DNA from: Escherichia coli
GTDB taxonomy: Bacteria; Pseudomonadota; Gammaproteobacteria; Enterobacterales; Enterobacteriaceae
Direction: 5' to 3' (one strand)
Assembly: GCF_003991155.1 (NCBI RefSeq)
Contig: NZ_CP031293.1
DNA: 64,000 nucleotides
In this document: one piece after another, positions 1 to 64,000 of the stretch
Numbering within the stretch: the stretch's first letter is position 1
How the letters are laid out: the number at the start of each line of letters is the position of its first letter
Position numbers and translations under genes: made by a program
The notes under the pieces: generated by a model
What the model was told of the DNA's origin: nothing
What the model saw: the letters and a program-made list of their open reading frames with translations, nothing else
The model's database searches: none

Positions 1-360
<360 letters not shown>

Positions 361-1713
361 TTAATGTGCTTTTTTAAGCTCTGCGATGCAGTCGGCAAAA
401 TTTGGCAACCATTTCTCGTGCGCCAGAATCATCTCGCGTGCCAGCAGCTCAGCATCGCGATCGGAATGCACCAACGGACTAAGGTTTAGGGCCAGTAACA
501 CATCGTTAAACTCTCCGCTAAGTGCGGCGTTGCTGGCAGCAATCTCGAAGCCTTTAATGGTGTGAATCAGCCCCATCACTTTATCATCGAAATGCGTAAT
601 GCGCGGATGTGGCGTCGCGCCATCGCGCCCCAGCGTACAGGTCATTTCTACCGCCCAGTCTGCCGGAATATTATCAATATGCCCATGATGCGGGATATTA
701 ACGTAATGTTCAGCTTGCTTGTCGTTGTAGATAGCGTTGATCACTTCGCACGCTGCATCAGAGTAATAAGCCCCACCGCGCTGTTCCAGTTCTTTCGGCT
801 TAACTTTCAACTCCGGGTTTTTATATAGCTCAAAAAGTTGTTTCTCGACTTTCTGTACTACCTGCGCTCGTGCGCCGCCTTTGTAGTATTCGCCCATTTC
901 AATAGCCAGCATCTCTTTTTGCTTGAAGTAATAAAGCAAATAAGAACACGGCAACAGATTCAGAGAACGAATTAAGCCTTCGCTAAATGGCAGATCGAAA
1001 ATATTTTTAACGCCAGATGCTTTTAACTGCCCGGATGCCACACCATCAAGCAATTCGGCAAAGCGTGATTTGCCATTTACCAGCACATCTTTAATGAACA
1101 CCATATGGTTGAGGCCGAACAGATCGATAGATAAATCATCGCTGTCTTTCAGCATCAGAACATCGCGAATAAACATCTTCATGCCTATCGGAATATTACA
1201 CACGCCGATAAAGCGTTTAAATCCGGTATGACGATAAACGGCTTCAGTGACCATTCCCGCCGGGTTAGTGAAGTTAATCACCCATGCATTCGGACAAAGT
1301 TCTTCGACATCTTTTACGATGTCAAAAATCACCGGAATGGTACGCAGACCTTTAAACAGACCGCCCGCGCCGTTAGTTTCCTGACCAAGATAACCATGAC
1401 TTAATGGAATACGTTCATCCAGTTCGCGCGCCGGTAATTGGCCTACGCGCAGTTGGGTAGTAACGAAATCAGCATCTTTCAATGCTTCGCGGCGATCCAG
1501 CGTTTTATAAAGCTTCATCGGGACGCCAGCGTTATCAATCATCCGTTGGCAGAGATCAAAAATAATATCCAGTTTCTCTTTACCATCTTCGACATCCACC
1601 AGCCATAATTCGCTGACCGGCAATTCGTGATAACGCTTAATAAATCCTTCCAGTAACTCCGGGGTATAGCTGCTCCCGCCACCAATAGTGACGACTTTTA
1701 ATTTCTGGCTCAT
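361..1713 (-). CDS. chbF: 6-phospho-beta-glucosidase (GH4 family, NAD/Mn-dependent)
   Basis: 450-aa ORF, N-terminal KVVTIGGGSSYTPEL Rossmann motif typical of GH4; matches ChbF. Confidence 0.95.
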   Translation of the reverse strand: MSQKLKVVTIGGGSSYTPELLEGFIKRYHELPVSELWLVDVEDGKEKLDIIFDLCQRMIDNAGVPMKLYKTLDRREALKDADFVTTQLRVGQLPARELDERIPLSHGYLGQETNGAGGLFKGLRTIPVIFDIVKDVEELCPNAWVINFTNPAGMVTEAVYRHTGFKRFIGVCNIPIGMKMFIRDVLMLKDSDDLSIDLFGLNHMVFIKDVLVNGKSRFAELLDGVASGQLKASGVKNIFDLPFSEGLIRSLNLLPCSYLLYYFKQKEMLAIEMGEYYKGGARAQVVQKVEKQLFELYKNPELKVKPKELEQRGGAYYSDAACEVINAIYNDKQAEHYVNIPHHGHIDNIPADWAVEMTCTLGRDGATPHPRITHFDDKVMGLIHTIKGFEIAASNAALSGEFNDVLLALNLSPLVHSDRDAELLAREMILAHEKWLPNFADCIAELKKAH

Positions 1714-2140
1714 AATTTCTCCCTTCAGTACAGAATACTGATATCTGGCATATCTGCCCCCCCGGACATAAATAATCCAGCAACAGGACAGATATGTGAA
1801 TTGTCAGGTATAACGACTTACTGATTAAATTCAGTCAATTTCTTACGATAGCTCTTAGGCGTAAAGGACGTTAATTTCTTAAACGTTTTAATAAACAAAC
1901 TCGGGCTACTATAACCGGCCTCAAACGCAATATCCGTCACTGAATAGTTGGTCATTTCCAGTTGTTTTTTGGCAAAATTAATACGGATTTCATTAATAAT
2001 CTGCATTGGCGTTTTGCCATAATATCGTTGAGTCGCTCGCGTCAAATATTCCTGTGATTTGGCTGACAACGTCACCATATTCTCCAGCGCCGATTCACTA
2101 AACTGCTCTTTATCATGCATCTTTTCTACCGTACTTTTCA

Positions 2141-2149
2141 GCCACTGCG
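2141..2149. repeat. IS1 target-site duplication, left copy (GCCACTGCG)
   Basis: Identical 9-mer directly abuts both IS1 ends. Confidence 0.85.
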
Positions 2150-2204
2150 GGTGATGCTGCCAACTTACTGATTTAGTGTATGATGGTGTTTTTGAGGTGC
2201 TCCA

Positions 2205-2480
2205 GTGGCTTCTGTTTCTATCAGCTGTCCCTCCTGTTCAGCTACTGACGGAGTGGTGCGTAACGGCAAAAGCACCGCCGGACATCAGCGCTATCTCTGC
2301 TCTCATTGCCGTAAAACATGGCAACTGCAGTTCACTTACACCGCTTCTCAACCCGGTACGCACCAGAAAATCATTGATATGGCCATGAATGGCGTTGGAT
2401 GCCGGGCAACCGCCCGCATTATGGGCGTTGGCCTCAACACGATTTTCCGCCATTTAAAAAACTCAGGCCGCAGTCGGTAA
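2205..2480 (+). CDS. insA: IS1 InsA (transposition inhibitor / N-terminal part of InsAB' transposase)
   Basis: 91-aa [43 protein letters not shown]..., zinc-finger Cys pairs. Confidence 0.9.
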
Positions 2481-2902
2481 CCTCGCGCATACAGCCGGGC
2501 AGTGACGTCATCGTCTGCGCGGAAATGGACGAACAGTGGGGATACGTCGGGGCTAAATCGCGCCAGCGCTGGCTGTTTTACGCGTATGACAGGCTCCGGA
2601 AGACGGTTGTTGCGCACGTATTCGGTGAACGCACTATGGCGACGCTGGGGCGTCTTATGAGCCTGCTGTCACCCTTTGACGTGGTGATATGGATGACGGA
2701 TGGCTGGCCGCTGTATGAATCCCGCCTGAAGGGAAAGCTGCACGTAATCAGCAAGCGATATACGCAGCGAATTGAGCGGCATAACCTGAATCTGAGGCAG
2801 CACCTGGCACGGCTGGGACGGAAGTCGCTGTCGTTTTCAAAATCGGTGGAGCTGCATGACAAAGTCATCGGGCATTATCTGAACATAAAACACTATCAAT
2901 AA
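2399..2902 (+). CDS. insB: IS1 InsB reading frame (expressed as InsAB' fusion by -1 frameshift)
   Basis: 167-aa ORF in -1 frame relative to insA; coordinates are the open frame as given in the ORF track. Confidence 0.85.
2452..2461 (+). other. IS1 programmed -1 ribosomal frameshift motif (TTTAAAAAAC)
   Basis: A6C slippery run near the end of insA where the insB frame overlaps in -1. Confidence 0.7.
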
Positions 2903-2917
2903 GTTGGAGTCATTACC

Positions 2918-2926
2918 GCCACTGCG
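2918..2926. repeat. IS1 target-site duplication, right copy (GCCACTGCG)
   Basis: Identical to 2141..2149. Confidence 0.85.
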
Positions 2927-3444
2927 GTACATCATCAATCACCTGTTCTTCGCGGTAATGACGTAAACGGTTAATGACATAAAAAGTAACCATCTCAACA
3001 AACTCTTCCAGCCCTGTTTCGCGGAAATTCAATGAAGAAATCACTGTTTCCACATAGGTGAGAAAAGCGTTATTGGTCCGGTATACCTGCGAAGCTACAA
3101 AGCAATAAGGCAACAACGGCAGGTAATGCTGCTCAAAAAAGCGTTTACTGATCCCAACGTTCAATATGCGCGTGGCACCAAACTCATAAAAACTTTGATG
3201 GTGCGAACCTAACGGAATAAAAACAAAATCGCCCCGTTCCAGTAACACGCGCTTACCGTTAATCTCCTGGAAATAACGCCCGGTTAATACCAGAGTAAAT
3301 TCATAATAGTCGTGCTGATGCAGTCCGCTGATACTCTCAGTTTTGTTATAGATAAACACATGGAAATTTTTGCCATTAAACAACTGCTGTTCTCGGGCGG
3401 TGGCAATTTCCGGCGCGTTAATCACTGGCTGCATCATCGACTCC

Positions 3445-3795
3445 TTATGCCTTCAGTTTTTCATGAAGCTCAATTAATTCAGTAATCAGTTCACGCGCAA
3501 GCATGGACGTCATTAAATGATCCTGAGCGTGGACCAGCACCAGACTCACTTTCATCTTACCTTCGCCCGCATCGCCTTCAATCAGTTTCGTCTGTACCAG
3601 ATGCGCTTCATTCAATGCCATCCGTGACTGATCCATCATGGCTTTTGCTGCGGCAAAATCGCCCTGCTTCGCCTGTTTCAGTGCCGCATACGCCAGGCTG
3701 CGCGCTTGTCCGGAGTTGATGATAAGCCCCATCACCACTTCTTCCAGCTCTTCAGCTTCTGTTTGCGTATCGGGAATGTTATCGAGATCCATCAT
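3445..3795 (-). CDS. chbA: PTS chitobiose-specific EIIA component
   Basis: 116-aa ORF, lactose/cellobiose-family IIA; position between chbR and chbC. Confidence 0.9.
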
Positions 3796-3845
3796 ACATC
3801 GTTCCTCTCTTTTCTTACCGGCACGATTACCCGTACCGGCATCGA

Positions 3846-5204
3846 TTAAAATTTCAGGGCGTTAGCGATATCTTCTTCGCTCTCTTCTTTATCAATCGCG
3901 TTTTGTGCTTTGTTAGCGACCACAACAAAGGGCAGATAAATTAACGTTGCGATACCAAGGTTGAAGAGTGCAACCAGCAATGCGGCGACGCTACCGTTGG
4001 TGTTAAAGAAGGCTCCCAGACCGGTTGGCATGGTCCACGGTGCAATATTGGTCACCGGAGGAATAATGCCCATGTAGTACGCTGCCAGGGTGATTGCCGC
4101 CAGAATCGGTTGTACCAGTACAAACGGGATAAACATCACCGGGTTCATGATAATTGGCAGACCAAACAGAATCGGTTCGTTAATCTGGAAGATGCCGGAC
4201 GGCAGCGCCAGTTTTGCCACCTGACGATAATCAGCACGGCGAGAGGCGATAAAGATAGCCAGGATCAGACCTAAAGTCGCACCACTGCCCCCAAGGAAAA
4301 TAAAGGAGTCCAGCATCGGCTTGGCCCAGATATGGAAGGTCTTACCGGCTGCCAGCGCCGCTTCGACGGAACCATATTGCTGATAGGTCGCGATATTTTC
4401 CAGCGCCCACGGCGTCATAATGCCGTTGTCCAGTGCGGTCAGCGCCAGCGCACCATGAATACCGAAGAACCAGAGCAGTGGAACAAAGATCACATAGGCC
4501 CAGCCCACCACGCTACCCAACGATGCCAGTGGGGTTGAGATGGTATCCATAATGATCTGATGGAAGTTGGTGCCCCAGGTATTCAACGCCCAGGCAATAA
4601 TCCCCATCACGGAAAGAATAATAAAGCCGGGAATTAAAGCCGAGAAGGAACGCGATACTGAAGCAGGTACGCTATCGGGCAATTTAATGACCCAATTGCG
4701 GCGGACAATAAAGGTAAACATTTCTGCCACCACCAGGCCAATAATAATCCCGGAGATGATATTCGCCCCACCTAACCAGTTTGCGCCAACCGCATAGGCC
4801 TCACCGACACTATATGGGGTGACGGTCATAAATGCTGCAACGGATAACAACCCAGCCGCCAGCGCATCGACTTTACGCTCTTCTGCCAGCGCCATGCCAA
4901 TAAAGAACGGTGCCATTAAAGACATTATCCCTAATGTTCCGTTATATACGTTGCCGCCAATACCTTTCAGACCATTAAGTGTTTCAATGGTTGAGGCATC
5001 CAGGCGAATACCTAAGGAATAAAAAAACGACCCCTCCCCAAAGCTTAGAAAAACGTTGTTAATTAATACAAACATGGCCCCCGCAAGGGTTAACGGCATT
5101 AAGCGAATAAAGCCATTTTTGATTGCATTAACGTGTGGCTGCTTTCCTATTTTAACTGCAAAAGGGAGGAGTACCTTTTCAAGCGATGCAATAACATTAC
5201 TCAT
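3846..5204 (-). CDS. chbC: PTS chitobiose-specific EIIC permease
   Basis: 452-aa polytopic membrane protein, PTS EIIC lactose/cellobiose family. Confidence 0.9.
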
Positions 5205-5287
5205 AGAAAAATACCCTTAAAAACCGCAATTTAAATATTGCGGTATTGATTTATGAAATAACTCTTTGACGGGAAAATTTAAAAAAA

Positions 5288-5608
5288 TTAATTTGCTGCG
5301 GCTTTTTTAATCGCTGCAACCGCAGCCTTAAGCACGCCTAAACCATCGACTTTGCCATAAAGCAACGAGTCAATTACTTCAACCGGTTTGTTGGGTAACA
5401 AACGCTGGATTTCGGGCAACATATAAGCAATCTGCGGCCCTAATAACACGACATCGGCATTCTGACCTTTTTCACCAGCCAGTGTTTCCGGAAATGCTTC
5501 AATAATGACCGGAACTTCATATTTTTCTGCCTGTGCGCGCATTTTTGATACCAGTAAAGAGGTAGACATGCCCGCAGAACAAAACAGATAAATGTGTTTC
5601 TTTTCCAT
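5288..5608 (-). CDS. chbB: PTS chitobiose-specific EIIB component
   Basis: Start placed at internal Met ([20 protein letters not shown]...), phospho-Cys motif CSAGMSTS; ORF-track start 5647 is an upstream in-frame extension. Confidence 0.85.
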
Positions 5609-5790
5609 AAAACTGCCCTCATCGACGATTATCTGTAAGCCAGACACTCCGCAAGCCTTAACCTGCTTCCATGCTCTGGGTAACTTGCGAAACCAACATG
5701 ACTTTTTTTGTGGCTGAAAGGAGTATACGGTATAGACCTGAGCAATAGTATTTCTTTGACCTTATAAATTGTCTCTCCTTGACCTGCGGT

Positions 5791-5806
5791 TATGACCCTC
5801 TTCACA
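5791..5806 (-). promoter_or_regulatory. candidate CRP site in chb promoter region (TGTGAAGAGGGTCATA on minus strand)
   Basis: Matches TGTGA-N6-TCACA with one mismatch; the chb operon is known to be CRP-dependent; exact site not verified. Confidence 0.35.
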
Positions 5807-5848
5807 TTTCGGGCAAATAATTCGCGAAGATAATTAAGAACTCAGGCC

Positions 5849-5876
5849 AAAAAAAACCGGCGCAATGGCCGGTTTC
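5849..5876 (-). terminator. rho-independent terminator downstream of osmE (bidirectional hairpin ACCGGC-GCAATG-GCCGGT with flanking A/T runs)
   Basis: GC-rich stem followed by U-run on the minus-strand transcript. Confidence 0.6.
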
Positions 5877-5906
5877 CGTTGTAACTCAAGCTTTCAGGCG
5901 AAGTGA

Positions 5907-6245
5907 TTACTTCGCAGCCTGTGGATCAGTGTCGTATTCAGCACAGGTCTGATAACCGGAGTTGATGACATGTCCGGTATCATCTAACGCGACAAAGTAG
6001 GTTTCTGCTTTACCATCACGTTGACCCAGGATGTAGGTCTGGCAAGTACCACGAGCATGGATCATGCTCACTTCAGACGAAGGTTTACCCGCAATTTGTG
6101 CAACCTGCGCCCGGCTCATGCCTTTTTTGACGTCTTTCACCACAGGCTGTACAAACTGGTCTTTGGTACGATCATAAGCCGTACAACCCGCCAGCATGGT
6201 TAATACCGCCGCTGCACTCAGAATTCCTGCCATATTCTTGTTCAT
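5907..6245 (-). CDS. osmE: osmotically inducible lipoprotein OsmE
   Basis: 112-aa ORF with signal peptide and lipobox (LAGC). Confidence 0.9.
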
Positions 6246-6446
6246 ATTCCGTCCTCTTGTTTATCAGCGTGTTAGATAAGCCTGGAATACATTGGGCGCT
6301 TTTTCAAGCCCGTGAACGAAACGGCTCCGCTTTCAGAGGATTCCTGTATGACGTTTTAACCACCATTCAGCCCGCTGTCGCTTGTCGTTTCAGTAGCAAC
6401 GGGTTAGCTTTAAGGAAGTTTTGTCTTTTCTGTCTGGAGGGGTTCA

Positions 6447-7274
6447 ATGACATTGCAACAACAAATAATAAAGGCGCTGGGCGCAAAACCGCAGATTAAT
6501 GCTGAAGAGGAAATTCGTCGTAGTGTCGATTTTCTGAAAAGCTACCTGCAAACTTATCCGTTCATTAAATCACTGGTGCTAGGGATCAGCGGCGGTCAGG
6601 ACTCCACGCTTGCCGGTAAGCTGTGCCAGATGGCGATTAATGAGCTGCGCCAGGAAACCGGCAACGAATCACTGCAATTTATTGCCGTACGCCTGCCCTA
6701 TGGTGTTCAGGCCGACGAACAAGATTGCCAGGATGCCATTGCCTTTATTCAACCGGATCGCGTATTAACCGTTAATGTCAAGGGCGCGGTATTGGCCAGC
6801 GAACAGGCGCTGCGCGAAGCGGGTATTGAATTAAGTGATTTTGTCCGTGGCAATGAAAAAGCGCGTGAGCGGATGAAAGCACAATATAGCATTGCGGGTA
6901 TGACCAGCGGTGTCGTGGTGGGCACCGATCATGCAGCAGAAGCCATTACCGGATTCTTCACTAAATATGGTGACGGCGGTACAGACATTAATCCACTGTA
7001 TCGTCTCAACAAACGTCAGGGTAAACAGTTACTGGCAGCATTAGGTTGCCCGGAACACCTTTATAAGAAAGCGCCAACTGCCGATCTGGAAGATGATCGC
7101 CCTTCTCTGCCAGATGAAGTGGCACTCGGCGTGACCTATGACAATATCGACGACTATCTGGAAGGGAAAAACCTACCTGAACAGGTCGCCAGAACAATAG
7201 AGAACTGGTATCTGAAAACCGAACATAAACGCCGTCCGCCAATTACCGTTTTCGATGATTTCTGGAAGAAGTAA
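6447..7274 (+). CDS. nadE: NH3-dependent NAD+ synthetase
   Basis: 275-aa ORF with SGGQDS PP-loop ATP pyrophosphatase motif. Confidence 0.95.
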
Positions 7275-7310
7275 TAATTTGCACATATTGGTTTGTGCGA
7301 AAAAGAGTAC

Positions 7311-7353
7311 TTTGTTCACGCCGGATGCGGCGTGAACGCCTTATTCGACCTAC
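7311..7353. repeat. REP-type extragenic palindrome (GTTCACGCCGGATGCGGCGTGAACGCCTTATTCGACCTAC)
   Basis: Resembles the E. coli REP consensus GCCGGATGCGGCGTGAACGCCTTATCCGGCCTAC. Confidence 0.6.
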
Positions 7354-7472
7354 AAAACTATGCAAATTCAATATATTGCATGAGTCGAATAGGACTGACA
7401 GGCGTAGCACGTCTCACGGTGTAACCTTTGTCATCGCCCCGCCTCTTTTTTAATCGCTCCCCGCCTGTTACA

Positions 7473-7488
7473 CTGGATAGATAACCAG
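7473..7488 (+). promoter_or_regulatory. candidate LexA (SOS) box CTGGATAGATAACCAG upstream of cho
   Basis: CTG-N10-CAG with AT-rich centre, 16 bp upstream of the cho GTG start; cho is a known SOS gene. Confidence 0.5.
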
Positions 7489-7503
7489 CACTCGGAGTCA
7501 ACA

Positions 7504-9004
<1,501 letters not shown>

Positions 9005-9042
9005 TTAGTGGCGATCAGGCTTTTTTTGCATCTGTTTGAGAA

Positions 9043-9117
9043 CAAAAAAGAAAACCGCCGATCCTGTCCACCGCATTACTGCAAGGTAGTGGACAAGACC
9101 GGCGGTCTTAAGTTTTT
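9043..9117 (-). terminator. spy terminator: long imperfect hairpin (9054..9106) flanked by an A-run and a T-run, bidirectional
   Basis: Arms ACCGCCGATCCTGTCCAC / GTGGACAAGACCGGCGGT pair at 16 of 18 positions; U-run on both strands. Confidence 0.55.
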
Positions 9118-9128
9118 TGGCTGAAAGA

Positions 9129-9614
9129 TTATTCAGCAGTTGCAGGCATTTTACCTTTTGCCGCTGGACGTTCTGTCAGACGCTTCTCAAAATTAGCATT
9201 AAATTGCTTTTTCTGTTCCGGCGTCAGGATGTTGTAAATCTTGTTCTGGGTTTCCATGTGCGCCAGCATGTTAGCTTTGCGCTGTTCTTCCATTTTTGCG
9301 ATCTGCGCTTCAGCTTTTGCTTTATCGAAGGTATCGCTGGCAATGATGTCATGCATTGCGCGGCGTTCTTCCAGCGGCGGACGTTTCATCTGGTCACGCT
9401 GGCCTTTCATGATTTCGCGGATCTGCTGTTTCTGCGCGTCGGTCAGGTTCAGGTCTTTGAACATCATGTCCTGATGCGGACCGAACTTGCCTTTGTGGTG
9501 CATCATCGGCTTCGCGTCAGCCGGTGCTGCGGTAGTGGTGTCTGCGGCATGGGCCAGGTTAGCCGCGCCAAGAGCCAGGGTAGAGGCAACAAACAGTGCA
9601 GTTAATTTACGCAT
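9129..9614 (-). CDS. spy: periplasmic ATP-independent chaperone Spy
   Basis: 161-aa ORF with signal peptide and LTDAQKQQIREIM motif (CpxP/Spy family). Confidence 0.95.
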   Translation of the reverse strand: MRKLTALFVASTLALGAANLAHAADTTTAAPADAKPMMHHKGKFGPHQDMMFKDLNLTDAQKQQIREIMKGQRDQMKRPPLEERRAMHDIIASDTFDKAKAEAQIAKMEEQRKANMLAHMETQNKIYNILTPEQKKQFNANFEKRLTERPAAKGKMPATAE

Positions 9615-9752
9615 ATTCTATATCCTTCCTTTCAGTTATTTATTACGGCTTTCTTAAGTAGCGTGCCGTGTTGACGAGATTAACTTTACTGACTTTAGCG
9701 TCAATTAATCAGAGCAACGGTAAAACAATGAAAGTGTAAAAAACACTTTTGC

Positions 9753-9770
9753 GCCAATTATGGAGAAAAA
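9753..9770 (-). promoter_or_regulatory. BaeR box upstream of spy (TTTTTCTCCATAATTGGC on spy strand)
   Basis: Exact match to the BaeR consensus TTTTTCTCCATDATTGGC as I recall it, about 140 bp upstream of the spy start. Confidence 0.55.
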
Positions 9771-9916
9771 AAGAAAATTTGATGGAGAGTAATGAGAAAA
9801 TATTACAACACGATGATTTTGCAGAGATTATGAAGAACTATACCGGATGACTGGTGATAAATAAAGCAAATAACCAGGATTAATCTGTATTAATTTATAA
9901 GAAAGTAACTTAATAC

Positions 9917-9938
9917 CCGCAGAATGATTTCTGCGGGT
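9917..9938 (-). terminator. hairpin (CCCGCAGAA-TGAT-TTCTGCGGG) immediately downstream of astE; possible ast operon terminator
   Basis: Perfect 9-bp stem; U-tract on the minus transcript is weak. Confidence 0.4.
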
Positions 9939-9943
9939 AAGTA

Positions 9944-16007
<6,064 letters not shown>

Positions 16008-16043
16008 TTAATAATAAGTAATGTTTGCGCTGTAAATGTAGAT

Positions 16044-16059
16044 TGCAGGGTTCGTGCCA
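16044..16059 (-). promoter_or_regulatory. sigma54 (-24/-12) promoter candidate for astC: TGGCACGAACCCTGCA
   Basis: GG-N10-GC spacing, one mismatch to TGGCAC-N5-TTGCA; about 70 nt upstream of astC; ast operon is known to be NtrC/sigma54 controlled. Confidence 0.55.
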
Positions 16060-16416
16060 GCCAGTGATAAAAGTGCATAAACGGCGGAGGCTAACTGAAA
16101 ATCAAGGAGTTATAACCACATCATATGCATTTAAAGTGCATATAAAGTGAATACGTTTGCGATGTGGGTGAATAAAAAGAATAAAAAACGCAATGTTATG
16201 CAGAAGTAAAATATAATTCTGGAATTGTGATCATTGACGAAATTTACTGGAAATTACTGCGCCATTCTGACGCAGCGCGCACCAAAAGCGGGCATTTTTT
16301 GCGCCATCGTTGACATCATTAACAACCATCGATCAAATCACTTAACAACAGGCGGTAAGCAAAGCGAAATTCTGCTACCATCCACGCACTCTTTATCTGA
16401 ATAAATGGCAGCGACT

Positions 16417-17223
16417 ATGAAATTTGTCTCTTTTAATATCAACGGCCTGCGCGCCAGACCTCACCAGCTTGAAGCCATCGTCGAAAAGCACCAGCCGGAT
16501 GTGATTGGCCTGCAGGAGACAAAAGTTCATGACGATATGTTTCCACTCGAAGAGGTGGCGAAGCTCGGCTACAACGTGTTTTATCACGGGCAGAAAGGCC
16601 ATTACGGCGTGGCATTGTTGACCAAAGAGACGCCGATTGCTGTGCGTCGCGGCTTCCCTGACGACGGCGAAGAGGCACAACGGCGAATTATTATGGCGGA
16701 AATCCCCTCGCCGCTGGGTAATGTCACCGTGATCAACGGTTACTTCCCACAGGGCGAAAGTCGCGACCATCCGATTAAATTCCCGGCGAAAGCGCAGTTT
16801 TATCAGAACCTGCAAAACTATCTCGAAACCGAACTTAAGCGTGAAAATCCGGTGCTGATTATGGGCGATATGAATATCAGTCCTGGCGACCTGGATATTG
16901 GCATTGGCGAAGAGAACCGTAAGCGCTGGCTGCGTACCGGAAAATGTTCTTTCCTTCCGGAGGAACGCGAATGGATGGAGAGACTGATGAGCTGGGGGTT
17001 GGTCGATACCTTCCGCCATGCGAATCCGCAAACAGCAGATCGTTTCTCATGGTTTGATTACCGCTCAAAAGGTTTTGACGATAACCGTGGTCTGCGCATC
17101 GACCTGCTGCTCGCCAGCCAACCGCTGGCAGAATGTTGCGTAGAAACCGGCATCGACTATGAAATCCGCAGCATGGAAAAACCGTCCGATCACGCGCCTG
17201 TGTGGGCGACCTTCCGCCGCTAA
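16417..17223 (+). CDS. xthA: exodeoxyribonuclease III (AP endonuclease)
   Basis: Start at internal Met ([13 protein letters not shown]...) giving 268 aa. Confidence 0.95.
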
Positions 17224-17389
17224 TTTAGCTGCTCTCCTGGCACAAACGGAGTCAGGAGAATTAACCTTGAGAAAAATCAACAAACTGTCAGTAATGATTT
17301 GTTGCCTGCCGTCCTTTGTTATACCGTCACAGCGTTTTTAGTTGTCTGACCACTTCTCTATTATCAAGTTTGATATAGGAAACTCCACG

Positions 17390-18100
17390 ATGAACGCTGA
17401 GCGTAAATTTCTTTTTGCCTGTCTTATTTTTGCGCTGGTCATTTACGCTATCCACGCTTTCGGTTTATTCGAGCTGCTCACCGATTTACCTCACTTACAG
17501 ACACTCATTCGCCAGAGCGGATTGTTCGGTTATAGCCTCTATATTCTGTTATTCATCATTGCCACCCTCTTTCTGTTGCCAGGAAGCATACTGGTGATCG
17601 CTGGAGGGATAGTTTTTGGCCCGCTCTTAGGGACACTACTATCATTAATTGCCGCCACGCTGGCCTCCTCGTGCTCATTCCTGCTGGCGCGCTGGCTGGG
17701 ACGTGATTTACTGCTGAAATACGTTGGTCATAGCCATACCTTTCAGTCCATTGAAAAAGGCATTGCGCGTAACGGTATTGATTTTCTTATTCTGACCCGC
17801 TTAATCCCGTTGTTTCCTTACAATATTCAAAATTACGCTTACGGATTAACCACAATCGCCTTCTGGCCTTATACCCTTATTTCGGCACTCACGACCCTGC
17901 CCGGTATTGTTATTTATACCGTGATGGCAAGCGATCTCGCCAATGAAGGCATTACGCTGCGCTTTATTTTACAACTCTGTCTGGCGGGCCTGGCGCTGTT
18001 TATTCTCGTCCAGCTCGCAAAACTCTACGCTCGACACAAACATGTGGATCTGTCTGCTTCTCGCCGCAGCCCACTTTCTCACCCAAAAAATGAAGGATAG
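17390..18100 (+). CDS. ydjX: DedA/TVP38-family inner membrane protein
   Basis: Start at MNAERKFLFACL..., 236 aa, multi-TM. Confidence 0.8.
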   Translation: MNAERKFLFACLIFALVIYAIHAFGLFELLTDLPHLQTLIRQSGLFGYSLYILLFIIATLFLLPGSILVIAGGIVFGPLLGTLLSLIAATLASSCSFLLARWLGRDLLLKYVGHSHTFQSIEKGIARNGIDFLILTRLIPLFPYNIQNYAYGLTTIAFWPYTLISALTTLPGIVIYTVMASDLANEGITLRFILQLCLAGLALFILVQLAKLYARHKHVDLSASRRSPLSHPKNEG

Positions 18101-18104
18101 AACA

Positions 18105-18782
18105 ATGTTGCAACATTATTCAGTGTCATGGAAAAAAGGACTGACTGCACTCTGCTTACTGGCTGTTGCTGGGCTTAGCGGCTGCGATCAAAAAGAGAAT
18201 GCGGCGGCAAAAGTGGAATACGACGAACTTTCGAACAGCCAACCGCTGCGTGTCGATGCTAATAACCATACGGTAACCATGCTGGTGCAAATTAATGGTC
18301 GTTTCCTCACCGACGACACTCGTCACGGTATTGTGTTTAAAGATGGCTCCAACGGACATAAATCGCTGTTTATGGGTTATGCGACCCCGAAAGCATTTTA
18401 TGAAGCCCTGAAAGAGGCAGGTGGTACGCCGGGCGAAAACATGACGATGGATAATAAAGAAACGACTCATGTCACAGGCAGCAAACTGGATATTTCGGTC
18501 AACTGGCAAGGGGCGGCAAAAGCGTATTCCTTCGATGAAGTGATTGTTGACAGTAATGGCAAGAAACTGGACATGCGCTTTGGCGGTAATTTAACGGCAG
18601 CAGAAGAGAAGAAAACGGGTTGCCTGGTGTGTCTGGATAGCTGCCCGGTCGGCATCGTCAGCAATGCAACATACACTTATGGTGCGGTGGAAAAACGCGG
18701 CGAAGTGAAATTCAAAGGCAATGCCTCAGTTCTCCCGGCGGATAACACGCTGGCAACGGTTACCTTTAAAATCACCGAATAA
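18105..18782 (+). CDS. ydjY: putative lipoprotein YdjY
   Basis: Start at MLQHYSVSWKK...; lipobox LSGC; C-terminal CLVCLDSCP cysteine cluster; 225 aa. Confidence 0.8.
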   Translation: MLQHYSVSWKKGLTALCLLAVAGLSGCDQKENAAAKVEYDELSNSQPLRVDANNHTVTMLVQINGRFLTDDTRHGIVFKDGSNGHKSLFMGYATPKAFYEALKEAGGTPGENMTMDNKETTHVTGSKLDISVNWQGAAKAYSFDEVIVDSNGKKLDMRFGGNLTAAEEKKTGCLVCLDSCPVGIVSNATYTYGAVEKRGEVKFKGNASVLPADNTLATVTFKITE

Positions 18783-18796
18783 AGCCAGGATAAAGG

Positions 18797-19504
18797 ATGA
18801 TGAAGATGCAATCGCGAAAAATCTGGTACTACCGTATAACCCTCATCATCCTGTTGTTCGCTATGCTGCTGGCATGGGCGCTGCTTCCCGGCGTCCATGA
18901 GTTTATCAATCGCAGCGTTGCGGCGTTTGCCGCCGTGGACCAACAGGGTATAGAACGCTTTATTCAGTCTTACGGCGCACTGGCGGCAGTTGTCTCGTTC
19001 TTGTTGATGATTTTACAGGCCATTGCTGCACCGCTACCTGCGTTTTTGATCACCTTTGCCAATGCGTCGCTGTTTGGCGCGTTCTGGGGGGGATTGCTGT
19101 CGTGGACCAGTTCGATGGCCGGCGCGGCGCTGTGCTTTTTTATCGCCAGAGTGATGGGCCGCGAAGTGGTGGAAAAATTAACCGGCAAAACCGTACTTGA
19201 CAGTATGGACGGCTTTTTCACTCGCTACGGCAAACACACCATCCTGGTATGTCGGTTATTGCCTTTTGTGCCTTTTGATCCCGTAAGCTATGCTGCCGGT
19301 TTGACTTCAATACGTTTTCGCTCGTTTTTTATCGCCACCGGGCTTGGTCAGTTACCGGCGACTATTGTTTATTCTTGGGCGGGCAGCATGTTAACAGGCG
19401 GTACCTTCTGGTTTGTCACCGGACTGTTTATTCTGTTTGCCCTGACCGTGGTGATTTTTATGGCGAAGAAAATATGGCTTGAGCGCCAGAAGAGGAATGC
19501 CTGA
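18797..19504 (+). CDS. ydjZ: DedA/TVP38-family inner membrane protein
   Basis: 235-aa multi-TM ORF, paralogous to ydjX. Confidence 0.8.
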   Translation: MMKMQSRKIWYYRITLIILLFAMLLAWALLPGVHEFINRSVAAFAAVDQQGIERFIQSYGALAAVVSFLLMILQAIAAPLPAFLITFANASLFGAFWGGLLSWTSSMAGAALCFFIARVMGREVVEKLTGKTVLDSMDGFFTRYGKHTILVCRLLPFVPFDPVSYAAGLTSIRFRSFFIATGLGQLPATIVYSWAGSMLTGGTFWFVTGLFILFALTVVIFMAKKIWLERQKRNA

Positions 19505-20052
19505 TGGGTTTACCGCCGCTTAGCAAAATTCCTTTCATTTTACGTCCGCAGGCGTGGCTGCATCGTCGCCATTACGGCGAGGTGCTAAGCCCGATTCGCT
19601 GGTGGGGGCGGATCCCGTTTATCTTTTATCTGGTGTCGATGTTTGTCGGCTGGCTGGAGCGCAAACGCTCACCGCTCGATCCGGTAGTGCGATCGCTTGT
19701 CAGCGCGCGCATTGCGCAAATGTGCCTGTGTGAGTTTTGCGTGGATATCACCAGTATGAAAGTCGCCGAGCGTACCGGCAGCACCGATAAACTGCTGGCA
19801 GTGGCTGACTGGCGGCAAAGCCCGCTCTTTAGCGATGAAGAACGGCTGGCGCTGGAGTACGCCGAAGCCGCAAGCGTCACACCGCCAACGGTCGATGATG
19901 CCCTGCGTACCCGACTGGCTACCCATTTTGACGCTCAGGCACTCACCGAACTGACGGCATTGATCGGCCTGCAAAACCTGTCAGCCCGTTTTAATTCTGC
20001 CATGGACATTCCCGCTCAGGGGCTGTGCCGTATTCCTGACAAACGTTCTTAA
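19504..20052 (+). CDS. ynjA: carboxymuconolactone decarboxylase (AhpD-like) family protein
   Basis: 182-aa ORF; ATGA overlap with ydjZ stop. Confidence 0.8.
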   Translation: MGLPPLSKIPFILRPQAWLHRRHYGEVLSPIRWWGRIPFIFYLVSMFVGWLERKRSPLDPVVRSLVSARIAQMCLCEFCVDITSMKVAERTGSTDKLLAVADWRQSPLFSDEERLALEYAEAASVTPPTVDDALRTRLATHFDAQALTELTALIGLQNLSARFNSAMDIPAQGLCRIPDKRS

Positions 20053-20061
20053 GGAGAGATG

Positions 20062-21228
20062 ATGCGCCATTGTGTATGGTTGCTGGGATTGTTATCGCTG
20101 TTTTCTTTGGCAACACATGCCAGTGACTGGCAGGAAATTAAAAATGAGGCCAAAGGGCAAACCGTCTGGTTTAACGCCTGGGGCGGCGATACCGCAATTA
20201 ACCGCTATCTCGACTGGGTTAGCGGCGAGATGAAAACCCATTACGCTATAAACCTGAAGATTGTTCGTCTCGCGGATGCCGCAGACGCGGTGAAGCGCAT
20301 TCAGACCGAAGCTGCTGCCGGGCGCAAAACAGGCGGTTCGGTGGATCTGCTCTGGGTGAACGGCGAAAACTTCCGCACCTTAAAAGAGGCTAATTTACTG
20401 CAAACTGACTGGGCGGAGACCCTGCCCAACTGGCGCTATGTCGACACACAGCTGCCGGTGCGGGAAGATTTTTCAGTGCCTACAGAAGGGGCAGAATCAC
20501 CCTGGGGCGGCGCGCAATTGACGTTTATCGCCCGCCGCGATGTTACGCCACAGCCACCACAAACGCCGCAAGCCTTACTGGAGTTTGCTAAAGCCAATCC
20601 CGGCACGGTTACCTATCCGCGCCCACCGGACTTTACCGGCACGGCGTTTCTTGAACAGTTGCTGATTATGCTGACGCCCGATCCCGCAGCATTAAAAGAA
20701 GCGCCGGACGATGCAACTTTCGCCCGTGTCACTGCTCCCTTGTGGCAATATCTTGATGCGCTACATCCGTATTTGTGGCGCGAAGGAAAGGATTTCCCGC
20801 CTTCGCCCGCGCGGATGGATGCTCTGCTGAAAGCCGGCACATTGCGCCTGTCGCTGACCTTTAACCCCGCGCATGCGCAGCAAAAAATCGCCAGCGGCGA
20901 TTTACCCGCCAGCAGTTACAGTTTTGGCTTTCGCGAGGGGATGATTGGCAACGTGCATTTCGTCACCATTCCTGCCAACGCGAATGCCAGTGCTGCGGCG
21001 AAGGTAGTTGCCAATTTCCTGCTCTCACCCGATGCGCAACTGCGTAAAGCAGATCCCACTGTCTGGGGCGATCCTTCTGTTCTCGATCCGCAAAAACTGC
21101 CTGACGGGCAGCGCGAAACATTGCAATCGAGAATGCCGCAGGATCTGCCGCCGGTACTGGCTGAACCGCACGCAGGTTGGGTAAATGCGCTGGAACAAGA
21201 ATGGCTACACCGTTACGGTACGCATTAA
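20062..21228 (+). CDS. ynjB: ABC transporter periplasmic substrate-binding protein
   Basis: Signal peptide then soluble domain; start at second Met giving 388 aa. Confidence 0.8.
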   Translation: MRHCVWLLGLLSLFSLATHASDWQEIKNEAKGQTVWFNAWGGDTAINRYLDWVSGEMKTHYAINLKIVRLADAADAVKRIQTEAAAGRKTGGSVDLLWVNGENFRTLKEANLLQTDWAETLPNWRYVDTQLPVREDFSVPTEGAESPWGGAQLTFIARRDVTPQPPQTPQALLEFAKANPGTVTYPRPPDFTGTAFLEQLLIMLTPDPAALKEAPDDATFARVTAPLWQYLDALHPYLWREGKDFPPSPARMDALLKAGTLRLSLTFNPAHAQQKIASGDLPASSYSFGFREGMIGNVHFVTIPANANASAAAKVVANFLLSPDAQLRKADPTVWGDPSVLDPQKLPDGQRETLQSRMPQDLPPVLAEPHAGWVNALEQEWLHRYGTH

Positions 21229-22736
21229 TCTTTTTGCTGTGGGCGATGGTGGCGGTGATTTATGCACCGCTGATCCCGGCAACTCTCACGCTGATATCGC
21301 CTGCTTTATCGTTGACACACTGGCAGGCGTTATTTGCCGATCCACAGTTACCGCAGGCATTACTGGCAACGCTGGTGTCGACAACCATCGCGGCGGTCGG
21401 GGCGTTGTTGATTGCCCTGCTGGTGATTGTGGCGCTGTGGCCTGGGCCGAAATGGCAGCGTATGTGCGCCCGTCTGCCGTGGCTGCTCGCCATTCCCCAT
21501 GTGGCTTTTGCCACCAGCACCCTTCTGCTCTTTGCTGACGGAGGGCTGCTTTATGACTATTTCCCATATTTCACTCCGCCAATGGACAAATTGGGTATTG
21601 GGCTGGGCTTCACGCTGGCGGTGAAAGAAAGCGCATTTCTATTGTGGATCTTAGCGGCAGTATTGAGCGAAAAACGGCTGTTGCAGCAACTCATTGTGCT
21701 GGATTCGCTGGGCTACAGCCGCTGGCAATGCCTGAACTGGCTGCTGTTGCCCTCCGTCGCGCCTGCGCTGGCAATGGCGATGCTGGCGATTGTGGCCTGG
21801 TCGCTGTCGGTCGTGGATGTGGCGATTATTCTTGGGCCAGGTAATCCCCCGACGCTGGCAGTAATTAGCTGGCAGTGGTTAACTCAGGGCGACGCCGATC
21901 AACAAACGAAAGGCGCACTCGCCAGCCTGCTGCTGATGCTGTTACTCGCCGCCTACGTTTTGCTGGACTATCTGCTATGGCGTGGCTGGCGGCGTACTAT
22001 TCCCCGCGTAGATGGCGTTCGTAAGCCTGCCACGCCTTTATTGCCAGGCAATACGCTGGCGAGTTTTTTACCCTTAACCGGTGTGCTGTGTGTGGTTCTG
22101 CTGGCGATCCTCGCGGATCAGTCGACGATCAATAGTGAAGCGCTCATCAACAGCCTGACAATGGGGCCGGTGGCGACATTCATCGCTTTGCTCCTGTTAC
22201 TGCTGTGGCTGGAATGGGGGCCACAGCGTCGCCAATTGTGGCTATGGTTGCCTATTTTATTACCCGCTCTGCCGCTGGTGGCGGGCCAGTACACGCTGGC
22301 GCTATGGCTGAACCTGGATGGAAGCTGGACGGCGGTGGTCTGGGGGCATCTGCTGTGGGTAATGCCGTGGATGCTGTTTATCCTGCAACCCGCCTGGCAG
22401 CGCATTGATTCACGGTTAATTTTGATTGCGCAAACACTGGGCTGGTCGCGGGCCAAAATCTTCTTTTACGTAAAATGCCCACTCATGTTGCGCCCTGCGT
22501 TGATTGCCTTCGCGGTGGGATTTTCAGTCAGTATTGCGCAGTATATGCCGACGCTGTGGCTGGGCGCGGGGCGTTTTCCGACGCTCACCACTGAAGCGGT
22601 GGCATTAAGCAGCGGCGGCAGCAACGGCATTCTCGCCGCCCAGGCTTTATGGCAACTACTGTTGCCGCTTATTATTTTTGCCCTGACCGCGTTAGTCGCA
22701 AAATGGGTAGGTTATGTCAGACAAGGACTCCGCTAA
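21201..22736 (+). CDS. ynjC: ABC transporter permease (duplicated transmembrane domains)
   Basis: Very hydrophobic 511-aa product; start at MATPLRYALIFLL overlapping ynjB 3' end. Confidence 0.75.
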   Translation: MATPLRYALIFLLWAMVAVIYAPLIPATLTLISPALSLTHWQALFADPQLPQALLATLVSTTIAAVGALLIALLVIVALWPGPKWQRMCARLPWLLAIPHVAFATSTLLLFADGGLLYDYFPYFTPPMDKLGIGLGFTLAVKESAFLLWILAAVLSEKRLLQQLIVLDSLGYSRWQCLNWLLLPSVAPALAMAMLAIVAWSLSVVDVAIILGPGNPPTLAVISWQWLTQGDADQQTKGALASLLLMLLLAAYVLLDYLLWRGWRRTIPRVDGVRKPATPLLPGNTLASFLPLTGVLCVVLLAILADQSTINSEALINSLTMGPVATFIALLLLLLWLEWGPQRRQLWLWLPILLPALPLVAGQYTLALWLNLDGSWTAVVWGHLLWVMPWMLFILQPAWQRIDSRLILIAQTLGWSRAKIFFYVKCPLMLRPALIAFAVGFSVSIAQYMPTLWLGAGRFPTLTTEAVALSSGGSNGILAAQALWQLLLPLIIFALTALVAKWVGYVRQGLR

Positions 22737-23389
22737 TGCTCTGCGTGAAAAATGTTTCGCTACGTTTACCAGAAAGCCGCTTGCTGACAAACGTTAACTT
22801 TACGGTGGATAAAGGTGACATTGTCACGTTAATGGGGCCGTCTGGCTGTGGAAAATCTACACTGTTTTCATGGATGATTGGTGCGCTGGCCGGACAGTTT
22901 TCTTGTACAGGTGAGCTATGGCTCAATGAGCAACGGATTGACATGCTACCCACCGCACAGCGTCAGATTGGCATTCTTTTCCAGGATGCACTGTTATTTG
23001 ACCAATTCAGCGTCGGGCAAAATTTACTGCTGGCTCTGCCAGCGGCACTCAAAGGTGTTGCAAGGCGCGATGCGGTAAATGATGCGCTGGAGCGTGCGGG
23101 GCTTGGCGGTATGTTCCATCAGGATCCTGCCACTTTGTCTGGCGGTCAGCGAGCGCGCGTTGCTCTAGTACGCGCCCTTCTCGCTCAGCCAAAAGCGTTG
23201 CTACTGGATGAGCCATTCAGCCGTCTTGATGTAGCTCTGCGCGATAATTTTCGCCAGTGGGTGTTCAGCGAAGTTCGCGCCCAGGCGATCCCAGTCGTTC
23301 AGGTAACGCACGATCTCCAGGATGTTCCTGCTGATAGCCCCGTTCTGGATATGGCGCAGTGGTCAGAAAATTACAACAAACTGCGATAA
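22736..23389 (+). CDS. ynjD: ABC transporter ATP-binding protein
   Basis: Walker A GPSGCGKST, signature LSGGQRARV, Walker B LLLDEPF; start at MLCVKNVSLRL (217 aa), 1-nt overlap with ynjC stop. Confidence 0.85.
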   Translation: MLCVKNVSLRLPESRLLTNVNFTVDKGDIVTLMGPSGCGKSTLFSWMIGALAGQFSCTGELWLNEQRIDMLPTAQRQIGILFQDALLFDQFSVGQNLLLALPAALKGVARRDAVNDALERAGLGGMFHQDPATLSGGQRARVALVRALLAQPKALLLDEPFSRLDVALRDNFRQWVFSEVRAQAIPVVQVTHDLQDVPADSPVLDMAQWSENYNKLR

Positions 23390-23455
23390 CGCAAAGTTTT
23401 TCTCAATGCGTCAGTTCAGAATGGCGCTCTCAAAAATACAATGTCGGGATTTTCG

Positions 23456-24763
23456 ATGAAACGTGTTTCTCAAATGACCGCGCTGGCAATGGCTTTAGGG
23501 CTGGCTTGCGCTTCTTCGTGGGCCGCTGAACTGGCGAAGCCTCTTACACTTGACCAGCTTCAACAACAAAATGGCAAAGCGATTGATACTCGCCCCAGCG
23601 CGTTTTATAACGGCTGGCCACAAACCTTAAATGGCCCTTCCGGTCATGAACCTGCCGCCTTAAACCTCTCTGCTAGCTGGCTCGACAAAATGAGCACCGA
23701 ACAGCTCAACGAGTGGATCAAGCAACATAACCTGAAAGCCGATGCCCCGGTGGCGCTGTACGGTAATGACAAAGATGTCGATGCCGTCAAAACGCGTCTG
23801 CAAAAAGCAGGTTTTACGCATATCTCCATCCTGAGTGACGCGCTAAGCGAACCTTCCCGTCTGCAAAAACTGCCGCACTTTGAGCAGCTGGTTTATCCGC
23901 AATGGCTGCATGACCTGCAACAAGGTAAAGAGGTTACGGCGAAACCTGCCGGTGACTGGAAAGTCATTGAAGCGGCCTGGGGCGCTCCTAAGCTTTACCT
24001 TATCAGCCATATTCCCGGCGCTGACTACATCGACACCAACGAAGTGGAAAGCGAACCGCTGTGGAACAAAGTTTCTGATGAACAACTGAAAGCGATGCTG
24101 GCAAAACACGGCATTCGCCATGACACCACGGTCATTCTGTACGGGCGTGACGTATACGCTGCAGCGCGTGTGGCGCAAATTATGCTTTATGCCGGCGTGA
24201 AAGATGTGCGCCTGCTGGACGGAGGCTGGCAAACCTGGTCCGACGCGGGTCTGCCCGTTGAGCGCGGTACGCCACCGAAAGTGAAAGCGGAACCGGATTT
24301 CGGCGTGAAGATCCCGGCACAACCGCAACTGATGCTTGATATGGAACAAGCGCGTGGACTGCTGCATCGCCAGGATGCATCGCTGGTGAGTATTCGTTCG
24401 TGGCCGGAGTTTATCGGTACGACCAGTGGTTACAGCTATATTAAACCAAAAGGTGAAATAGCCGGAGCACGTTGGGGACACGCTGGTAGCGACTCGACGC
24501 ATATGGAAGATTTCCATAACCCGGATGGCACCATGCGTAGCGCCGATGATATTACCGCTATGTGGAAAGCATGGAATATCAAGCCAGATCAGCAAGTTTC
24601 ATTCTACTGCGGCACCGGCTGGCGCGCGTCCGAAACCTTTATGTACGCACGCGCAATGGGCTGGAATAACGTCTCCGTTTACGACGGCGGCTGGTACGAA
24701 TGGAGCAGCGATCCAAAAAATCCGGTAGCAACCGGTGAACGCGGCCCGGACAGCAGCAAATAA
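23456..24763 (+). CDS. ynjE: thiosulfate sulfurtransferase (multi-rhodanese-domain, periplasmic)
   Basis: Start at MKRVSQMTALAMALG (signal peptide), 435 aa. Confidence 0.85.
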   Translation: MKRVSQMTALAMALGLACASSWAAELAKPLTLDQLQQQNGKAIDTRPSAFYNGWPQTLNGPSGHEPAALNLSASWLDKMSTEQLNEWIKQHNLKADAPVALYGNDKDVDAVKTRLQKAGFTHISILSDALSEPSRLQKLPHFEQLVYPQWLHDLQQGKEVTAKPAGDWKVIEAAWGAPKLYLISHIPGADYIDTNEVESEPLWNKVSDEQLKAMLAKHGIRHDTTVILYGRDVYAAARVAQIMLYAGVKDVRLLDGGWQTWSDAGLPVERGTPPKVKAEPDFGVKIPAQPQLMLDMEQARGLLHRQDASLVSIRSWPEFIGTTSGYSYIKPKGEIAGARWGHAGSDSTHMEDFHNPDGTMRSADDITAMWKAWNIKPDQQVSFYCGTGWRASETFMYARAMGWNNVSVYDGGWYEWSSDPKNPVATGERGPDSSK

Positions 24764-24771
24764 CATTGCAA

Positions 24772-25398
24772 TTACTGACGCTGGAGCGACTTCAGCGTCA
24801 GATACCCACTCCACACCCGCGTAAAGGTCGTCATCCAGCACAACGCACCAAATACCCACGCAAACCACGGAAAACAGGCCGGAAAGAGGCAACTCAGAAC
24901 AAACAGCAAAATCGTCTCGCTGCCTTCGGTTAACCCGCCCAGATAATAAAACGATTTATGCGCATAACCAGGATTATCAATCTGATGTTTCGCCGCCAGC
25001 GCAGCAAAAGCGAGAAAACTGCTGCCCGTGCCGATAAACGCAAACAGCAGCCAGCCGCCTGCCAGCGCATTTTGCTCCGGTGCAGCAAGAATAAAACCAA
25101 ACGGCACCAGCGCGTAAAAGAGAAAATCGAGAGAAATATCGAGAAAGCCGCCCGCGTCGGTAAGCCCTCTGCGCCGCGCCAGCGCACCGTCCAGACCATC
25201 AAGCAGCCTGTTCAACAAAATGGCGACTAGCGCCGCCAGATACCAGCCCAGCGCCAGAAAAGGCAGTGCCAGCACGCCGATGGCAAATCCCACTAATGTT
25301 AAACCATCTGGCGTAATGCCCGGTTTATCAAGAACCCGCACGCACTGATGCAACAACGGTTTAATCCGGGGATGAAGATGGCGGTCTAGCACAGGCAC
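24772..25398 (-). CDS. ynjF: CDP-alcohol phosphatidyltransferase family membrane protein
   Basis: DG-x2-AR-x8-G-x3-D-x3-D-like motif (LDGLDGALARRRGLTDAGG); exact start uncertain (ATG 25398 or GTG 25392). Confidence 0.8.
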   Translation of the reverse strand: MPVLDRHLHPRIKPLLHQCVRVLDKPGITPDGLTLVGFAIGVLALPFLALGWYLAALVAILLNRLLDGLDGALARRRGLTDAGGFLDISLDFLFYALVPFGFILAAPEQNALAGGWLLFAFIGTGSSFLAFAALAAKHQIDNPGYAHKSFYYLGGLTEGSETILLFVLSCLFPACFPWFAWVFGALCWMTTFTRVWSGYLTLKSLQRQ

Positions 25399-25478
25399 TC
25401 CTTAAATATAAAGCCTTTCTGATTGAGCAACAGTGCGGATATTATGGCATTTTTCGCTTATCTGCCCGTGTGTAATTT

Positions 25479-25886
25479 ATGAAAATGATTGAAGTTGTTG
25501 CCGCCATCATCGAACGTGATGGCAAAATTTTACTCGCGCAACGCCCCGCCCATAGCGATCAGGCGGGATTATGGGAGTTTGCCGGTGGTAAAGTCGAGCC
25601 GGATGAAAACCAGCGGCAGGCGCTGGTGCGTGAGTTACGCGAAGAACTGGGCATCGAAGCAGCTGTGGGTGAATATGTTGCCAGCCATCAGCGAGAAGTT
25701 TCGGGGCGGATTATCCATCTTCATGCCTGGCACGTACCCGACTTCCACGGGACGTTACAGGCACATGAACATCAGGCGCTGGTCTGGTGCTCACCTGAAG
25801 AGGCGCTGCAATATCCGCTGGCCCCTGCTGACATTCCACTATTAGAGGCATTTATGGCTTTACGCGCCGCCAGACCAGCGGATTAG
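25479..25886 (+). CDS. nudG: Nudix CTP/dCTP pyrophosphohydrolase
   Basis: 135-aa ORF with Nudix box GGKVEPDENQRQALVRELREELGI. Confidence 0.9.
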   Translation: MKMIEVVAAIIERDGKILLAQRPAHSDQAGLWEFAGGKVEPDENQRQALVRELREELGIEAAVGEYVASHQREVSGRIIHLHAWHVPDFHGTLQAHEHQALVWCSPEEALQYPLAPADIPLLEAFMALRAARPAD

Positions 25887-26124
25887 TGCTAAGGGTTTTG
25901 TCATCACGCTGGCATTGCAGCAGTATTCCCTCGGCTTTAATTACCGCTCCTTCAGAATAATTTTTATCCTGATAAACGCAGCACTGAGTACAGGGCTGCG
26001 CTGACTGCCCGCCTGAACTGAACACTTCTGGCGGTACGTTTACCTCCACGTCCGGATGATAATGCGGGTTAGCCAGTGCAATTAATGGAAATGCTAATAC
26101 TACGGCGAACAATGCTCGACTCAC
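25852..26124 (-). CDS. ynjH: DUF1496 secreted protein
   Basis: 90-aa ORF with signal peptide; 3' end overlaps nudG 3' end. Confidence 0.75.
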   Translation of the reverse strand: MSRALFAVVLAFPLIALANPHYHPDVEVNVPPEVFSSGGQSAQPCTQCCVYQDKNYSEGAVIKAEGILLQCQRDDKTLSTNPLVWRRVKP

Positions 26125-26359
26125 AGGGAACTCCTTAACGTTATTGTCTCTGCTACTAATAACGGTAGCCGGGCGGCATAACTTTAGCGTCTGAGTTATC
26201 GCATTTGGTTATGAGATTACTCTCGTTATTAATTTGCTTTCCTGGGTCATTTTTTTCTTGCTTACCGTCACATTCTTGATGGTATAGTCGAAAACTGCAA
26301 AAGCACATGACATAAACAACATAAGCACAATCGTATTAATATATAAGGGTTTTATATCT

Positions 26360-27703
26360 ATGGATCAGACATATTCTCTGGAGTCATTCCTCAACCATGT
26401 CCAAAAGCGCGACCCGAATCAAACCGAGTTCGCGCAAGCCGTTCGTGAAGTAATGACCACACTCTGGCCTTTTCTTGAACAAAATCCAAAATATCGCCAG
26501 ATGTCATTACTGGAGCGTCTGGTTGAACCGGAGCGCGTGATCCAGTTTCGCGTGGTATGGGTTGATGATCGCAACCAGGTACAGGTCAACCGTGCATGGC
26601 GTGTGCAGTTCAGCTCTGCCATCGGCCCGTACAAAGGCGGTATGCGCTTCCATCCGTCAGTTAACCTTTCCATTCTCAAATTCCTCGGCTTCGAACAAAC
26701 CTTCAAAAATGCCCTGACTACTCTGCCGATGGGCGGTGGTAAAGGCGGCAGCGATTTCGATCCGAAAGGAAAAAGCGAAGGTGAAGTGATGCGTTTTTGC
26801 CAGGCGCTGATGACTGAACTGTATCGCCACCTGGGCGCGGATACCGACGTTCCGGCAGGTGATATCGGGGTTGGTGGTCGTGAAGTCGGCTTTATGGCGG
26901 GGATGATGAAAAAGCTCTCCAACAATACCGCCTGCGTCTTCACCGGTAAGGGCCTTTCATTTGGCGGCAGTCTTATTCGCCCGGAAGCTACCGGCTACGG
27001 TCTGGTTTATTTCACAGAAGCAATGCTAAAACGCCACGGTATGGGTTTTGAAGGAATGCGCGTTTCCGTTTCTGGCTCCGGCAACGTCGCCCAGTACGCT
27101 ATCGAAAAAGCGATGGAATTTGGTGCTCGTGTGATCACTGCGTCAGACTCCAGTGGCACTGTAGTTGATGAAAGCGGATTCACGAAAGAGAAACTGGCGC
27201 GTCTTATCGAAATCAAAGCCAGCCGCGATGGTCGAGTGGCAGATTACGCCAAAGAATTTGGTCTGGTCTATCTCGAAGGCCAACAGCCGTGGTCTGTACC
27301 GGTTGATATCGCCCTGCCTTGCGCCACCCAGAACGAACTGGATGTTGACGCCGCGCATCAGCTTATCGCCAATGGCGTTAAAGCCGTCGCCGAAGGGGCA
27401 AATATGCCGACCACCATCGAAGCGACTGAACTGTTCCAGCAGGCAGGCGTACTGTTTGCACCGGGTAAAGCGGCTAATGCTGGCGGTGTAGCAACATCGG
27501 GCCTGGAAATGGCGCAAAACGCTGCGCGCCTGGGCTGGAAAGCCGAGAAAGTTGACGCACGTTTGCATCACATCATGCTGGATATCCACCATGCCTGTGT
27601 TGAGCATGGTGGTGAAGGTGAGCAAACCAACTACGTACAGGGCGCGAATATTGCCGGTTTTGTGAAGGTTGCCGATGCGATGTTAAGCCAGGGCGTGATT
27701 TAA
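26360..27703 (+). CDS. gdhA: NADP-specific glutamate dehydrogenase
   Basis: 447-aa ORF; GGGKGG active-site region, Glu/Leu/Phe/Val dehydrogenase family. Confidence 0.95.
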   Translation: MDQTYSLESFLNHVQKRDPNQTEFAQAVREVMTTLWPFLEQNPKYRQMSLLERLVEPERVIQFRVVWVDDRNQVQVNRAWRVQFSSAIGPYKGGMRFHPSVNLSILKFLGFEQTFKNALTTLPMGGGKGGSDFDPKGKSEGEVMRFCQALMTELYRHLGADTDVPAGDIGVGGREVGFMAGMMKKLSNNTACVFTGKGLSFGGSLIRPEATGYGLVYFTEAMLKRHGMGFEGMRVSVSGSGNVAQYAIEKAMEFGARVITASDSSGTVVDESGFTKEKLARLIEIKASRDGRVADYAKEFGLVYLEGQQPWSVPVDIALPCATQNELDVDAAHQLIANGVKAVAEGANMPTTIEATELFQQAGVLFAPGKAANAGGVATSGLEMAQNAARLGWKAEKVDARLHHIMLDIHHACVEHGGEGEQTNYVQGANIAGFVKVADAMLSQGVI

Positions 27704-27710
27704 GACAATT

Positions 27711-27744
27711 GTGCCGGATACAGCGCAAACGCCTTATCCGGCCA
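27711..27744. repeat. REP-like palindrome downstream of gdhA (GTGCCGGATACAGCGCAAACGCCTTATCCGGCCA)
   Basis: Inverted GCCGGAT...ATCCGGC arms as in REP elements. Confidence 0.55.
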
Positions 27745-27779
27745 TAAAAATCTTCAGTATCAGATGGTTGAAAGAACCT

Positions 27780-29735
27780 TTATATTATCACTCCATTGCC
27801 CGCCTCTTCTGATGGCGGGCTTTTTTTCGGCGCTCTCTTGCGTGTCGAATCCTTTTTCTTCCCTTCTCCACCGCCGGGAACCATTATTCCCCGAAACTGC
27901 CTTACCGACGTGCGCTTTGCCTGATCAATCAACTGGTACAATGTCCCCACCAGCGGCTGCATAAAGTCCTGATAGCGACACTGCTTTTCGCTGATTTGCG
28001 TCAGCACCGATTCCCAGTGCGCGGTCATGTCCGGTCGCGTCGCCATCTCTGGCAGCGAATGGAATAGCGCTTTTCCGGCGTCGGTGGAGTGGATATAGCG
28101 CCCTTTTTTGGTCAGGAAACCACGCTTGAACAACAGTTCAATAATCCCGGCACGGGTTGCTTCTGTCCCCAGACCATCGGTCGCACGAAGGATCTTTTTC
28201 AGATCTTTGTCCTGCACAAAGCGTGCGATCCCGGTCATCGCCGAAAGCAGTGTTGCATCGGTAAAATGGCGCGGCGGCTGGGTTTGCCGCTCTACCACTT
28301 CACCTTTTTCGCACAACAATTCATCGCCTTTCGCCACCACAGGCAGCGGCGTGCCGTCGTTTTCTTCATCGCGTTCTTTGCTGCCTAACAGCGTGCGCCA
28401 GCCTGCTTCAGCAAGAAAACGGGCTTTAGCGACAAATTTGCCTTTGGCAATGTCCAGTTCGATAACACACTTGCGGAACACCGCATCCGGGCAGAACTGC
28501 ATCAAGTACTGACGGGCAATCAGGTTATAGACCTTCGCTTCGTTCTCCGTCAGGTTGATCGCAGAACTCCGTGCGGTCGGAATGATGGCGTGGTGCGCAT
28601 CGACCTTTTTGTCATCCCAACAGCGGTTGCGTATATCTGGATCTACCACTGGCTGCGGCAACAGATCCGGTGCATGAACGCTGATGGCATTCATCACTGC
28701 GTGGCGTCCGGCAAAATGTTCTTCTGGCAAATAGCGGCAATCGGAACGCGGATAAGTGATTAGCTTGTGCGTTTCGTACAGCTTCTGGCAGATATCAAGC
28801 ACGTTCTGCGCGCTCAGACCAAAACGTTTAGCCGCTTCAATCTGCAACGCCGAAAGCGAAAAAGGAAGCGGCGCGGATTCTGATTCCCGTTTATCGTTAT
28901 AGCTGGTGACAATAGCTGGTTGACCACTAATGCGGTTAACCACATGCTCCGCCAGTGGACGATGTAACAAGCGCCCTTCTTCATCCTGGTACGGTTCACA
29001 CGCTTCGCTCGGTTGCCAGATAGCGGTAAACCGCTCATCGGCAGGTGTCACGATATGTGCTTTGACTTCAAAGAAATCTTTCGCCACGAAGTTTTCAATC
29101 TCTTCGTCGCGGCGCACCACCAGTCCGAGTACGGGCGTCTGCACGCGTCCCACGGAAAGTACGCCCTGATAACCGGCATTGCGACCGAGAATGGTGTAAG
29201 CGCGGGTCATATTGATGCCGTACAGCCAGTCAGCTCGGGCTCGCGCCAGTGCAGAAACGCACAGCGGTACAAACTCGCTATTGGAGCGAAGACGATCGAT
29301 CGCCCGCTCAACCGCCTGCGGGTTCAGGTCGTTTATCAAACAACGCTGTACCTGCTGGCGCTTTTCCGGTGCCAGTTGCAGGTAGTCCAGCACTTCATCC
29401 ACCAGCAGTTGCCCTTCGCGATCCGGGTCTCCGGCGTGAACGATTTCGCTGGCTTCATGCAGGAAGCGTTTGATGACATTAAGTTGTTTAGTCACGGAGG
29501 GTCGGGGCTGTAATTGCCACTTTTCCGGGACAATTGGCAAATCCGCAAGATTCCAGCGCGCATAGCGGCTGTCGTAGGCGTCTGGCTGCGCCTGCTCAAG
29601 CAGGTGACCGATACACCAGGTCACCACCTGACCATTACCGCACTCGATAAAGCCATCGCCTTTCCGGTGCGGTTTAGGCAGGACATCAGCAATGGCGCGC
29701 GCCAGACTCGGTTTTTCGGCAATAAACAACCGCAT
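27780..29735 (-). CDS. topB: DNA topoisomerase III
   Basis: Start at [23 protein letters not shown]...; Lys-rich C-terminal tail; 651 aa by my count. Confidence 0.9.
27798..27827 (+). terminator. intrinsic terminator-like hairpin GCCCGCC-TCTTCTGAT-GGCGGGC plus T7 run, positioned as gdhA terminator and lying inside the last codons of topB on the other strand
   Basis: 7-bp GC-rich stem followed directly by TTTTTTT. Confidence 0.6.
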
Positions 29736-29739
29736 TGAA

Positions 29740-30783
29740 TTAACGGATCTCAACCATGGCACGACCGCCGCGCGCTGGCACCAGTTCGCCAATCGCCGTC
29801 AGTTCAATGCCAAACTCGGCGGCTGTAGCTTTGACCTCATTTTCTGCTTCCGGCATGACCGCCAGCAGCAAACCGCCAGAAGTTTGCGGATCGCACAGCA
29901 GATCGCGCACTTCACGCGGCATTTCACCCATCAGATGACCGTAGCTGGCAAAGTTACGTTCGGTGCCGCCAGGCACTGCGCCCAACTTAATGTACTCTTC
30001 AACCCCAGGCAATTTCGGGATCGCGTCATAGTCGACGCGCGCCTGCACACCTGCGCCCTGACACATTTCGCTTAAATGCCCCAGCAAACCAAAACCCGTA
30101 ACGTCGGTCATCGCTTTTACGCCTTCGATGTTGGCAAAGGACGCGCCTGCGATGTTCATCCGGCACATCACTTCCGTCGCCAGTCCCTGATGTTCTGGTT
30201 TAAGCAGTGATTTTTTCTCAGCCGTGGTAAGAACGCCAATCCCCAGCGGCTTCGTCAGGAACAGTTTGCATCCGGCTTGTGCGGTACTGTTTTTCTTCAC
30301 CCGCTCGGTCGGTACGATCCCCGTTACCGCCAGACCAAAAATCGGCTCCGGCGCATCGATGGAGTGACCGCCAGCCAGCGCAATACCCGCCTGACGGCAT
30401 GCATAGCGTCCACCTTCGGTCACTTCGCGGGCAATTTCCGGGGAAAGTTTGTTAATCGGCCAGCCGAGGATCGCAATCGCCATAATTGGTTTGCCGCCCA
30501 TTGCGAAGATATCGCTGATGGCGTTAGTCGCCGCAATGCGGCCAAAATCGAAAGGATTATCAACGATCGGCATAAAGAAGTCGGTGGTACTGATAACGCT
30601 GGTGCCATTGCCCAGATCGTATACCGCCGCATCGTCGCGGGTTTCATTACCCACAAGCAAATTCGGATCAACAAACTTCGCCTGCTCACTGTGCAGGATG
30701 GTTTCCAACACTTTTGGGGAAATTTTACAGCCGCAACCAGCGCCGTGGCTGTATTGGGTCAAACGAATCGAGTTCTCGCTCAT
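29740..30783 (-). CDS. selD: selenide, water dikinase (selenophosphate synthetase)
   Basis: Start at [21 protein letters not shown]..., 347 aa; 4-bp gap to topB start. Confidence 0.95.
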
Positions 30784-30899
30784 GGACATCTCCTGTCAAT
30801 GCAATCCGGGTATGGTAACCCTCATTCCATGAAGTGATAAGTGAGAGTGTCTGAATTCCTGCTCCTTTGCTCACAATCCAGACAGTTTCGCGACAATTA

Positions 30900-31451
30900 T
30901 CAGAAATAAGTCACAAACGGCGTCGGGTCCGGGACGTTTATCGACGTAGATGCTTTCAACTGCGGCGTACCGAGGTAGAGAAAACCGACAATTTTATCCT
31001 GCTCACGGCAACCGAATGCTTCACGCACTACCGGACTTTCAGTTAATGCACCACTGCGCCAGATGCCGCCAAACCCCTGGGCAACTGCTGCCATTTGCAT
31101 CGCCATGACCGCGCATCCCGCAGACATTTCCTGTTCCCAGCGCGGGACTTTATGATTTTCTTCGCATTTCGCCACCACCGTTATGATGAGCGGTGCGCGG
31201 AACGGCGCATTACGCGCTTTGTCGATGGCTTTGTTATCACTACCGGCAGCAATCGCCCCCTGCTCCAGTACAGCGCTGAAACGCTCGCGCCCTTCCCCTT
31301 CAATCACAAAGAAATGCCACGGTTGCATGGACTTATGGTCCGGCGCACGCATACCCGCACGCAGGATGTTTTGCAGTTGTTCACCCGTTGGCGCGGGTTC
31401 AGCCATGCGGGAGGCGCTACGGCGATTGATCAATAGTTCGAGTGCATCCAT
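30900..31451 (-). CDS. ydjA: nitroreductase-family protein
   Basis: 183-aa ORF. Confidence 0.85.
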
Positions 31452-31611
31452 TTGATTAACTCCTGTCGTGATATTTATTCACAAAATTAACACGAGAGTG
31501 GATTTTGTTACAGCCCAGTCCGCAATTCCTGCTGACAAGTGCCGGTTGGGTCATTACGATAACCACATCTATTGCGCCTGAAAAAGGTGTGACCTTAAGT
31601 TGGGAGAATAC

Positions 31612-33468
31612 ATGCGAACCCTTTGGCGATTTATTGCCGGATTTTTTAAATGGACGTGGCGTCTGCTGAATTTCGTCCGTGAAATGGTACTTAACCTGTT
31701 CTTTATTTTTCTCGTGCTGGTTGGTGTGGGGATCTGGATGCAGGTCAGTGGTGGTGATTCGAAAGAAACGGCCAGTCGTGGCGCACTGCTGCTGGACATT
31801 TCTGGTGTGATCGTCGATAAACCCGACAGTTCTCAGCGGTTTAGTAAATTAAGCCGCCAGCTGCTTGGTGCCAGTTCCGATCGTCTGCAGGAAAACTCAC
31901 TGTTTGATATCGTCAACACCATTCGCCAGGCGAAGGACGACCGCAATATCACCGGTATCGTGATGGATCTGAAAAACTTTGCAGGCGGCGACCAGCCGTC
32001 TATGCAGTACATCGGCAAAGCTCTGAAAGAGTTTCGTGACAGCGGGAAACCGGTTTATGCCGTTGGCGAGAACTACAGCCAGGGGCAATATTATCTCGCC
32101 AGTTTCGCCAATAAAATTTGGCTGTCTCCGCAAGGCGTGGTGGATCTGCACGGCTTTGCCACCAACGGTCTGTACTACAAATCGTTGCTGGATAAGCTGA
32201 AAGTTTCCACCCATGTGTTCCGCGTGGGTACGTATAAATCTGCCGTTGAACCGTTTATTCGTGATGATATGTCGCCGGCAGCCCGCGAAGCTGACAGCCG
32301 CTGGATTGGTGAGCTGTGGCAAAACTATCTGAATACTGTTGCCGCTAACCGGCAGATCCCTGCTCAGCAGGTATTCCCTGGCGCGCAAGGGTTGCTTGAG
32401 GGTTTAACCAAAACCGGTGGCGATACCGCGAAATATGCGCTGGAAAACAAGCTGGTCGATGCACTGGCATCGAGTGCCGAAATCGAAAAAGCTCTGACCA
32501 AAGAGTTCGGCTGGAGTAAGACTGATAAAAATTATCGCGCCATCAGTTATTACGATTACGCATTGAAAACGCCGGCAGATACCGGTGACAGCATCGGAGT
32601 CGTCTTCGCTAATGGCGCAATTATGGATGGCGAGGAAACTCAGGGGAATGTTGGCGGTGATACCACTGCGGCACAAATCCGCGACGCTCGCCTTGACCCG
32701 AAAGTGAAAGCGATTGTCCTGCGTGTTAATAGCCCAGGCGGCAGCGTTACCGCGTCTGAAGTGATTCGCGCTGAACTGGCAGCAGCCCGGGCAGCGGGTA
32801 AGCCTGTGGTTGTATCGATGGGCGGTATGGCGGCATCTGGTGGTTACTGGATTTCCACACCAGCTAATTACATTGTGGCTAACCCCAGCACCCTGACCGG
32901 TTCTATCGGTATCTTCGGCGTGATCACCACCGTAGAAAATAGTCTGGATTCGATTGGTGTTCATACTGATGGTGTCTCAACTTCACCGCTGGCGGATGTT
33001 TCTATCACCAGGGCACTGCCGCCGGAAGCGCAGCAGATGATGCAGTTAAGCATTGAGAATGGCTATAAACGCTTTATCACGCTGGTTGCTGATGCGCGTC
33101 ATTCAACGCCGGAGCAGATTGATAAAATCGCCCAGGGCCACGTCTGGACCGGTCAGGATGCAAAAGCTAACGGGCTGGTCGATAGTCTCGGGGATTTCGA
33201 TGATGCGGTCGCCAAAGCAGCAGAGCTGGCAAAAGTGAAACAGTGGCATCTGGAATACTACGTTGATGAACCGACCTTCTTCGACAAAGTGATGGACAAC
33301 ATGTCTGGTTCTGTCCGCGCAATGTTGCCAGATGCGTTCCAGGCCATGTTACCTGCACCGCTGGCCTCGGTAGCCTCTACCGTTAAAAGTGAAAGCGACA
33401 AGCTGGCCGCGTTTAACGACCCACAAAACCGTTATGCGTTTTGCCTGACCTGCGCCAACGTGCGTTAA
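31612..33468 (+). CDS. sppA: signal peptide peptidase A (protease IV)
   Basis: Start at [14 protein letters not shown]..., 618 aa, tandem S49 peptidase domains. Confidence 0.9.
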
Positions 33469-33480
33469 GTCATGTACTAA

Positions 33481-33512
33481 GTGGCCGACAGATCGTCGGC
33501 CACATTTTTTTT
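33481..33512 (+). terminator. rho-independent terminator after sppA (GTGGCCGAC-AGAT-CGTCGGCCAC plus T8)
   Basis: Perfect 9-bp stem plus U-run. Confidence 0.8.
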
Positions 33513-33633
33513 ACCTCGACGAATCCTCTTCCCGCTGTCTCGCCCCATATTTCCTTATCCGCATAGTATCAGGTGCGCTCCCCCTGCCTCACGTATATAC
33601 TTTTGCTCTTTCGATATCATTCATATCAATATC

Positions 33634-34650
33634 ATGCAAAAGAAATCAATTTACGTCGCCTACACGGGCGGGACCATCGGGATGCAGCGTTCCGAGCAGG
33701 GTTATATTCCGGTGTCAGGTCATCTACAACGCCAACTGGCGCTGATGCCGGAATTCCATCGCCCGGAGATGCCAGATTTCACCATTCATGAATATACGCC
33801 ATTGATGGATTCTTCTGATATGACGCCAGAAGACTGGCAGCATATTGCTGAAGATATTAAAGCGCACTATGACGACTATGATGGTTTTGTCATTCTGCAC
33901 GGTACAGACACGATGGCGTATACCGCCTCTGCACTGTCGTTCATGCTCGAGAATCTCGGTAAACCGGTCATTGTGACAGGGTCACAAATCCCGCTAGCTG
34001 AGTTACGCTCTGACGGACAAATTAATCTGCTGAATGCGTTGTACGTTGCGGCGAATTATCCTATCAACGAAGTAACTCTCTTTTTTAATAATCGACTTTA
34101 TCGTGGCAACCGTACCACCAAAGCCCATGCCGATGGTTTTGATGCGTTTGCCTCTCCAAACCTTCCTCCGTTACTGGAAGCAGGTATCCATATTCGTCGT
34201 TTGAATACACCACCCGCCCCGCACGGTGAAGGGGAATTGATCGTTCATCCAATCACCCCACAACCGATTGGCGTAGTGACGATTTATCCAGGGATTTCTG
34301 CTGACGTCGTGCGCAATTTTCTGCGCCAACCGGTGAAAGCATTGATTCTGCGCTCATATGGCGTGGGTAATGCGCCACAAAACAAAGCCTTCCTGCAAGA
34401 ATTACAAGAAGCCAGCGATCGCGGTATTGTGGTAGTCAACCTGACACAATGTATGTCCGGTAAAGTGAATATGGGTGGTTATGCCACCGGTAACGCCCTC
34501 GCCCATGCCGGCGTTATTGGCGGTGCAGATATGACTGTAGAAGCCACACTAACCAAACTGCATTACCTGCTTAGCCAGGAACTGGATACTGAAACCATTC
34601 GCAAGGCCATGAGCCAAAACCTGCGCGGCGAACTGACGCCGGATGATTAA
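33634..34650 (+). CDS. ansA: cytoplasmic L-asparaginase I
   Basis: Start at MQKKSIYVAYTGGTIGMQRS (asparaginase TGGTIG motif), 338 aa. Confidence 0.9.
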   Translation: MQKKSIYVAYTGGTIGMQRSEQGYIPVSGHLQRQLALMPEFHRPEMPDFTIHEYTPLMDSSDMTPEDWQHIAEDIKAHYDDYDGFVILHGTDTMAYTASALSFMLENLGKPVIVTGSQIPLAELRSDGQINLLNALYVAANYPINEVTLFFNNRLYRGNRTTKAHADGFDAFASPNLPPLLEAGIHIRRLNTPPAPHGEGELIVHPITPQPIGVVTIYPGISADVVRNFLRQPVKALILRSYGVGNAPQNKAFLQELQEASDRGIVVVNLTQCMSGKVNMGGYATGNALAHAGVIGGADMTVEATLTKLHYLLSQELDTETIRKAMSQNLRGELTPDD

Positions 34651-34660
34651 GGAGACTGCA

Positions 34661-35302
34661 ATGCCCCCTCGCGCCCTGTTACTGGTCGATTTACAAAATG
34701 ATTTCTGTGCTGGTGGCGCGCTCGCCGTGCCGGAAGGTGACAGTACGGTGGATGTCGCTAACCGCCTGATTGACTGGTGCCAGTCGCGCGGTGAAGCGGT
34801 TATCGCCAGTCAGGACTGGCACCCGGCGAATCACGGCAGTTTTGCCAGTCAGCACGGTGTAGAGCCTTATACGCCGGGCCAACTCGACGGTTTGCCACAA
34901 ACCTTCTGGCCAGATCACTGTGTGCAGAACAGTGAAGGCGCACAATTACATCCGTTACTGAACCAAAAAGCGATCGCAGCGGTGTTCCATAAAGGCGAAA
35001 ATCCTTTAGTTGACAGTTACAGTGCCTTTTTTGATAACGGCCGTCGGCAGAAAACTGCGCTCGATGACTGGTTGCGCGCTCATGTAATCAATGAATTGAT
35101 CGTTATGGGTCTGGCTACTGACTATTGCGTGAAGTTTACCGTGCTGGACGCGTTACAGTTAGGCTATAAGGTGAACGTGATTACCGATGGTTGTCGTGGC
35201 GTAAATATCCAGCCACAGGACAGTGCGCACGCGTTTATGGAGATGTCAGCAGCTGGGGCAACGCTATATACGCTGGCAGACTGGGAAGAAACGCAGGAGT
35301 AA
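34661..35302 (+). CDS. pncA: nicotinamidase / pyrazinamidase
   Basis: Start at MPPRALLLVDLQNDFCAGG, isochorismatase family, 213 aa. Confidence 0.9.
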   Translation: MPPRALLLVDLQNDFCAGGALAVPEGDSTVDVANRLIDWCQSRGEAVIASQDWHPANHGSFASQHGVEPYTPGQLDGLPQTFWPDHCVQNSEGAQLHPLLNQKAIAAVFHKGENPLVDSYSAFFDNGRRQKTALDDWLRAHVINELIVMGLATDYCVKFTVLDALQLGYKVNVITDGCRGVNIQPQDSAHAFMEMSAAGATLYTLADWEETQE

Positions 35303-35311
35303 TTTTACGCT

Positions 35312-35342
35312 GGCCTACAATTCTGTACTGCCATTGTAGGCC
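35312..35342. repeat. palindrome GGCCTACAAT-N11-ATTGTAGGCC between convergent pncA and ydjE; likely shared terminator / REP-like element
   Basis: Perfect 10-bp inverted repeat. Confidence 0.5.
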
Positions 35343-35394
35343 AAATAAAACACGTCAGTGGTACATCTGGCAATTGATGCCATCAACGAAAGAT

Positions 35395-36753
35395 TTAATT
35401 CACCTCAGAAATCTCTTCCAGCGACACCTTCCGCGTTTCGATGCCAAAAATGGAGAGAACCAGCGCACAGAGCACTAACATGACACCAAGCACCATAAAC
35501 ACCGTGATTGACCCATAATGCGTTAATAGTGCCGCAACGCCATAGGGCGTGAAGACTGCGACGATCCGTCCGACGGCATTAACGAAACCCGAACCACGCA
35601 GGCGTAAATGCGTTGGCCAAAGTTCCGGGATATAAACCGCCGACGCGAAGCACACATACATGTATAAAAAGAAGATCATCACCAGGCCATAGATTAAAAT
35701 CGCCCACTCTGTAGTCTGAATTGAATAGATATAGCCTAACACAGCAATAATAATAAGTAAGGCAGAGCCAAATAATCGACGAGGAAAATGATCAATAATT
35801 AATGCCGCAATAAATATCCCTACCGGAGCGCCAATCATAATAACAGCGGTCATTAATATTGATTTATCAACATCAATGCCGGAGTTAACAAATATGGTCG
35901 GTATCCATACGGTGATGGTATAAAGCGAAATGTTCATTGCAATTAAAACAGTAATCGCGACTAATGTACGTCGTAACATTTCCCCTTTAAACAGGAGCCA
36001 GAAGGTACCCTTGATTACCTTAACCTTGCTGTTGCTCTGGTTCAAAGTAAGCGGGGGTAAACGAATACTCTTCTCTCTTTCAATTTGCTGCTCTACTTCA
36101 CGAAGTTGGCTTTCTGCACCTGCGATTTGCCCTTTCCCCGCCAACCATCGAGGCGACTCAATAAAGTATTTACCTGAGAGAAACCAGGCTAACAGTATGC
36201 CAATACCACCCAGCAGAAACATTATCCGCCAACTAAAAAAAGCGATAACCACCACGCCTATCGCCGCAGACAACATGGGCGACCAGTTACCGACAAATGA
36301 GAGCCGCGCGGACCATTTTCCACGCACCGTCGCGGGGATAAACTCCGTAAATGAGGCATAGCCAACCATAATCAGCGCCCCCATTCCTGTTCCCATCAGG
36401 AAGCGAAAGAAGATGAGCCAGTACATATCAGGGACAAAAGCGGCCCCTGTTGCCGCAATACCGACGATGAGAAGATTTATGCGAAACGCCCTGCGCCGCC
36501 CAAAGTAGTCACCAATAAACCCACCGGTAAGAGAGCCGATGAAATAACCAAACATTAATGCCGAGGTAAAGGCGGCATTGAGGAGATTATTTGACCATCC
36601 ATTGCTTACCAGCTTTGCTAAAACAACATTGCCTGAATAACTCAAAAAACCCGTTAATAACAGACTAAAGCTTATAATACCAAATATACGATAATGAAAC
36701 CGGGCCAAAGGCAAGCGGTCCAGTCTTGCGCCAATTTGATCATATTGTTCCAT
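35395..36753 (-). CDS. ydjE: MFS transporter
   Basis: 452-aa, about 12 TM helices, sugar-porter-like GR[RK] motifs. Confidence 0.8.
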   Translation of the reverse strand: MEQYDQIGARLDRLPLARFHYRIFGIISFSLLLTGFLSYSGNVVLAKLVSNGWSNNLLNAAFTSALMFGYFIGSLTGGFIGDYFGRRRAFRINLLIVGIAATGAAFVPDMYWLIFFRFLMGTGMGALIMVGYASFTEFIPATVRGKWSARLSFVGNWSPMLSAAIGVVVIAFFSWRIMFLLGGIGILLAWFLSGKYFIESPRWLAGKGQIAGAESQLREVEQQIEREKSIRLPPLTLNQSNSKVKVIKGTFWLLFKGEMLRRTLVAITVLIAMNISLYTITVWIPTIFVNSGIDVDKSILMTAVIMIGAPVGIFIAALIIDHFPRRLFGSALLIIIAVLGYIYSIQTTEWAILIYGLVMIFFLYMYVCFASAVYIPELWPTHLRLRGSGFVNAVGRIVAVFTPYGVAALLTHYGSITVFMVLGVMLVLCALVLSIFGIETRKVSLEEISEVN

Positions 36754-36869
36754 TAGGTGCCTCGGATTTGCTAAAAAGGTAGCAATTGCGGCAAATTCAC
36801 TTGCCGCATCTTTATCATCATTTTATTTCCAGGCGCAGGAACAAATAATATTGACAACGTGTGCTTAAA

Positions 36870-37628
36870 TTACCACACCAGCTGGATATTATTGTCTTTG
36901 CAAAATGCTATCCACTCTGCACCCGGTGATTTATCAGTTATTATGTAATTAATATGACTAAAGTCAGCTAACTGGACAAAAGCTTTGCGATCAAACTTAG
37001 AGTGATCAACCAATAACGCAACTTCTGTCGCCTGACGGATCATTGTCTTTTTGATTTCAGCTTCCGCTTCGTTAGAGTCCAGCGCGCCGCTGTTAATATC
37101 AAGACCTTTACAACTCATTACCATGATATCGACATGGTAGCGGCTGATGATCTCTTTAGTAATTCTTCCTTGCAGGGAAAGTGTATTTTTGTTTAGTTCC
37201 CCCCCCGTTGAAACGACTTTAATTTCTGACTGAGCCAGAACATGAATCGCTTCCGCCGAGTTGGTTAGCAACGTCAGGTCACTACGGTCCTGTAACAATT
37301 TGAGCAATTCCATTACGGTACTACTGGAATCGGCTGCCATGGTGGTTTTATTGTCGATAAAGGGTAGTGCCTTGCGTGCAATAAGCTGCTTCTCTTCATA
37401 AAACGATGAAGCGCGCTTATAAAAATGGATATTCTCCGTCAACATCGCTGTATTTAAAACAGCACCACCATAGGTTCTGGTCAAAAAGCCTTCATCTTCC
37501 AGCTTCTCAAGATCGCGGCGAATGGTTTCTTCGGTTACCTGAAAAATCCCACTCAAATTTGAGACTGTCACCTTTTTATCGTTGGCAACCATTTGCTTAA
37601 TTGCCTGAATCCTGTCTTTTGCCGCCAC
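36870..37628 (-). CDS. ydjF: DeoR-family transcriptional regulator
   Basis: 252-aa ORF, N-terminal HTH plus DeoR C-terminal sugar-phosphate sensor domain. Confidence 0.8.
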   Translation of the reverse strand: MAAKDRIQAIKQMVANDKKVTVSNLSGIFQVTEETIRRDLEKLEDEGFLTRTYGGAVLNTAMLTENIHFYKRASSFYEEKQLIARKALPFIDNKTTMAADSSSTVMELLKLLQDRSDLTLLTNSAEAIHVLAQSEIKVVSTGGELNKNTLSLQGRITKEIISRYHVDIMVMSCKGLDINSGALDSNEAEAEIKKTMIRQATEVALLVDHSKFDRKAFVQLADFSHINYIITDKSPGAEWIAFCKDNNIQLVW

Positions 37629-37764
37629 GATTACACCCCTGTATCTTTTTACATCACATTAGCGCGATTATCGCATAACCGATGTTTACTTTCAAAATAA
37701 CCTGTTTGAATCACAGATTTTCATCACAGTTTTCACAGAAACAGAGGTGAATCGTGTTGAGTAT

Positions 37765-38745
37765 TTAACGCTCCAGGGCCTCTGCCATTTCCCTCATCAA
37801 TGTTGCGTCTGCATCCGATAAGTTGATATTCAATGCCGCGACATTTTCGCGTACCTGTTCCGGTGCAGTAGCCCCACTAAGAATGGAGATTAAATCACTC
37901 TGTTTTAATATCCACGCCAGTGCCAGAGTGGGAATTGTGCACTGATAACGAGCACAGAGTGGCTGCCACTGTTCAAGCATATCAATCACTTTCAGCATGT
38001 TTTCACGCTGGAACCAGACTTTATTTGCCCGAGCGCCACCCGGAACGTAATCACGAGTGATGGTACCGGTCAACAATCCCTGCTCTAGCGGGGAATAAAC
38101 CTGTACCACAATGCCATTATCACGACATAGCGGCAGCAGTTCGCTTTCCAATGCCCGGTCGAGGATACTGTATTTCGCCTGAATAATATCCAGTTCACCA
38201 TATTGCAGATACTCGCGGATATGGTCAGCATCGACGTTAGCAGCGCCTATAGCGCGAATTTTTCCTTCGGCCTTTAACTCATTGAGCACTGCGACAGTTT
38301 CAGCTATCGGCGTAAAAAATGGCGGCACCGACTGCCAGTGCGTCATGTAGATATCGATGTAATCAATACCCAGACGTTGCAAGCTGGCTTCTACCTCTTC
38401 GCGGATAGATTCCGGGGAAAGGTTTTTATACAACTGCCGATCGCCAACTTTGTTGAATAAACTCCCTTTTCGTTCCCAGACAATGCCGCATTTGGTTTCT
38501 ACTACAACCTGTTCACGGGGCAGTTTTTTTAACGCCTGACCGACGATAACTTCACTATTGCCAAAGTTATATCCTGGCGCAGTATCAATCAGATTAATGC
38601 CACAACGATGGGCTTCAAGAATCGTATCAATACATATTTGCCGATCGAGATCGCCATTCCATGCAGGACCGCCGCCAATGGCCCATGTCCCCAACCCCAT
38701 TCGCGAAAGCGTAATATCCGTTGTGCCTAAAGGTATCTTTTTCAT
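37765..38745 (-). CDS. ydjG: aldo-keto reductase
   Basis: 326-aa AKR-family ORF. Confidence 0.8.
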   Translation of the reverse strand: MKKIPLGTTDITLSRMGLGTWAIGGGPAWNGDLDRQICIDTILEAHRCGINLIDTAPGYNFGNSEVIVGQALKKLPREQVVVETKCGIVWERKGSLFNKVGDRQLYKNLSPESIREEVEASLQRLGIDYIDIYMTHWQSVPPFFTPIAETVAVLNELKAEGKIRAIGAANVDADHIREYLQYGELDIIQAKYSILDRALESELLPLCRDNGIVVQVYSPLEQGLLTGTITRDYVPGGARANKVWFQRENMLKVIDMLEQWQPLCARYQCTIPTLALAWILKQSDLISILSGATAPEQVRENVAALNINLSDADATLMREMAEALER

Positions 38746-38754
38746 TTGCCTTCA

Positions 38755-39702
38755 TTATCCTTCGTATTCTTCCAGCAATTGTTCGACCAGCTTTCTGTTT
38801 TTTACGCCGGTGGTGGCACCGACGCTTAGAACCGAGATAGCCGCCGTTGCATTGGCAAAGCGTGCGCATTCACGCAGATTTTTGCCTTCTAACAGTGCCG
38901 CAATAAAACCTGAAGCAAAGTTATCGCCCGCGCCAATGGTGTCGATGGCGGTTATTCCTGCGACCGCCGGCACCTTCATCGTCATGTCACCACGCTTGAT
39001 AAAGCAGCCGTCTTTACCCGTTTTAATCACCACCGTTTTTACGCCGCACGCAAGAAAGCAGTCAGCAATTTCATCCAGTGTCTCTTTCCCGGTGAGTAAT
39101 TTTGCCTCGGCAAAATTAGGAAACAGATAATCGACATAACTCAATGCTTCGCAAATATCATCCAGCGTTTCATTCAACCGCGGTTTGATCATATCGGCAC
39201 AGATAATCATCTGCCGGGCTTTAGCTTGCGTAAAAATTTCTGTTAGCGCTTTACCATCCAATAGTGGACTGTTGAAAATACTGGCCAGTGATAATAATTT
39301 CGCCTGGGAAAACCGCGCAAAATCAACATCGTCAATATTCAATTTCCACAGACTGCCGTTACGGTTTGTGACAAACGTCCGCTCGCCATCCTCCGTCACC
39401 AGTCCAACGTTAATAGAGGTATCTATGTTGACGTCCTGCTTCAGGCTTTGAATATCAATATTCTCTTTGCGGCAATGGTCGAGAATAAATTGCCCGGCGG
39501 CATCTTTACCAATACGACTCATTAATGCTGTGCGATGGCCCAGACGAGAAATAATTGTTGCTTCATTTATTGCATCACCCCCGGTGGTCATTGCGATTCT
39601 TTCAAGAGGATAAGAATCCACATCAAAGATATTTTTACTGACCGGTTGCAATGGAATATCAACAATAGCGGCACCTATACAAATAACGTCGAGATTATCC
39701 AT
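38755..39702 (-). CDS. ydjH: PfkB/ribokinase-family sugar kinase
   Basis: Start at MDNLDVICIGAAIVD; GAGDNF motif near C-terminus; 315 aa. Confidence 0.8.
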   Translation of the reverse strand: MDNLDVICIGAAIVDIPLQPVSKNIFDVDSYPLERIAMTTGGDAINEATIISRLGHRTALMSRIGKDAAGQFILDHCRKENIDIQSLKQDVNIDTSINVGLVTEDGERTFVTNRNGSLWKLNIDDVDFARFSQAKLLSLASIFNSPLLDGKALTEIFTQAKARQMIICADMIKPRLNETLDDICEALSYVDYLFPNFAEAKLLTGKETLDEIADCFLACGVKTVVIKTGKDGCFIKRGDMTMKVPAVAGITAIDTIGAGDNFASGFIAALLEGKNLRECARFANATAAISVLSVGATTGVKNRKLVEQLLEEYEG

Positions 39703-39706
39703 ATCA

Positions 39707-40543
39707 TTATTCCGCTTTGCCATCAGAACCGAACAGTTTAATTTTTTCCAATGCCCGTTCTTTTACAGCTTTACGTACTTCACGTTCTAAATGCAGGAAA
39801 GGCTGATCCTGGTTTTCTTTCACTGCTACCATTGCGGCCTGACAGAGCTCCGTATGAATGTTGATTTTCGCAATACCCAACGAAATTGCAGTTTTAATGT
39901 CGGCATCACTGATCCCCGATGCGCCGTGCAAAACCAGCGGAACAGAAACAGCATCGCGTACGCCTTTGACGACCTCAAAGTTCAATTGTGGCTCTGACGT
40001 ATAAACCCCATGCTGGTTGCCGATGGCGACAGCCAATGAGTCACAGCCCGTACGTTCAACAAATTCAGCCGCCTGGTCAGGATCGGTATAGTGATAGCCC
40101 GCCAGCGCTTCCTCATAAACGGTTTCATTACCGACATGCCCTAATTCCGCCTCTACCGGAATACCCAGCGGATGGAAGAAATCAACAGCCTCTTTGGTTA
40201 AACGAATATTTTCTTCGAAATCAAATGCGGAAGCATCACGCATTAATGAATTCATACCATGAGTCCAGGCGTTATGAATAATTTCCATACTCCGACCATG
40301 ATCCCAATGAGTTATTACCGGCACCGTTGCTTTTTTTGCCATTGATACCATCATGTGAGAGAAATCTTCAAATGAGGTGTTCCCGACAAAACCTGTACCA
40401 AAAGAAATAATAACCGGTGATTTCGCTTCTTCGGCTGCGTCGATAACGCCCATCAACATTTCTGCATTCCATACGTTAAAATGGGCAATTGCATAATGTT
40501 TATTTGTGGCATCGTTTTCCCAATATCTGATATCTGCGAGCAT
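39707..40543 (-). CDS. ydjI: class II (metal-dependent) aldolase, FBA/tagatose-bisphosphate aldolase-like
   Basis: 278-aa ORF. Confidence 0.8.
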   Translation of the reverse strand: MLADIRYWENDATNKHYAIAHFNVWNAEMLMGVIDAAEEAKSPVIISFGTGFVGNTSFEDFSHMMVSMAKKATVPVITHWDHGRSMEIIHNAWTHGMNSLMRDASAFDFEENIRLTKEAVDFFHPLGIPVEAELGHVGNETVYEEALAGYHYTDPDQAAEFVERTGCDSLAVAIGNQHGVYTSEPQLNFEVVKGVRDAVSVPLVLHGASGISDADIKTAISLGIAKINIHTELCQAAMVAVKENQDQPFLHLEREVRKAVKERALEKIKLFGSDGKAE

Positions 40544-40563
40544 ATTCTGTTCTCCCGTATTAA

Positions 40564-41607
40564 TTAATCGCTAATTTTAATAACGCCTTTAATAATGTCG
40601 CGTTTGTTGTTAACCGACTCTTCAAATGCCTGTTGTACATCCTGATAATCGTAAATATGTGTCACCATCGATTTCACATCTAATCGCCCTGAGGAAATAG
40701 CTTCAATCGTGACCGGATAACGATTGGCATAGCGGAATACTGTCTGGATAGTGACTTCGCGATTGATTTTGAGGAAATTGATTGCCGAATCGCCCGGTAC
40801 AGTACCAACAATCATAATTTTACCGCCGCGCATTACCAGATAAGGTGCCTGTTTAACGGTGACCGCAGAACCCGCTGTTTCGAAAACAATATCTGCGCCC
40901 ATTTCTTCGGTAAATTGCTGACAGCGTGCAATAGTGTCTTCTTTTGCGCCGTTAATAACCACTGTCGCGCCGAGCTGTTCCGCCATTGTCAGACGTTTTT
41001 CCAGCACATCAACGACGGCAATATCCGTAGCTCCCAGGCATTTGCACGCTTGCAACGTCATCAAACCAATACAACCCGCTCCCAGAATAATTATCTTCTT
41101 ACCCGGTTTAACATCTGCCAGCATCGCGGCATGCATCCCGACTGCGGCAGGCTCCACCAGCGCCCCTTCCATCGTGTCCATATTGTCGGGCAGTTTGTAA
41201 GTAAAGCTCTCCGGATGACACAGATAGTGCGTTAATGCGCCGCGGTAGTTAGGTTGTGTCGCCATAAAATCAACGTCCGGGCAGATGTTATATTTGCCTT
41301 CCAGACAGTAACGACAGTGACCGCAAGGAACGCCAGGTTCGATATTTACCCGATCCCCCGCTTTAAATTTGCGCACACGGCTTCCCACAGCCACAACCGT
41401 CCCGGCGCATTCATGACCCAGGCCAATTTCTTGATTTGGGTCTTTAGGCGGAATAAACGGGCCTGATTCGAAACCATGTACATCTGAACCACAAATACCG
41501 ACATATTCCACTTTAATCAAAACTTCATCTTCTTTAGGCACAGGTATTTCTGCTGAAATAATTTTCATTGTGCCCGGCACCTGCAATATTGCTTTTGAAT
41601 TTTTCAT
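40564..41607 (-). CDS. ydjJ: Zn-dependent alcohol/polyol dehydrogenase (MDR family)
   Basis: 347-aa ORF; GHECAG zinc motif and GAGCIG Rossmann motif. Confidence 0.8.
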   Translation of the reverse strand: MKNSKAILQVPGTMKIISAEIPVPKEDEVLIKVEYVGICGSDVHGFESGPFIPPKDPNQEIGLGHECAGTVVAVGSRVRKFKAGDRVNIEPGVPCGHCRYCLEGKYNICPDVDFMATQPNYRGALTHYLCHPESFTYKLPDNMDTMEGALVEPAAVGMHAAMLADVKPGKKIIILGAGCIGLMTLQACKCLGATDIAVVDVLEKRLTMAEQLGATVVINGAKEDTIARCQQFTEEMGADIVFETAGSAVTVKQAPYLVMRGGKIMIVGTVPGDSAINFLKINREVTIQTVFRYANRYPVTIEAISSGRLDVKSMVTHIYDYQDVQQAFEESVNNKRDIIKGVIKISD

Positions 41608-41623
41608 TTTGAATCCACCAGTA

Positions 41624-43003
41624 TTATTTATTGACTACTGCATCAATACTTAAACTTTCAACGGAGACACCTTTCGTTTCAATTCCAATGGTGGTGATAG
41701 CAATTGCGACAATAATTGAAACAGCCCCCAGAAGAATAAAGACTCCCGTTACGCCATAACTACTGAGCAGCACTGCAACGGCATAAGGTGCGGCAATACC
41801 ACTGATTCGCCCTACCGCATTCGCCAGACCGGAGCCACGTAATTTGGCCTCTGTCGGCCAGATTTCAGGGACATACACTGCCGAGGCATAGCAAACGTAC
41901 ATATAGACGAAAGTAATCAGGAAGAAACCAATCAGCGTTATGAGCAACATACTGGTTTGCAGTGAATAGATATATCCGAGCACCGCAATCAGGATTAATA
42001 GCCCCACACCCATTGTTTTACGCGGAATTTTATCCATCACCAGCATGGCAATAAATATACCAAATGGCGCACCAAACATACTCATGGTATTTAAAACAAT
42101 CGAGTCTTTTAAATTAATCCCCTGGGTCATGAATATTGTTGGCAACCAGTTAATTAGTGTGTACTGCACAACGTTCATGGCAATCAGCACACAAGAACCT
42201 AATATCACGCGTTTCAGTAATACTCCTGTCAGTAAGGCTGAATACGGCACCGCTTGTGGCGCTTTACCGTCATCAGCAATAACCACGGGCGGCAAAGGTT
42301 TTCCCGTCTGGCGTATGACGCCTTCTTCTATACTCCGCATGACTTTCTCGGCTTCCTGATACCGTCCGCGCGATTCCAGCCAGCGCGGGGATTCAGGAAA
42401 GTAGCGCCAGGCCAGCGCCGTAGCGATAAGCGACAATATTGCAGGGATAAGCAGTTGTACTCGCCAGTTCCACTCTGCACTAATCAGCGGCGTGAGTCCC
42501 ATCGCAATCAATGAACAGAGCGGATATGACCAGTTGCCAATAAAAGAAACCCGACTGGACCACGTTCCGCGATTTCTACCGGGCATATATTCGGTGAAAC
42601 CAGCAAACAGCGTCACCAGTAAAGCTCCCAGCCCAACGCCCATCACAAAACGGCAGGCAATAAGGAAATCCATATTCGGTGAAAAAGCACCGACCACCAT
42701 CGAGGCAATATGAATGGCCTCATAGAGGATGAACGCATTTCTGCGACCGGTTTTGTCACCGATGATGCCGCCAACCAGCGCACCGAGAAACATTCCGGCG
42801 GTCGTGATTGCTGAGAATGTGGCAGTGGTGGAATTATCTGTCCAGCCCAACGCTTTCAGCTGCGCGAGGATCAAGCCACCAACGGCATTACTCCAGCAGA
42901 CAAGCAAGCCAAACGCGACGATAGCAAACATTGACGAATGCCAGCGGCAATCCGGTAAGCGATCCAGCCGAGCACCACAATGCGGTTTTGTTATCTGTTC
43001 CAT
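41624..43003 (-). CDS. ydjK: MFS transporter
   Basis: 459-aa polytopic membrane protein, paralogous to ydjE. Confidence 0.8.
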   Translation of the reverse strand: MEQITKPHCGARLDRLPDCRWHSSMFAIVAFGLLVCWSNAVGGLILAQLKALGWTDNSTTATFSAITTAGMFLGALVGGIIGDKTGRRNAFILYEAIHIASMVVGAFSPNMDFLIACRFVMGVGLGALLVTLFAGFTEYMPGRNRGTWSSRVSFIGNWSYPLCSLIAMGLTPLISAEWNWRVQLLIPAILSLIATALAWRYFPESPRWLESRGRYQEAEKVMRSIEEGVIRQTGKPLPPVVIADDGKAPQAVPYSALLTGVLLKRVILGSCVLIAMNVVQYTLINWLPTIFMTQGINLKDSIVLNTMSMFGAPFGIFIAMLVMDKIPRKTMGVGLLILIAVLGYIYSLQTSMLLITLIGFFLITFVYMYVCYASAVYVPEIWPTEAKLRGSGLANAVGRISGIAAPYAVAVLLSSYGVTGVFILLGAVSIIVAIAITTIGIETKGVSVESLSIDAVVNK

Positions 43004-43029
43004 GCGATAACGCTCCTTCAGGAGAGTAG

Positions 43030-44106
43030 TTATTCATCAAAGTCGTAAGTCATGATCACTTTGATTGCGGTTTTATCGACCATCGCATCAAACCCTTCGC
43101 GCCATTGCGACAGGCCGATACGATGCGTGATCATCGGTTTGACTTTGATAGCGCCGCTGGCTAATAGCCTGATAGCGTTACGCCATGAGGTGGAGTCATA
43201 GGCCATATGCCCAATGATGCTTTTGTTCCAGGCGGTAATGTCATTAATCGAGAAATCAAGAGGTTTGAAGCCCATTCCAACGCGTACCACTTCCCCATTC
43301 GGGCGGAGCATTTCGATGGCTTGTTTCAATGCGATATTGGCACCGGAGCATTCAATCACCAGTCCCAGATTGTCTTTGCCACAAATTTGCTGGCAGCGCG
43401 CCACCACATCTTCGGTAGAACCATTTACTACTGCCGTCGCACCCAGTTCTTTTGCAACCGGGAAGCGGACCGCCACATCTTCTTGTAGACCAACGACGAC
43501 GATATTTACCGCCCCCATAATCCGCGCCATTTGTACGGAGAACAGCCCGAGTGGGCCAGTACCGATGACGACCACATCCTGACCAGGGAGGAATTTCGAT
43601 TGCTGCGCTATGGATTTGTAGGCATTACAGATAGGGTCAAGTACGGCTGCGTCCTCATAATCAACACCATCAGGGATTTCCCACAACGCATGACGATGAA
43701 TTTTGAGAATTTCACCAGGAACCAGACAATATTTGGAAAAACCACCGCCCCAGGTATTGTTATCCAGACCAAGGTTTACTTTTTCTGTACAACACAGAAA
43801 ATCACCTTGTTCACAGGCCGGACAAACGCCGCAGACGTGACCGCTGTTATCTGACACGACGCGTTGCCCCACTTTCCAGTCTTTGACTTTTTCACCAACC
43901 TGCGCAATACAACCTGCGAACTCATGGCCGCGGATAGAGTTAAACTCATCAGAACCGCTATCGACATTGTAGTGCTTCATGTCTGCGCCGCAGATTGCCG
44001 CGGCTTTAATTTCAATCACGACATCTTCCGGGCCACAAATGGGTTGTGGCACATCGATCATCTTGTAGCCGCCAAAGGCTTTGCCAAACCGAGCCAGTGC
44101 TTTCAT
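43030..44106 (-). CDS. ydjL: Zn-dependent alcohol/polyol dehydrogenase (MDR family)
   Basis: 358-aa ORF; GHEFAG zinc motif. Confidence 0.8.
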   Translation of the reverse strand: MKALARFGKAFGGYKMIDVPQPICGPEDVVIEIKAAAICGADMKHYNVDSGSDEFNSIRGHEFAGCIAQVGEKVKDWKVGQRVVSDNSGHVCGVCPACEQGDFLCCTEKVNLGLDNNTWGGGFSKYCLVPGEILKIHRHALWEIPDGVDYEDAAVLDPICNAYKSIAQQSKFLPGQDVVVIGTGPLGLFSVQMARIMGAVNIVVVGLQEDVAVRFPVAKELGATAVVNGSTEDVVARCQQICGKDNLGLVIECSGANIALKQAIEMLRPNGEVVRVGMGFKPLDFSINDITAWNKSIIGHMAYDSTSWRNAIRLLASGAIKVKPMITHRIGLSQWREGFDAMVDKTAIKVIMTYDFDE

Positions 44107-44475
44107 TGCGTCATCCTCTGTATTTTGTTTTGCTTAGATGGTCATCATACTTACCCACATGATTTTTGAGGTCAACATTAAATCTGTAAAACACAGATAA
44201 TGATCTGCGTTTTACAACTCAGATCACAATTACGCAGAAAATGGCTGGATCTGTTACAGGTTGATGGAAGGCGGAACGCAAAATGAGCAAATTTGAGAGG
44301 GATTACCGGCCAAATAGGTCTGAGACTTAAGTTCAGGAGAAGTCATTCAGGCGTGAACGCGACTGCAAGAGACCGGACTGGGGCTTTGCCTGGTCGTGAC
44401 GAGATAATTGAGATGAGTCGTGGGGTTATTGTTGGCTATCCCCTTTATAACCGCGGCAAAAAGGGGACAAACCAC

Positions 44476-44748
44476 TTACTTAAACATGGCAATTGGCTTT
44501 GCTGAGATACCAAAATCTTCTTTTAACTGTTGTTTGCTCTTCATGACCATCTGACCATTTGTGTCAATTGTCATATGCTGTGCTTCGGTATTATGGCGGG
44601 CTTGCCACAGCATCACCAGTTGCAGGCAGTTCTCTTTTTGTTCCTCGGTCAACGTAACGCCATCAGGCCATTTCCCCAGTTCAACGGCTGTCGACAAACG
44701 CTGGTATACCTCAGGCGTCATGCTGTTGATAATGTCATCAAGATTCAT
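44476..44748 (-). CDS. yeaC: DUF1315 protein
   Basis: Start at MNLDDIINSMTPEVYQRL, 90 aa. Confidence 0.75.
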   Translation of the reverse strand: MNLDDIINSMTPEVYQRLSTAVELGKWPDGVTLTEEQKENCLQLVMLWQARHNTEAQHMTIDTNGQMVMKSKQQLKEDFGISAKPIAMFK

Positions 44749-44789
44749 AATTTTTCCGCTCCTGTGGAATAAGTTGCTGAATCGTTTTT

Positions 44790-45203
44790 TCAACCGTTGA
44801 TTTCTTCGCCGTTTTCGCCATCGGTAAAGCGTAAAGAGGCTGAGTTAACACAATAACGTTCACCCGTTGGCTGCGGCCCGTCGGGGAAGACATGCCCCAG
44901 ATGGGCATCACAGTTACCGCAACGAATTTCTATGCGCTGCATCCCATGTGACAAGTCTTTGATATAACGAATGGATTCTTCACTCACCGGTTCGTAGAAA
45001 CTGGGCCAGCCACAGCCGGAATCATACTTGGTTTGGGAATGAAACAGCGGGGCATCGCAGATCAAACAGTGATATACGCCGTCACGCTTGTTATGCAGTA
45101 AACGACCCGTAAATGGCGGCTCTGTCCCATGATTCTGCGTCACGTAGAACTGCATCTCGGACAAATTTTTTTTCAGTTCTTCTGCCGAAGGTTTATTAGC
45201 CAT
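44790..45203 (-). CDS. msrB: peptide methionine-(R)-sulfoxide reductase
   Basis: Start at [14 protein letters not shown]; zinc CxxC pairs and catalytic RYCVNSASL; 137 aa. Confidence 0.9.
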
Positions 45204-45532
45204 TTGCTCACATCTCACTTTAATCGTGCTCACATTACGTGACTGATTCTAACAAAACATTAACACCAACTGGCAAAATTTTGTCCTAAACTTGATCTCG
45301 ACGAAATGGCTGCACCTAAATCGTGATGAAAATCACATTTTTATCGTAATTGCCCTTTAAAATTCGGGACGCCGACCCCATGTGGTCTCAAGCCCAAAGG
45401 AAGAGTGAGGCGAGTCAGTCGCGTAATGCTTAGGCACAGGATTGATTTGTCGCAATGATTGACACGATTCCGCTTGACGCTGCGTAAGGTTTTTGTAATT
45501 TTACAGGCAACCTTTTATTCACTAACAAATAG

Positions 45533-46540
<1,008 letters not shown>

Positions 46541-46561
46541 GTTGAGATGACACTGTGATCT

Positions 46562-46592
46562 AAAAAGAGCGACTTCGGTCGCTCTTTTTTTT
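46562..46592 (+). terminator. rho-independent terminator after gapA (AAAGAGCGAC-TTCG-GTCGCTCTTT plus T-run)
   Basis: 10-bp stem with tetraloop and T8. Confidence 0.85.
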
Positions 46593-46623
46593 ACCTGATA
46601 AAATGAAGTTAAAGGACTGCGTC

Positions 46624-47508
46624 ATGATTAAGAAAATTTTTGCCCTTCCGGTCATCGAACAAATCTCCCCTGTCCTCTCCCGTCGTAAACTGGATGAACT
46701 GGACCTCATTGTGGTCGATCATCCCCAGGTAAAAGCCTCTTTTGCATTACAGGGCGCACACCTTCTCTCATGGAAACCTGCGGGTGAAGAAGAAGTTCTG
46801 TGGTTGAGCAATAACACACCGTTCAAAAATGGCGTCGCTATTCGCGGTGGCGTACCGGTTTGCTGGCCGTGGTTTGGTCCGGCTGCACAACAAGGTCTGC
46901 CTGCGCACGGTTTTGCCCGCAACCTGCCGTGGACGCTGAAATCACATCGTGAAGATGCTGATGGCGTAGCGCTGACTTTTGAATTGACACAAAGCGAAGA
47001 GACGAAAAAATTCTGGCCACACGACTTTACGCTATTAGCGCATTTCCGCGTGGGTAAAGCCTGTGAAATCGATCTTGAAGCACACGGCGAATTTGAAACC
47101 ACCTCTGCCCTGCATACCTACTTTAACGTGGGTGATATCACTAAGGTAAGCGTCAGTGGACTGGGCGATCGCTTCATTGATAAAGTGAATGACGCGAAAG
47201 AAGATGTACTGACCGACGGTATTCAGACCTTCCCTGACCGTACCGATCGCGTGTATCTGAATCCGCAAGATTGCAGCGTAATTAATGACGAAGCGCTGAA
47301 TCGTATTATCGCCGTAGGCCACCAGCATCATCTGAACGTTGTAGGCTGGAACCCAGGACCGGCGCTTTCAGTTAGCATGGGCGATATGCCGGATGATGGC
47401 TACAAGACCTTTGTTTGTGTAGAAACAGCTTACGCCTCAGAAACGCAAAAAGTCACCAAAGAGAAACCTGCACATCTGGCGCAATCCATTCGCGTTGCGA
47501 AACGTTAA
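46624..47508 (+). CDS. yeaD: glucose-6-phosphate 1-epimerase (aldose 1-epimerase family)
   Basis: Start at MIKKIFALPVIEQ, 294 aa. Confidence 0.85.
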   Translation: MIKKIFALPVIEQISPVLSRRKLDELDLIVVDHPQVKASFALQGAHLLSWKPAGEEEVLWLSNNTPFKNGVAIRGGVPVCWPWFGPAAQQGLPAHGFARNLPWTLKSHREDADGVALTFELTQSEETKKFWPHDFTLLAHFRVGKACEIDLEAHGEFETTSALHTYFNVGDITKVSVSGLGDRFIDKVNDAKEDVLTDGIQTFPDRTDRVYLNPQDCSVINDEALNRIIAVGHQHHLNVVGWNPGPALSVSMGDMPDDGYKTFVCVETAYASETQKVTKEKPAHLAQSIRVAKR

Positions 47509-47522
47509 TTTGCGTTAATGTT

Positions 47523-47546
47523 GTGTGCCGGGTGCGATGCATCCGG
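47523..47546. repeat. REP-like palindrome (GTGCCGG-GTGCGATGCA-TCCGGCAC)
   Basis: Inverted repeat between yeaD and yeaE. Confidence 0.45.
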
Positions 47547-47558
47547 CACGTATCAACA

Positions 47559-48413
47559 TCACACCATATCCAGCGCAGTTTTTCCTTTTGGTGCCGGATA
47601 TGCCTTATCCAGCATAGCTAATTCCGCTGATGAAAGTTCGACCTCAAGCACAGCCGCATTTTGTTGGACATGGGCAATCGTGGCCGCTTTTGGAATCGCC
47701 ATCACACCCTGATGACTGATCACCCACGCCAACAATACTTGTGCCGCGCTGATATTGTGAGCATGTGCAATTTCGTTGACTACCGCGTTTTTTAACAGCC
47801 CATTGCGCAACCGCCCGGCCTGGGCTAACGGACTGTAAGCCATCACCGGCATCTGCTGTTTCTGGCACCAGGGAAGTAGATCGTACTCAATCCCTCGTGA
47901 ACCGAGATGGTAAAGCACCTGATTAGTGGCACACTGATTCCCCCCCGGCAGCTGCCAGAGTTCCTGCATATCGGCATAATCAAGGTTAGAAACGCCCCAG
48001 CGGCGGATTTTTCCCTGGGCGATCAATTTTTCCATCGCTGCGACAGTCTCTTCAAAAGCGAAACTGCCAGACCAGTGTAATAAGTAGAGATCGAGATAAT
48101 CAGTATTGAGACGGCGTAAACTGGCTTCGCATGCATTTATCGCTTTTTGCCCGCCAGCATTCCACGGATAAACTTTAGAGACGAGAAAGACGTTCTCACG
48201 CAGGCCGGTTAATGCTTCCCCAACCACCATTTCGGCACCGCCATCGGCATACATTTCGGCGGTATCAATGAGGGTTAAACCGAGTTCAATGCCCGCGCGT
48301 AGTGCAGCAACTTCTGTTTTACGCTGACTGGCATCTTCGCCCATATACCATGTTCCCTGCCCTATGGCTGGCAGTGAGACATCGCCACTAAATTGAATCA
48401 TTTTTTGTTGCAT
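47559..48413 (-). CDS. yeaE: aldo-keto reductase
   Basis: Start at MQQKMIQFSGDVSLPAIGQGTW, 284 aa. Confidence 0.85.
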   Translation of the reverse strand: MQQKMIQFSGDVSLPAIGQGTWYMGEDASQRKTEVAALRAGIELGLTLIDTAEMYADGGAEMVVGEALTGLRENVFLVSKVYPWNAGGQKAINACEASLRRLNTDYLDLYLLHWSGSFAFEETVAAMEKLIAQGKIRRWGVSNLDYADMQELWQLPGGNQCATNQVLYHLGSRGIEYDLLPWCQKQQMPVMAYSPLAQAGRLRNGLLKNAVVNEIAHAHNISAAQVLLAWVISHQGVMAIPKAATIAHVQQNAAVLEVELSSAELAMLDKAYPAPKGKTALDMV

Positions 48414-48446
48414 TGTTTCCTCCCAGGTATTGCACCACCGTAATGC

Positions 48447-48472
48447 AAAACAGGGCATGACGCCCTGTTTTT
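48447..48472 (-). terminator. bidirectional hairpin terminator after mipA (AAAACAGGGC-ATGAC-GCCCTGTTTT)
   Basis: Stem flanked by A-run and T-run. Confidence 0.7.
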
Positions 48473-48502
48473 ATGCACAAAATGCCCTGGAAAGATGCAT
48501 TA

Positions 48503-49249
48503 TCAGAATTTGTAGGTGATCCCGGTAGAAATCAGGCCAGTCCAGGATTTATCCACCATTGGGCTGTCAGTAACTTCATCAGACAGACGGGTGTAGCGCG
48601 CGGTACCGTAAACACTCCAGTCGCCGAGGAAGTTGTAGCTGGCGCTCAGCTCCAGGTAAGGGCTCCAGCTGTCGTTCGGGTTATAGCCACGCAGACCGCT
48701 GCGAGCGGACTCTTTGCGCGATACGCCATAATAGTATTCGTTCTGGTTTTCGCTGTTCCACTGCACACCAATACCCGGAGTCACGGTCAGGCCGCCGTTG
48801 GTGTAACGATACAACCAGGCCATATCCCAGACAATGCCGTTGCTGTTATCCAGGGTATCGCCAGCCAGGGTGGTACGCAGGTAACCGTACTGGGTAAAGT
48901 GAGCATAAGACAGACCAGCCATCATGGTGCTCTTACGGTCATCCAGGTGACGCATTTGGTGATCGCCACTGTCTTTAGCTTTGAAGTAAAGCGGCGACCA
49001 GTAAGCGGTAATTGAAAGTTTGTCCGTTGCGTCATTCCACAGGTAGTAACCACCACCTAAGCCACGGAACCAGAAGTTATCGCCTTCATAGTTGATTACC
49101 GGTACTGGGTAAACATCGGTATCGTAATCTTTATATGGGTGTTCAACGACACCTACGCCTGCGCCCAGGGAAAATTTACCTTCAGCGTGCGCTACGCCTG
49201 CAGACGTTGCGATAAGCACTCCAAGTGCCAGAAGTTTGAGTTTGGTCAC
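48503..49249 (-). CDS. mipA: MltA-interacting outer membrane protein
   Basis: 248-aa ORF with signal peptide and C-terminal aromatic residue (TYKF), OmpV/MipA family. Confidence 0.9.
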   Translation of the reverse strand: MTKLKLLALGVLIATSAGVAHAEGKFSLGAGVGVVEHPYKDYDTDVYPVPVINYEGDNFWFRGLGGGYYLWNDATDKLSITAYWSPLYFKAKDSGDHQMRHLDDRKSTMMAGLSYAHFTQYGYLRTTLAGDTLDNSNGIVWDMAWLYRYTNGGLTVTPGIGVQWNSENQNEYYYGVSRKESARSGLRGYNPNDSWSPYLELSASYNFLGDWSVYGTARYTRLSDEVTDSPMVDKSWTGLISTGITYKF

Positions 49250-49565
49250 AATTAATCATTCCTTAAACAAATGTTTAGCGGGCGACAAAGTTTACCCGTC
49301 AATACATCGAAACCCAACCTTTTTACGTTTTCATTTTTTAAAGTAACTGTTTAATTTTCCTGACGCAGATGACACCACGCTTACAGCCAAATGAATTTAG
49401 CGTTACCGGCGACCCTATTGTTTACATTAATTATGCAAAATTTATGGATGAGTTGTTGATATGCCATTGAAATTAAGAAAGCCGTGCAGGCAAGTTTTCC
49501 ATTTGCCATCTACGCTTAATTTTGAAGGTGTATCACCGGGCACGTTGTTCTCATCGTCAATAAAA

Positions 49566-49581
49566 TGGCATGAGAGTTGCT
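49566..49581 (+). promoter_or_regulatory. sigma54 (-24/-12) promoter candidate for yeaG: TGGCATGAGAGTTGCT
   Basis: GG-N10-GC spacing; about 100 nt upstream of yeaG, a known nitrogen-starvation (NtrC) gene. Confidence 0.5.
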
Positions 49582-49684
49582 GTGTTTTAGCAAGAGACGT
49601 CGTTCAGTTTACCTCTTCCGGGAGCCTCTACTATTCATATGAACGGCTCTTAACCTGTGCTAAAAAACGAAAGGACGGCATACC

Positions 49685-51619
49685 ATGAATATATTCGATC
49701 ACTATCGCCAGCGATATGAAGCTGCCAAGGACGAAGAGTTCACACTGCAGGAGTTTCTTACCACTTGTCGGCAAGATCGCAGTGCTTATGCCAACGCGGC
49801 TGAGCGGCTATTGATGGCTATTGGTGAGCCTGTCATGGTCGATACAGCCCAGGAACCCAGACTTTCTCGACTCTTTTCTAACCGGGTCATTGCACGTTAT
49901 CCGGCGTTTGAAGAGTTTTACGGCATGGAAGACGCGATTGAACAGATTGTCTCTTATCTGAAACACGCGGCTCAGGGGCTGGAAGAGAAGAAACAAATCC
50001 TGTATCTGCTGGGGCCTGTGGGTGGGGGTAAATCATCGCTTGCTGAGCGACTGAAATCATTAATGCAGCTCGTACCGATTTATGTATTGAGCGCCAACGG
50101 TGAGCGTAGCCCGGTCAACGATCATCCGTTCTGTCTTTTCAATCCGCAGGAAGATGCGCAGATTCTGGAAAAAGAGTATGGCATTCCTCGCCGTTATCTC
50201 GGCACCATCATGTCGCCGTGGGCGGCAAAACGCCTGCATGAATTTGGTGGCGATATTACTAAGTTCCGGGTGGTAAAGGTCTGGCCGTCAATTCTGCAAC
50301 AAATTGCTATCGCCAAAACGGAACCTGGCGATGAGAACAACCAGGACATCTCAGCGCTGGTAGGGAAAGTCGATATCCGTAAACTCGAACACTACGCGCA
50401 GAACGATCCAGACGCCTACGGATATTCTGGTGCACTGTGCCGCGCCAACCAGGGGATCATGGAGTTTGTCGAGATGTTTAAAGCACCGATAAAAGTGCTG
50501 CATCCCTTGTTAACCGCCACCCAGGAAGGTAACTACAACGGGACGGAAGGTATCTCCGCCCTGCCGTTCAACGGGATTATCCTCGCCCACTCGAACGAAT
50601 CCGAATGGGTCACTTTCCGTAATAACAAAAACAACGAAGCCTTCCTCGACCGTGTTTACATCGTGAAGGTGCCGTATTGCTTGCGCATTTCCGAAGAGAT
50701 CAAAATCTACGAGAAATTGCTTAATCACAGTGAATTGACTCACGCCCCCTGCGCCCCTGGCACGCTGGAAACACTGTCACGTTTTTCCATTCTTTCGCGC
50801 CTGAAAGAGCCAGAAAACTCCAGCATTTATTCAAAGATGCGGGTTTATGATGGCGAAAGTCTGAAAGACACCGATCCCAAAGCCAAGTCGTATCAGGAAT
50901 ATCGTGACTACGCCGGTGTCGATGAAGGGATGAACGGTCTGTCGACGCGTTTTGCGTTTAAGATCCTCTCCCGCGTGTTCAACTTCGATCATGTAGAAGT
51001 GGCGGCAAACCCGGTCCATCTGTTCTACGTCCTGGAACAGCAGATCGAGCGCGAGCAGTTCCCACAAGAGCAGGCAGAACGCTATCTGGAGTTCCTGAAA
51101 GGTTATCTGATCCCGAAATATGCCGAGTTTATCGGCAAAGAGATCCAGACGGCCTACCTTGAATCCTATTCCGAATATGGGCAAAACATTTTCGACCGTT
51201 ATGTTACCTACGCGGATTTCTGGATTCAGGATCAGGAGTATCGCGATCCGGATACCGGGCAGTTGTTTGACCGCGAGTCTCTTAACGCCGAGCTGGAGAA
51301 AATCGAGAAACCGGCGGGGATCAGTAATCCAAAAGATTTCCGCAACGAGATTGTTAACTTCGTACTGCGCGCCAGAGCGAATAACAGCGGACGCAATCCG
51401 AACTGGACCAGCTATGAAAAACTGCGCACGGTTATTGAGAAGAAAATGTTCTCCAATACCGAGGAGCTGTTGCCGGTTATCTCGTTTAACGCCAAAACGT
51501 CAACCGACGAGCAGAAGAAACACGACGACTTTGTCGACCGTATGATGGAAAAAGGCTACACCCGTAAACAGGTGCGTTTACTGTGCGAATGGTATTTGCG
51601 CGTACGTAAATCGTCTTAA
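49685..51619 (+). CDS. yeaG: PrkA-family serine protein kinase
   Basis: 644-aa ORF with P-loop GPVGGGKSS. Confidence 0.9.
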   Translation: MNIFDHYRQRYEAAKDEEFTLQEFLTTCRQDRSAYANAAERLLMAIGEPVMVDTAQEPRLSRLFSNRVIARYPAFEEFYGMEDAIEQIVSYLKHAAQGLEEKKQILYLLGPVGGGKSSLAERLKSLMQLVPIYVLSANGERSPVNDHPFCLFNPQEDAQILEKEYGIPRRYLGTIMSPWAAKRLHEFGGDITKFRVVKVWPSILQQIAIAKTEPGDENNQDISALVGKVDIRKLEHYAQNDPDAYGYSGALCRANQGIMEFVEMFKAPIKVLHPLLTATQEGNYNGTEGISALPFNGIILAHSNESEWVTFRNNKNNEAFLDRVYIVKVPYCLRISEEIKIYEKLLNHSELTHAPCAPGTLETLSRFSILSRLKEPENSSIYSKMRVYDGESLKDTDPKAKSYQEYRDYAGVDEGMNGLSTRFAFKILSRVFNFDHVEVAANPVHLFYVLEQQIEREQFPQEQAERYLEFLKGYLIPKYAEFIGKEIQTAYLESYSEYGQNIFDRYVTYADFWIQDQEYRDPDTGQLFDRESLNAELEKIEKPAGISNPKDFRNEIVNFVLRARANNSGRNPNWTSYEKLRTVIEKKMFSNTEELLPVISFNAKTSTDEQKKHDDFVDRMMEKGYTRKQVRLLCEWYLRVRKSS

Positions 51620-51719
51620 CAACCCTGGCCCGGTACACATGCTACCGGGCCTACAACGACAGCGAACCGTGGGCCAGAGAAATGGCAACACAGGCGTAGC
51701 ATACCGTTGGCAAATGTAG

Positions 51720-53015
<1,296 letters not shown>

Positions 53016-53018
53016 AAC

Positions 53019-53050
53019 TGTCAGCCGGGTCATTATCGCCTGGCTGATTT
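53019..53050 (+). terminator. terminator after yeaH (CAGCCGG...CCTGGCTG hairpin plus ATTTTT)
   Basis: Hairpin plus T-run. Confidence 0.6.
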
Positions 53051-53161
53051 TTAGCTCACTGTAAATTATCTCATTTATTACATACATTAGCTTACAATCG
53101 CTTTAAATATGACAGCATAACCTTTACACAATTTAGTTCCAGAAAACAATCATTCGGAAAA

Positions 53162-54637
53162 ATGATTCGGTCAACACGTATTTCCCTGGGGTTATTCTTT
53201 AATTATTTTTTATCGTCAACGAAAATTGATCCTGGTCAAAACTATATATCTCTGCCATCAATAAAATCCAGCACTCACATTGCTCTCCTTTTTATGGCTT
53301 CTATGGGTACACAAAAATTAAAAGCTCAAGGCTTTTTAGTTTTCAGCTTATTGCTGACGTTAATTTTATTTTGCATTACTACTTTATATAACGAAAACAC
53401 GAATGTAAAACTCATCCCACAGATGAATTACCTGATGGTTGTTGTGGCTTTGTTTTTCCTTAACGCCGTCATTTTTCTTTTCATGTTAATGAAGTATTTC
53501 ACTAACAAACAAATTTTACCAACACTCATTTTAAGCCTTGCATTTTTAAGTGGCCTTATCTATTTAGTTGAAACCATTGTAATTATCCATAAACCAATCA
53601 ACGGCAGTACACTGATCCAGACAAAGTCGAATGATGTTTCTATTTTCTATATTTTCCGCCAACTCAGTTTCATTTGTTTAACCTCGCTGGCGCTCTTTTG
53701 TTATGGGAAAGACAACATCCTTGACAACAATAAGAAAAAAACTGGCATTCTGTTGCTGGCGCTGATTCCTTTTTTAGTTTTTCCCCTTCTGGCACACAAT
53801 CTGAGTAGTTATAACGCTGACTATTCTTTGTATGTCGTCGATTACTGTCCGGACAACCATACTGCGACCTGGGGAATCAACTATACAAAAATATTGGTTT
53901 GTTTGTGGGCATTTTTACTGTTCTTTATTATCATGCGTACACGATTAGCCAGCGAACTATGGCCGTTAATAGCATTATTATGTCTGGCATCGCTATGCTG
54001 CAACTTACTTCTACTGACTCTGGATGAGTATAATTACACCATCTGGTATATCAGTCGCGGGATTGAAGTTTCCAGTAAACTGTTTGTTGTGTCTTTTCTG
54101 ATTTATAACATTTTTCAGGAACTGCAACTCTCCAGCAAACTGGCAGTTCATGATGTGCTGACCAATATTTATAATCGGCGCTACTTTTTCAACAGCGTAG
54201 AGTCATTATTGTCGCGACCTGTTGTTAAGGACTTTTGTGTCATGCTGGTTGATATTAATCAGTTCAAACGCATCAATGCCCAATGGGGACATCGTGTGGG
54301 TGATAAAGTGCTGGTATCAATTGTCGATATTATCCAGCAAAGCATCCGCCCCGATGATATTTTAGCGCGACTGGAGGGTGAGGTGTTTGGCTTGCTATTT
54401 ACCGAACTCAATAGTGCCCAGGCAAAAATCATTGCGGAACGTATGCGTAAAAATGTCGAACTCCTGACCGGCTTTAGTAACAGATATGATGTTCCTGAAC
54501 AAATGACCATCAGTATTGGCACGGTTTTTTCAACGGGTGACACGCATAATATCTCGCTTGTCATGACGGAAGCAGATAAAGCCTTACGCGAAGCGAAAAG
54601 CGAGGGGGGCAACAAAGTGATTATTCATCATATTTAA
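53162..54637 (+). CDS. yeaI: membrane-anchored GGDEF-domain protein with degenerate active-site motif
   Basis: 491-aa ORF; N-terminal multi-TM region; GGDEF domain with RLEGEVF in place of RxGGDEF. Confidence 0.85.
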   Translation: MIRSTRISLGLFFNYFLSSTKIDPGQNYISLPSIKSSTHIALLFMASMGTQKLKAQGFLVFSLLLTLILFCITTLYNENTNVKLIPQMNYLMVVVALFFLNAVIFLFMLMKYFTNKQILPTLILSLAFLSGLIYLVETIVIIHKPINGSTLIQTKSNDVSIFYIFRQLSFICLTSLALFCYGKDNILDNNKKKTGILLLALIPFLVFPLLAHNLSSYNADYSLYVVDYCPDNHTATWGINYTKILVCLWAFLLFFIIMRTRLASELWPLIALLCLASLCCNLLLLTLDEYNYTIWYISRGIEVSSKLFVVSFLIYNIFQELQLSSKLAVHDVLTNIYNRRYFFNSVESLLSRPVVKDFCVMLVDINQFKRINAQWGHRVGDKVLVSIVDIIQQSIRPDDILARLEGEVFGLLFTELNSAQAKIIAERMRKNVELLTGFSNRYDVPEQMTISIGTVFSTGDTHNISLVMTEADKALREAKSEGGNKVIIHHI

Positions 54638-54817
54638 GTGCAAAAATATTCAGAGCCATGCTTTTTGCGTGGCTTTTGCATACAATTTATTACTATTACC
54701 CCTAAATTTCCCCTCCCCAGCGGCGCAGAGATGAGTATAATTAGCGCCCCTGTGCCAGGCCGCAATCGAACTTTATCTGGTTTTCTCGTTTCACTAACCG
54801 AAGGAGTGCCATTTATC

Positions 54818-56308
54818 ATGAAATTGCACCATAGAATGCTCCGGCATTTTATCGCCGCAAGTGTCATTGTGCTGACATCTTCCTTCCTTATTTTTGAACT
54901 TGTCGCCAGTGACAGAGCAATGAGTGCCTATCTGCGCTATATCGTGCAGAGAGCAGACTCCTCCTTTCTTTATGATAAGTATCAGAATCAGAGTATTGCC
55001 GCGCATGTGATGCGCGCTCTCGCTGCTGAGCAGTCGGAAGTGTCGCCAGAACAGCGGCGAGCCATCTGCGAGGCTTTTGAGTCTGCCAATAATACCCATG
55101 GCTTAAACCTGACTGCCCATAAATACCCTGGCTTACGCGGCACACTACAAACCGCATCCACTGACTGCGACACAATTGTGGAAGCTGCTGCACTATTACC
55201 CGCTTTTGATCAGGCAGTGGAAGGCAACCGCCACCAGGATGATTACGGTTCAGGTCTTGGGATGGCCGAAGAGAAATTTCACTATTATCTCGATCTCAAT
55301 GACCGCTATGTCTATTTTTATGAGCCGGTTAATGTTGAGTACTTTGCGATGAATAACTGGTCCTTCCTGCAGTCAGGAAGTATTGGCATCGATCGCAAAG
55401 ATATTGAAAAGGTATTTACCGGGCGTACCGTATTATCGAGCATTTACCAGGATCAGCGTACTAAACAGAACGTGATGAGTTTGCTGACGCCGGTATATGT
55501 CGCAGGGCAGCTAAAAGGGATTGTGCTGCTGGATATTAACAAAAACAATCTGCGGAATATCTTTTACACTCATGACCGCCCTCTCCTCTGGCGTTTTCTC
55601 AATGTCACGCTAACTGATACAGATTCGGGGCGCGACATTATCATCAACCAGAGCGAAGATAATCTGTTCCAGTATGTCAGTTACGTCCATGACTTACCGG
55701 GCGGCATTCGTGTCTCGTTATCCATTGATATTCTTTACTTTATCACGTCTTCGTGGAAAAGCGTTCTGTTCTGGATTTTGACGGCGTTAATTTTGCTGAA
55801 TATGGTGCGGATGCACTTCCGTTTATACCAAAATGTGTCGCGAGAAAATATTAGTGATGCGATGACTGGACTGTATAATCGCAAAATTTTAACCCCTGAA
55901 CTGGAGCAGCGGTTGCAGAAACTGGTGCAATCCGGTTCTTCGGTGATGTTTATTGCAATTGACATGGACAAGTTAAAGCAAATAAATGACACCCTTGGTC
56001 ATCAGGAGGGGGATTTAGCGATTACGTTATTAGCTCAGGCGATTAAACAATCGATTCGTAAAAGTGATTATGCCATCCGACTCGGTGGCGATGAATTCTG
56101 CATCATTCTTGTCGATTCGACGCCGCAAATTGCAGCACAACTGCCTGAACGTATCGAAAAACGTCTACAACATATCGCGCCGCAGAAAGAGATCGGCTTC
56201 TCTTCCGGTATTTACGCGATGAAAGAAAACGATACGTTACATGATGCGTATAAAGCTTCCGATGAGCGTTTATATGTCAATAAGCAGAACAAAAACAGCC
56301 GTTCATGA
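54818..56308 (+). CDS. yeaJ: diguanylate cyclase (periplasmic sensor domain plus GGDEF)
   Basis: Start at MKLHHRMLRHFIAASVIVL; canonical RLGGDEF; 496 aa. Confidence 0.85.
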   Translation: MKLHHRMLRHFIAASVIVLTSSFLIFELVASDRAMSAYLRYIVQRADSSFLYDKYQNQSIAAHVMRALAAEQSEVSPEQRRAICEAFESANNTHGLNLTAHKYPGLRGTLQTASTDCDTIVEAAALLPAFDQAVEGNRHQDDYGSGLGMAEEKFHYYLDLNDRYVYFYEPVNVEYFAMNNWSFLQSGSIGIDRKDIEKVFTGRTVLSSIYQDQRTKQNVMSLLTPVYVAGQLKGIVLLDINKNNLRNIFYTHDRPLLWRFLNVTLTDTDSGRDIIINQSEDNLFQYVSYVHDLPGGIRVSLSIDILYFITSSWKSVLFWILTALILLNMVRMHFRLYQNVSRENISDAMTGLYNRKILTPELEQRLQKLVQSGSSVMFIAIDMDKLKQINDTLGHQEGDLAITLLAQAIKQSIRKSDYAIRLGGDEFCIILVDSTPQIAAQLPERIEKRLQHIAPQKEIGFSSGIYAMKENDTLHDAYKASDERLYVNKQNKNSRS

Positions 56309-56350
56309 TAACCTTCTGTGGTTGTTTGCTTGTAATCTCAGGAGCATGAA

Positions 56351-56854
56351 ATGACTGAAATGGCTAAAGGAAGCGTGACGCATCAGCGGTTAATCGCTTT
56401 ATTATCGCAAGAAGGTGCTGACTTCCGCGTCGTTACCCATGAAGCGGTAGGTAAATGTGAAGCGGTGTCAGAAATTCGTGGCACCGCTTTAGGCCAGGGG
56501 GCTAAGGCACTGGTATGTAAAGTCAAAGGCAATGGCGTAAATCAACATGTTCTGGCGATCCTCGCTGCCGATCAACAGGCCGATCTGAGCCAACTCGCCA
56601 GCCATATAGGCGGATTACGCGCTTCGTTGGCCAGTCCGGCGGAAGTCGATGAACTCACAGGCTGTGTCTTCGGCGCGATCCCCCCTTTCAGCTTCCATCC
56701 AAAACTCAAACTGGTTGCCGACCCCCTACTCTTCGAACGATTTGATGAAATCGCCTTCAATGCAGGCATGCTGGATAAATCCGTTATTTTGAAAACCGCG
56801 GATTATTTGCGCATTGCGCAACCAGAACTGGTCAATTTCCGCCGCACTGCGTAA
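56351..56854 (+). CDS. yeaK: YbaK/ProX-type aminoacyl-tRNA deacylase-domain protein
   Basis: 167-aa ORF. Confidence 0.8.
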   Translation: MTEMAKGSVTHQRLIALLSQEGADFRVVTHEAVGKCEAVSEIRGTALGQGAKALVCKVKGNGVNQHVLAILAADQQADLSQLASHIGGLRASLASPAEVDELTGCVFGAIPPFSFHPKLKLVADPLLFERFDEIAFNAGMLDKSVILKTADYLRIAQPELVNFRRTA

Positions 56855-56959
56855 CTAGCCTGTCCGTTCGATAAGAAGAACGGACAAAACCAGCACAACA
56901 GCAATGGCAAAAAACGATGACGTGATAATCAGTGTCTCGACGAACATTTGATCGTTCAT
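56855..56959 (-). CDS. yoaI: small hydrophobic protein (34 aa) [34 protein letters not shown]
   Basis: Not in the ORF track (under 60 aa); single predicted TM helix; matches the small protein I remember as yoaI. Confidence 0.6.
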
Positions 56960-57128
56960 AGTATGCCCCCGGGAGATAGCTGTTTTCACGTTATTGTTAG
57001 CGTGCGCAAATGGCAGTTTGATGACAGTTCGCCTGATTTTTTATGCAAAAAACGTAAAGATTTTCTACTTCCTTCCTGCAGCAAGCGTAAAGTAAGCAGG
57101 CTTATTATTTTTTGGCAAGGAAACCACG

Positions 57129-57575
57129 ATGTTTGATGTCACTTTGCTGATCCTGCTCGGGTTAGCTGCGCTGGGCTTTATCAGTCATAACACCACTGTC
57201 GCCGTTTCAATTCTGGTGTTGATTATTGTCCGCGTCACACCGTTAAGCACCTTTTTTCCGTGGATTGAAAAACAGGGGCTAAGTATCGGGATAATCATTC
57301 TGACGATTGGTGTTATGGCCCCCATCGCCAGCGGGACGCTACCGCCCTCAACCCTGATTCACTCGTTTCTGAACTGGAAATCGCTGGTGGCAATTGCAGT
57401 CGGCGTTATTGTCTCCTGGCTGGGAGGGCGCGGCGTGACGTTAATGGGCAGCCAGCCGCAACTGGTCGCCGGGTTGCTGGTGGGCACTGTTTTAGGCGTG
57501 GCGCTGTTTCGCGGCGTACCGGTTGGCCCGCTTATTGCCGCGGGTCTGGTTTCGCTGATTGTGGGGAAACAGTAG
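57129..57575 (+). CDS. yeaL: UPF0756/DUF441 inner membrane protein
   Basis: 148-aa hydrophobic ORF. Confidence 0.8.
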
Positions 57576-58353
57576 TTAATCCCGCAATATATCGGCCTGG
57601 CGTTTGCCCCAGGCCTTTCTTAAACATAGTAATAAAGGCCGTTGTTGAATCATACCCCAGCGTATGAGCAACTTTCTGTACAGTATCGCCTTTCACTAAT
57701 CCCTGAAGCGCCATAATCAGCTGTAACTGCTGACGCCACTGGCGAAAACTCAAGCCCGTCTCTTTCACTATCAGCCGGGCAAGATTGCGTTCACTCATCG
57801 CAAAAAAGCCAGCCCATTGCCCCAATGAGCCCCACTCGACGGGCTCTTTCGCCATCATCTCCACCATCGCGCGGATTTTAGGATGAGAAGAAACGGGTAG
57901 GTGCAGCTGTTGTTGTGGCTGCTGAGGGAGTTCATCAAACAGGACCTGAATTAATCTGCGGGTCATCGGCTCAGCACGCTGAGTCGTCGTCCTGTTTGCC
58001 AGGGTTAAAATTAATTCCCGGCATAAGGGCGATATTTTCAATGTGCAACAGGTTGTCGGCATTGTCACTGCGCTGGGTTCGATAAACAGAAAACAGAGTT
58101 CAGCGTTAGCTGTCACTTGATTGCTATGTTCCACCCCTCCCGGTATCCAAACCGCATATTGTGGCGGCACCATCCACAAAGCATTTTCCACCGTACAGGT
58201 AATTGCACCATGTAGCGCCAGTATCAGCTGTCCTTTGCGGTGCTGATGTACAGGACTGGTTAACTCATCCGTTCCGGCGTGAATACAAAATGCGACCGCG
58301 GCTTCATGGTGTCGGTCGGGTTCATAGCCATTGAGATTCAACCTGTGCATCAT
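57532..58353 (-). CDS. yeaM: AraC-family transcriptional regulator (cupin plus HTH)
   Basis: 273-aa ORF; 3' end overlaps yeaL 3' end. Confidence 0.8.
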
Positions 58354-58449
58354 TTTGTCCGAATTTAGCGATAATTTGTCATTTTAGCTTGATTCAACAT
58401 AACAATAAAAACGGTAAGGTACAGCCTCGTTTGTAACAATGAGAAGCAT

Positions 58450-59631
58450 ATGACCTGTTCAACTTCATTAAGCGGCAAAAACAGGATTGTCCTTATCGCT
58501 GGTATTCTGATGATTGCCACAACATTACGCGTCACCTTTACCGGCGCAGCACCGTTACTGGATACGATTCGTTCCGCTTACTCGCTGACGACGGCGCAAA
58601 CCGGCTTATTGACCACCCTGCCATTATTAGCCTTTGCGCTAATCTCACCGCTGGCCGCCCCGGTGGCGCGACGTTTTGGTATGGAACGTAGCCTGTTTGC
58701 CGCGTTACTTTTGATCTGTGCAGGTATCGCAATTCGCTCTCTCCCTTCGCCTTACTTATTATTTGGCGGTACAGCGGTCATTGGCGGTGGGATTGCATTA
58801 GGTAATGTCTTACTGCCAGGATTAATTAAACGCGATTTCCCTCATTCCGTCGCCAGACTTACCGGCGCATATTCCCTGACAATGGGAGCTGCAGCGGCAC
58901 TGGGATCGGCGATGGTAGTGCCGCTGGCTTTGAACGGTTTTGGCTGGCAAGGCGCGTTGCTCATGCTGATGTCTTTTCCTCTGCTGGCTCTTTTTTTATG
59001 GCTGCCACAGTGGCGAAGTCAACAACATGCAAATTTGAGTACCTCACGCGCCTTACATACTCGGGGTATCTGGCGTTCGCCGCTTGCCTGGCAGGTAACA
59101 TTGTTTCTTGGGATCAACTCACTCGTCTATTACGTGATTATTGGCTGGCTTCCGGCGATCCTCATCAGTCACGGCTATAGCGAAGCACAGGCGGGTTCAC
59201 TGCATGGTTTGCTGCAACTAGCCACAGCAGCTCCCGGTTTGCTGATCCCACTTTTCTTACATCATGTGAAAGATCAGCGTGGTATTGCAGCGTTCGTTGC
59301 CTTGATGTGCGCAGTGGGCGCGGTTGGGCTCTGCTTTATGCCAGCGCACGCGATCACCTGGACTCTGCTTTTCGGTTTTGGTTCCGGCGCAACAATGATA
59401 CTGGGGTTGACGTTCATTGGTCTTCGGGCAAGTTCTGCGCATCAGGCGGCGGCACTCTCGGGGATGGCACAATCCGTCGGGTATTTGCTGGCAGCCTGTG
59501 GGCCGCCGCTGATGGGTAAAATACACGATGCTAACGGTGACTGGTCCATACCACTGATGGGTGTTGCCATACTTTCACTACTGATGGCGATTTTCGGACT
59601 TTGCGCCGGGAGAGACAAAGAAATTCGCTAA
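58450..59631 (+). CDS. yeaN: MFS transporter (cyanate-transporter-like family)
   Basis: 393-aa polytopic ORF. Confidence 0.8.
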   Translation: MTCSTSLSGKNRIVLIAGILMIATTLRVTFTGAAPLLDTIRSAYSLTTAQTGLLTTLPLLAFALISPLAAPVARRFGMERSLFAALLLICAGIAIRSLPSPYLLFGGTAVIGGGIALGNVLLPGLIKRDFPHSVARLTGAYSLTMGAAAALGSAMVVPLALNGFGWQGALLMLMSFPLLALFLWLPQWRSQQHANLSTSRALHTRGIWRSPLAWQVTLFLGINSLVYYVIIGWLPAILISHGYSEAQAGSLHGLLQLATAAPGLLIPLFLHHVKDQRGIAAFVALMCAVGAVGLCFMPAHAITWTLLFGFGSGATMILGLTFIGLRASSAHQAAALSGMAQSVGYLLAACGPPLMGKIHDANGDWSIPLMGVAILSLLMAIFGLCAGRDKEIR

Positions 59632-59685
59632 TATCCGGTGCTATAGTGACGTGACAAATCATGCGTGAAAGGGAGAACAAACACG

Positions 59686-60033
59686 ATGAATATTCAGTGC
59701 AAACGCGTTTATGATCCGGCTGAACAGAGCGATGGTTATCGCGTACTGGTCGACCGCCTCTGGCCGCGCGGTATCAAAAAAACCGATTTAGCCCTTGATG
59801 AGTGGGATAAAGAAATCACGCCGTCAACGGAACTGCGCAAAGCCTTTCACGGCGAAGTCGTCGATTTTGCAACCTTTCGCGAGCAATATCTTGCAGAACT
59901 GGCGCAACACGAGCAAGAAGGAAAGCGGCTGGCGAACATCGCCAAAAAACAGCCGCTGACCCTGCTCTACTCAGCAAAAAACACCACGCAGAACCATGCG
60001 CTGGTACTGGCAGACTGGCTACGTAGCTTGTGA
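59686..60033 (+). CDS. yeaO: DUF488 protein
   Basis: Start at MNIQCKRVYD, 115 aa. Confidence 0.75.
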   Translation: MNIQCKRVYDPAEQSDGYRVLVDRLWPRGIKKTDLALDEWDKEITPSTELRKAFHGEVVDFATFREQYLAELAQHEQEGKRLANIAKKQPLTLLYSAKNTTQNHALVLADWLRSL

Positions 60034-60054
60034 TTTTAGTACGCCATCCGGCGG

Positions 60055-60309
60055 TTATTTTTCACCAGCCGGATGGTCCCGTCGCCACAATGCCCATTCA
60101 TCAATCGTTTCACCGCCCGGTAATTTGCAATTGTTGCTGACCCCTTGCGCTGTCTGCACAGGAATGAGCGTCCCGCCCTTCTGCTGGCAATAGACCGACG
60201 CCGGATTTGCCATACCAATCTGTGGCGGTTTAGGTGCTTCTGGCTGAGAAGGGGTTGAACAACCAGCCAGGACCAGCAAGCAAGGCAGAACAAAACTGAT
60301 AATTTTCAT
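60055..60309 (-). CDS. yoaF: DUF333 lipoprotein
   Basis: 84-aa ORF with lipobox LAGC. Confidence 0.75.
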   Translation of the reverse strand: MKIISFVLPCLLVLAGCSTPSQPEAPKPPQIGMANPASVYCQQKGGTLIPVQTAQGVSNNCKLPGGETIDEWALWRRDHPAGEK

Positions 60310-60491
60310 TTATTGATCTCACATATTTATCCAGACTTAGAGTATCGCGGTATCGTTTTGTTTTGCAGCACTATTTTTATTACATTCACTCAAAACATAT
60401 TACGCCTTGTTTCATCTTTGTTGATGATGTTTTATCATGCCTGCAAAGATTAAATAATCAGCATTTACCCGCCGTATCCTGGAGTTGTTTC

Positions 60492-61517
60492 GTGTCAGAT
60501 CAGATTATCGCCCGCGTCTCGCAATCCCTTGCCAAAGAACAGTCACTGGAAAGTCTGGTTCGACAGCTTCTGGAGATGCTGGAAATGGTCACTGATATGG
60601 AATCAACCTACCTGACCAAAGTGGATGTCGAAGCGCGCCTGCAGCATATAATGTTTGCCCGTAACAGCCAGAAAATGCACATCCCGGAGAATTTTACCGT
60701 CTCGTGGGATTACTCGTTATGCAAACGCGCCATTGATGAAAACTGCTTTTTCAGCGATGAAGTCCCCGACCGTTGGGGCGACTGTATTGCGGCACGCAAT
60801 CTTGGCATCACCACATTTCTGAGCACGCCAATTCACTTACCGGATGGATCATTCTATGGCACGCTTTGCGCCGCCAGCAGTGAGAAGCGCCAGTGGAGTG
60901 AACGCGCGGAACAGGTTTTGCAGTTATTCGCCGGACTGATTGCACAATATATTCAAAAAGAGGCACTGGTTGAACAGCTGCGCGAAGCTAATGCTGCGCT
61001 GATTGCGCAATCGTATACCGACTCGTTAACCGGGCTACCGAATCGGCGGGCGATTTTTGAAAATCTGACGACGCTGTTTTCTCTCGCCCGGCATCTTAAC
61101 CATAAGATAATGATCGCGTTTATCGACCTGGATAACTTCAAATTAATCAACGATCGTTTTGGTCATAATAGTGGCGATCTGTTTCTCATTCAGGTTGGCG
61201 AGCGCCTTAATACGCTCCAGCAAAATGGCGAAGTTATTGGTCGTCTCGGCGGTGATGAGTTTTTGGTTGTTTCACTGAACAACGAGAATGCGGATATTTC
61301 GTCGCTGCGAGAACGTATTCAACAACAAATACGCGGAGAATATCACTTAGCTGATGTTGATTTGTATTATCCTGGTGCCAGTCTTGGCATAGTAGAAGTC
61401 GATCCTGAAACGACCGATGCAGACAGTGCCCTGCATGCTGCCGATATCGCGATGTATCAGGAGAAAAAACACAAACAGAAAACACCTTTTGTCGCGCATC
61501 CAGCGCTACATTCCTGA
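60492..61517 (+). CDS. yeaP: diguanylate cyclase (GAF-like N-terminal domain plus GGDEF)
   Basis: GTG start (MSDQIIARVSQ...), canonical RLGGDEF, 341 aa. Confidence 0.85.
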   Translation: MSDQIIARVSQSLAKEQSLESLVRQLLEMLEMVTDMESTYLTKVDVEARLQHIMFARNSQKMHIPENFTVSWDYSLCKRAIDENCFFSDEVPDRWGDCIAARNLGITTFLSTPIHLPDGSFYGTLCAASSEKRQWSERAEQVLQLFAGLIAQYIQKEALVEQLREANAALIAQSYTDSLTGLPNRRAIFENLTTLFSLARHLNHKIMIAFIDLDNFKLINDRFGHNSGDLFLIQVGERLNTLQQNGEVIGRLGGDEFLVVSLNNENADISSLRERIQQQIRGEYHLADVDLYYPGASLGIVEVDPETTDADSALHAADIAMYQEKKHKQKTPFVAHPALHS

Positions 61518-61549
61518 GGCGTATTCACATCCTTTTGATTGGTGATAAC

Positions 61550-61648
61550 ATGCGAATCGGTATTATTTTTCCGGTTGTAATCTTTATTACAGCGGTCGTA
61601 TTTTTAGCATGGTTTTTTATTGGCGGCTATGCTGCCCCGGGAGCATAA
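61550..61648 (+). CDS. yoaK: small membrane protein (32 aa) MRIGIIFPVVIFITAVVFLAWFFIGGYAAPGA
   Basis: Not in ORF track; single TM helix; directly downstream of yeaP. Confidence 0.55.
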   Translation: MRIGIIFPVVIFITAVVFLAWFFIGGYAAPGA

Positions 61649-61650
61649 AG

Positions 61651-61725
61651 ATGAAAAAAACAACGATTATTATGATGGGTGTGGCGATTATTGTCGTACT
61701 CGGCACTGAGCTGGGATGGTGGTAA
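61651..61725 (+). CDS. yoaJ: small membrane protein (24 aa) MKKTTIIMMGVAIIVVLGTELGWW
   Basis: Not in ORF track; starts 3 nt after yoaK stop. Confidence 0.55.
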   Translation: MKKTTIIMMGVAIIVVLGTELGWW

Positions 61726-61745
61726 CGTCACATCTAGAAAATAGC

Positions 61746-61775
61746 AAAGGCTGCCTGTGTGCAGCCTTTGTGCAA
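61746..61775. terminator. bidirectional hairpin (AAAGGCTGC-CTGTGT-GCAGCCTTT) between yoaJ and yeaQ
   Basis: Perfect 9-bp stem; flanking A/T-rich runs are modest. Confidence 0.5.
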
Positions 61776-61783
61776 TTTACGCG

Positions 61784-62032
61784 TTAACTTTTAATCTTTC
61801 TGTAGATAAACAGCACGACAATCGCGCCAATAACGGCAACCACGAAGCTGCCAAAATTGAAGCCATCGACTTTACCAAAGCCAAACAGCGTGCTGATCCA
61901 TCCGCCGACTACGGCACCGACTATCCCCAGCAGGATAGTCATAAAGAATCCACCACCATCTTTACCTGGCATGATCCACTTCGCCAGAATACCGGCAATA
62001 AGCCCAAAAATAATCCATGACAGAATGCCCAT
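61784..62032 (-). CDS. yeaQ: GlsB/YeaQ/YmgE-family transglycosylase-associated membrane protein
   Basis: 82-aa Gly-rich hydrophobic ORF. Confidence 0.8.
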   Translation of the reverse strand: MGILSWIIFGLIAGILAKWIMPGKDGGGFFMTILLGIVGAVVGGWISTLFGFGKVDGFNFGSFVVAVIGAIVVLFIYRKIKS

Positions 62033-62179
62033 TGTTTCCTCACTTATCTGTTTTGCATTAGCGGGTTAGTCGCTGATAAAAAGCATAGCACAACATCGGG
62101 AGGGCAAGATTTGTGACGAGCATCACGGAGGAATTTTTTGCGATGGCGCAGAAATTGCGCCATCAACGATCAGTGATAA

Positions 62180-62362
62180 TTACCAACCACAAACATCATG
62201 TTCGTTTTCCGTGTCATAAGAACGCACGGTATTCACCAGATCTTTTATCACTTCAGCCGCCACTTCTGGTACCAGCAAAGTCATCGGCGTCTCTGTTTCA
62301 TAATCGACAGAAACGCCATTGCTGTTATTGGTGACGGTCACGGTATACGTTGCTTTGCCCAT
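62180..62362 (-). CDS. yoaG: DUF1869 protein
   Basis: 60-aa ORF immediately downstream of yeaR. Confidence 0.7.
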   Translation of the reverse strand: MGKATYTVTVTNNSNGVSVDYETETPMTLLVPEVAAEVIKDLVNTVRSYDTENEHDVCGW

Positions 62363-62365
62363 GAT

Positions 62366-62725
62366 TCATTTCCCGTTATGAATGACTTTCCGTTGTTGCG
62401 CGCCTTCCATCAGGACTTCAGGAGCAACGAAGAAGTCAATGTTGAAATAAGTGTCGTCAGTCATGGCTTCAATGTTGTGCCACTTTTCTGGAGGGAACAC
62501 CGCAAACTGCCCCGCTTCGATAAGGATCACTTGATCAGGCTCTGCACTGTGTTCATCAGCGTAGCCGAGATATTTGACCGCCCCATGCATAACGGAAAGG
62601 CGTGGGTAAACCCCCGGGCGCGTTCCTTTATCAAGATGACGTTCGAATATTCCGGCAGGCGCAGTTTGTTTATTCCAGAAAGGCGTTGAGCGCGTATGAA
62701 TATAATTCTGTGGGATTTGCAGCAT
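62366..62725 (-). CDS. yeaR: DUF1971 (cupin-like) protein
   Basis: 119-aa ORF. Confidence 0.8.
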   Translation of the reverse strand: MLQIPQNYIHTRSTPFWNKQTAPAGIFERHLDKGTRPGVYPRLSVMHGAVKYLGYADEHSAEPDQVILIEAGQFAVFPPEKWHNIEAMTDDTYFNIDFFVAPEVLMEGAQQRKVIHNGK

Positions 62726-62791
62726 CCTTTTCCCTCCTTCGGTGAATGCGCTGAAAACGGTTTATTCCAGCCGTTTCAGGGTACGCCTGAT

Positions 62792-62814
62792 AATTTGCAT
62801 TTTAAATACCATTT
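62792..62814 (-). promoter_or_regulatory. NsrR-type palindrome upstream of yeaR (AATTTGCATTTTAAATACCATTT on + strand)
   Basis: Resembles the NsrR consensus AANATGCATTTnAAATGCATnTT; yeaR-yoaG is known to be NO/nitrate responsive. Confidence 0.4.
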
Positions 62815-62897
62815 ATTGGTTACTTTTTAGCACCATATCAGAGAAGAATCAGGGAGGATTACAGATGGGAAGCCCGCGACAACGCGGGCTGAAAGCA

Positions 62898-63605
<708 letters not shown>

Positions 63606-63662
63606 TTAGAAAGGAGAAAATCAGGTTTTAACCTGATATCAACCCGATAATTGAATCATTAA

Positions 63663-64000
63663 TCAGGCATGCTCCAGTGAAAAATTCGGGTAGTGCTCGG
63701 CAAAATACTGGCGTAAAAATTCTACCGTTATCCGCACTTTCGCTGACGTCGCCAGCCTTGAAACATAAACGGCCCAGACGTTCGCTGGCTGGTAATATTC
63801 CGGTAGCACTTGTACTAAATGACCACTGGCAATGTTTTCGCTAACATCCCACCAGGAGCGCAGAGCAATCCCCTGTCCATCGAGACACCACTGATGGACA
63901 ATTTCTCCATGATTAGACGACAGTGGGCCGGTGACTTTAATCGCATGGTGGCCTTCTTTATTGCGTAAGTGCCAGACACCAAAAGGATGATCGCGCTCTT
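63663..64000 (-). CDS. dmlR: LysR-family transcriptional regulator, C-terminal part (gene continues past window end)
   Basis: Minus-strand frame ends ...HYPNFSLEHA-stop at 63663; LysR substrate-binding domain; start is outside the window. Confidence 0.7.
   Translation of the reverse strand, partial: ERDHPFGVWHLRNKEGHHAIKVTGPLSSNHGEIVHQWCLDGQGIALRSWWDVSENIASGHLVQVLPEYYQPANVWAVYVSRLATSAKVRITVEFLRQYFAEHYPNFSLEHA

Follow-up and report, generated by a model that had tools for sequence, protein, structure and literature searches.

An FNR-activated DedA–lipoprotein–rhodanese gene cluster near selD in Escherichia coli, a candidate selenium or sulfur relay

Organization and conservation of the locus

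The window analysed here is a 64,000-nucleotide stretch of the E. coli contig NZ_CP031293.1. The eight same-strand genes listed in a sequence-only reading of this DNA (positions 17390–24763; Table 1) are all intact ORFs transcribed from the + strand, with the boundaries given there. The gaps at successive junctions from ydjX through ynjE are +4, +14, −1, +9, −28, −1 and +66 nt, a spacing that indicates translational coupling throughout the ydjX–ynjD operon. The 28-nt overlap of ynjB and ynjC and the 1-nt overlap of ynjC and ynjD (TAATG) are as first described, but the ydjZ/ynjA junction is TGATG, a 1-nt overlap, and not ATGA. The gene ynjF was absent from the original gene list, being on the − strand just outside the interval considered.

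Table 1. Genes and putative regulatory sites of the ydjX–ynjE region, in window coordinates
Feature	Position	Strand	Description
FNR box TTGAGAAAAATCAA	17267-17280		Upstream of ydjX
ydjX	17390-18100	+	DedA/VTT membrane protein, the less conserved of two paralogues
ydjY	18105-18782	+	Inner-membrane lipoprotein; invariant C173, C176, C180 and R73-H74
ydjZ	18797-19504	+	DedA/VTT membrane protein, the highly conserved paralogue; C113, C152
ynjA	19504-20052	+	CMD/AhpD-like protein, CxCxFC motif
ynjB	20062-21228	+	SBP_bac_8 periplasmic binding protein of ABC importer
ynjC	21201-22736	+	Fused double-length permease
ynjD	22736-23389	+	ABC ATPase
ynjE promoter-like site TTCAGA-16-TACAAT	23415-23442	+	Consensus scan
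ynjE	23456-24763	+	Exported three-domain rhodanese, EanB-like
ynjF	24772-25392	-	CDP-alcohol phosphatidyltransferase, convergent with ynjE; counted as a member of the system
selD	29740-30789	-	Selenophosphate synthetase (NF002098, 618.8 bits); context gene, possible functional neighbour

The ydjXYZ-ynjABCD genes are directly activated by FNR from a site at −60.5, and ynjE is an FNR-activated unit of its own (Myers 2013); the proposal of a single eight-gene operon thus holds for ydjXYZ-ynjABCD, with ynjE transcribed separately. The FNR box upstream of ydjX matches 9/10 specified consensus positions and is kept in Citrobacter and Kluyvera (8–9/10), and no FNR palindrome matching at least 7/10 positions was found at the ynjE promoter-like site. 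A published independent-component analysis (iModulon) places ydjXYZ-ynjABCD, ynjE, yedEF and yjiLM in one anaerobic module, for which its authors propose a role in Mo or Se use. The locus is therefore already known and not new: the operon, its regulation, the structure of YnjE, a proposed Moco role for YnjE and the Mo/Se suggestion are all published, and the earlier statement that its function is unassigned applies to the mechanism. What is new here is the rarity of YdjY, its pairing with DedA proteins, its rhodanese fusions, the YdjZ cysteines and HdrD-like partners, the membership of ynjF, and the selenium-gene neighbourhoods.

The block is part of the core E. coli chromosome, with at least 80% of it held by 5383 of 5426 complete genomes. 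The same gene families occur together, in differing orders, in Bacillota, Desulfobacterota, Campylobacterota and one MAG, and this co-occurrence extends to distantly related anaerobes. Because of this retention and this recurrence across phyla, the arrangement is more than chance, and the published operon and the co-occurrence elsewhere both favour treating the genes as one functional unit.

YdjY and the DedA proteins

YdjY has an LSGC lipobox with Asp at +2 and the motif C173-xx-C176-xxx-C180-P, so the initial description of a CxxCxxxCP lipoprotein stands. This cysteine cluster does not correspond to a 4Fe-4S site of the ferredoxin type. The family is rare (127 of about 100,000 species), and a YdjX/YdjZ-type DedA protein lies beside YdjY in 76 of 80 loci (~43 lineages), with YdjX-like genes in 37 of the 80. 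The smallest unit, in Gemella and Finegoldia, consists only of YdjY and a 4TM-YdjZ protein amid housekeeping genes. Four protein cluster representatives combine YdjY with exported lipoprotein rhodanese domains, and one joins it to a VTT domain of the YdjZ kind. Citrobacter and Kluyvera carry a VTT-VTT-ynjBCD-ynjE cluster without YdjY, and searches for Cys-to-Sec variants of YdjY or YdjZ found none.

YdjX and YdjZ both match PF09335 (VTT/DedA; 92.6 and 87.1 bits, respectively) and are 27% identical to one another. Among 61 YdjY-associated homologues, YdjZ has more than 70 positions conserved at 90% or above, including C113 (97%) and C152 (90%), and both cysteines are retained in the enteric clusters that have no YdjY; Bacillota orthologues match with E values as low as 2e-84. 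In 17 lineages the VTT domain is adjoined by, or fused with, an HdrD-like Fe-S/CCG protein, whose best NCBIfam relative is 'diclust_near_Sec'. Through their VTT/DedA domain YdjX and YdjZ resemble UptA, TMEM41B and VMP1, and they belong to the COG0398 branch nearest the eukaryotic scramblases. However, they score 27 and 35 bits against the UptA equivalog (cut-off 250), the undecaprenyl phosphate-binding residues are reported to be missing from COG0398 members, and characterised DedA proteins have nothing equivalent to YdjZ's pair of invariant cysteines or to the redox partners.

YnjA, the YnjBCD importer, YnjF and YnjE

YnjA matches PF02627 (36.7 bits), contains a CEFC motif and has as its best NCBIfam match, below that family's cut-off, a 'YciW-related (seleno)protein'. 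YnjB matches PF13416 and NF008633 (562.8 bits); its predicted model (pLDDT 88.7) is closest to the folds of PotD, PhnS, FbpA, AfuA and TbpA (TM ~0.6), and orthologues occur in 10 YdjY lineages. The 511-residue YnjC has BPD_transp_1 in its C-terminal half and PhnU2-like similarity in its N-terminal half, and two half-size permease genes take its place in Bacillota. YnjD matches PF00005 (105.3 bits) and reaches the cut-off of none of the named equivalogs, ThiQ, PhnT2 and CysA among them. The suggestion that the importer is the entry point of a redox-active solute is not upheld, as many YdjY-DedA loci have no importer and the ligand of YnjB is not inferable.

YnjF matches PF01066 (42.4 bits), and its translation contains a DxxDGxxAR...GxxxDxxxD motif. 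It is counted with the system because in five Bacillota or MAG loci (L034, L046, L060, L072 and L093) a ynjF-like gene immediately precedes the ynjBCD-like importer genes. In Citrobacter and Kluyvera ynjF and ynjA form a two-gene unit.

YnjE contains a signal peptide and three rhodanese stretches and matches PDB entries 3ipo and 2wlr, which are structures of YnjE itself. Its whole length can be aligned with the anaerobic ergothioneine synthase EanB (E 1e-88); the FYCGTGWRxSE catalytic loop is identical in the two, and the Tyr of 'SGYxYIK' is conserved. In contrast to EanB, YnjE is a periplasmic protein with a signal peptide, and an EanA-type histidine methyltransferase is absent from its cluster. 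YdjY has exported YnjE orthologues as neighbours in Catonella, Campylobacter and Peptostreptococcaceae. YnjE is annotated in the literature as a molybdopterin-synthase sulfurtransferase; its published activity with thiosulfate or 3-mercaptopyruvate is little or none, its substrate has been called unclear, and deletion of ynjE is reported to alter cellular sulfane sulfur barely at all.

Selenium genes in YdjY neighbourhoods

The earlier placement of selD about 5 kb away is correct (4,977 nt past the end of ynjE). One or more of selD, yedF, Se_S_carrier, selB and selA lie within 10 kb of YdjY-DedA genes in nine lineages, and SelD itself is this close to YdjY in five lineages besides E. coli. Facklamia has the single-strand array ...YdjZ-YdjX-...-YdjY-rhodanese-x-SelD-YedF'-SelB-SelA, and in Desulfobacterota YedF-Aminotran_5-Se_S_carrier-SelD adjoins CCG-VTT-YdjY-4TM. 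In the MAG locus L093, VTT, Rhd-YdjY, 4TM, VTT, YedF and Se_S_carrier share one operon, which is convergent with CCG-YnjF-YnjB-permeases-ATPase. A rough binomial P for this proximity is 2e-7 over all lineages and 1.5e-3 to 2e-2 when these are collapsed to three independent events. Against a selenium reading, ~34 of 43 YdjY lineages have no selenium gene within 10 kb, and E. coli selD is parted from the cluster by the unrelated nudG, ynjH, gdhA and topB. The original guess at a sulfur or selenium solute nevertheless gains support from the selenium genes in nine lineages, the YdjY-rhodanese fusions and the yedEF-containing iModulon.

A proposed chalcogen relay

The interpretation that we favour, tentatively and with somewhat less than even confidence, is that the cluster encodes an anaerobically induced cysteine thiol relay that conveys selenium or sulfane sulfur through the inner membrane in the direction of SelD. 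Selenium is most likely the chalcogen relayed, sulfane sulfur being chemically equivalent. Exported YnjE and the YdjY lipoprotein, through C173, C176 and C180, would capture the chalcogen on the outer side of the inner membrane, in perselenide, persulfide or selenotrisulfide form. The YdjZ/YdjX pair, in which YdjZ has the near-invariant C113 and C152, would then move it through the membrane. A cytoplasmic thiol/disulfide enzyme would release it: in enterics this may be YnjA, and elsewhere the HdrD-like Fe-S/CCG protein, often fused to the DedA domain. The product would pass to YedF, Se_S_carrier and SelD for selenophosphate synthesis. According to a review from 2022, a high-affinity selenium transporter is not known, and this cluster can be put forward as a testable candidate for the missing route of selenium (or sulfur) uptake in bacteria.

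Two known systems resemble such a relay. MerP-MerT-MerA likewise passes a thiophilic element from an extracytoplasmic Cys protein to a paired-Cys membrane protein and on to a cytoplasmic enzyme of the disulfide-oxidoreductase type; pyridine-nucleotide disulfide oxidoreductases are the commonest published fusion partners of COG0398 DedA proteins, which here are often fused to HdrD-like CCG domains. YedE/YedF and YeeE/YeeD (TsuA/TsuB) pair a conserved-Cys membrane protein with a TusA-like cytoplasmic acceptor. Besides the published co-expression of yedEF with the cluster in E. coli, YedF shares an operon with YdjY-VTT in L093 and lies close by in Desulfobacterota and Facklamia. Neither YdjX nor YdjZ shares homology with YedE/YeeE, however, and the external lipoprotein and exported rhodanese of the ydj/ynj system are additional to such a pair. 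In YedF-bearing YdjY loci, which were partly checked for this, no YedE-like gene was identified beside YedF, which hints at substitution.

Sulfur meets every chemical argument for selenium equally well, and YedF and the YedE family also handle thiosulfate-type sulfur. Against the relay as a whole, to our knowledge the classical screens for formate-dehydrogenase-deficient (sel) mutants never gave ydj or ynj genes, and the ABC importer and YnjF are superfluous to the model, yet tightly linked to the cluster. In addition, DedA relatives are described as lipid scramblases or flippases rather than ion or atom carriers. The YdjY-less Citrobacter and Kluyvera clusters and the lack of Cys-to-Sec variants also sit uneasily with it.

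Alternative explanations

The genes may instead form a specialised membrane-lipid pathway, which we consider unlikely. YnjBCD would import a polar, probably cationic, head-group precursor, YnjF would couple it to CDP-diacylglycerol or another lipid, YdjX/YdjZ would scramble or flip the product, and YdjY/YnjE would act on it or make use of it on the outer side; taken to its most unified form, the scheme has the lipid itself carry S or Se across the membrane. Judged from its domain and catalytic motif, YnjF is a bona fide CDP-alcohol phosphatidyltransferase, and its linkage to importer genes and to ynjA agrees with such a pathway, as does the published similarity of COG0398 DedA proteins to phospholipid scramblases. 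In other loci YnjF gives way to a set of genes that resembles a sugar-lipid pathway, made up of a kinase with a nucleotidyltransferase (TIGR04282-APH), a GT2 (TIGR04283), an IU-nucleosidase, ArsS and a flippase-like LPG_synthase_TM protein. Aromatic and acidic side chains are abundant among the invariant positions of YnjB. Published phenotypes include a fitness gain under colistin for ynjC P213S, which points to the envelope and away from a relay, and reduced cationic dye uptake on ynjC deletion. However, lipid-synthesis genes are lacking around the minimal YdjY + 4TM-VTT units of Gemella, Finegoldia and Sulfurospirillum, and plain scrambling leaves the YdjZ cysteines, the YdjY Cys triad and the rhodanese/CCG fusions unaccounted for.

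A purely sulfur-based system is quite unlikely. Here YnjE would be the sulfurtransferase at the entry point, and sulfane sulfur (polysulfide or thiosulfate) taken up or relayed anaerobically would feed the synthesis of molybdenum cofactor, Fe-S or thio-cofactors. It is consistent with the annotation and FNR activation of YnjE, its close homology to EanB (a polysulfide-using heterocycle sulfuriser), the naming of molybdoenzymes by the iModulon authors, and the fact that rhodanese, CMD, CCG, TusA and DsrE are all sulfur-trafficking families. The adjacency of SelD, SelB and SelA is selenium-specific, however, Moco synthesis is cytoplasmic whereas YnjE is exported, and the published enzyme activities and deletion phenotype of YnjE noted above argue the same way.

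It is very improbable that the importer serves a mundane cationic nutrient (annotations name thiamine, polyamine and 2-aminoethylphosphonate) and has nothing in common with the neighbouring, unrelated membrane proteins but an FNR promoter. YnjB belongs to a family far larger than that of YdjY (4223 hits vs 392 clusters), its predicted structural neighbours include PotD, PhnS and TbpA, and some sources label it 'putative thiamine transport'. Such a loose neighbourhood is at odds with the recurrence of these families in several phyla in differing orders, with ThiQ, PhnT2 and PotA equivalog scores far under their cut-offs, and with translational coupling along the E. coli operon.

As(III) is typically bound by three-Cys sites, which the YdjY cysteines could form, and ArsS, TIGR04282 and TIGR04283 ('arsenosugar biosynthesis') exceed their NCBIfam cut-offs beside YdjY in 8–9 lineages, forming the commonest accessory module of YdjY-VTT outside enterics. 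Handling of As(III), tellurite or another metalloid, or arsenosugar lipid synthesis, is nonetheless very unlikely: the module is absent from E. coli and most loci, ArsM, ArsR and ArsB/Acr3 do not recur in the 80 YdjY loci, the sole ArsC-family match is a Spx-like housekeeping neighbour in Gemella, ArsS is itself a published selenoprotein family, and the Facklamia module sits within the sel-gene array, so that its product there may not be arsenical.

Locus organization

The window is E. coli core chromosome; positions 17000–25500 match 5424 of 5426 complete E. coli genomes, and at least 80% of the stretch is held by 5383. The eight same-strand genes that a sequence-only reading had placed here agree in position with the RefSeq annotation and an ORF check, with junctions from ydjX to ynjE of, in order, +4, +14, -1, +9, -28, -1 and +66 nt. 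The 28-bp ynjB/ynjC and 1-nt ynjC/ynjD overlaps had been read correctly, as had the distance of about 5 kb to selD, and only the ydjZ/ynjA junction needs correction, from ATGA to TGATG (-1 nt). The domain content is also as proposed: two VTT (DedA-domain) proteins, a lipoprotein with a CxxCxxxCP motif, a CMD (AhpD-like) protein, an ABC importer (an SBP_bac_8 binding protein, a fused permease and an ATPase) and an exported three-domain rhodanese. That reading overlooked ynjF.

Features of the ydjX–selD region (window coordinates)
Feature	Coordinates	Strand	Basis or remark
FNR box TTGAGAAAAATCAA	17267-17280		found here; kept in Citrobacter and Kluyvera
ydjX	17390-18100	+	RefSeq annotation and ORF check
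ydjY	18105-18782	+	RefSeq annotation and ORF check
ydjZ	18797-19504	+	RefSeq annotation and ORF check
ynjA	19504-20052	+	RefSeq annotation and ORF check
ynjB	20062-21228	+	RefSeq annotation and ORF check
ynjC	21201-22736	+	RefSeq annotation and ORF check
ynjD	22736-23389	+	RefSeq annotation and ORF check
ynjE	23456-24763	+	RefSeq annotation and ORF check
ynjF	24772-25392		convergent with ynjE
selD	29740-30789	-	4,977 nt past ynjE

The locus was annotated and partly studied before this analysis, its operon structure, FNR control, YnjE assays and iModulon grouping (by independent-component analysis of transcriptomes) all being in print. As far as the literature was searched, the functional picture assembled here is undescribed apart from one sentence in the iModulon paper.

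Regulation

The ydjXYZ-ynjABCD genes form a published operon directly activated by FNR from a site at -60.5, and ynjE is listed as an FNR-activated unit of its own, so that the single operon first proposed holds for ydjXYZ-ynjABCD and not for ynjE. No match of 7/10 or better to the FNR palindrome was found 5′ of ynjE, so that the evidence for its separate FNR control is that of published ChIP and RNA-seq experiments. The ynjABCD genes are also mildly induced on BaeR overproduction. Independent-component analysis of E. coli transcriptomes places ydjXYZ-ynjABCD, ynjE, yedEF and yjiLM in one uncharacterised anaerobic module, for which its authors proposed a link to molybdenum and selenium use.

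The palindrome TGCGATAACGCA at 23381-23394 overlaps the ynjD stop codon just 5′ of a promoter-like site for ynjE, and Citrobacter and Kluyvera have a perfect TGCGTTAACGCA at the equivalent position; it may bind a regulator or form a small hairpin.

YdjY and its genomic partners

YdjY is rare and strongly conserved. It occurs in 127 of ~100,000 species genomes, and a set of 1.84 billion protein representatives contains 392 YdjY clusters. Identity between E. coli, Bacillota, Desulfobacterota and Campylobacterota is nevertheless 50–60%, and residues C173, C176, C180 and R73-H74 are invariant. Its signal is of the Sec lipoprotein type without a twin-arginine motif. The 4Fe-4S ferredoxin name given in some sources is rejected, as the CxxCxxxCP motif supplies three cysteines only and not the four ligands of CxxCxxCxxxCP; there is no Pfam Fer4 match, PDB matches occur only at E values of 0.29–0.33, and the Sec-type signal does not fit the Tat-dependent or cytoplasmic location that such a cofactor calls for.

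Every ORF in 80 YdjY loci was clustered de novo, and in 76 of these loci YdjY has a YdjX/YdjZ-type VTT protein as a neighbour (142 copies in total). Two further core parts are missing from E. coli: a ~130-aa protein with four TM segments (4TM), encoded just 3′ of ydjY or fused to the N-terminus of a YdjZ-like protein, and an HdrD-like protein with two 4Fe-4S and two CCG motifs (CCG), present in 17 lineages as a separate gene or, in Desulfobacterota, fused to a VTT domain. The minimal unit is seen in Gemella-type loci, where YdjY and a 4TM-VTT fusion stand alone amid housekeeping genes (ArgRS, L19, an Spx/ArsC-like protein and an FtsX ABC transporter), which were set aside.

Gene fusions and neighbours tie YdjY to YnjE on the outer side of the membrane. 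Four cluster representatives join the YdjY domain to one rhodanese domain, some with YdjY first and others with the rhodanese first; each has a lipobox or signal peptide and retains the cysteine loop of the rhodanese as well as the YdjY cysteine motif. Exported multi-domain YnjE-type rhodaneses adjoin YdjY in Catonella, Campylobacter and one Peptostreptococcaceae genome. One more representative is a YdjZ-like VTT protein fused to YdjY.

A corrinoid methyltransferase set is found immediately 5′ of YdjY in four loci (L021–L023 and L037; Finegoldia, Peptoniphilaceae and a Bacillota MAG). It has three URO-D/MtaA-like genes, a B12-binding protein, a RACo activator, and CobW and DUF4430 proteins, and could act by removing a methyl group from a thiol, selenol or metalloid compound or by adding one.

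The DedA pair YdjX and YdjZ

Both proteins score well above the PF09335 cut-off of 33.9 (YdjX, 92.6 bits; YdjZ, 87.1 bits) and are DedA/VTT family members. They are only 27% identical to one another in E. coli, and the YdjZ-like and YdjX-like lines are anciently distinct. Conservation is extreme among YdjZ-like proteins, in which C113 and C152 are two near-invariant cysteines, and far lower among YdjX-like proteins; the equivalents of both cysteines are kept in YdjZ of Kluyvera, Citrobacter freundii and a Salmonella-labelled contig. No in-frame TGA (selenocysteine) codon was found at a conserved cysteine of YdjY or YdjZ in the 80 loci, using search patterns that are biased to cysteine.

YdjZ belongs to the COG0398 branch, whose members lack the UndP-binding residues, are thought not to flip undecaprenyl phosphate, and resemble eukaryotic scramblases. 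A role for YdjX or YdjZ as the UndP flippase UptA is rejected (27 and 35.2 bits against an NCBIfam equivalog cut-off of 250).

The rhodanese YnjE and the AhpD-like protein YnjA

YnjE contains rhodanese domains with the catalytic cysteine loop and matches its own solved structures (3ipo, 2wlr), and in published assays it used thiosulfate and 3-mercaptopyruvate poorly or not at all. It shares with EanB an identical FYCGTGWRxSE loop and a tyrosine equivalent to that in the EanB ‘SGYNYIK’ segment. An ergothioneine synthase of the EanB type would be expected in the cytoplasm and encoded with the histidine methyltransferase EanA; YnjE instead carries a signal peptide, its reported location is the periplasm, and no methyltransferase gene is annotated between astA and topB. 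YnjA is an AhpD/CMD family member (PF02627, 36.7 bits; cut-off 23), with a C-L-C-E-F-C motif kept in the Citrobacter and Kluyvera orthologues.

The ABC importer YnjBCD and YnjF

A secreted binding protein (YnjB; PF13416, 56.6 bits, with a signal peptide), a permease (YnjC) and an ATPase (YnjD; PF00005, 105.3 bits) are encoded together, and YnjBCD is a type I ABC importer. YnjC falls just below the PF00528 cut-off (25.9 bits; cut-off 26.4), its N-terminal half is PhnU2-like, and in homologues two separate permease genes take its place. Importer labels for thiamine, 2-AEP, polyamine and sulfate all fail at the equivalog level (ThiQ, 133.6 against 245; PhnT2, 141 against 457.7; PotA, 125 against 482; CysA, 106.6 against 502). 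No PDB sequence matches YnjB at E≤0.01, and the YnjB model matches PotD, PhnS, FbpA, AfuA and TbpA equally (12–18% identity), a fold group whose ligands include polyamine, phosphonate, iron, sugar-phosphate and thiamine, so that no ligand can be called.

YnjF is a CDP-alcohol phosphatidyltransferase family member (PF01066, 42.4 bits; cut-off 22) in which the DxxDGxxAR...GxxxDxxxD motif reads LLDGLDGALARRRGLTDAGGFLDISLD, and it falls under the cut-off of every named synthase (e.g. AIP synthase, 60.8 against 180). Ten YdjY lineages have YnjB orthologues (E values of 1e-56 to 1e-76) alongside half-size permease pairs and an ATPase, and a ynjF-like gene lies immediately 5′ of ynjBCD-like genes on the same strand in five loci (L034, L046, L060, L072 and L093). 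Three enteric clusters (L090–L092; Kluyvera, Citrobacter freundii and the Salmonella-labelled contig) occupy the same chromosomal site as in E. coli (astCADBE-xthA ... nudG-gdhA-topB) and have the order VTT-VTT-ynjBCD-ynjE without ydjY, and in these ynjA overlaps ynjF as a minus-strand pair. The move of ynjA to ynjF and the absence of ydjY show that gene order has been rearranged within the Enterobacteriaceae; together with the ynjF-ynjBCD linkage, these clusters without ydjY indicate that ynjF belongs to the system and that the DedA pair is its hub.

In other YdjY loci an accessory module is formed by ArsS, TIGR04282 (often fused to an APH-type kinase) and TIGR04283, each above its cut-off in 8–9 lineages, with an IU-nucleosidase, a flippase-like LPG_synthase_TM protein and C_GCAxxG_C_C proteins as frequent companions. 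This module and YnjF are mutually exclusive in the YdjY loci examined. No gene-neighbourhood information was found in the ArsS literature searched.

Linkage to selenium genes

At least one selenium gene, called by NCBIfam equivalogs above cut-off, lies within 10 kb of YdjY in nine lineages. These include SelD (five lineages), YedF (six) and SelB (two), as well as SelA, an Aminotran_5 protein and Se_S_carrier (PF11823). A rough binomial estimate gives P = 2e-7 by lineage, or 1.5e-3 to 2e-2 if only three independent events are assumed.

Three arrangements are notable. Facklamia languida has a same-strand array: TIGR04282-APH, TIGR04283, a PrdB-like fragment, DsbD_TM, Redoxin, YdjZ, YdjX, IU-nucleosidase, 4TM, YdjY, rhodanese, a 169-aa protein, SelD, YedF', SelB and SelA. 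Desulfobacterota have YedF-Aminotran_5-Se_S_carrier-SelD beside CCG-VTT, YdjY and 4TM. The MAG locus L093 has an operon of VTT, Rhd-YdjY (a rhodanese fusion), 4TM, VTT, YedF (189 bits; cut-off 110) and Se_S_carrier, and a convergent set of CCG, YnjF, a YnjB-subfamily binding protein (430 bits; cut-off 203), two permeases and an ATPase. According to a 2022 review, no selenium transport system of high affinity has been identified, and DedA, ABC and rhodanese neighbours go unmentioned in the main comparative-genomics study of selenium (Lin 2015).

The PrdB/GrdB-like ORF of ~155 aa in Facklamia (L077:4879-5346) stops at the selenocysteine expected for its family and is followed by a 485-nt ‘gap’; similar short ORFs are present in five other YdjY-type loci (L073, L079, L082, L086 and L087). 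The probable explanation is a selenoprotein gene, read through UGA, that annotation has missed.

Genes for a BcrAD_BadFG ATPase and an HGD-D dehydratase-like protein, the pair represented in E. coli by the cluster's iModulon partners yjiL and yjiM, lie a few kb from YdjY in a JGI metagenome locus (L095) and in Syntrophus (L081); with only two lineages, these neighbours were dropped as evidence.

A putative cysteine relay

The best-supported account of the cluster is a cysteine relay for a chalcogen, the steps of which we infer. The element would be captured outside by the exported rhodanese and YdjY, pass through the membrane via the cysteine-bearing YdjZ with YdjX, meet a thiol or Fe-S reductase inside (YnjA in enterics, the CCG protein elsewhere) and be delivered to YedF and SelD. 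Selenium is preferred to sulfur on two grounds, the genomic association with SelD, SelA and SelB and the expression shared with yedEF. The earlier suggestion of a sulfur- or selenium-containing solute is partly supported.

A lipid-centred reading of the cluster is kept alive by three observations that fit poorly with the relay: the tight linkage of YnjBCD with YnjF, the scramblase ancestry of the DedA proteins, and the strong fitness under colistin of a ynjC P213S allele. An arsenic reading is unlikely; no arsenic-resistance genes recur among the neighbour clusters of YdjY loci.

The more specific proposal, that YdjY, YdjZ/YdjX and YnjE, with YnjA or an HdrD-like partner elsewhere, constitute the long-sought dedicated bacterial route of selenium uptake and delivery, is tentative and on balance doubtful. 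In its boldest version YnjBCD and YnjF (elsewhere the ArsS/TIGR04282/TIGR04283 module) would build a lipid-linked carrier that is loaded with selenium outside by the rhodanese and YdjY, shuttled by the DedA scramblases and unloaded inside for SelD. The proposal addresses how bacteria acquire selenium at nanomolar levels, for which the earlier candidates YedE and YedF came from comparative genomics alone. The cluster is present in nearly all E. coli strains, is FNR-induced when the selenoprotein formate dehydrogenases are made and is co-expressed with yedEF, and parts of it lie within or beside sel operons of unrelated anaerobes. If correct, the selenium route would give a function to seven or eight y-genes, explain the exported rhodanese YnjE, whose structure was solved in 2009, and provide the COG0398 DedA proteins, the subfamily nearest the human TMEM41B and VMP1, with both a substrate and their first defined role. 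Single-gene E. coli knockouts exist, and the selenium hypothesis is thus directly testable by 75Se labelling. Even if the selenium role fails, a widely transferred and strongly conserved redox and lipid module remains to be explained.

Base composition, overlapping ends and fused reading frames

There is a step in G+C content within positions 17000–22500, from ~0.48 in ydjX-ydjY to 0.55–0.58 in ynjA-ynjC, which is compatible with a separate origin of the ydjX/ydjY end of the operon. The convergent ynjE and ynjF genes have stop codons separated by 8 nt (24763-24772) and the 3′ ends of nudG and ynjH overlap by ~35 nt (25852-25886); both pairs are among the transcriptional-overlap ‘excludons’ of a 2025 RNA-seq survey. 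Two antisense ORFs that are unannotated in RefSeq, one of 250 aa within ynjE (23843-24595, minus strand) and one of 212 aa within xthA (16393-17031, minus strand), are presumably spurious. Public assemblies also contain two E. coli-derived database proteins, a 451-aa YdjX-YdjY fusion (P0242) and a 574-aa protein with CMD and SBP_bac_8 domains that would be a YnjA-YnjB fusion (P0122), and frameshifts or gene-calling errors at the tight junctions are the likeliest source of both.

Follow-up and report, generated by a model that had tools for sequence, protein, structure and literature searches.

Noncontiguous operons, reportedly described by Saenz-Lahoya and colleagues in 2019, and bidirectional intrinsic terminators shared by convergent genes, reportedly mapped by Ju and colleagues in 2019 with SEnd-seq, are two of the arrangements with which the tail-to-tail gene pair nudG and ynjH of Escherichia coli can be compared. 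The closest class is that of convergent overlapping pairs, in which two real genes on opposite strands have their 3′ ends in common (Rogozin et al. 2002; PMC2174442; PMC2478687). About 58 convergent overlaps have been counted in E. coli, and an intrinsic terminator is predicted for just 20% of the genes that take part in them. Only in the convergent orientation are long overlaps frequently genuine, and the phase (123:132) is the commonest among convergent overlaps of at least 5 nt. The nudG–ynjH pair resembles this class in its phase (123:132), in having no predicted intrinsic terminator, and in its occurrence in many genomes. It differs in its origin, which looks like a net deletion of the spacer and the NudG tail rather than a point mutation of a stop codon, and in its conservation, which is family-wide with zero indels, whereas most possibly real convergent overlaps are kept only in very close species.

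Excludons are likewise adjacent opposed genes with overlapping transcripts (Sesto et al. 2013; PMC7154746; PMC12288877), and the pair itself appears in the E. coli list. In classical excludons the overlap results from long UTRs, whereas in nudG–ynjH the coding sequences (CDS) themselves overlap, which makes the overlap of the transcripts obligatory. The hallmark of an excludon is mutually exclusive expression by interference and RNase III, and nudG–ynjH is a candidate by virtue of its transcript overlap. As in noncontiguous operons, a transcript of nudG and gdhA spans ynjH on the opposite strand; unlike in those operons, this transcript comes from a single entry of one dataset, the gdhA promoter is dominant, and the arrangement is not in the published E. 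coli list (PMC12288877). Pairs with bidirectional terminators are also convergent genes with a tiny spacer or none (bioRxiv 10.1101/2022.10.23.513370), but nudG–ynjH differs from them in having no hairpin flanked by A- and U-tracts. Earlier work had annotated the pair, used it as an illustration, and named it as a candidate excludon, so the finding is not new, and nudG–ynjH is an ordinary member of the convergent-overlap class. Our analysis adds the family-wide conservation with zero indels, an asymmetric constraint in which ynjH appears to own the overlap, and a NudG length that is set by a synonymous site of ynjH.

The nudG–ynjH Locus

The window analyzed here is a stretch of 64,000 nucleotides of E. 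coli DNA (GCF_003991155.1, NZ_CP031293.1), and positions are counted from its first letter. The gene order is ynjE→ ←ynjF nudG→ ←ynjH gdhA→, and strand alternation extends over six consecutive genes (ynjE, ynjF, nudG, ynjH, gdhA, and topB). The neighboring genes ynjE (+ strand, ending at 24763) and ynjF (− strand, ending at 24772) form another convergent pair, with 8 bp between their stops, that is also among the convergent excludons of ExcludonFinder (PMC12288877). The two genes under study, the segment they share, and the next stop codon in the nudG frame are the following:

25479–25886, + strand: nudG CDS, TAG stop at 25884–25886, 135 aa (ORF list and RefSeq annotation)
25852–26124, − strand: ynjH CDS, GTG start at 26124, TAA stop at 25854–25852, 90 aa (ORF list and RefSeq annotation)
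25852–25886, both strands: convergent coding overlap of 35 bp, encoding YnjH residues 80–90 (TNPLVWRRVKP) and NudG residues 126–135 (MALRAARPAD)
25887–25892, + strand: back-up nudG stop (TGC TAA), a position used (as TAA or TGA) in 31 of 60 other Enterobacteriaceae loci, with a 41-bp overlap

The earlier note, made from the sequence of the window, had placed the nudG stop at 25886 and the ynjH stop at 25852 on the opposite strand, and the sequence, the ORF list, and the RefSeq annotation all give the same positions. The convergent 35-bp coding overlap that it described, both stop codons included, is borne out by the sequence and the ORF list. The overlap comprises NudG codons 126–135 with the stop and YnjH codons 80 (in part) to 90 with the stop, phased so that nudG position 1 lies opposite ynjH position 1, position 2 opposite position 3, and position 3 opposite position 2. 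The chance of meeting no stop over 10 codons in antisense to ynjH is (61/64)^10, or approximately 0.62. Base for base, the overlap in the window equals that of K-12. The RefSeq coordinates of both genes agree with these positions in strain 2016C-3878, which is 100% identical here, and RefSeq annotates the same overlap in K-12 MG1655 (nudG 1841490–1841897, ynjH 1841863–1842135). Among the complete E. coli genomes, 5414 of 5426 carry the locus.

Both nudG and ynjH are genuine protein-coding genes. NudG is a NUDIX hydrolase, a CTP/5-hydroxy-CTP pyrophosphohydrolase that clears oxidized nucleotides and degrades (p)ppGpp; it matches the Pfam NUDIX family over aa 4–125 (E 1e-22) and the NMR structure 2RRK in the PDB (E 2e-85), and its residues 1–135 lie within the solved structure. 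YnjH has a hydrophobic leader at its N-terminus and AAGGAG just upstream of its GTG start, and it matches DUF1496 over aa 33–89 (E 2e-24), up to profile position 53 of 53. The “overlapping genes nudG and ynjH” also serve to illustrate strand-specific Ribo-seq in Figure 1 of GWIPS-viz 2018. Considered as a convergent overlapping protein-coding pair, the two are thus real genes on opposite strands with shared 3′ coding ends, and their overlap recurs in other genomes.

Conservation Across Enterobacterales and Origin of the Overlap

The comparison set consisted of 80 loci obtained from a NudG scan, with one genome per species. A ynjH homologue was convergent with and directly downstream of nudG in 77 of these 80 Enterobacterales loci. 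In every Enterobacteriaceae genus sampled, including Escherichia, Citrobacter, Salmonella, Kosakonia, Kluyvera, Enterobacter, Buttiauxella, Cedecea, Mangrovibacter, Atlantibacter, Yokenella, Phytobacter, and Trabulsiella, the position of the ynjH stop within nudG does not vary (codon 125/126). The distance from the NudG PADxPLL motif to the YnjH Trp85 codon was invariably 25 nt among the Enterobacteriaceae loci (62 of 62), and no indel was seen at the junction in any of them. Outside the family, this distance was 34 nt in Erwinia, 48–57 nt in Yersinia, and 63–199 nt in Serratia, genera in which the stops are 4–100 bp apart or the overlap is just 8–12 bp. Among the other Enterobacteriaceae loci, the overlap measured 41 bp in 31 of 60 and 35 bp in 20 of 60, with lengths of 26, 38, and 44 bp in three loci each (26 bp, for example, in L014 and L020) and a range of 23–44 bp over all Enterobacteriaceae loci sampled. 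Given the close or shallow arrangement in Erwinia, Yersinia, and Serratia, the tail-to-tail pairing appears to be old, at the level of Enterobacterales, and the deep overlap derived in Enterobacteriaceae. On these comparisons, the pairing of nudG and ynjH is older than the Enterobacteriaceae. The direction of the change, a deletion in Enterobacteriaceae as opposed to an insertion elsewhere, was assigned by parsimony with three outgroup genera.

A few individual loci deserve mention in their own right. In isolate F829 (NZ_OY754443.1, locus 3053–4525, L083), an IS5-like ISKpn26 element lies inside ynjH a few bases past the nudG stop, at about window position 25894, so that ynjH is split and nudG is whole at 408 nt; this was the single case of such an interruption among the sampled matches of approximately 5400 genomes. 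The metagenome-assembled genome “Citrobacter sp. HRGM_Genome_0066” carries two nudG–ynjH loci (L002 and L013), one of them 99% identical to E. coli, which suggests a chimeric or contaminated bin. A record named “Chryseobacterium sp. 18061” (L039) holds a typical enterobacterial nudG–ynjH–gdhA locus, suggesting mislabeling or contamination. On the − strand, a 46-aa ORF at 25711–25851, which runs antisense to nudG and opens, in the frame of ynjH, with an ATG right behind the ynjH TAA, was considered as a re-initiation product; it is probably a chance ORF, since its ATG (column 25850) is present in only 6 of 61 loci.

The explanation that we favor, with a confidence somewhat above even, is an ancient tail-to-tail overlap of unrelated genes that arose by compaction and was then locked in by coding constraint, the antisense overlap being chiefly a by-product. 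According to this proposal, genome compaction may have brought the unrelated convergent genes nudG and ynjH together, and in the ancestor of the Enterobacteriaceae a net loss of approximately 10–50 nt would have taken the original NudG tail, its stop, and the spacer. The nudG frame would then have run from the AFM residues (codons 124–126) into the antisense of the conserved DUF1496 C-terminus, to end at the first stop codon met in the antisense ynjH frame. Since every base between the conserved cores encodes the conserved YnjH end, the end of the last helix of NudG, or both, indels would from then on be excluded and the junction frozen. The loss of intrinsic terminators proper to each gene and the obligatory overlap of the mRNAs would be consequences of this junction; termination would probably depend on Rho acting on untranslated antisense RNA or on polymerase collision, and any regulation would be modest and conditional on FliA-driven transcription of ynjH.

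Constraint on the Two Reading Frames

Column entropy was averaged per codon phase over 61 loci, and the flanks were taken as 150 nt of single-gene sequence on each side of the overlap:

nudG-only flank: peak at nudG position 3 (1.45 bits), with 0.65 at position 1 and 0.51 at position 2
Overlap: peak at ynjH position 3, which is nudG position 2 (0.87 bits), with 0.26 where the two first positions are opposed and 0.16 at nudG position 3
ynjH-only flank: peak at ynjH position 3 (1.40 bits)

In these 61 loci, the ynjH stop marks the exact point at which the coding periodicity passes to the ynjH frame. The residues encoded within the overlap, YnjH 80–89 (TNPLVWRRVK), are the best-conserved part of the protein, with 94% pairwise amino-acid identity versus 73% for YnjH 56–79, and the same motif is kept as GTNPLIWxRLK in Yersiniaceae, where the two genes overlap slightly or not at all. 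The corresponding part of NudG lies past the NUDIX domain, which ends at residue 125, and past the alignments with PDB homologues, which end at about 120–127. NudG 127–132 showed a pairwise amino-acid identity of 0.58 with radical second-position replacements (L128S, R129P/H, A130D/V, and R132T/I/K), and the protein ended at five different positions across the loci. The end point was related to a single column. The nudG TAG at +35 is available only when YnjH Thr80 is encoded by ACT, and otherwise NudG extends to the TAA or TGA at +41; column 25885 was A in 21 of 61 loci, which equals the count of 35-bp overlaps, and the length of NudG (+35 or +41) therefore depends on synonymous codon choice at YnjH Thr80. 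Only over the first few bases of the overlap are both proteins truly constrained: NudG F125 and M/I126 are conserved there, opposite the ynjH stop and the wobble position of YnjH Pro90. This wobble position, the second base in codon 126 of NudG, is near-invariant (60 of 61 loci). Selection in the overlap thus appears to act on YnjH, and the last nine or so residues of NudG would be a tolerated, non-conserved appendage. As far as the alignments go, the comparative data are wholly explained by coding constraint on ynjH alone.

Termination and Read-Through at the Junction

According to the earlier note, the overlap leaves no room for separate terminators. This proved correct, since any terminator of either gene must sit within the partner gene when the CDS overlap, and neither a standard scan nor a lenient scan for a hairpin with a T-tract detected an intrinsic-terminator-like site near the junction on either strand. 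Under the lenient criteria, the + strand was also free of terminator-like sites from the nudG stop to the gdhA ATG. A shared bidirectional intrinsic terminator was considered and discarded, as the junction contains no hairpin with an A-tract and a U-tract, and such a terminator cannot be the mechanism here. The RNA downstream of each stop folded no better than shuffled sequences (z of −0.30 and −0.34, with −0.34 for the + strand path), a search of Rfam returned 0 matches at E ≤ 1 for 25200–26500 on both strands, and the Term-seq supplements of Adams et al. 2021 contain no entry for nudG or ynjH. The features that bear on the ends and starts of transcripts around the junction are the following:

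25609–25627, − strand: weak hairpin with a dG of −10 kcal/mol and the tail UUUCAUCC, approximately 225 nt downstream of the ynjH stop, within the Nudix-box codons of nudG
25449, + strand: nudG transcription start site (TSS), from K-12 TSS 1841460 with an offset of 1816011 (SMRT-Cappable-seq, Supplementary Data 2)
25434, − strand: ynjF TSS, from K-12 TSS 1841445, divergent from the nudG TSS
25887–26359, + strand: nudG read-through path, antisense to the whole of ynjH and into gdhA, corresponding to the published transcript b1759|b1761

The hairpin at 25627–25609 is preceded by sequence rich in C and poor in G (25734 down to 25600) and is a candidate end for ynjH transcripts. It is probably not a dedicated terminator, since it is unconserved over the 80 loci; in K-12-like sequence it lacks a U-tract. 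The TSSs of ynjF and nudG are 15 bp apart and constitute back-to-back divergent promoters (25434–25449). A ynjH transcript on the − strand that read through nudG would enter ynjF in sense.

Because the CDS overlap, the transcripts of the two genes share at least 35 nt, and their overlap is documented in the literature. From TSS 1841460, SMRT-Cappable-seq recorded transcripts of nudG alone and of a novel operon composed of nudG and gdhA (b1759|b1761), with no termination site entered for the nudG TSS. ExcludonFinder (NAR 2025, PMC12288877) places nudG–ynjH in a set of 165 convergent excludons detected in at least 50% of 58 MG1655 transcriptomes. The earlier note had taken transcript ends without read-through into the partner gene as the result that would count against it, and the published record is the opposite, given that the nudG–gdhA transcript crosses all of ynjH in antisense and that the pair has an excludon entry. 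Regulation through such an overlap, which the earlier note had raised as possible mutual antisense regulation, is plausible.

The Sigma-28 Promoter of ynjH

The gene ynjH is a target of FliA (sigma-28), with an approximately 14-fold dependence in E. coli, and belongs to the same regulon in Salmonella, where it is STM1300; strains deleted for ynjH showed no change in motility. Its promoter was placed in the window by homology to RegulonDB ynjHp, as quoted in the supplement of PMC4183435, and is backed in K-12 by FliA ChIP and RNA-seq:

26152–26186, − strand: predicted ynjH FliA promoter, with the −35 element TAAAGTTA at 26186–26179, the −10 element ACCGTTAT at 26166–26159, and the TSS at 26152

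In this strain, the motif matches TAAAGTTT-N11-GCCGATAA at 12 of 16 positions and is situated 34 nt upstream of the ynjH start. When 78 loci were scanned, a FliA-like motif was found 23–43 nt upstream of ynjH in 27 of them versus 2% of shuffles; it was present in Escherichia, Citrobacter, Salmonella, Kluyvera, and some Kosakonia and Enterobacter, whereas none was detected in Buttiauxella, Serratia, or Yersinia.

Three SNPs (26158, 26174, and 26179) that distinguish this strain from K-12 all lie within this promoter. Compared with K-12 on the − strand, they correspond to a −35 element TAAAGTTA versus the consensus TAAAGTTT, one change in the spacer, and a −10 element CCGTTATT versus CCGTTATC, suggesting that FliA-dependent expression of ynjH might differ in this strain. 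Additionally, two sigma-28-like motifs overlap on opposite strands at 26135–26186. The ynjH motif given in Table 2 of Fitzgerald et al. (TAACGTTATTGTCTCTGCTACTGATAAC) maps to the + strand at 26135–26162, pointing toward gdhA, and the RegulonDB ynjHp motif maps to the − strand at 26186–26159; the supplement of Fitzgerald et al. itself mentions a non-overlapping promoter sequence.

Alternative Explanations of the Overlap

The most serious competitor to compaction followed by lock-in is a functional convergent excludon, an explanation that we regard as possible and rather unlikely. It would have FliA-driven ynjH transcription running antisense through nudG, and nudG transcription running antisense through ynjH and its promoter, with mutually exclusive expression brought about by transcriptional interference and by RNase III cutting the paired RNAs, and with the terminator-free overlap kept by selection. 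The inclusion of the pair among the 165 convergent excludons, the lack of a terminator between or near the two genes, the published read-through of nudG over ynjH, the place of ynjH in the FliA regulons of E. coli and Salmonella with a promoter motif in several genera, and the retention of the nudG–ynjH pairing throughout Enterobacterales all agree with it. Two considerations weigh against the by-product view. The family-wide overlap and the conserved FliA promoter of ynjH fit a selected antisense unit as well, and excludon pairs as a class are more syntenic and more rarely co-expressed in single cells, which points to a function in some of them.

In contrast, the literature consulted contained no report of reciprocal expression specific to this pair, and validation with p19 of double-stranded RNA failed or was uninformative for convergent excludons generally. 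The supplementary tables of the FliA regulon contain ynjH and not nudG, which is a weak argument as these tables list targets only, and a ynjH deletion leaves motility unaffected. Buttiauxella, moreover, has no FliA motif and yet keeps the same frozen overlap, which indicates that the overlap persists without that promoter, and the conservation of the overlap is wholly accounted for by the coding of YnjH. We infer that the antisense overlap is mainly a tolerated by-product, although comparative sequence data cannot separate an overlap frozen by coding constraint from one kept for regulation.

An improbable alternative is a noncontiguous operon in which the nudG promoter would serve to transcribe nudG and gdhA together, across the oppositely oriented ynjH embedded between them, so that the expression of nudG and gdhA would be coupled and set against that of ynjH. 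SMRT-Cappable-seq enters the novel operon b1759|b1761 from TSS 1841460 in Supplementary Data 2 and 3, the + strand between nudG and gdhA offers no terminator-like site, and the layout fits the noncontiguous-operon class of ExcludonFinder (PMC12288877). However, the pair is absent from the three E. coli noncontiguous operons that ExcludonFinder reports (PMC12288877), and gdhA is served by a strong TSS of its own (1842307, 368 reads) with an entry for a transcription termination site (TTS), whereas the nudG TSS is listed with neither a TTS nor a read count, so the nudG–gdhA read-through is probably a minor species. In addition, Buttiauxella, Cedecea, Serratia, and Yersinia keep nudG and ynjH without gdhA adjoining ynjH. 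We know of no functional link between NudG and glutamate dehydrogenase.

A more elaborate proposal, which we consider a long shot, would combine the two as a sigma-28-conditional excludon or noncontiguous operon. Class-3 flagellar transcription of ynjH would run antisense through nudG and into ynjF, lowering NudG, and read-through from nudG in cells that are not motile would shut off ynjH and contribute to gdhA transcription.

Dual-coding selection, in which the C-terminal tail of NudG would be functional, both frames would be under purifying selection, and the overlap would be kept to encode both, is very improbable. The conservation of F125, M/I126, and the Pro90 wobble does amount to double constraint over the first few bases, and ynjH third positions are less variable inside the overlap (0.87 bits) than outside it (1.40 bits), but part of this lower entropy is due to Trp and two-fold degenerate codons. 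Past codon 126, NudG tolerates radical changes (R→P, A→D, L→S, and R→T/I), terminates at any of five positions, and is beyond both the NUDIX domain and the aligned end of its PDB homologues. Finally, an annotation artefact, whereby one ORF would be no gene or one stop would be mis-called and no coding overlap would exist, is hardly credible and can be set aside: long convergent overlaps are at times 3′-extension misannotations according to the literature, but stops are not open to mis-calling as starts are, the strong Pfam matches of both proteins reach into or beside the overlap, coding periodicity holds in both frames up to their stops, NudG is covered by a solved structure over residues 1–135, Ribo-seq signal is displayed on both strands in GWIPS-viz Fig. 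1, and the overlap is kept in more than 60 species.

Implications for Genetic Studies and for the Evolution of the Locus

In practical terms, deleting or tagging either 3′ end changes the partner gene. For example, a published primer for the ynjH::thyA deletion, CTTTACGCGCCGCCAGACCAGCGG, maps to 25858–25881, within the overlap (PMC4183435). Because this primer is inside the overlap, the cassette junction replaces the last codon and the stop of NudG. The standard Keio design reportedly leaves just the final 21 nt of a deleted ORF in place. Under that design, a nudG deletion would take the stop and the last codons of the highly conserved YnjH C-terminus, and a ynjH deletion would take the last codons and the stop of NudG. 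Phenotypes of single mutants of nudG or ynjH could thus be confounded.

If the excludon explanation were proven, the locus would be a simple conserved example of sigma-28-conditional antisense control, and if the combined sigma-28-conditional proposal were true, motility, alarmone and nucleotide sanitation, and nitrogen assimilation would be linked through transcriptional geometry alone. Under the explanation that we favor, compaction followed by lock-in, nudG and ynjH illustrate that a convergent overlap can stay fixed throughout a family simply because the conserved domain end of one partner fills it.

Follow-up and report, generated by a model that had tools for sequence, protein, structure and literature searches.

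The 76-bp spacer that separates gdhA from topB in the Escherichia coli genome studied here is very probably the unoccupied, ancestral state of a site between two convergent core genes, where alternative cargo haplotypes would have been moved by recombination in the flanks. No ynjI gene is found at this position in the window, i.e., in the whole 64,000-nt stretch of DNA that was analyzed. Elsewhere in E. coli this position is taken up by foreign, AT-rich cargo. The K-12 type, seen in ~65% of genomes, carries a cassette of ~1.28 kb that consists of ynjI, encoding an inner-membrane DUF1266 protein, with its own promoter and an upstream terminator, and the type seen in ~6.5% of genomes carries a 4-4.7-kb island with genes for an Hsp70 and a J-domain/Sel1 protein. 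Homologous recombination within the core genes on either side may have carried the alternative states from one lineage to another. The strain would have needed no deletion of ynjI; its haplotype either never received the gene or was regained by recombination.

The anatomy of the site is given in Table 1. The first-pass annotation placed the gdhA stop at 27703 and the topB stop at 27780 with 76 bp between them, and the sequence and the ORF list agree with these coordinates. The GdhA protein is identical to WP_000373044.1 as annotated in strain 2016C-3878 and is 99% identical to K-12 GdhA; TopB has 651 aa when counted from the MRLFIAEK start at 29735. As also described in that annotation, the spacer contains one repetitive extragenic palindrome (REP) and nothing else: a blastn search at word size 7 against the K-12 insert reveals no ynjI-derived sequence in the spacer, and the ORF list of the window has no DUF1266/YnjI reading frame at the gdhA-topB site. 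A 1.1-kb query over the junction has a 100% match in E. coli 2016C-3878, where RefSeq annotates the identical gdhA-topB adjacency. The literature search found no mention of strain 2016C-3878.

Table 1. Features at the gdhA-topB site. Positions are those of the window, except for L-numbered positions, which refer to other loci.
Feature	Position	Strand	Basis or remark
gdhA, NADP-specific glutamate dehydrogenase, 447 aa	26360-27703	+	ORF list; stop TAA 27701-27703
gdhA-topB spacer, 76 bp, genes convergent	27704-27779	unstranded	unoccupied state of variable site
REP (palindromic unit), imperfect 30-nt palindrome; REP-like flanks ~27711-27745	27713-27742	unstranded	hairpin fold, copy number
topB, DNA topoisomerase III, 651 aa	27780-29735	-	ORF list; stop 27780-27782
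TopB tail codons, last 42 residues, lysine-rich divergent allele	27780-27908	-	comparison with K-12
Terminator-like element, gdhA sense, antisense in topB codons	27798-27827	+	dG -17.5 kcal/mol
Second, weaker terminator-like hairpin and T-rich tract, inside topB tail codons	27826-27859	+	consensus scan; dG -11.3
Cargo loci of other genera	L048:8929-12971; L053:5762-11428; L060:8965-12536; L070:8935-12767; L032:8935-15935; L047:8893-15893		

In K-12 MG1655 the gene order is gdhA (b1761), ynjI (b1762) and topB (b1763), with ynjI on the same strand as topB and 1,284 bp between the stop codons of gdhA and topB. The presence of ynjI at this position in K-12, as stated in the first-pass annotation, is thus borne out, and alignment to K-12 does show a different spacing. 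K-12 and the window share the flanking genes, their convergent orientation and a REP immediately 3′ of gdhA. They differ in that K-12 has an insert with a stem loop terminator next to topB, ynjI together with its promoter region, and a two-REP unit at gdhA; in addition, K-12 has another allele of the TopB tail (TopB of 653 aa), and the hairpin in its tail codons is degraded (-7.8 kcal/mol, as opposed to -17.5 kcal/mol in the window). The terminator of the K-12 cassette, a strong stem loop followed by T8, lies immediately past topB (L001:4925-4963, - strand) and is conserved in Escherichia sp. MOD1-EC7003 and in Pseudocitrobacter faecalis. With this element K-12 topB has a canonical terminator, while topB of the empty type has only the REP.

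The K-12 YnjI protein has 346 aa and matches PF06889 (DUF1266) over residues 167-338 (E = 2.9e-25) and NF008480 with 671 bits against a cutoff of 386. The YnjI family (NCBIfam PRK11380) is tiny, with 8 clusters among 5.8 billion proteins, and all ynjI homologues whose context was readable lie between topB and gdhA. The GC content of ynjI is 41%, compared with 53-55% in gdhA, topB and selD. Its promoter is activated by BglJ-RcsB, and its expression is increased in an hns stpA mutant (PMC3950696); apart from this regulation paper, a literature search on ynjI variation returned nothing relevant. A search for ynjI on phages or plasmids gave two spurious records only, one a 1.9-kb unannotated fragment and the other an evident chromosome of 4.8 Mb. 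The low GC content, the link of expression to H-NS/StpA, the small size of the family and the absence from phages and plasmids together mark ynjI as acquired.

The site was surveyed in 5,426 complete E. coli genomes. An uninterrupted gdhA-topB junction is present in 1,515 of them (~28%), and in all 11 of the full-coverage matches that were sampled the span in the record equals the length of the query. ynjI is present in 3,506 (~65%), with the same count at megablast and at blastn-distant sensitivity (~65-70% identity) and a median of one place per genome, and the island that encodes the Hsp70 and J-domain/Sel1 proteins (Hsp70-J island) is found in 355 (~6.5%). The sum of the empty, ynjI and Hsp70-J classes is 5,376 of 5,425, which is consistent with mutually exclusive states and leaves ~50 genomes outside these three classes. 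Insertion sequences occur at the site in two of the sampled genomes, IS1397 in ETEC4071 and IS1 in JNEC-KY203. In the latter (L093:2748-3593) the IS1 adjoins a 117-bp stub of the 5′ end of ynjI, and because this stub is retained the genome is counted among the 3,506 with ynjI.

Two named strains were compared, UTI89 and CFT073, both reference strains of phylogroup B2. In UTI89 (NC_007946.1) gdhA and topB are annotated as adjacent, the spacer is identical to that of the window at 76 of 76 positions, and the 651-aa TopB is identical at 647 of 652 translated positions, the stop included. UTI89 and the 1,514 other genomes of the adjacent type have the same arrangement as the window, with no material difference. 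CFT073, on the other hand, has the Hsp70-J island, so that the state of the site differs between the two strains. Genomes with the empty arrangement have thus been public for many years.

The difference from K-12 was earlier suspected to be a genuine one of gene presence and absence, and the occurrence of the junction in 1,515 finished genomes and of ynjI in 3,506 of 5,426 establishes it as such. Alternative contents are found between the same core genes, and the cargo is compositionally distinct. The state of the gdhA-topB site is common strain-to-strain variation in accessory genes and is already on record. E. coli is reported by Touchon et al. (2009) to have hotspots, or regions of genome plasticity, flanked by core genes. 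The gdhA-topB site resembles such hotspots in that core genes flank alternative, compositionally foreign cargo within one species. It differs from them in being very small, with one to three cargo genes, and in that its E. coli states are without integrase, tRNA or direct repeats.

To assess which state is ancestral, one genome per bacterial species was scanned with the TopB of the window as a query, and 80 loci were returned. In most of these gdhA directly follows topB, with spacers of ~0 to ~190 bp. Taxa of the adjacent type include Salmonella enterica, ~12 Citrobacter species, Enterobacter, Kosakonia and Pseudocitrobacter, and within Escherichia, E. albertii, Escherichia sp. E1V33 and E. 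coli SCPM-O-B-8794. Only one of the 80 species loci, that of Escherichia sp. MOD1-EC7003, has ynjI (YnjI 91% identical in aa sequence). In a multiple alignment the spacer of the window, including the REP, can be aligned with the spacers of E. albertii, E1V33 and SCPM-O-B-8794; K-12 and MOD1-EC7003 leave this alignment immediately past the topB stop codon. Orthologous spacers free of ynjI, adjacency in the outgroups and the lack of a remnant indicate that the empty state is ancestral for both the family and the genus. Seen in this comparison, the empty spacer appears as the original state and ynjI as an addition. The absence of ynjI described in the first-pass annotation is confirmed; it should not be taken for a loss, since outgroups and spacer alignment make ynjI the newcomer.

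Presence/absence polymorphism of ynjI is found in two genera, with the same left boundary. A contig from a Hadza gut metagenome is 99% identical to P. faecalis DSM 27453 in selD, topB and gdhA. It carries ynjI (80% aa identity to K-12) between gdhA and topB, whereas the P. faecalis type strain is empty, and the two haplotypes (L091:5874-7142 and L023:8959-9110) are identical until three bases past the topB stop. The copies in Pseudocitrobacter and in another Escherichia species have ~80% DNA identity, a level similar to core-gene divergence, and this indicates that the insertion is old.

The age of ynjI at the site also bears on the alternative of a secondary loss, whereby an ancestor of the strain had ynjI and lost it by precise deletion or, more plausibly, by replacement from a donor of the empty type. 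The gene in MOD1-EC7003 (91% aa), in P. faecalis (80% aa) and as E. coli alleles at 68% aa identity is consistent with such a history, as are the sharp edges of the divergent tract around the indel, which recombinational replacement would give, and the different site states even of UTI89 and CFT073. Nevertheless, we consider a loss unlikely, although it deserves more weight than the other alternatives to ancestry. There is no ynjI remnant, no IS scar and no junction that cuts into the neighboring genes; a real secondary loss, for contrast, is seen in JNEC-KY203 with its IS1 and stub. The spacer is orthologous to those of Escherichia species free of ynjI, and it is implausible that a precise deletion would restore such a spacer with its REP. 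An empty allele may have replaced the segment, yet the present sequence would still be the ancestral haplotype. The data fit equally a strain with a haplotype that may never have received ynjI and one that may have regained the empty haplotype by recombination; in both cases the window carries the ancestral haplotype.

That ynjI has been relocated to a part of the genome outside of the 64-kb window is very improbable: in the 3,506 genomes that have it the median is one place each, the sum of the three classes leaves little room for relocated copies, the gene is not found on plasmids or phages, and every context examined is between topB and gdhA. A collapsed or mis-joined contig that dropped ynjI is hardly credible, as the junction is present in 1,515 independently finished genomes, matches UTI89 base for base and has the same gene order in many genera.

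TopB of the window is 97% identical to that of K-12. Residues 1-609 are identical, and all 18 substitutions together with a two-residue gap are within the last 42 residues. The lengths given earlier, 651 aa in the window and 653 aa in K-12, are both correct. However, the proposal that the difference stems from an altered 3′ junction does not hold: the two tails can be aligned to the last residue, and the difference is a two-codon indel in a Gly-rich stretch (GGGEG in place of GSGGSAD). The ynjI cassette begins after the topB stop codon and for this reason has no effect on the length of TopB. A comparison of TopB C-termini between strains with and without ynjI, proposed at the same time, shows no junction effect of ynjI; in Hsp70-J haplotypes the tail is replaced (648 aa).

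At the DNA level, identity to K-12 is 61-62% in the 100-column windows starting at 27780 and 27830, 81% at 27874-27973, and 94-100% in most windows deeper in the gene. Slightly raised divergence (95% identity) is also seen over the final ~200 bp of gdhA. We infer that recombinational spread of site states would explain this ~0.5-kb zone, comprising the gdhA end and the TopB tail codons, which is much more diverged from K-12 than its surroundings. An old indel polymorphism to which divergence is linked, and which may have been moved by recombination in the flanks, would be expected to give such a pattern. The window type of tail is also found in E. coli SCPM-O-B-8794 and E. albertii and, more loosely, in Salmonella. 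E1V33 has a recombinant tail, the first part of which is K-12-like and the last 40 nt window-like. Tail allele classes of TopB travel with the state of the neighboring site.

Other observations concern the flanking genes. In ynjF (24789-25088) and selD (29974-30123), short patches are 87-91% identical to K-12 while the rest of these genes is 95-100% identical; the patches are probably recombination mosaics. In topB of E. albertii NBRC 107761 an in-frame TAG occurs 27 codons ahead of the usual stop (L008 ~6151-6153). It is an apparent truncation that would remove the lysine-rich tail, and past the TAG the sequence keeps both homology and reading frame. K-12 topB is 91% identical over its last ~77 nt, and the K-12 spacer 88% identical, to a Pseudocitrobacter MAG. 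Import of the K-12 topB tail and two-REP spacer from Pseudocitrobacter is suggestive only, because the tracts are short and REPs recur throughout the genome.

In some E. coli genomes ynjI itself is present as an allele whose protein has 68% identity to that of K-12 (L088:6001-7032; also L087, L089 and L090). Divergence extends from ~110 nt into the gene to its stop, and the flanks and both spacers keep 97-100% identity to K-12. Such a pattern resembles that of allelic replacement, or of diversifying selection acting on the membrane and DUF1266 parts of the protein.

The palindrome in the spacer is GCCGGATACAGCGCAAACGCCTTATCCGGC (27713-27742), which is predicted to fold into a hairpin and is situated 10 nt from the gdhA stop and 37 nt from the topB stop. 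REPs are imperfect, GC-rich palindromes of ~30-35 nt with the consensus GCCGGAT...CGCCTTATCCGGCC. The spacer sequence is a consensus-type palindrome, extragenic between convergent genes, multicopy, and a target of IS1397 in its orthologous form; the flanking GTAGG/CCTAC motif is degenerate and reads ATGG/CCAT. A 45-nt query over the palindrome is found in at least 40 places per genome in 5,424 E. coli records, and the palindrome therefore belongs to the REP repeat family. It is the only copy of this REP subtype within the 64-kb window. An Rfam scan of the spacer gave sub-threshold matches only, including one to the REP-derived naRNA4.

REPs, or palindromic units, downstream of K-12 gdhA are reported to have been described by Becerril et al. 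(1985, Gene 37:53), and deletion of the REP reportedly lowers the stability of K-12 gdhA mRNA (Merino et al. 1987, Gene 58:305). In both the window and K-12 the 3′ end of gdhA is followed at once by an extragenic REP hairpin. By analogy, the REP of the spacer probably protects the gdhA 3′ end and may stabilize the mRNA. It should be noted that K-12 has two REPs at gdhA, whereas the window has one, somewhat degenerate, and that the copies are not orthologous. Those of K-12 are at the end of the ynjI cassette that faces gdhA, and are similar to spacer sequences of Pseudocitrobacter and Citrobacter sp. NCU1.

In ETEC4071 (L003:4568-6000) the loop of the orthologous REP contains an IS1397 element and shows a duplication of 4 bp, GCAA, that corresponds to 27727-27730 of the window. 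Insertion of IS1397 is specific for REPs (PMC1525189), and ETEC4071 is a clean natural example of this specificity.

A candidate terminator of gdhA is found within the topB codons. It consists of the stem GCCCGCC (27798-27804), a 9-nt loop, the complementary stem GGCGGGC (27814-27820) and T7 (27821-27827). The hairpin is on the + strand ~95 nt past the gdhA stop, and with its 7-bp all-GC stem (dG -17.5 kcal/mol) has the form of an intrinsic terminator; the consensus scan missed it only because the loop limit of the scan is 8 nt. The structure was compared with 21 loci from other taxa with neighboring gdhA and topB. In 16 of these all 7 bp of the stem can form, with C-to-T changes that retain G-U pairing. 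By contrast, the stem is degraded in the three Escherichia ynjI haplotypes, with 3, 6 and 4 of the 7 pairs and -4.5 to -8.3 kcal/mol, and the Hsp70-J haplotype has a weak hairpin (-7.0 kcal/mol). Exceptions are the P. faecalis haplotype with ynjI, which retains the hairpin, and three empty loci with longer, multi-REP spacers, in which it is degraded.

We infer, with somewhat better than even confidence, that the hairpin serves as the gdhA terminator in strains of the empty type and decays once cargo separates it from gdhA. Both arms of the stem encode a conserved peptide, however, so that constraint at the protein level could explain part of the stem conservation. The correlation between terminator and site state rests on few independent events with peptide conservation as a confounder, and should be taken as suggestive. 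To our knowledge, the published maps of E. coli 3′ ends were made with K-12 derivatives, i.e., with ynjI carriers.

Different cargos are present at the site in other genomes. The third E. coli state encodes a protein of 647 aa with a J domain and Sel1 repeats, and an Hsp70 of 566 aa that is HscC-like (43% identity to HscC), as seen in strain 23AR0151 (L004:6560-10200) and in CFT073 (L094:22614-27124). The GC content of the island is 42-45%, compared with 53-55% in gdhA, topB and selD. The CFT073 island has a third gene that encodes a 266-aa orphan with a signal peptide and no Pfam match. This orphan and the J protein were examined for DUF1266, to see whether ynjI could be what is left of such an island. 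The J protein consists of a J domain and Sel1 repeats, and the orphan shows only a 49-residue similarity to YnjI at chance level; this origin of ynjI was rejected.

The protein families of both cargos are also found together at a different chromosomal location, in the K-12 cluster ybeQ-ybeR-djlB-ybeT-ybeU-djlC-hscC (L086:3571-11394), which encodes DUF1266 (YbeR, YbeU), J-domain (DjlB, DjlC), Sel1 (YbeQ, YbeT) and Hsp70 (HscC) proteins. YnjI has no BLASTP match to YbeR or YbeU at E <= 0.01, and the literature search found no paper naming DUF1266 together with Hsp70. From the gene neighborhood alone, DUF1266 proteins may be functionally linked to specialized Hsp70s. An annotation of the cargos as anti-phage defense is unsupported: PADLOC has no match for YnjI and gives weak partial matches only, none convincing, for the two proteins of the Hsp70-J island. 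YnjI is a site-locked DUF1266 membrane protein with alleles that are 32% diverged within the species, and on a speculative reading the cargos would be conflict or stress modules rather than housekeeping genes.

In other genera the contents between topB and gdhA are more varied. Enterobacteriaceae bacterium RIT691 has an AT-rich segment (38% GC) with Hcp and unknown genes, a Pluralibacter MAG has a MurNAc PTS/PBP4B operon, and Entomohabitans has a TRAP transporter. Superficieibacter and Klebsiella spallanzanii have a talarate/galactarate dehydratase operon (with MFS and LysR genes), which in K. spallanzanii is followed by an Hsp70-J pair, and K. michiganensis has a tyrosine recombinase (integrase). 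Across these taxa the gdhA-topB site, set between convergent core genes, is a generally permissive one.

A broader proposal joins the two lines of observation: the last ~15 codons of topB may double as an antisense gdhA terminator, and the cargos may be conflict or stress modules. We consider this proposal improbable. If the codons are dual-purpose, occupancy of the site would decide the RNA-level constraint on the TopB tail, and this would explain why the divergence of the TopB protein is confined to the tail and tracks the state of the cargo.

ynjI is an accessory gene of unknown function, its absence is the default state of the locus, and this absence has little wider biological weight. The embedded terminator, the three-state site, the hypervariable ynjI alleles and the overlap in families with the ybeQ-hscC cluster are modestly interesting as leads and are not findings. 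K-12 is not a neutral reference at this locus, because its insertion is missing from about a third of E. coli. The formation of gdhA 3′ ends probably differs between cargo-bearing and empty strains, and since TopB tail alleles are linked to the content of the neighboring site, studies of the tail should state the allele used.

Follow-up and report, generated by a model that had tools for sequence, protein, structure and literature searches.

The convergent ends of gdhA and topB raise the question of whether a single stretch of DNA can serve as the transcription terminator of one gene and as codons of the gene on the opposite strand, and whether such an RNA signal has shaped the encoded protein. 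The window analyzed here is a stretch of 64,000 nucleotides from Escherichia coli (contig NZ_CP031293.1). In this window, gdhA, which encodes the 447-aa NADP-specific glutamate dehydrogenase, occupies positions 26360-27703 of the + strand, as defined by its open reading frame and by the RefSeq annotation of a matching strain, and topB, which encodes DNA topoisomerase III (651 aa plus the stop), occupies 27780-29735 of the − strand, as defined by its open reading frame and RefSeq annotation. It is probable that a hairpin located within the last codons of topB is a conserved, unidirectional Rho-independent (intrinsic) terminator of gdhA that is overprinted on the tail of TopB, termination in vivo being predicted from the sequence.

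The hairpin within the last codons of topB

On the + strand, the putative terminator is composed of a 5′ arm, GCCCGCC (27798-27804), a loop, TCTTCTGAT (27805-27813), a 3′ arm, GGCGGGC (27814-27820), and a run of seven T residues (27821-27827), which corresponds to the U-tract and adjoins the stem without a spacer. The stem consists of seven perfect G/C pairs. Folded alone (27798-27820), the hairpin has a ΔG of −16.3 kcal/mol, and it is the local minimum-free-energy (MFE) element of the gdhA 3′ region (z = −5.1 for a 147-nt stretch); two further pairs within the 9-nt loop leave a tetraloop in the MFE fold. A 9-nt loop is larger than the loop of most canonical terminators.

On the − strand, the T-run reads AAA AAA A and encodes K637, K638 and the first base of S639, whereas the 3′ arm covers the last two bases of S639, P640 and the first two bases of P641, the loop covers the third base of P641, S642, E643 and the first two bases of E644, and the 5′ arm is part of the codons E644-A645-G646. 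The hairpin and T-run together correspond to codons K637-G646 of the 651-codon CDS (S639-G646 for the hairpin alone) and are located 18-48 nt before the topB stop, within the last 15 codons; the last Pfam domain residue of TopB is 593, and the hairpin therefore lies in the non-domain C-terminal tail. The original prediction, that a GCCCGCC/GGCGGGC hairpin with a T7 run on the plus strand shares its bases with the end of TopB on the minus strand, is borne out by the sequence, by its fold and by the − strand reading frame, which ends at 27780. The hairpin also lies downstream of gdhA as had been proposed, but the distance from the gdhA stop (reading frame 26360-27703) is 94 nt and not 95 nt. The same proposal had considered that the true topB stop might lie upstream of the hairpin; the RefSeq annotation of a strain with 100% identity to a 901-base query (27400-28300) places the stop at the same site and gives a product of 651 aa.

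The hairpin was missed by the first terminator scan because the loop limit of that scan was 8, and a custom scan was hence used. A strict motif (a perfect stem of at least 7 bp with at least five G/C, a loop of 3-10 and at least six T in seven) was found at four loci on the two strands of the window, compared with 0.13 on average across 100 dinucleotide shuffles, and the hairpin-plus-T motif is not a product of chance. The G/C-rich stem-loop has its U-tract directly 3′ and is in the same sense as gdhA, no terminator precedes it, and no second terminator-like site with a hairpin and T-run was found within 200 nt 3′ of gdhA. The sequence features of a terminator are thus all present and are wholly contained in the topB CDS, in agreement with the earlier suggestion that one stretch is both a putative terminator and coding sequence. 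A second, weaker hairpin (27826-27849, + strand), followed by TCCTTTTTCT, is also situated in the topB tail and gains stability from a strain-specific T at 27845; it may be either a back-up terminator or fortuitous. Two + strand open reading frames listed mechanically across the hairpin site (27764-27964 and 27796-27924) are without any support.

The 3′ UTR of gdhA additionally contains, between the stop codon and the hairpin, a REP-type palindrome (27713-27743), which was identified by its hairpin fold and is not followed by a T-run. An Rfam search of 26000-30000 (E ≤ 1) returned no family at the hairpin; adjoining it was a sub-threshold match to the REP-derived naRNA4 (27697-27743, E = 0.003, below the gathering score). 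Similar to REP and BIME palindromes, the topB-embedded hairpin is a stable palindrome 3′ of gdhA that is able to protect an mRNA 3′ end, but it differs from them in sequence, showing no similarity to the REP consensus, and in being followed by U7 and located in coding sequence. The REP of gdhA in K-12 was reportedly described by Becerril et al. in 1985 and by Merino et al. in 1987.

As in bidirectional intrinsic terminators, a single hairpin is found between the ends of two convergent genes. However, the 5′ flank on the + strand, CACTCCATT, contains no A-tract, and there is therefore no U-tract in the topB sense. The hairpin can terminate gdhA only, because in the topB sense A7 precedes it and no U follows it. 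No intrinsic terminator in the topB sense was found on the − strand within 480 nt, and a bidirectional terminator is ruled out. The element resembles the canonical intrinsic terminators of E. coli in its G/C-rich stem-loop followed by seven U residues, its location 3′ of a highly expressed gene, its single direction and the conservation of its orthologous position in related genera, and differs from them in lying wholly inside a convergent CDS, in its rather long 9-nt loop and in a sequence that is also constrained by the reading frame of the opposite strand.

Pairing and codon choice in the gdhA sense

The sense in which the hairpin is kept can be judged from 26 Escherichia, Citrobacter, Salmonella, Pseudocitrobacter, Kosakonia and Enterobacter taxa with a close convergent gdhA. 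In these taxa, 98.9% of the stem cells are paired in the gdhA sense vs. 91.8% in the topB sense, and 14 of the 16 variant stem cells are G·U wobbles that are valid in the gdhA sense only and would be A·C mismatches in the topB sense. The wobble cells number 14 at four stem positions in the gdhA sense and one in the topB sense, an asymmetry based on few independent events (four stem positions vs. one). The RNAalifold consensus is −14.7 kcal/mol in the gdhA sense and −8.3 kcal/mol in the topB sense, and the T-run is T6-T8 in all 26 taxa. Amino-acid changes in the stem codons, from Ala to Thr in Salmonella and from Gly to Ser in two Citrobacter, retain pairing in the + sense, and one loop codon has been lost from Enterobacter sp. 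BIGb0383, in which both arms are kept. Classical covariation was not found, as no pair has changed on both sides in the 26 taxa; the shuffle control for covariation is uninformative, the 3′ arm being almost invariant. With so little variation in the stem, the evidence for the structure lies in the wobble asymmetry and in the conservation of synonymous sites, not in covariation, and it indicates that selection keeps the hairpin in the gdhA sense.

These comparisons also bear on the possibility that the hairpin acts within the topB mRNA, 13 codons before the stop, either as a ribosome pause or frameshift signal after A7 or as a message-protecting barrier. The run of A7 followed by a stable G/C hairpin has a superficial likeness to a slippery run with its stimulatory structure. 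In the topB sense, however, 15 of the 182 stem cells are unpaired (14 of the 15 as A·C mismatches), RNAalifold loses the central pair and no U-tract follows the hairpin; read in the topB frame, CCG AAA AAA AGC does not form an X XXY YYZ heptamer, and the hairpin follows it without a spacer. Moreover, K-12 has an intact, functional topB although the element has decayed there. A −1 frameshift signal formed by A7 and the hairpin is ruled out by frame, spacing and the topB-sense mismatches, and a function in the topB message of any of these kinds is very improbable.

Codon choice follows the structure closely. The synonymous sites of the stem and T-run are almost frozen relative to the rest of topB (P about 5e-6, from resampling of matched sites elsewhere in topB of the same taxa), and the six structure-relevant third positions (AAA, AAA, AGC, CCG, GCG and GGC) show one disrupting state in 156 cells. 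Codon-matched resampling, in which the backgrounds for AGC and GGC were small (3 and 7 sites, respectively), yielded none among 500,000 resamples as low as observed; codon bias, considered as a cause of the frozen sites, leaves the pattern unexplained with these backgrounds. Both lysine codons (K637 and K638) are AAA in 26 of 26 hairpin-bearing taxa, and the first of them is AAG in five taxa in which the tail hairpin has decayed. The loop codons vary freely, with all four TCN codons and several CCN codons represented. A comparison of TopB C-termini had been proposed as a check, and it gives third positions that are nearly invariant in the stem and T-run and variable in the loop; together, the gdhA-sense wobbles and the frozen synonymous sites support the original idea that the TopB tail may be shaped by the hairpin.

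Could the palindrome instead be a by-product of a conserved TopB motif, KKSPPxxEAG, written in the commonest codons, with no RNA structure under selection? AAA, CCG, GCG and GGC are common codons in E. coli, AAA codons by themselves give T-runs on the opposite strand, and no double compensatory change was seen, all of which would agree with such an origin. Nevertheless, matched synonymous sites elsewhere in topB of the same taxa are far more variable, and so are the loop codons of the identical motif. In the stem, nearly all variation, amino-acid changes included, leaves gdhA-sense pairing intact, and GAG is retained even though it is the rarer Glu codon. The motif also decays where gdhA is not adjacent, and beyond the stem the TopB tail shows poor conservation from genus to genus. 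A by-product of protein conservation is, on this evidence, distinctly improbable.

Distribution and natural loss of the hairpin

The convergent arrangement of gdhA and topB is the commonest in Enterobacteriaceae (68 of 80 loci), and gdhA is within 160 nt in 57 of the 68 convergent loci. The strongest site with a hairpin and T-run is wholly inside topB in 32 of these 57 close convergent loci and wholly intergenic in only three. A strong site is absent from 16 of the 57 taxa with a close convergent gdhA, and such a terminator is therefore not indispensable. Pluralibacter carries an unrelated strong hairpin with a T-run within its own TopB tail, which, judged from its sequence, is apparently an independent solution. 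The intergenic length ranges from 18 to 147 nt between genera and is often only 18-100 nt in the clade. Neither the length nor the sequence of the 3′ UTR upstream of the hairpin is conserved between genera, and the REP comes and goes.

In E. coli, the convergent arrangement is present in 1522 of 5426 complete genomes (~28%), and the hairpin and T7 are identical in six aligned sequences of the convergent type (the window, four sampled strains and ETEC4071). At least three cassettes occur at the gdhA/topB junction, which is polymorphic in this species. In K-12 and O157, ynjI is located between gdhA and topB, and strain 536 has an island at the junction and a replaced topB tail; the junction islands carry ynjI or Hsp70/SEL1 genes. 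The 3′-end segment of topB that carries the terminator (27780-27980) is exchangeable and varies between haplotypes, with 66-82% identity to K-12/O157 and 49-81% identity to strain 536, compared with at least 97% further in. In the K-12/O157 tail, a change of AGC to AGT breaks one pair, and the fold is weakened to −7.5 to −10.7 kcal/mol. Klebsiella spallanzanii lacks an adjacent gdhA; in this species, an arm and the T-run are both broken, and a true A/T-flanked hairpin is present 3′ of topB. The hairpin is thus degraded or absent where gdhA is not adjacent (K-12/O157, 536 and K. spallanzanii). K-12, the strain behind most E. coli 3′-end maps, lacks the convergent adjacency of gdhA and topB.

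The polymorphism of the junction, with its three or more cassettes, would be compatible with a function of the inverted repeat at the DNA level, for example, as a recombination or integration target that explains the islands (ynjI and Hsp70/SEL1). However, the boundary of the exchanged segment is around 27960-27980, approximately 150-180 nt further into topB than the hairpin, and the strand-specific wobble pattern is unexpected for a site in duplex DNA. Furthermore, IS1397, the mobile element that has inserted here, in strain ETEC4071, used the REP in the gdhA 3′ UTR instead of the hairpin. Integration at the hairpin is ruled out by the position of the cassette boundary, and a DNA-level site in general is scarcely credible.

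Predicted termination of gdhA and its consequences

In the proposed mechanism, a polymerase moving past gdhA would cross the 94-nt 3′ UTR with its REP and then meet the all-G/C 7-bp stem and U7, where the gdhA transcript would be released ~125 nt past the stop codon, i.e., 40-48 nt inside the convergent topB frame. The TopB tail, which is non-domain and lysine-rich, would provide the T-run on the opposite strand through its AAA codons, and the signal would be written into the tail with KK as the U-tract, SPP as the 3′ arm and (E)AG as the 5′ arm. Purifying selection on the RNA structure would then limit both the synonymous and the amino-acid choices in these codons. The likely benefit would be that gdhA transcription is kept from running antisense through the topB-selD operon, and a protected 3′ end for gdhA mRNA would probably be a further one. 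A point against this reading is that trimming could leave the upstream REP as the 3′ end of the mature mRNA. We infer that transcripts end at the hairpin in vivo and, likewise, the reason for which those ends are selected. A search of the literature found no 3′-end, Term-seq or Northern data for this haplotype, Salmonella or Citrobacter.

It is possible, although rather unlikely, that the gdhA-sense hairpin and U7 are kept mainly as an RNA 3′-end module and not simply as a polymerase stop, acting as a stabilizer of gdhA mRNA or as the Hfq-binding end of a gdhA 3′-UTR-derived RNA perfectly antisense to the topB tail; in the antisense form, gdhA and topB-selD would be a convergent excludon, with topB expression reduced when gdhA is expressed. 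Selection on gdhA-sense RNA fits a module of this type as well as it fits plain termination, and U7 reaches the seven or more T residues given for the terminators of Hfq-binding sRNAs (PMC5558911). With no intrinsic terminator found for topB within 480 nt, the transcripts of the two genes have to share at least about 48 nt. Overlapping terminators are a frequent feature of convergent excludons in E. coli and were present in 146 of the 165 that ExcludonFinder reported in MG1655 (PMC12288877). The gdhA/topB pair resembles these excludons in that the predicted gdhA terminator is inside the topB transcription unit, so that the transcripts would overlap when both genes are on. It differs from them in that the overlap described in that work is between 3′ UTRs, whereas the predicted gdhA terminator is in the codons of the neighbor; in addition, the mapped strain MG1655 has ynjI between the two genes, and for gdhA and topB the overlap of transcripts and any mutual repression are predictions from the gene arrangement. 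Against a module of this kind, the part of the 3′ UTR that precedes the hairpin differs from genus to genus, which leaves no conserved seed beyond the topB codons. The combination expected of an sRNA, a conserved seed with a processing site or an internal promoter, was not found: a scan found no promoter-like site between gdhA and the hairpin, Rfam has no family there, and the literature search returned no mention of a gdhA-derived sRNA.

A further proposal, which is unlikely, is that the embedded terminator does more than stop transcription and ties gdhA to the selD-topB operon as an obligatory sense/antisense pair. Strong gdhA transcription (ammonium assimilation) would then lower the output of TopB or SelD via polymerase collision or via RNase III cleavage of a duplex of at least 48 nt. 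If so, E. coli lineages with ynjI or the Hsp70/SEL1 island would have uncoupled the two genes and changed the C-terminus of TopB. In a weaker form of the proposal, the gdhA 3′ end with its U7 tail would be a regulatory RNA bound by Hfq.

Read as a gdhA terminator overprinted on topB, the locus shows clearly how an RNA signal on one strand restricts the evolution of the protein tail encoded on the other, and the evidence is within the sequences themselves, in wobbles confined to one sense, in frozen sites beside free synonymous sites and in losses when the neighboring gene has moved. Terminators overlapping convergent genes are a class already known, to which gdhA/topB adds one documented example. 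K-12 is not a model for the gdhA/topB locus, and synonymous recoding or C-terminal tagging of topB in E. coli of the ST131/EC958 type, Salmonella or Citrobacter would probably destroy the gdhA terminator.

The gdhA hairpin within the topB tail

The NADP-specific glutamate dehydrogenase gene gdhA (26360-27703, + strand, ORF call) is followed on the + strand by a stem with the arms GCCCGCC (27798-27804) and GGCGGGC (27814-27820), which encloses the loop TCTTCTGAT (27805-27813) and leads with no gap into a run of seven T (27821-27827). The original prediction had placed this hairpin and T-run inside the final codons of the convergent DNA topoisomerase III gene, topB (27780-29735, - strand, 651 aa; ORF call and RefSeq annotation), and the sequence, the ORF and the RefSeq stop all confirm it; the hairpin also lies downstream of the gdhA stop as claimed, at a measured gap of 94 nt rather than 95 nt. 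The DNA is from E. coli. Strain 2016C-3878, in which the RefSeq topB has the same 651 aa and the same stop, matches the region 27400-28300 at 100% identity; of 5426 complete E. coli genomes, 5425 show at least a partial match to it. On the - strand hairpin and T-run read AAA AAA AGC CCG CCA TCA GAA GAG GCG GGC and together encode K637 K638 S P P S E E A G646, after which N G V I I and the stop complete TopB. Because the Pfam topoisomerase domains stop at residue 593, the hairpin falls in the C-terminal tail of TopB, where the AAA lysine codons place T-runs on the opposite strand and are thus a ready source of U-tracts.

The hairpin has a folding energy of -16.3 kcal/mol and also forms as a stable local structure when the gdhA 3′ region is folded. 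Four loci on the two strands of the 64 kb pass a strict scan (perfect stem of at least 7 bp with at least 5 G/C, loop of 3-10, at least 6 T among the 7 bases that follow), against a mean of 0.13 in 100 dinucleotide-preserving shuffles; the remaining three are at 33481-33503 (+), 46565-46586 (+) and 5874-5855 (-). A terminator scanner whose loop limit is 8 misses the site for that reason alone.

A single REP-type palindrome (27713-27743) lies in the stretch from the gdhA stop to the hairpin; it carries no T-run and matches the REP-derived naRNA4 family below threshold. Strain ETEC4071 has an insertion of an IS1397-family element (L003:1101-2449) at this REP. A second hairpin, TTCGGCGC-TCTCTT-GCGTGTCGAA then TCCTTTTTCT (27826-27849, + strand), comes just past the T-run, also within topB, and is improved by a strain-specific T at 27845 (TopB Pro to Thr), where other E. 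coli alleles have G and a poorer stem.

No further hairpin+T site is found in the 200 nt downstream of gdhA, no A-tract precedes the hairpin on the + strand, and no intrinsic-terminator-like site for topB is present on the - strand at 27300-27780, within 480 nt past its stop. Since both the A-tract and such a topB site are lacking, only gdhA transcripts can be targets of the hairpin, and overlap between the two transcription units is unavoidable. Given the lack of a topB site, topB transcripts probably either extend antisense into gdhA or need Rho.

Probable selection on the gdhA-sense RNA

In an alignment of 26 taxa with the hairpin and a close convergent gdhA, 98.9% of the cells for the seven stem pairs hold a standard pairing in the gdhA sense (RNA read from the + strand), against just 91.8% in the topB sense. 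Fourteen of the cells that pair in the gdhA sense, at four stem positions, carry a one-sided change to G.U, which in the topB sense is an A.C mismatch. RNAalifold gives -14.7 kcal/mol and 7 pairs for the former, and -8.3 kcal/mol and 6 pairs for the latter. Pairing in the gdhA sense is kept even where the protein changes, at the stem codons GCG->ACA of Salmonella (Ala to Thr) and GGC->AGC of two Citrobacter (Gly to Ser), and in one Enterobacter both arms survive the loss of a loop codon. Classical covariation is absent from this alignment, with no stem pair changed on both sides. A hairpin that works in the topB sense is highly improbable, and that the inverted repeat serves as a DNA-level site is hardly credible.

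Synonymous sites are constrained as well. The six structural third positions (in AAA, AAA, AGC, CCG, GCG and GGC) carry a stem- or U-tract-breaking base in 1 of 156 cells, against a mean of 0.18-0.36 disrupting states per site at matched synonymous sites elsewhere in topB of the same taxa. Resampling of the matched sites gives P of about 5e-6, and with codon-matched backgrounds, of which those for AGC and GGC are small, none of 500,000 resamples is as low. Within the motif the loop serine, by contrast, is written as any of TCA, TCG, TCT and TCC; CCA, CCT and CCG all occur at the loop-side proline. It is quite improbable that the hairpin is only a side effect of the protein motif together with codon usage.

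Exchange and decay at the gdhA/topB junction

Tail types were counted by the 60-base topB tail among 5426 E. coli genomes. The window type (1522), with gdhA and topB directly convergent, has an intact hairpin (-17.5 kcal/mol), whereas in the same 60-nt fold it is broken in the K-12 (2233; -7.5 kcal/mol) and O157 (1259; -10.7 kcal/mol) types, both of which have ynjI between the two genes. The damage in the K-12 type consists of AGC->AGT in the 3′ arm and a differing 5′ arm, and the O157 hairpin is damaged likewise. The strain 536 type (271) has a wholly different TopB tail without the hairpin, and its topB is neighboured by an Hsp70-family gene and a SEL1-repeat gene. The hairpin and T-run are identical in all six aligned convergent-type sequences (the window, four sampled strains and ETEC4071), and the frequent one-base variation of the 60-base tail, ATA/ACA (I650T), falls outside them.

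The last ~200 nt of topB are part of the exchanged segment: over this stretch K-12/O157 are 66-82% and strain 536 is 49-81% identical to the window, compared with at least 97% further in. Comparison of 27704-27980 with K-12 (L002) and two other E. coli haplotype loci (L084, L085) shows an exchangeable cassette of this topB end, the spacer and an optional island; the island consists of ynjI in the K-12/O157 types and of the Hsp70-family and SEL1-repeat genes in the strain 536 type. The cassette accounts for several TopB C-termini within the E. coli population. An uncultured Pseudocitrobacter MAG (L008:3556-3603) has tail codons that depart from the K-12 ones (L002:2476-2523, KKSPPADEVGSGAIA) at only 3 synonymous sites in 48 nt, against about a dozen between K-12 and the window allele; this likeness hints at an old shared allele or inter-genus transfer.

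The signal decays where gdhA has ceased to abut topB. AGC->AGT, carried by the K-12 and O157 types, is found in none of the 26 convergent taxa. Klebsiella spallanzanii, without an adjacent gdhA, has AAG AAA TCC CGG in place of AAA AAA AGC CCG, and its tail hairpin and T-run have decayed; a separate long, A/T-flanked, bidirectional-looking hairpin lies 3′ of its topB stop. Three other taxa with the related tails KKKPP, KKRPP and KKSPP lack the hairpin, all with AAG as first lysine codon and two with gdhA at 215-319 nt. Kosakonia cowanii, with gdhA just 104 nt off, is a partial exception.

Putative embedded terminators in other genera

Among 80 loci, one genome per species, gdhA is convergent on topB in 68, with a gap of at most 160 nt in 57. 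Of the strongest hairpin+T sites past gdhA in these 57 loci, 32 lie wholly within the topB CDS, three span the topB stop, three lie in the spacer with a T-tract extending to topB and three are confined to the spacer; 16 loci have no site above thresholds. Homologues of the window hairpin occur in 25 of the 57 taxa (Escherichia, Citrobacter, Salmonella, Pseudocitrobacter, Kosakonia and one Enterobacter). In Escherichia albertii NBRC 107761 (L005) the topB frame ends about 27 codons early, so that the homologous hairpin and T-run lie outside the CDS; its stem has a central mismatch (-7.9 kcal/mol). Two Pluralibacter loci (L047, L049) have an unrelated strong hairpin (about -22 kcal/mol) and T-run at different codons of their own TopB tails, coded in L049 by AAG...PAA codons. 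This apparently independent embedded gdhA terminator suggests that the solution arose more than once.

With the anatomy, in-CDS position, conservation, strand asymmetry, synonymous-site constraint and decay once gdhA moved established here, the hairpin is likely to be an intrinsic terminator of gdhA that works in one direction only, is overprinted on the variable tail of TopB and has been kept across the clade by selection on the gdhA-sense RNA. It is rather unlikely that the main role of this RNA is that of a stabiliser, of an Hfq module or of an antisense partner to topB. From these comparisons we infer that gdhA transcripts end at the hairpin in vivo; such termination would shield topB and its operon partner selD from antisense transcription, provide a stable gdhA 3′ end, or both.

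Terminators inside a convergent neighbour's transcription unit have ample precedent: of the 165 convergent excludons that ExcludonFinder reports for E. coli MG1655, 146 have overlapping terminators (PMC12288877), and overlapping 3′ UTRs are widespread according to reviews (PMC7821165). A literature search found no description of this gdhA/topB terminator, probably because K-12 lacks the arrangement. The hairpin is thus a fresh example of an already known class, terminators that overlap a convergent gene; its significance is modest, and its main value is that the dual constraint is clearly legible from the sequences.

Follow-up and report, generated by a model that had tools for sequence, protein, structure and literature searches.

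Within the window, a 64-kb stretch of one strand of an Escherichia coli chromosome, ORF calling found eight ORFs that tile positions 35395-44106 on the minus strand in the order ydjL, ydjK, ydjJ, ydjI, ydjH, ydjG, ydjF and ydjE, with yeaC as the next gene upstream of the cluster (Table 1). The first-pass annotation had claimed nine genes, although its own title named eight, and we found no ninth. Its family calls were right, as all of them scored above the Pfam gathering thresholds by a wide margin: two MFS/Sugar_tr transporters, a regulator with DeoR HTH and DeoRC domains, an aldo-keto reductase, a PfkB kinase, a class II F_bP_aldolase and two dehydrogenases with ADH_N and ADH_zinc_N domains. 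Several E. coli chromosomes annotated with these gene names match the DNA at 100% identity, and this is an annotated conserved cluster; the locus is already partly characterised and, as a genome-scan finding, is no discovery.

Table 1 Genes, predicted regulatory elements and presence/absence unit of the ydj locus (positions in the window).
Feature	Position	Strand	Description
ydjE	35395-36753	-	ORF, 452 aa, MFS transporter
ydjF	36870-37628	-	ORF, 252 aa, GTG start, DeoR/GlpR-family regulator
ydjG	37765-38745	-	ORF, 326 aa, aldo-keto reductase
ydjH	38755-39702 (longest ORF to 39723)	-	ORF, 315 aa, PfkB-family sugar kinase
ydjI	39707-40543	-	ORF, 278 aa, class II metal-dependent aldolase
ydjJ	40564-41607	-	ORF, 347 aa, Zn-dependent polyol-dehydrogenase-type MDR
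ydjK	41624-43003	-	ORF, 459 aa, MFS transporter
ydjL	43030-44106	-	ORF, 358 aa, Zn-dependent MDR dehydrogenase; first gene of the operon
Predicted YdjF operator O1, TCTGTGTTTTACAGA	44183..44197	-	ends 7 nt upstream of ydjL -35; conserved in Enterobacterales leaders
Predicted ydjL promoter	44147..44175	-	-35 TTGACC (44175-44170), 17-nt spacer, weak -10 AAGTAT (44152-44147)
Candidate Crp site, conserved TTGTGATCTGAGTTGTRAAA element	44210..44231	-	perfect TGTGA left half, poor right half; near-invariant in leader alignment
Possible auxiliary operator, intragenic palindrome TCTGTGTTGTACAGA	43784..43798	-	~310 nt into ydjL, 399 bp from O1; match with at most 1 mismatch
Predicted YdjF operator TCTGTGATTCAAACA, ydjF leader	37703..37717	-	ends 7 nt upstream of -35 TTGAAA; match with at most 1 mismatch
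Predicted ydjF promoter	37695-37667	-	TTGAAA-17-GATAAT with TG, 10/12 matches
12-bp inverted repeat around ydjF promoter	37635..37748	-	5' arm ACCTCTGTTTCT (37748-37737), 3' arm AGATACAGGGGT (37646-37635)
GC-rich hairpin GCGGCAA-N6-TTGCCGC, ydjF-ydjE spacer	36787..36808	-	terminator-like match; present in RNA fold
Presence/absence unit, 9,158 bp	35308..44465	.	eight genes and ydjL leader

The gaps from ydjL to ydjG measured 26, 16, 20, 4 and 9 bp, which agrees with the claimed range of 4-26 bp and is compatible with one transcription unit, for which the literature uses the name ydjLKJIHG. Wider spacers separate ydjG from ydjF (136 bp) and ydjF from ydjE (116 bp). Judged from sequence, the eight genes do not form one transcription unit, because ydjF has its own 10/12 promoter and ydjE lies past a conserved hairpin; a single operon of short gaps free of internal promoters and terminators was not what we found. 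The ydjL-ydjG run is tightly packed, whereas ydjF has a strong promoter and ydjE can also be lost separately. Across genera, paired substitutions such as CGGTAA/TTACCG and CGACAG/CTGTCG preserve the hairpin stem.

By both profile and motif, YdjI is a class II ketose-bisphosphate aldolase. It scored 297 bits against PF01116 (F_bP_aldolase; threshold 25.5) and 323.5 bits against the NCBIfam subfamily TIGR00167 (cutoff 215.6), and it carries the Asp-His catalytic/Zn and later His motifs (DHG at 81-83, EAELG at 131-135 and LVLHGAS at 203-209); among the NCBIfam profiles, it missed the FBA, tagatose-bisphosphate and all other equivalog cutoffs. A structure match retrieved PDB 6OFU, 'YdjI aldolase', which is reported to have two Zn sites (PMC11194214). 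YdjH belongs to the PfkB/ribokinase family (249 bits against Pfam PF00294, PfkB; GG at 41-42, NFAE at 196-199 and DTIGAGD at 254-260), and its structures are PDB 3H49/3IN1. Its top NCBIfam match was the IolC N-domain, with 141.9 bits against the IolC (5-dehydro-2-deoxygluconokinase) equivalog TIGR04382 for a cutoff of 300, and YdjH resembles IolC in action without being a member of that family. The primary YdjH/YdjI papers are said to give a modest kcat/Km for the best in vitro substrate. That compound, L-glycero-L-galacto-octuluronate, 'has no natural abundance' according to PMC9602453, and because it is not known in nature, the true substrate may differ chemically. In vitro, both enzymes are reported to prefer 2-ketoses of 7-9 carbons that end in a carboxylate (or phosphate) (Huddleston and Raushel 2019, cited in PMC9602453), and YdjI interconverts octuluronate-1-P with DHAP and L-arabinuronate (PMC11194214, PMC9602453).

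YdjL and YdjJ are both Zn-dependent MDR proteins, with ADH_N and ADH_zinc_N domains, Zn ligands, Cys4 and a Rossmann motif: CGxD lies at 39 in both, GHE at 60 in YdjL and 64 in YdjJ, C..C..C.{7}C at 92 and 95, and GxGxxG at 182 and 176, respectively. All YdjL motifs are present (GHE, CGAD, Cys4 structural-Zn and GTGPLG). The two proteins are 28% identical. The closest solved relatives of YdjL are threonine 3-dehydrogenases, at only ~150 bits, and its Firmicutes orthologues are 70-86% identical to it. The nearest characterised relatives of YdjJ are ketose reductase/sorbitol dehydrogenase (1E3J, 1PL6), L-arabinitol 4-dehydrogenase and xylitol dehydrogenase; we take PDB 5VM2 to be YdjJ itself because the match runs from end to end and scores 768 bits (E 8e-231). 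Both proteins fell short of the equivalog cutoffs for Tdh, the best match (YdjL 217 and YdjJ 206 bits; cutoff 380), IdnD, L-idonate 5-dehydrogenase (117 and 176 bits; cutoff 469) and GatD (108 and 166 bits; cutoff 550). YdjG, by profile an aldo-keto reductase (223 bits against PF00248, Aldo_ket_red), alone among the cluster proteins reached an NCBIfam equivalog, NF049922, NADH-dependent methylglyoxal reductase YdjG (627.6 bits; cutoff 550). It has DTAPGY at 54-59 (Asp/Tyr motif), with the Lys and His of the tetrad read by eye, and its nearest solved relatives are AKR11 GSP69 and IolS. Its name comes from the reduction of methylglyoxal, which it carries out in vitro.

The statement that the cluster has no established natural substrate agrees with a 2022 paper, which still calls the ydj enzymes 'only partially determined' (PMC9602453). 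The literature does go halfway towards a defined substrate and pathway, in that YdjH and YdjI have in vitro specificities and YdjG has been named a methylglyoxal reductase.

YdjK and YdjE, paralogues that are 44% identical, matched Pfam MFS_1/Sugar_tr and fell below every NCBIfam subfamily and equivalog cutoff, the best being the aromatic acid:H+ symporters (AAHS; YdjE 158 and YdjK 147 versus 418 bits). Locus comparison found ydjE missing from most non-Enterobacterales clusters, and the gene is an Enterobacterales-specific addition; other transporter types substitute for ydjK in many non-Enterobacterales loci. In O157:H7, an IS3-family element splits ydjE, and the remaining seven genes are annotated as intact CDS. 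Metabolomics has tentatively tied YdjE to the export of 3-phenyllactate and acetophenone (PMC10971958).

YdjF, which PMC4797297 counts among the uncharacterised DeoR-family transcription factors, is a DeoR/GlpR-family member by its domains (PF08220 HTH_DeoR, 62.6 bits; PF00455 DeoRC, 167.8 bits) and reached no named NCBIfam equivalog cutoff. Its recognition helix is conserved and the TIRRDL motif is present, although this conservation is not specific support because TIRRDL is a family-wide motif. At both the ydjL and the ydjF promoter, a 15-bp palindrome, TCTKTG-N3-CAMAGA, stops exactly 7 nt upstream of the -35 hexamer. At up to one mismatch, it has three matches in the 64 kb, where 0.56 are expected, and all three lie inside the cluster. 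Across 1.5 Mb of related loci, 59 of 121 matches precede a ydjL or ydjF orthologue by no more than 260 nt. TTGA follows exactly 7 nt downstream in 52 of 124 matches, with at most 4 at any other offset. Firmicutes clusters carry the identical palindrome at the identical 7-nt offset from TTGACA. Because its position is kept in these orthologous clusters too, the palindrome is likely to be the YdjF operator, a prediction that is new here. In Lachnospiraceae, extra matches occur in the short interval between ydjF and the adjoining SDF-symporter gene, which would link that transporter to the predicted regulon. The intragenic ydjL palindrome is retained in most Enterobacterales loci, but coding constraint alone could account for this because the TCTGTGTTGTACAGA site encodes LCCTE.

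In 22 Enterobacterales leaders, TTGAC is invariant and AAGTAT nearly invariant, and many species have a CAAAGA-type half-site within the ydjL promoter spacer. The block AAATCTGTGATTCAGACA in the ydjF leader is conserved across genera. The 3' arm of the inverted repeat in this leader covers the ydjF Shine-Dalgarno sequence (RNA fold z = -4.0), and 17-19 of 19 species retain the helix, without compensatory changes.

Part of the regulation is already documented, which the first-pass annotation had missed: ydjLKJIHG is a validated, Crp-activated operon whose promoter is bound by Crp (PMC8085971); the ydjL promoter fragment is inactive in vitro but induced in the mouse gut (PMC6561318); and Rho terminates in the ydjL 5' UTR or ORF in laboratory culture (bioRxiv 2020.07.18.207399). 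Crp may act at the candidate element in Table 1, an assignment that we infer from the leader. YdjF is most likely a repressor and less probably an activator. A palindrome centred near -50 is an unusual place for a simple steric repressor, which is a point against the operator/repressor model, and FucR is a DeoR-family activator. The deo and glp regulons are under DeoR/GlpR-type multi-operator control; similar to them, ydj would combine a DeoR-family regulator, predicted palindromic operators, Crp co-control, a phosphorylated-sugar effector and possibly a distant, intragenic auxiliary operator (399 bp from O1), whereas its main palindrome, at roughly -57 to -43, precedes the -35 and leaves the core promoter uncovered.

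The synteny ydjL-(K)-J-I-H-G-F, with YdjI 74-87% identical, extends to gut Firmicutes, Actinobacteria, Synergistetes and Gilliamella. In Firmicutes, the cluster frequently also contains an SDF symporter gene preceded by the predicted operator and an AlsE-like epimerase, the latter closest to D-allulose-6-phosphate 3-epimerase (254 versus 271 bits). Transporters in other orthologous clusters vary (MFS, SDF, Liv-type ABC), and some K-less clusters have a CUT1 sugar ABC system and an added FGGY kinase. The CUT1 system, the FGGY kinase and the AlsE-like epimerase would fit a neutral ketose equally well, a point against an acid sugar as substrate. Within E. coli, at least 80% of the region is present in 4265 of 5425 complete genomes, with clean absence in about 21%; in cluster-less strains, homology ends at 35307 and restarts at 44466, with 145 bp between. 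The unit has 46.3% GC, versus 50.2% in the rest of the window. All eight genes gave dN/dS of 0.010-0.064 against E. whittamii, and the cluster is under strong purifying selection where present. The cross-phylum synteny and the presence/absence pattern in E. coli are new here, and as part of our best explanation we take the module to be a horizontally shared cassette of gut bacteria.

Gene content, intact motifs and gaps bear out the reading of the cluster as a module that breaks down a sugar, polyol or sugar acid. Its likely chemistry resembles the IolC and IolJ steps of Bacillus subtilis myo-inositol catabolism, reportedly described by Yoshida et al. in 2008, in which a PfkB kinase phosphorylates a keto-acid sugar (carbonyl beside a terminal CH2OH, carboxylate at the far end) and a class II FBA-family aldolase then splits the product into DHAP and an aldehyde-acid; IolC also supplies the top NCBIfam match of YdjH, and IolS is among the nearest structures of YdjG. 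Unlike the iol system, the ydj cluster lacks genes for an inositol dehydrogenase, a dehydratase and a hydrolase, its kinase is below the IolC cutoff, and its reported substrates are 7-9-carbon fully hydroxylated ketouronates instead of 2-deoxy-5-keto-gluconate. With the E. coli gat (galactitol) and aga (N-acetylgalactosamine) systems it shares a class II ketose-bisphosphate aldolase (GatY and KbaY/AgaY, ~170 bits to YdjI), a Zn-MDR dehydrogenase (GatD, 140 bits to YdjJ) and a DeoR-type repressor (AgaR is among the best YdjF matches). Those systems rely on PTS uptake, a GatZ/KbaZ partner subunit and doubly end-phosphorylated substrates. By contrast, ydj has MFS uptake and a PfkB kinase that acts at C1 of a free ketose; it lacks a Z subunit and carries both an additional AKR and a second MDR. 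In the L-idonate (idn) and L-galactonate (lgo) pathways, as proposed for ydj, MFS uptake is combined with a Zn-MDR that oxidises the penultimate carbon of an aldonate to give a keto-uronate (IdnD-like models match YdjJ at 176 bits, below the 469 cutoff). In idn and lgo, however, reduction or dehydration leads into Entner-Doudoroff or uronate routes, whereas ydj would use a kinase and aldolase cleavage.

We lean towards the view that ydj is an operon induced for the catabolism of an acidic sugar or polyol-acid from the gut, which probably has at least seven carbons. The MFS carrier YdjK would import the compound, with its paralogue YdjE as an accessory; the sorbitol-dehydrogenase-like YdjJ would oxidise the penultimate carbinol to give a 2-ketose, and YdjL may carry out a second redox step. 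YdjH would then phosphorylate the C1 hydroxyl with ATP, and the Zn aldolase YdjI would release DHAP and an aldehyde-acid, for example L-arabinuronate, in a retro-aldol reaction, two steps that others have shown in vitro; YdjG would reduce that aldehyde-acid. The roles given to YdjL, YdjJ, YdjK and YdjF are putative. In others' data PydjL depends on Crp, and YdjF is predicted to control PydjL and PydjF through TCTKTG-N3-CAMAGA, 7 nt upstream of the -35, with a phosphorylated ketose as the probable effector by analogy with other DeoR-family regulators. Rho-dependent termination inside ydjL, also from others' data, provides an additional off-state in laboratory culture. More tentatively, and with some doubt on our part, the module could be a gut-restricted cassette exchanged among Enterobacterales, Lachnospiraceae and other Firmicutes, Atopobiaceae, Synergistaceae and bee-gut Gilliamella that catabolises an acid sugar yet unrecognised as a gut metabolite.

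With three enzyme structures, two in vitro specificities and a gut-active promoter, ydj is one of the better-defined orphan catabolic pathways of E. coli K-12. Naming its substrate would add a nutrient niche common to about 79% of E. coli and many gut anaerobes, and could explain the loss of the cluster from much of phylogroup B1. With the cross-phylum operator prediction and a list of partner genes under putative common control, the inducer becomes easier to look for. If ydj is indeed a gut acid-sugar cassette, YdjF and its TCTKTG-N3-CAMAGA palindrome could serve as a biosensor to fish the compound from gut contents.

One alternative has a rare neutral polyol or ketose, such as an allitol/allulose-type hexitol or a heptitol, as the natural substrate in place of a carboxylate-terminated sugar, and treats the octuluronate preference as a side activity. 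The relatedness of YdjJ to sorbitol, xylitol and arabinitol dehydrogenases, the Sugar_tr matches of YdjE and YdjK, the allulose-type epimerase of Firmicutes and the CUT1 sugar ABC and FGGY kinase of some K-less clusters would all suit such a compound. We nevertheless think it unlikely, given that YdjH and YdjI reportedly prefer 7-9 carbons and a carboxylate (or phosphate) terminus, that partners elsewhere are SDF (DctA/GltP-like) or Liv-type transporters, typical carriers of organic anions or amino acids, and that aromatic-acid:H+ symporters are the best sub-threshold family of YdjE and YdjK.

An acid-sugar catabolic operon also accounts better than a stress module for the combination of a kinase, a DHAP-forming aldolase, transporters, a DeoR regulator and Crp, which is that of a classic carbohydrate catabolic operon. 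That ydj mainly serves detoxification of methylglyoxal-type aldehydes or acid or osmotic tolerance, with no carbon-source pathway, is suggested by methylglyoxal reduction by YdjG in vitro, by over-representation of ydj genes in lactic-acid-resistant meat-plant E. coli and by better growth in high salt when ydjK is overexpressed; the acid-resistance link, however, is confounded by phylogroup, because ydjI is in 97% of phylogroup A isolates versus 30% of B1, and we regard this explanation as improbable. We give still less credence to the view that in E. coli the cluster is what is left of a horizontally gained cassette, cryptic, dispensable and now without function. In favour of that view, about 21% of complete genomes cleanly lack the cluster, it is silent in laboratory media and Rho-attenuated, its GC is lower than that of its surroundings, and an IS element disrupts ydjE in O157:H7; against it, all eight genes have dN/dS of 0.01-0.06, the catalytic motifs are intact, the promoter and operator sequences are conserved across genera, and the mouse gut specifically induces the promoter.

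The ydj cluster is an already known, partly characterised orphan operon; the operator prediction and the analysis of its regulation are new in this work. Eight consecutive open reading frames lie on the minus strand at 35395-44106 of the window, with pncA beyond ydjE and yeaC, msrB and gapA beyond ydjL, and they are 100% identical at the DNA level to several E. coli chromosomes where annotation names them ydjE to ydjL. The first-pass annotation located this real cluster correctly and interpreted it sensibly, its sole factual slip being to count nine genes where it named eight and eight exist. Pfam bore out every family it had named (two MFS/Sugar_tr transporters, a DeoR protein with HTH and DeoRC domains, an aldo-keto reductase, a PfkB kinase, a class II aldolase and two Zn-dependent medium-chain dehydrogenases), and the tight spacing from ydjL to ydjG is right, with gaps of 26, 16, 20, 4 and 9 bp; ydjF is separated from ydjG by 136 bp and ydjE from ydjF by 116 bp. 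The annotated start of ydjH at 39702 (315 aa) is that of the crystallised PDB construct; the longest ydjH reading frame, from 39723, would overlap ydjI by 17 nt. An Rfam search of the whole window (1-64000) returned no family at gathering score.

We found no paper in the open-access literature that gives the cluster a physiological substrate. PMC9602453 and PMC11194214 cite a pair of papers by the Raushel and Holden groups (Biochemistry, 2019) on YdjH and YdjI; according to these citing articles, YdjI acts best on L-glycero-L-galacto-octuluronate(-1-phosphate), made from DHAP and L-arabinuronate, the octuluronate "has no natural abundance" and the enzymology of the operon is "only partially determined". 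On expression, PMC8085971 places ydjLKJIHG among novel validated Crp-activated operons, on the basis of RNA-seq with a crp null mutant and promoter binding. The ydjL promoter was silent in culture but was switched on consistently as the bacteria passed through the mouse gut (PMC6561318), and a lacZ fusion to the ydjL 5'UTR and ORF rose more than twofold in a rho mutant, indicating Rho-dependent attenuation (bioRxiv 2020.07.18.207399). YdjF still figures among the uncharacterised members of the DeoR family (PMC4797297). For YdjE, metabolomics of knockout and overexpression suggests, only tentatively, that it exports 3-phenyllactate and acetophenone (PMC10971958).

The catalytic motifs are intact in YdjI (DHG, EAELG and LVLHGAS), YdjH (GG, NFAE and DTIGAGD), YdjL and YdjJ (CGxD, GHE, Cys4 and GxGxxG) and YdjG (DTAPGY), and structures have been solved for YdjI (6OFU), YdjH (3H49/3IN1) and YdjJ (5VM2). 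The nearest relatives of YdjJ are ketose reductase/sorbitol dehydrogenase, L-arabinitol 4-dehydrogenase and xylitol dehydrogenase. Enzymes of this type oxidise the C2 carbinol of a polyol to a 2-ketose, the type of product on which YdjH acts as a kinase. YdjL shares no more than 28% identity with YdjJ and resembles threonine dehydrogenase only distantly. The best family for YdjH was the IolC N-terminal domain, at a score below the cutoff. In B. subtilis, the PfkB kinase IolC and the class II aldolase IolJ together convert a keto sugar with a terminal carboxylate to DHAP and an aldehyde-acid, and we take this pair to be the closest mechanistic analogue. The cluster most likely serves to import an acidic higher-carbon ketose of gut origin, or its polyol-acid precursor, and to cleave it through the kinase and aldolase, under the control of Crp, YdjF and Rho. 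A sorbitol dehydrogenase called 'ydjJ' in Paenibacillus was set aside as evidence for function in E. coli; it is merely a same-named homologue and backs the enzyme class only.

A scan of species-representative genomes for YdjI recovered 148 relatives. Order is preserved for all eight genes in Escherichia, Citrobacter, the Klebsiella oxytoca group, Raoultella, Yokenella, Budvicia, Enterobacillus and Symbiopectobacterium, all Enterobacterales. The order L-(K)-J-I-H-G-F is also kept in many gut anaerobes (Lachnospiraceae, Clostridium, Mediterraneibacter, Blautia, Megamonas, Veillonella, Anaerococcus, Erysipelotrichaceae, Atopobiaceae and Synergistaceae), the same genes occur rearranged in Gilliamella from the bee gut, and ydjE is essentially confined to Enterobacterales. 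Across the gut anaerobes and Gilliamella, identity is 74-87% for YdjI and 70-86% for YdjL, which, by general expectation, would be too high across phyla for vertical descent. Partner genes vary. An RPE-family epimerase closest to AlsE is inserted between L and K in 30 non-Enterobacterales loci, frequently in the Firmicutes and Atopobiaceae versions; an SDF-family symporter adjoins ydjF in 28; and loci without ydjK carry a Liv-type ABC or a CUT1 sugar ABC system instead, some with an added FGGY kinase. With Liv-type, CUT1 and SDF partners across loci, the transporter evidence on an anionic substrate is mixed, and we dropped transporter families alone as a decisive argument for one, given the CUT1 systems and FGGY kinases of some clusters. 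A neutral rare polyol or ketose, which these genes and the polyol-dehydrogenase relatives of YdjJ could suit, is nevertheless an unlikely substrate beside the reported preference of YdjH and YdjI for a carboxylate (or phosphate) terminus and 7-9 carbons.

A stress or detoxification role is very unlikely. YdjG falls under NADH-dependent methylglyoxal reductase, the only NCBIfam equivalog reached by a protein of the cluster; set against this is the combination of a kinase, a DHAP-forming aldolase, transporters, a DeoR regulator and Crp activation, which is typical of operons for carbohydrate catabolism.

We aligned the ydjL and ydjF leaders of 22 Enterobacterales orthologues and found near-invariant blocks in both. 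They contain a 15-bp palindrome (TCTKTG-N3-CAMAGA) that is very probably the operator of YdjF, a prediction made from sequence; its position near -50 would be compatible with YdjF acting as a repressor or as an activator. In Firmicutes clusters, TCTKTGAAACAMAGA lies at the same distance, 7 nt, from TTGACA, although YdjF there is only ~50% identical, and a second copy often occurs ~103 bp upstream; Lachnospiraceae have further matches in the short stretch that separates ydjF from the SDF symporter gene. With at most one mismatch, the palindrome has three matches in the window, where 0.56 would be expected, and none of them falls outside the ydj cluster; at up to two mismatches there was no enrichment in the window (13 matches against 8.1 expected), and the operator case is built solely on the former. 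Related loci totalling 1.52 Mb gave 121 matches, of which 59 are located no more than 260 nt upstream of an orthologue of ydjL or ydjF, and TTGA stands exactly 7 nt downstream in 52 of 124, with no other offset exceeding four. Conservation of the YdjF recognition helix was considered as support for a shared operator and rejected; the helix is conserved, yet its motif is family-wide and thus not specific.

Predicted regulatory elements and related features of the ydj cluster (window positions unless a locus is named)
Feature	Position	Strand	Remarks
TCTGTGTTTTACAGA (O1, predicted YdjF operator)	44197-44183	minus	E. coli ydjL leader; ends 7 nt before conserved TTGACC -35
ydjL promoter		minus	TTGACC -35, 17-nt spacer, weak AAGTAT -10
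TCTGTGATTCAAACA	37717-37703	minus	ends 7 nt before TTGAAA of ydjF promoter
ydjF promoter		minus	strong; TTGAAA-17-GATAAT
Third palindrome copy	43798-43784	minus	~310 nt inside ydjL, 399 bp from O1
TTGTGATCTGAGTTGTRAAA	44231-44210	minus	conserved, upstream of O1; perfect TGTGA half
12-bp inverted repeat	37635-37748	minus	ydjG-ydjF spacer; brackets ydjF promoter; 3' arm over ydjF Shine-Dalgarno
GC-rich hairpin	36787-36808		ydjF-ydjE spacer; kept across genera, paired stem substitutions
Presence/absence unit	35308-44465		9,158 bp; whole cluster and ydjL leader
Example non-Enterobacterales cluster	L028 5267-14200		one of loci L023-L081

The conserved TTGTGATCTGAGTTGTRAAA element is a candidate for the reported Crp site. 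The intragenic palindrome recurs in most Enterobacterales and could serve as an auxiliary operator in looping of the DeoR/GlpR type; it encodes LCCTE, so that coding constraint may explain its retention. Others have placed Rho-dependent termination in the ydjL 5'UTR or ORF. For the search for an inducer, the operator prediction and the partner genes seen in other phyla are modest new handles.

Folded as RNA, the repeat in the ydjG-ydjF spacer gives z = -4.0, and 17-19 of 19 species retain its helix, with essentially no compensatory changes. One possible explanation is an anti-Shine-Dalgarno helix that silences ydjF translation on read-through transcripts only; transcription from the internal ydjF promoter would begin between the arms. 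The two arms, which contain TCTGT and ACAGA, could instead act as half-sites in the DNA. The GC-rich hairpin may terminate ydjF transcription or belong to the ydjE leader. No YdjF-type palindrome match was found in the ydjF-ydjE spacer upstream of ydjE and, together with the conserved hairpin, this makes ydjE look separately controlled.

At least 80% of the region is carried by 4265 of 5425 complete E. coli genomes, which agrees with a reported prevalence of ~30% in phylogroup B1 against ~97-100% in A and B2. Nearly all the remaining genomes (~21% lack the cluster) show a clean absence, with pncA and yeaC separated by 145 bp that contain a REP-like hairpin in a cluster-less E. coli (L082). The unit has a GC content of 46.3%, against 50.2% in the rest of the window. 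Where the cluster is present, dN/dS values of 0.010-0.064 against E. whittamii indicate strong purifying selection; we used these values and equal-length pairs with finite dS, and discarded what ydjE, ydjG and ydjJ gave in comparison with Citrobacter and Klebsiella as artefacts of unequal-length, mis-registered pairs. That the cluster is a cryptic remnant, as its frequent absence and silence in culture might suggest, is the least probable reading beside this selection and the intact catalytic motifs. In O157:H7 (Z1504; L083 796-3467), an IS3-family element splits ydjE alone, and ydjLKJIHGF are still annotated as intact coding sequences.

Follow-up and report, generated by a model that had tools for sequence, protein, structure and literature searches.

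A conserved sigma-54 promoter element upstream of the yeaGH operon of Escherichia coli

Organization of the yeaGH locus

The window referred to throughout is the whole stretch of E. coli DNA that was analysed, 64 kb in length, and the motif of interest lies within it in the intergenic region immediately upstream of yeaG (Table 1). The segment from 49250 to 49700 is 100% identical to several E. coli strains and is present in 5425 of the 5426 complete genomes. In the identical E. coli records the annotated neighbours are mipA, which is divergently oriented, and yeaG, yeaH and cdgI, and the divergent open reading frame in the window ends at position 49249. The yeaG product matches PF08298 (PrkA AAA, 1.3e-187) and PF06798 (PrkA C-terminal, 8.7e-71), and by these domains it is a PrkA-family AAA+/Ser-Thr protein kinase.

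Table 1. Positions in the window of the yeaGH genes, their upstream features and the astC comparison sites
Feature	Coordinates	Strand	Description or basis
astC sigma-54 promoter TGGCACGAACCCTGCA	16044-16059	-	Known; site OS17 of Bonocora 2015
NtrC-like sites upstream of astC	16258-16274, 16278-16294		11/14 and 10/14 consensus matches
Conserved distal block GATGAGTTGTTGATATGCCATTGAAA	49447-49472	+	Nearly invariant in 19 genera; -145 to -120 from the predicted sigma-54 TSS
Mechanical 75-codon ORF	49461-49688	+	Spans the promoter region and contains the motif; not a gene
Candidate sigma-S (sigma-38) extended -10 TCTACGCTTAA	49509-49519	+	Invariant block in 19 genera
Sigma-54 (RpoN) promoter element TGGCATGAGAGTTGCT	49566-49581	+	Sequence read, consensus, published ChIP, conservation
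Predicted sigma-54 TSS	49592	+	Centre 49573 + 19; 49685 - 49592 = 93
5' UTR of the predicted sigma-54 transcript, 93 nt	49592-49684	+	Alignment; McQuail 2023
yeaG	49685-51619	+	644 aa, ATG start; RefSeq 'protein kinase YeaG'; first operon gene
yeaH	51732-53015	+	427 aa; DUF444 / YeaH-YhbH family, PF04285 (3.1e-191); second operon gene

A mechanically called 75-codon reading frame covers much of the upstream region and overlaps the start of yeaG, and an earlier note on this DNA, made from the sequence alone, had dismissed it as spurious. We agree with this assessment. When the frame is walked back from the ATGA overlap, a same-frame ORF of at least 60 codons is kept in only four of 111 orthologous loci, two of which are E. 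coli, and a Pfam search with the 75-residue product returned no family. Klebsiella, Pluralibacter and Phytobacter lack the ATG of the ORF, and insertions and deletions that are not multiples of three are numerous in the alignment. The ORF is unconserved and is therefore spurious, a false gene call overlying two promoters. A role as an upstream or leader peptide coupled to yeaG through the ATGA overlap was considered and ruled out on the same grounds, there being neither conservation nor a recognized family.

The -24/-12 element

The earlier note had proposed a sigma-54-type element with GG-N10-GC spacing about 100 nt upstream of the yeaG start, and the coordinates, the strand and the spacing can all be read directly in the window. 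The GG is at 49567-49568 and the GC at 49579-49580 with a spacer of exactly 10 nt, and with the predicted transcription start site as reference these dinucleotides are at -25/-24 and -13/-12 respectively. The motif, TGGCATGAGAGTTGCT, is embedded in the sequence aataaaaTGGCATGAGAGTTGCTgtgtttta and has one mismatch to TGGCACGNNNNTTGCW; its GG/GC geometry in a YTGGCACG-N4-TTGCW-like context is that of a sigma-54 -24/-12 element. It is in non-coding DNA between mipA and yeaG and is co-oriented with yeaG, and 104 nt separate the end of the motif from the ATG at 49685.

Motifs of this kind can occur by chance in a sequence of this length. The strict pattern TGGCAYN5TTGCW has a single match in the window where 0.38 are expected from shuffled sequences, and 28 of 100 shuffles contain at least one. 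When one mismatch to TGGCACGN4TTGCW is allowed there are three matches compared to 1.11 expected. The motif is thus statistically unremarkable on its own, and the weight of the argument is carried by its position, orientation and conservation.

There is one other sigma-54-like sequence to be noted in this part of the window. The segment TGGCACGGTTTTTTCA (54517-54532, + strand) lies inside cdgI/yeaI (ORF 53162-54637) and has one mismatch, with TTTCA in place of TTGCA at the -12 position, as in the glnH element CTGGCACGATTTTTTCA (Bonocora 2015). The main text of Bonocora 2015 names no sigma-54 site in yeaI, and TGGCACGGTTTTTTCA is probably either a chance occurrence or a weak intragenic site.

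Published binding and expression data

Sigma-54 is reported to occupy this element in two species. The earlier note had suggested RpoN ChIP-seq as a check of the assignment, and for E. coli there is a published peak centred on the motif; Table 1 of Bonocora 2015 (PMC4591121) gives an intergenic sigma-54 ChIP-seq peak, OS18, for yeaG on the + strand, with the motif ATGGCATGAGAGTTGCT and with the peak centre and the motif centre both at 1864820. The occupancy score is modest (FAT 6), and the entry has a distance of 93 and the flag P, meaning 'predicted in EcoCyc'. In that study the distance runs from a predicted start, placed at the motif centre plus 19 bp, to the start of the gene. The same 17-mer is at 49565-49581 in the window with its centre at 49573, and the K-12 promoter yeaGp (b1783-b1784; EcoCyc/RegulonDB; OS18) shares this sequence, the downstream gene and the 93-nt distance. 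A yeaG leader construct used by McQuail 2023 extends from -93 to +63, its 5' end being at -93.

The second species is Salmonella Typhimurium, in which the identical sequence TGGCATGAGAGTTGCTTT upstream of yeaG (STM1285) was bound by sigma-54 in ChIP-chip experiments (Samuels 2013, PMC3844500). Expression of the Salmonella yeaGH genes was sigma-54-dependent to a modest extent (2.5-fold) under a promiscuous activator in the rpoS-defective strain LT2, and the dependence was masked in a plasmid reporter, in which yeaG promoter activity was equal or higher in an rpoN mutant (Samuels 2013, PMC3844500). An additional promoter was indicated in Salmonella, described as sigma-S-dependent or sigma-54-independent, and sigma-54-independent transcription of yeaG can dominate under some conditions.

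The view in the earlier note that yeaGH is a nitrogen-starvation operon is likewise borne out by published data. NtrC ChIP-seq peak 9 is assigned to yeaGH and spans 1864821-1864901 (Brown 2014, PMC4066584), coinciding with the sigma-54 motif centred at 1864820, and the same study classes the operon as NtrC-activated from expression analysis. The yeaG mRNA rises 36-fold at nitrogen run-out (Figueira 2015, PMC4664914). In addition, Lrp ChIP identifies yeaG as a target shared by Lrp and sigma-54. No usable ChIP-exo or primer-extension data for yeaG emerged from a literature search.

Conservation of the element

To choose orthologous loci independently of the promoter, we scanned species-representative genomes with a degenerate pattern covering yeaG codons 1 to 8. 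This yielded 120 Enterobacterales loci, 118 of which have enough upstream sequence. The pattern [TC]GGCAY-N5-TTGCW is present no more than 260 nt upstream of the yeaG ATG in 100 of these 118 species, mostly at 95-130 nt, whereas the chance expectation calculated from the information content of the pattern is ~5e-4 per locus. With the motif as anchor, the 100 sequences are 98-100% invariant in TGGCA and TTGC, compared to ~30-50% in the ungapped flanks.

Within E. coli the element is close to universal. The motif was placed at the centre of a 36-nt megablast query, for which an exact 28-nt word is required; every such word spans 49564-49583, and the 16-mer is therefore exact in all of the matched genomes. 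In this way TGGCATGAGAGTTGCT was found unchanged in 5406 of 5426 complete E. coli genomes. There is a common A/G polymorphism at 49559, which is 7 nt upstream of the motif and outside it. The present strain has A at this position, G being the base in most E. coli genomes, and its promoter shows no difference of substance from K-12 yeaGp.

Two types of locus were seen among those lacking the motif. First, there are six instances in which a decayed copy is present at the homologous position (L045, L047, L060, L091, L108 and L086). The changes seen in the element are small; in Pseudenterobacter the -12 TTGC is TTAC, in Pseudocitrobacter the -24 TGGCA is GGGGA, in an Erwinia metagenome-assembled genome it is CAGCA, and in Enterobacter sp. 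ENT03 the spacer has a 1-nt deletion. Four of the six decayed loci (L045, L047, L060 and L091) keep the sigma-S block and the leader described below. In our reading, a functional ancestral element was lost secondarily and independently in these cases, which suggests that Ntr control of yeaGH has disappeared from individual lineages. The second type comes from Yersinia and Hafnia. Two Yersinia loci and one Hafnia locus were aligned (L002, L089 and L051 respectively), and they share with E. coli only the Shine-Dalgarno-proximal GGACGGGCAT; their leader and upstream DNA are otherwise unrelated, and the sigma-54 element, the sigma-S block and the SdsR-site sequence are all missing. In a further Yersinia locus that was not aligned (L058) the sigma-54 motif and the sigma-S core are both absent.

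The published sigma-54 ChIP in E. coli and Salmonella together with conservation across the Enterobacterales bears out the earlier note's assignment of a sigma-54 -24/-12 element, and we conclude with high confidence that TGGCATGAGAGTTGCT is the recognition element of the known sigma-54-dependent yeaGH promoter.

A probable upstream sigma-S-type promoter and a conserved distal block

A MAFFT alignment of the intergenic region from 19 Enterobacteriaceae genera reveals three further conserved features, two of which are upstream of the sigma-54 element. The closer one is a candidate sigma-S extended -10 sequence, TCTACGCTTAA, which is within a block, ATCTACGCTT, that is invariant in all 19 genera and ends in ATCTACGCTTAAT. 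The hexamer TACGCT is at 49511-49516 with a C at -13 (49510), and AGGCAA (49488-49493), separated from the hexamer by a spacer of 17 nt, may be a weak -35. These positions point to a sigma-S start near 49523, and ~70 nt separate TCTACGCTTAA itself from the predicted sigma-54 start downstream. For sigma-S the extended -10 consensus reported by Weber et al. in 2005 is KCTAYRCTTAA, and TCTACGCTTAA, including the C at -13, fits this pattern.

The CTAYRCTT core is found in 70 of 94 loci that have the sigma-54 element, at a variable spacing from it (mostly 56-81 nt), and it is kept in some lineages without the element. Variable spacing and persistence without the sigma-54 element are to be expected of two separate promoters, in agreement with published statements (reviews; Switzer et al.; McQuail 2023) that two neighbouring promoters, one dependent on sigma-54 and the other on sigma-38, serve yeaGH. 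The sequence TCTACGCTTAA is probably the published sigma-38 promoter of yeaGH, with its coordinates assigned here from the alignment; neither coordinates for a sigma-38 promoter nor a mapped start site for yeaGH were found in the literature. A generic scan of 49150-49750 for sigma-70 promoters and terminators gave no + strand promoter and no terminator, using criteria that miss a sigma-S-type -10.

The second upstream feature is the distal block GATGAGTTGTTGATATGCCATTGAAA, which is nearly as well conserved and is also kept in lineages without the sigma-54 element. Its sequence is unlike the NtrC consensus, and the literature examined ascribes no function to it. We regard it as a candidate regulator site, either for Lrp or as a non-canonical enhancer, or as a candidate upstream element of the sigma-S promoter.

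The yeaG leader

The third feature is the leader itself, which from 49610 to 49684 is nearly invariant in the Enterobacteriaceae of the 19-genus alignment, and the conservation extends far past the 10-nt site for the small RNA SdsR. Pairing of SdsR at -31 to -22 of the yeaG leader was reported with a GFP reporter (McQuail 2023), and the site corresponds to 49654-49663 in the window; the leader also contains the Shine-Dalgarno sequence AAGGA. A 4-bp helix between GGAG (~49621-49624) and CUCU (~49646-49649) shows some compensatory changes. A riboswitch-like leader was considered and dropped, because an Rfam search of 49250-49800 at E values up to 1 found no family and the fold is no more stable than those of shuffled sequences (z = +0.56).

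The question of an NtrC enhancer

The yeaG promoter shares its -24/-12 architecture, NtrC occupancy by ChIP and induction by nitrogen starvation with glnAp2 and astC, which are canonical NtrC-activated promoters. Unlike these, it is in tandem with a sigma-S promoter, and its leader is long, conserved and the target of a small RNA. It also departs from astC upstream of the element. Promoters of the Ntr regulon are characterized by one or more sites resembling TGCACCA-N3-TGGTGCA at roughly 100-250 bp upstream. In E. coli and ~94 species the 300 nt preceding the motif were searched for this canonical site and none scored above shuffled background; the best match in 49250-49700 has 8 of 14 consensus positions. 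Counting consensus matches is a crude method, and sites of low affinity could escape it. With astC as a control the scan recovers two neighbouring sites, ~200-235 bp upstream of the sigma-54 element (Table 1), and for this reason the negative outcome at yeaG is informative. Among short inverted repeats in the intergenic region there is nothing enhancer-like.

The best match to the NtrC consensus in the whole window, TGCACCACCGTAATGCA (48431-48447; 12/14), is inside yeaE. Matches of at least 11/14 number four in the window and 2.8 in shuffled sequences. We rejected TGCACCACCGTAATGCA as a yeaG enhancer, since it lies beyond mipA at a distance of ~1.1 kb and is no more than chance would produce. 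QseF/GlrR was considered as an alternative activator and was also set aside, since the QseE/QseF paper names YeaG only as a kinase and does not refer to its promoter.

The missing consensus site does not undermine the identity of the sigma-54 element, and is a constraint only on the mechanism of activation. NtrC may act at yeaG through low-affinity sites or with assistance, or, when its concentration is high, may contact the closed complex directly from solution.

A model for expression and its alternatives

A simple model for the preferred reading, a sigma-54-dependent yeaGH promoter, is as follows. RNA polymerase carrying sigma-54 would form a stable closed complex on TGGCAT-N5-TTGCT, where its binding has been shown by the published ChIP, and under nitrogen starvation phosphorylated NtrC would remodel this complex using ATP, in keeping with the published NtrC occupancy and induction. 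Initiation is predicted from the promoter geometry to occur ~12 nt past the GC, at ~49592. This would give an mRNA with the 93-nt conserved leader, at which SdsR is reported to repress translation. A separate sigma-S-type promoter, the existence of which is published and which the alignment would place ~70 nt upstream, would provide expression in general stress and stationary phase.

The alternative that fares best leaves this model in place and would refine it. It supposes that the promoter is a genuine sigma-54 promoter whose activator is recruited non-canonically, by weak or degenerate NtrC sites, by NtrC from solution at the high levels it attains in starvation, with help from Lrp or the 49447-49472 block, or by another enhancer-binding protein. 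We consider this a tentative possibility. The enhancer scan favours it, in that the best match near yeaG is no better than shuffled sequences while the astC sites are readily recovered, as do the presence of a strongly conserved block at enhancer distance and the report of yeaG as a target of Lrp. However, the NtrC ChIP-seq peak places NtrC physically at the locus, low-affinity sites could have escaped a consensus count, and the retention of the distal block in lineages without the sigma-54 element fits a role with sigma-S instead.

A second alternative is that sigma-54 holoenzyme is bound at yeaG with little productive transcription, such that nitrogen induction is mainly due to sigma-S, through ppGpp and RpoS, and the closed complex acts chiefly as a roadblock or gate to sigma-S read-through. 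Transcripts from the inferred sigma-S start must traverse the sigma-54 element, which is ~45-70 nt further on, and there are other observations consistent with this idea; these include the Salmonella reporter activity in the rpoN mutant, the lack of a canonical NtrC enhancer, the several lineages that retain the sigma-S block without the sigma-54 element, and the finding that sigma-54 is typically bound as a transcriptionally inactive holoenzyme (Bonocora 2015, PMC4591121). However, we regard it as very unlikely. NtrC is found at the promoter by ChIP-seq and the operon is classed as NtrC-activated, the induction of yeaG occurs within ~20 min of ammonium run-out as is typical of an Ntr response (Figueira 2015, PMC4664914), yeaGH is sigma-54-dependent in Salmonella LT2 where rpoS is defective, and the -24 and -12 sequences and their spacing are strictly conserved, as a working promoter needs.

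Finally, a functionless chance match, although a single strict occurrence in 64 kb is no more than chance allows, is effectively refuted by occupancy in vivo in two species, by an invariant core and spacing in 100 species and by exact identity in 5406 E. coli genomes.

Implications

The element is thus best explained as part of a working sigma-54 promoter, and this promoter, yeaGp, is already known and is not a discovery. It was among the sigma-54 promoters in RegulonDB by 2011, and because RegulonDB/EcoCyc and two genome-wide sigma-54 binding maps contain the site, its confirmation adds nothing new to biology.

The lack of a recognizable NtrC enhancer throughout the Enterobacterales, together with the location of the element inside the leader transcribed from the sigma-S promoter, raises the question of whether yeaG is an atypical member of the Ntr regulon, with its sigma-54 promoter serving as a device for integrating two sigma factors and not as a simple Ntr promoter. 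We think this rather unlikely. If it were true, a poised sigma-54 closed complex could gate read-through by sigma-S transcription and could itself initiate only when NtrC-P reaches the very high levels of severe starvation, or when assisted by Lrp or the 49447-49472 block.

The products of yeaGH are a conserved kinase of the PrkA type and its partner. Cells need both to survive prolonged nitrogen starvation and to recover from it, and it is the sigma-54 promoter that ties the operon to the NtrC response.
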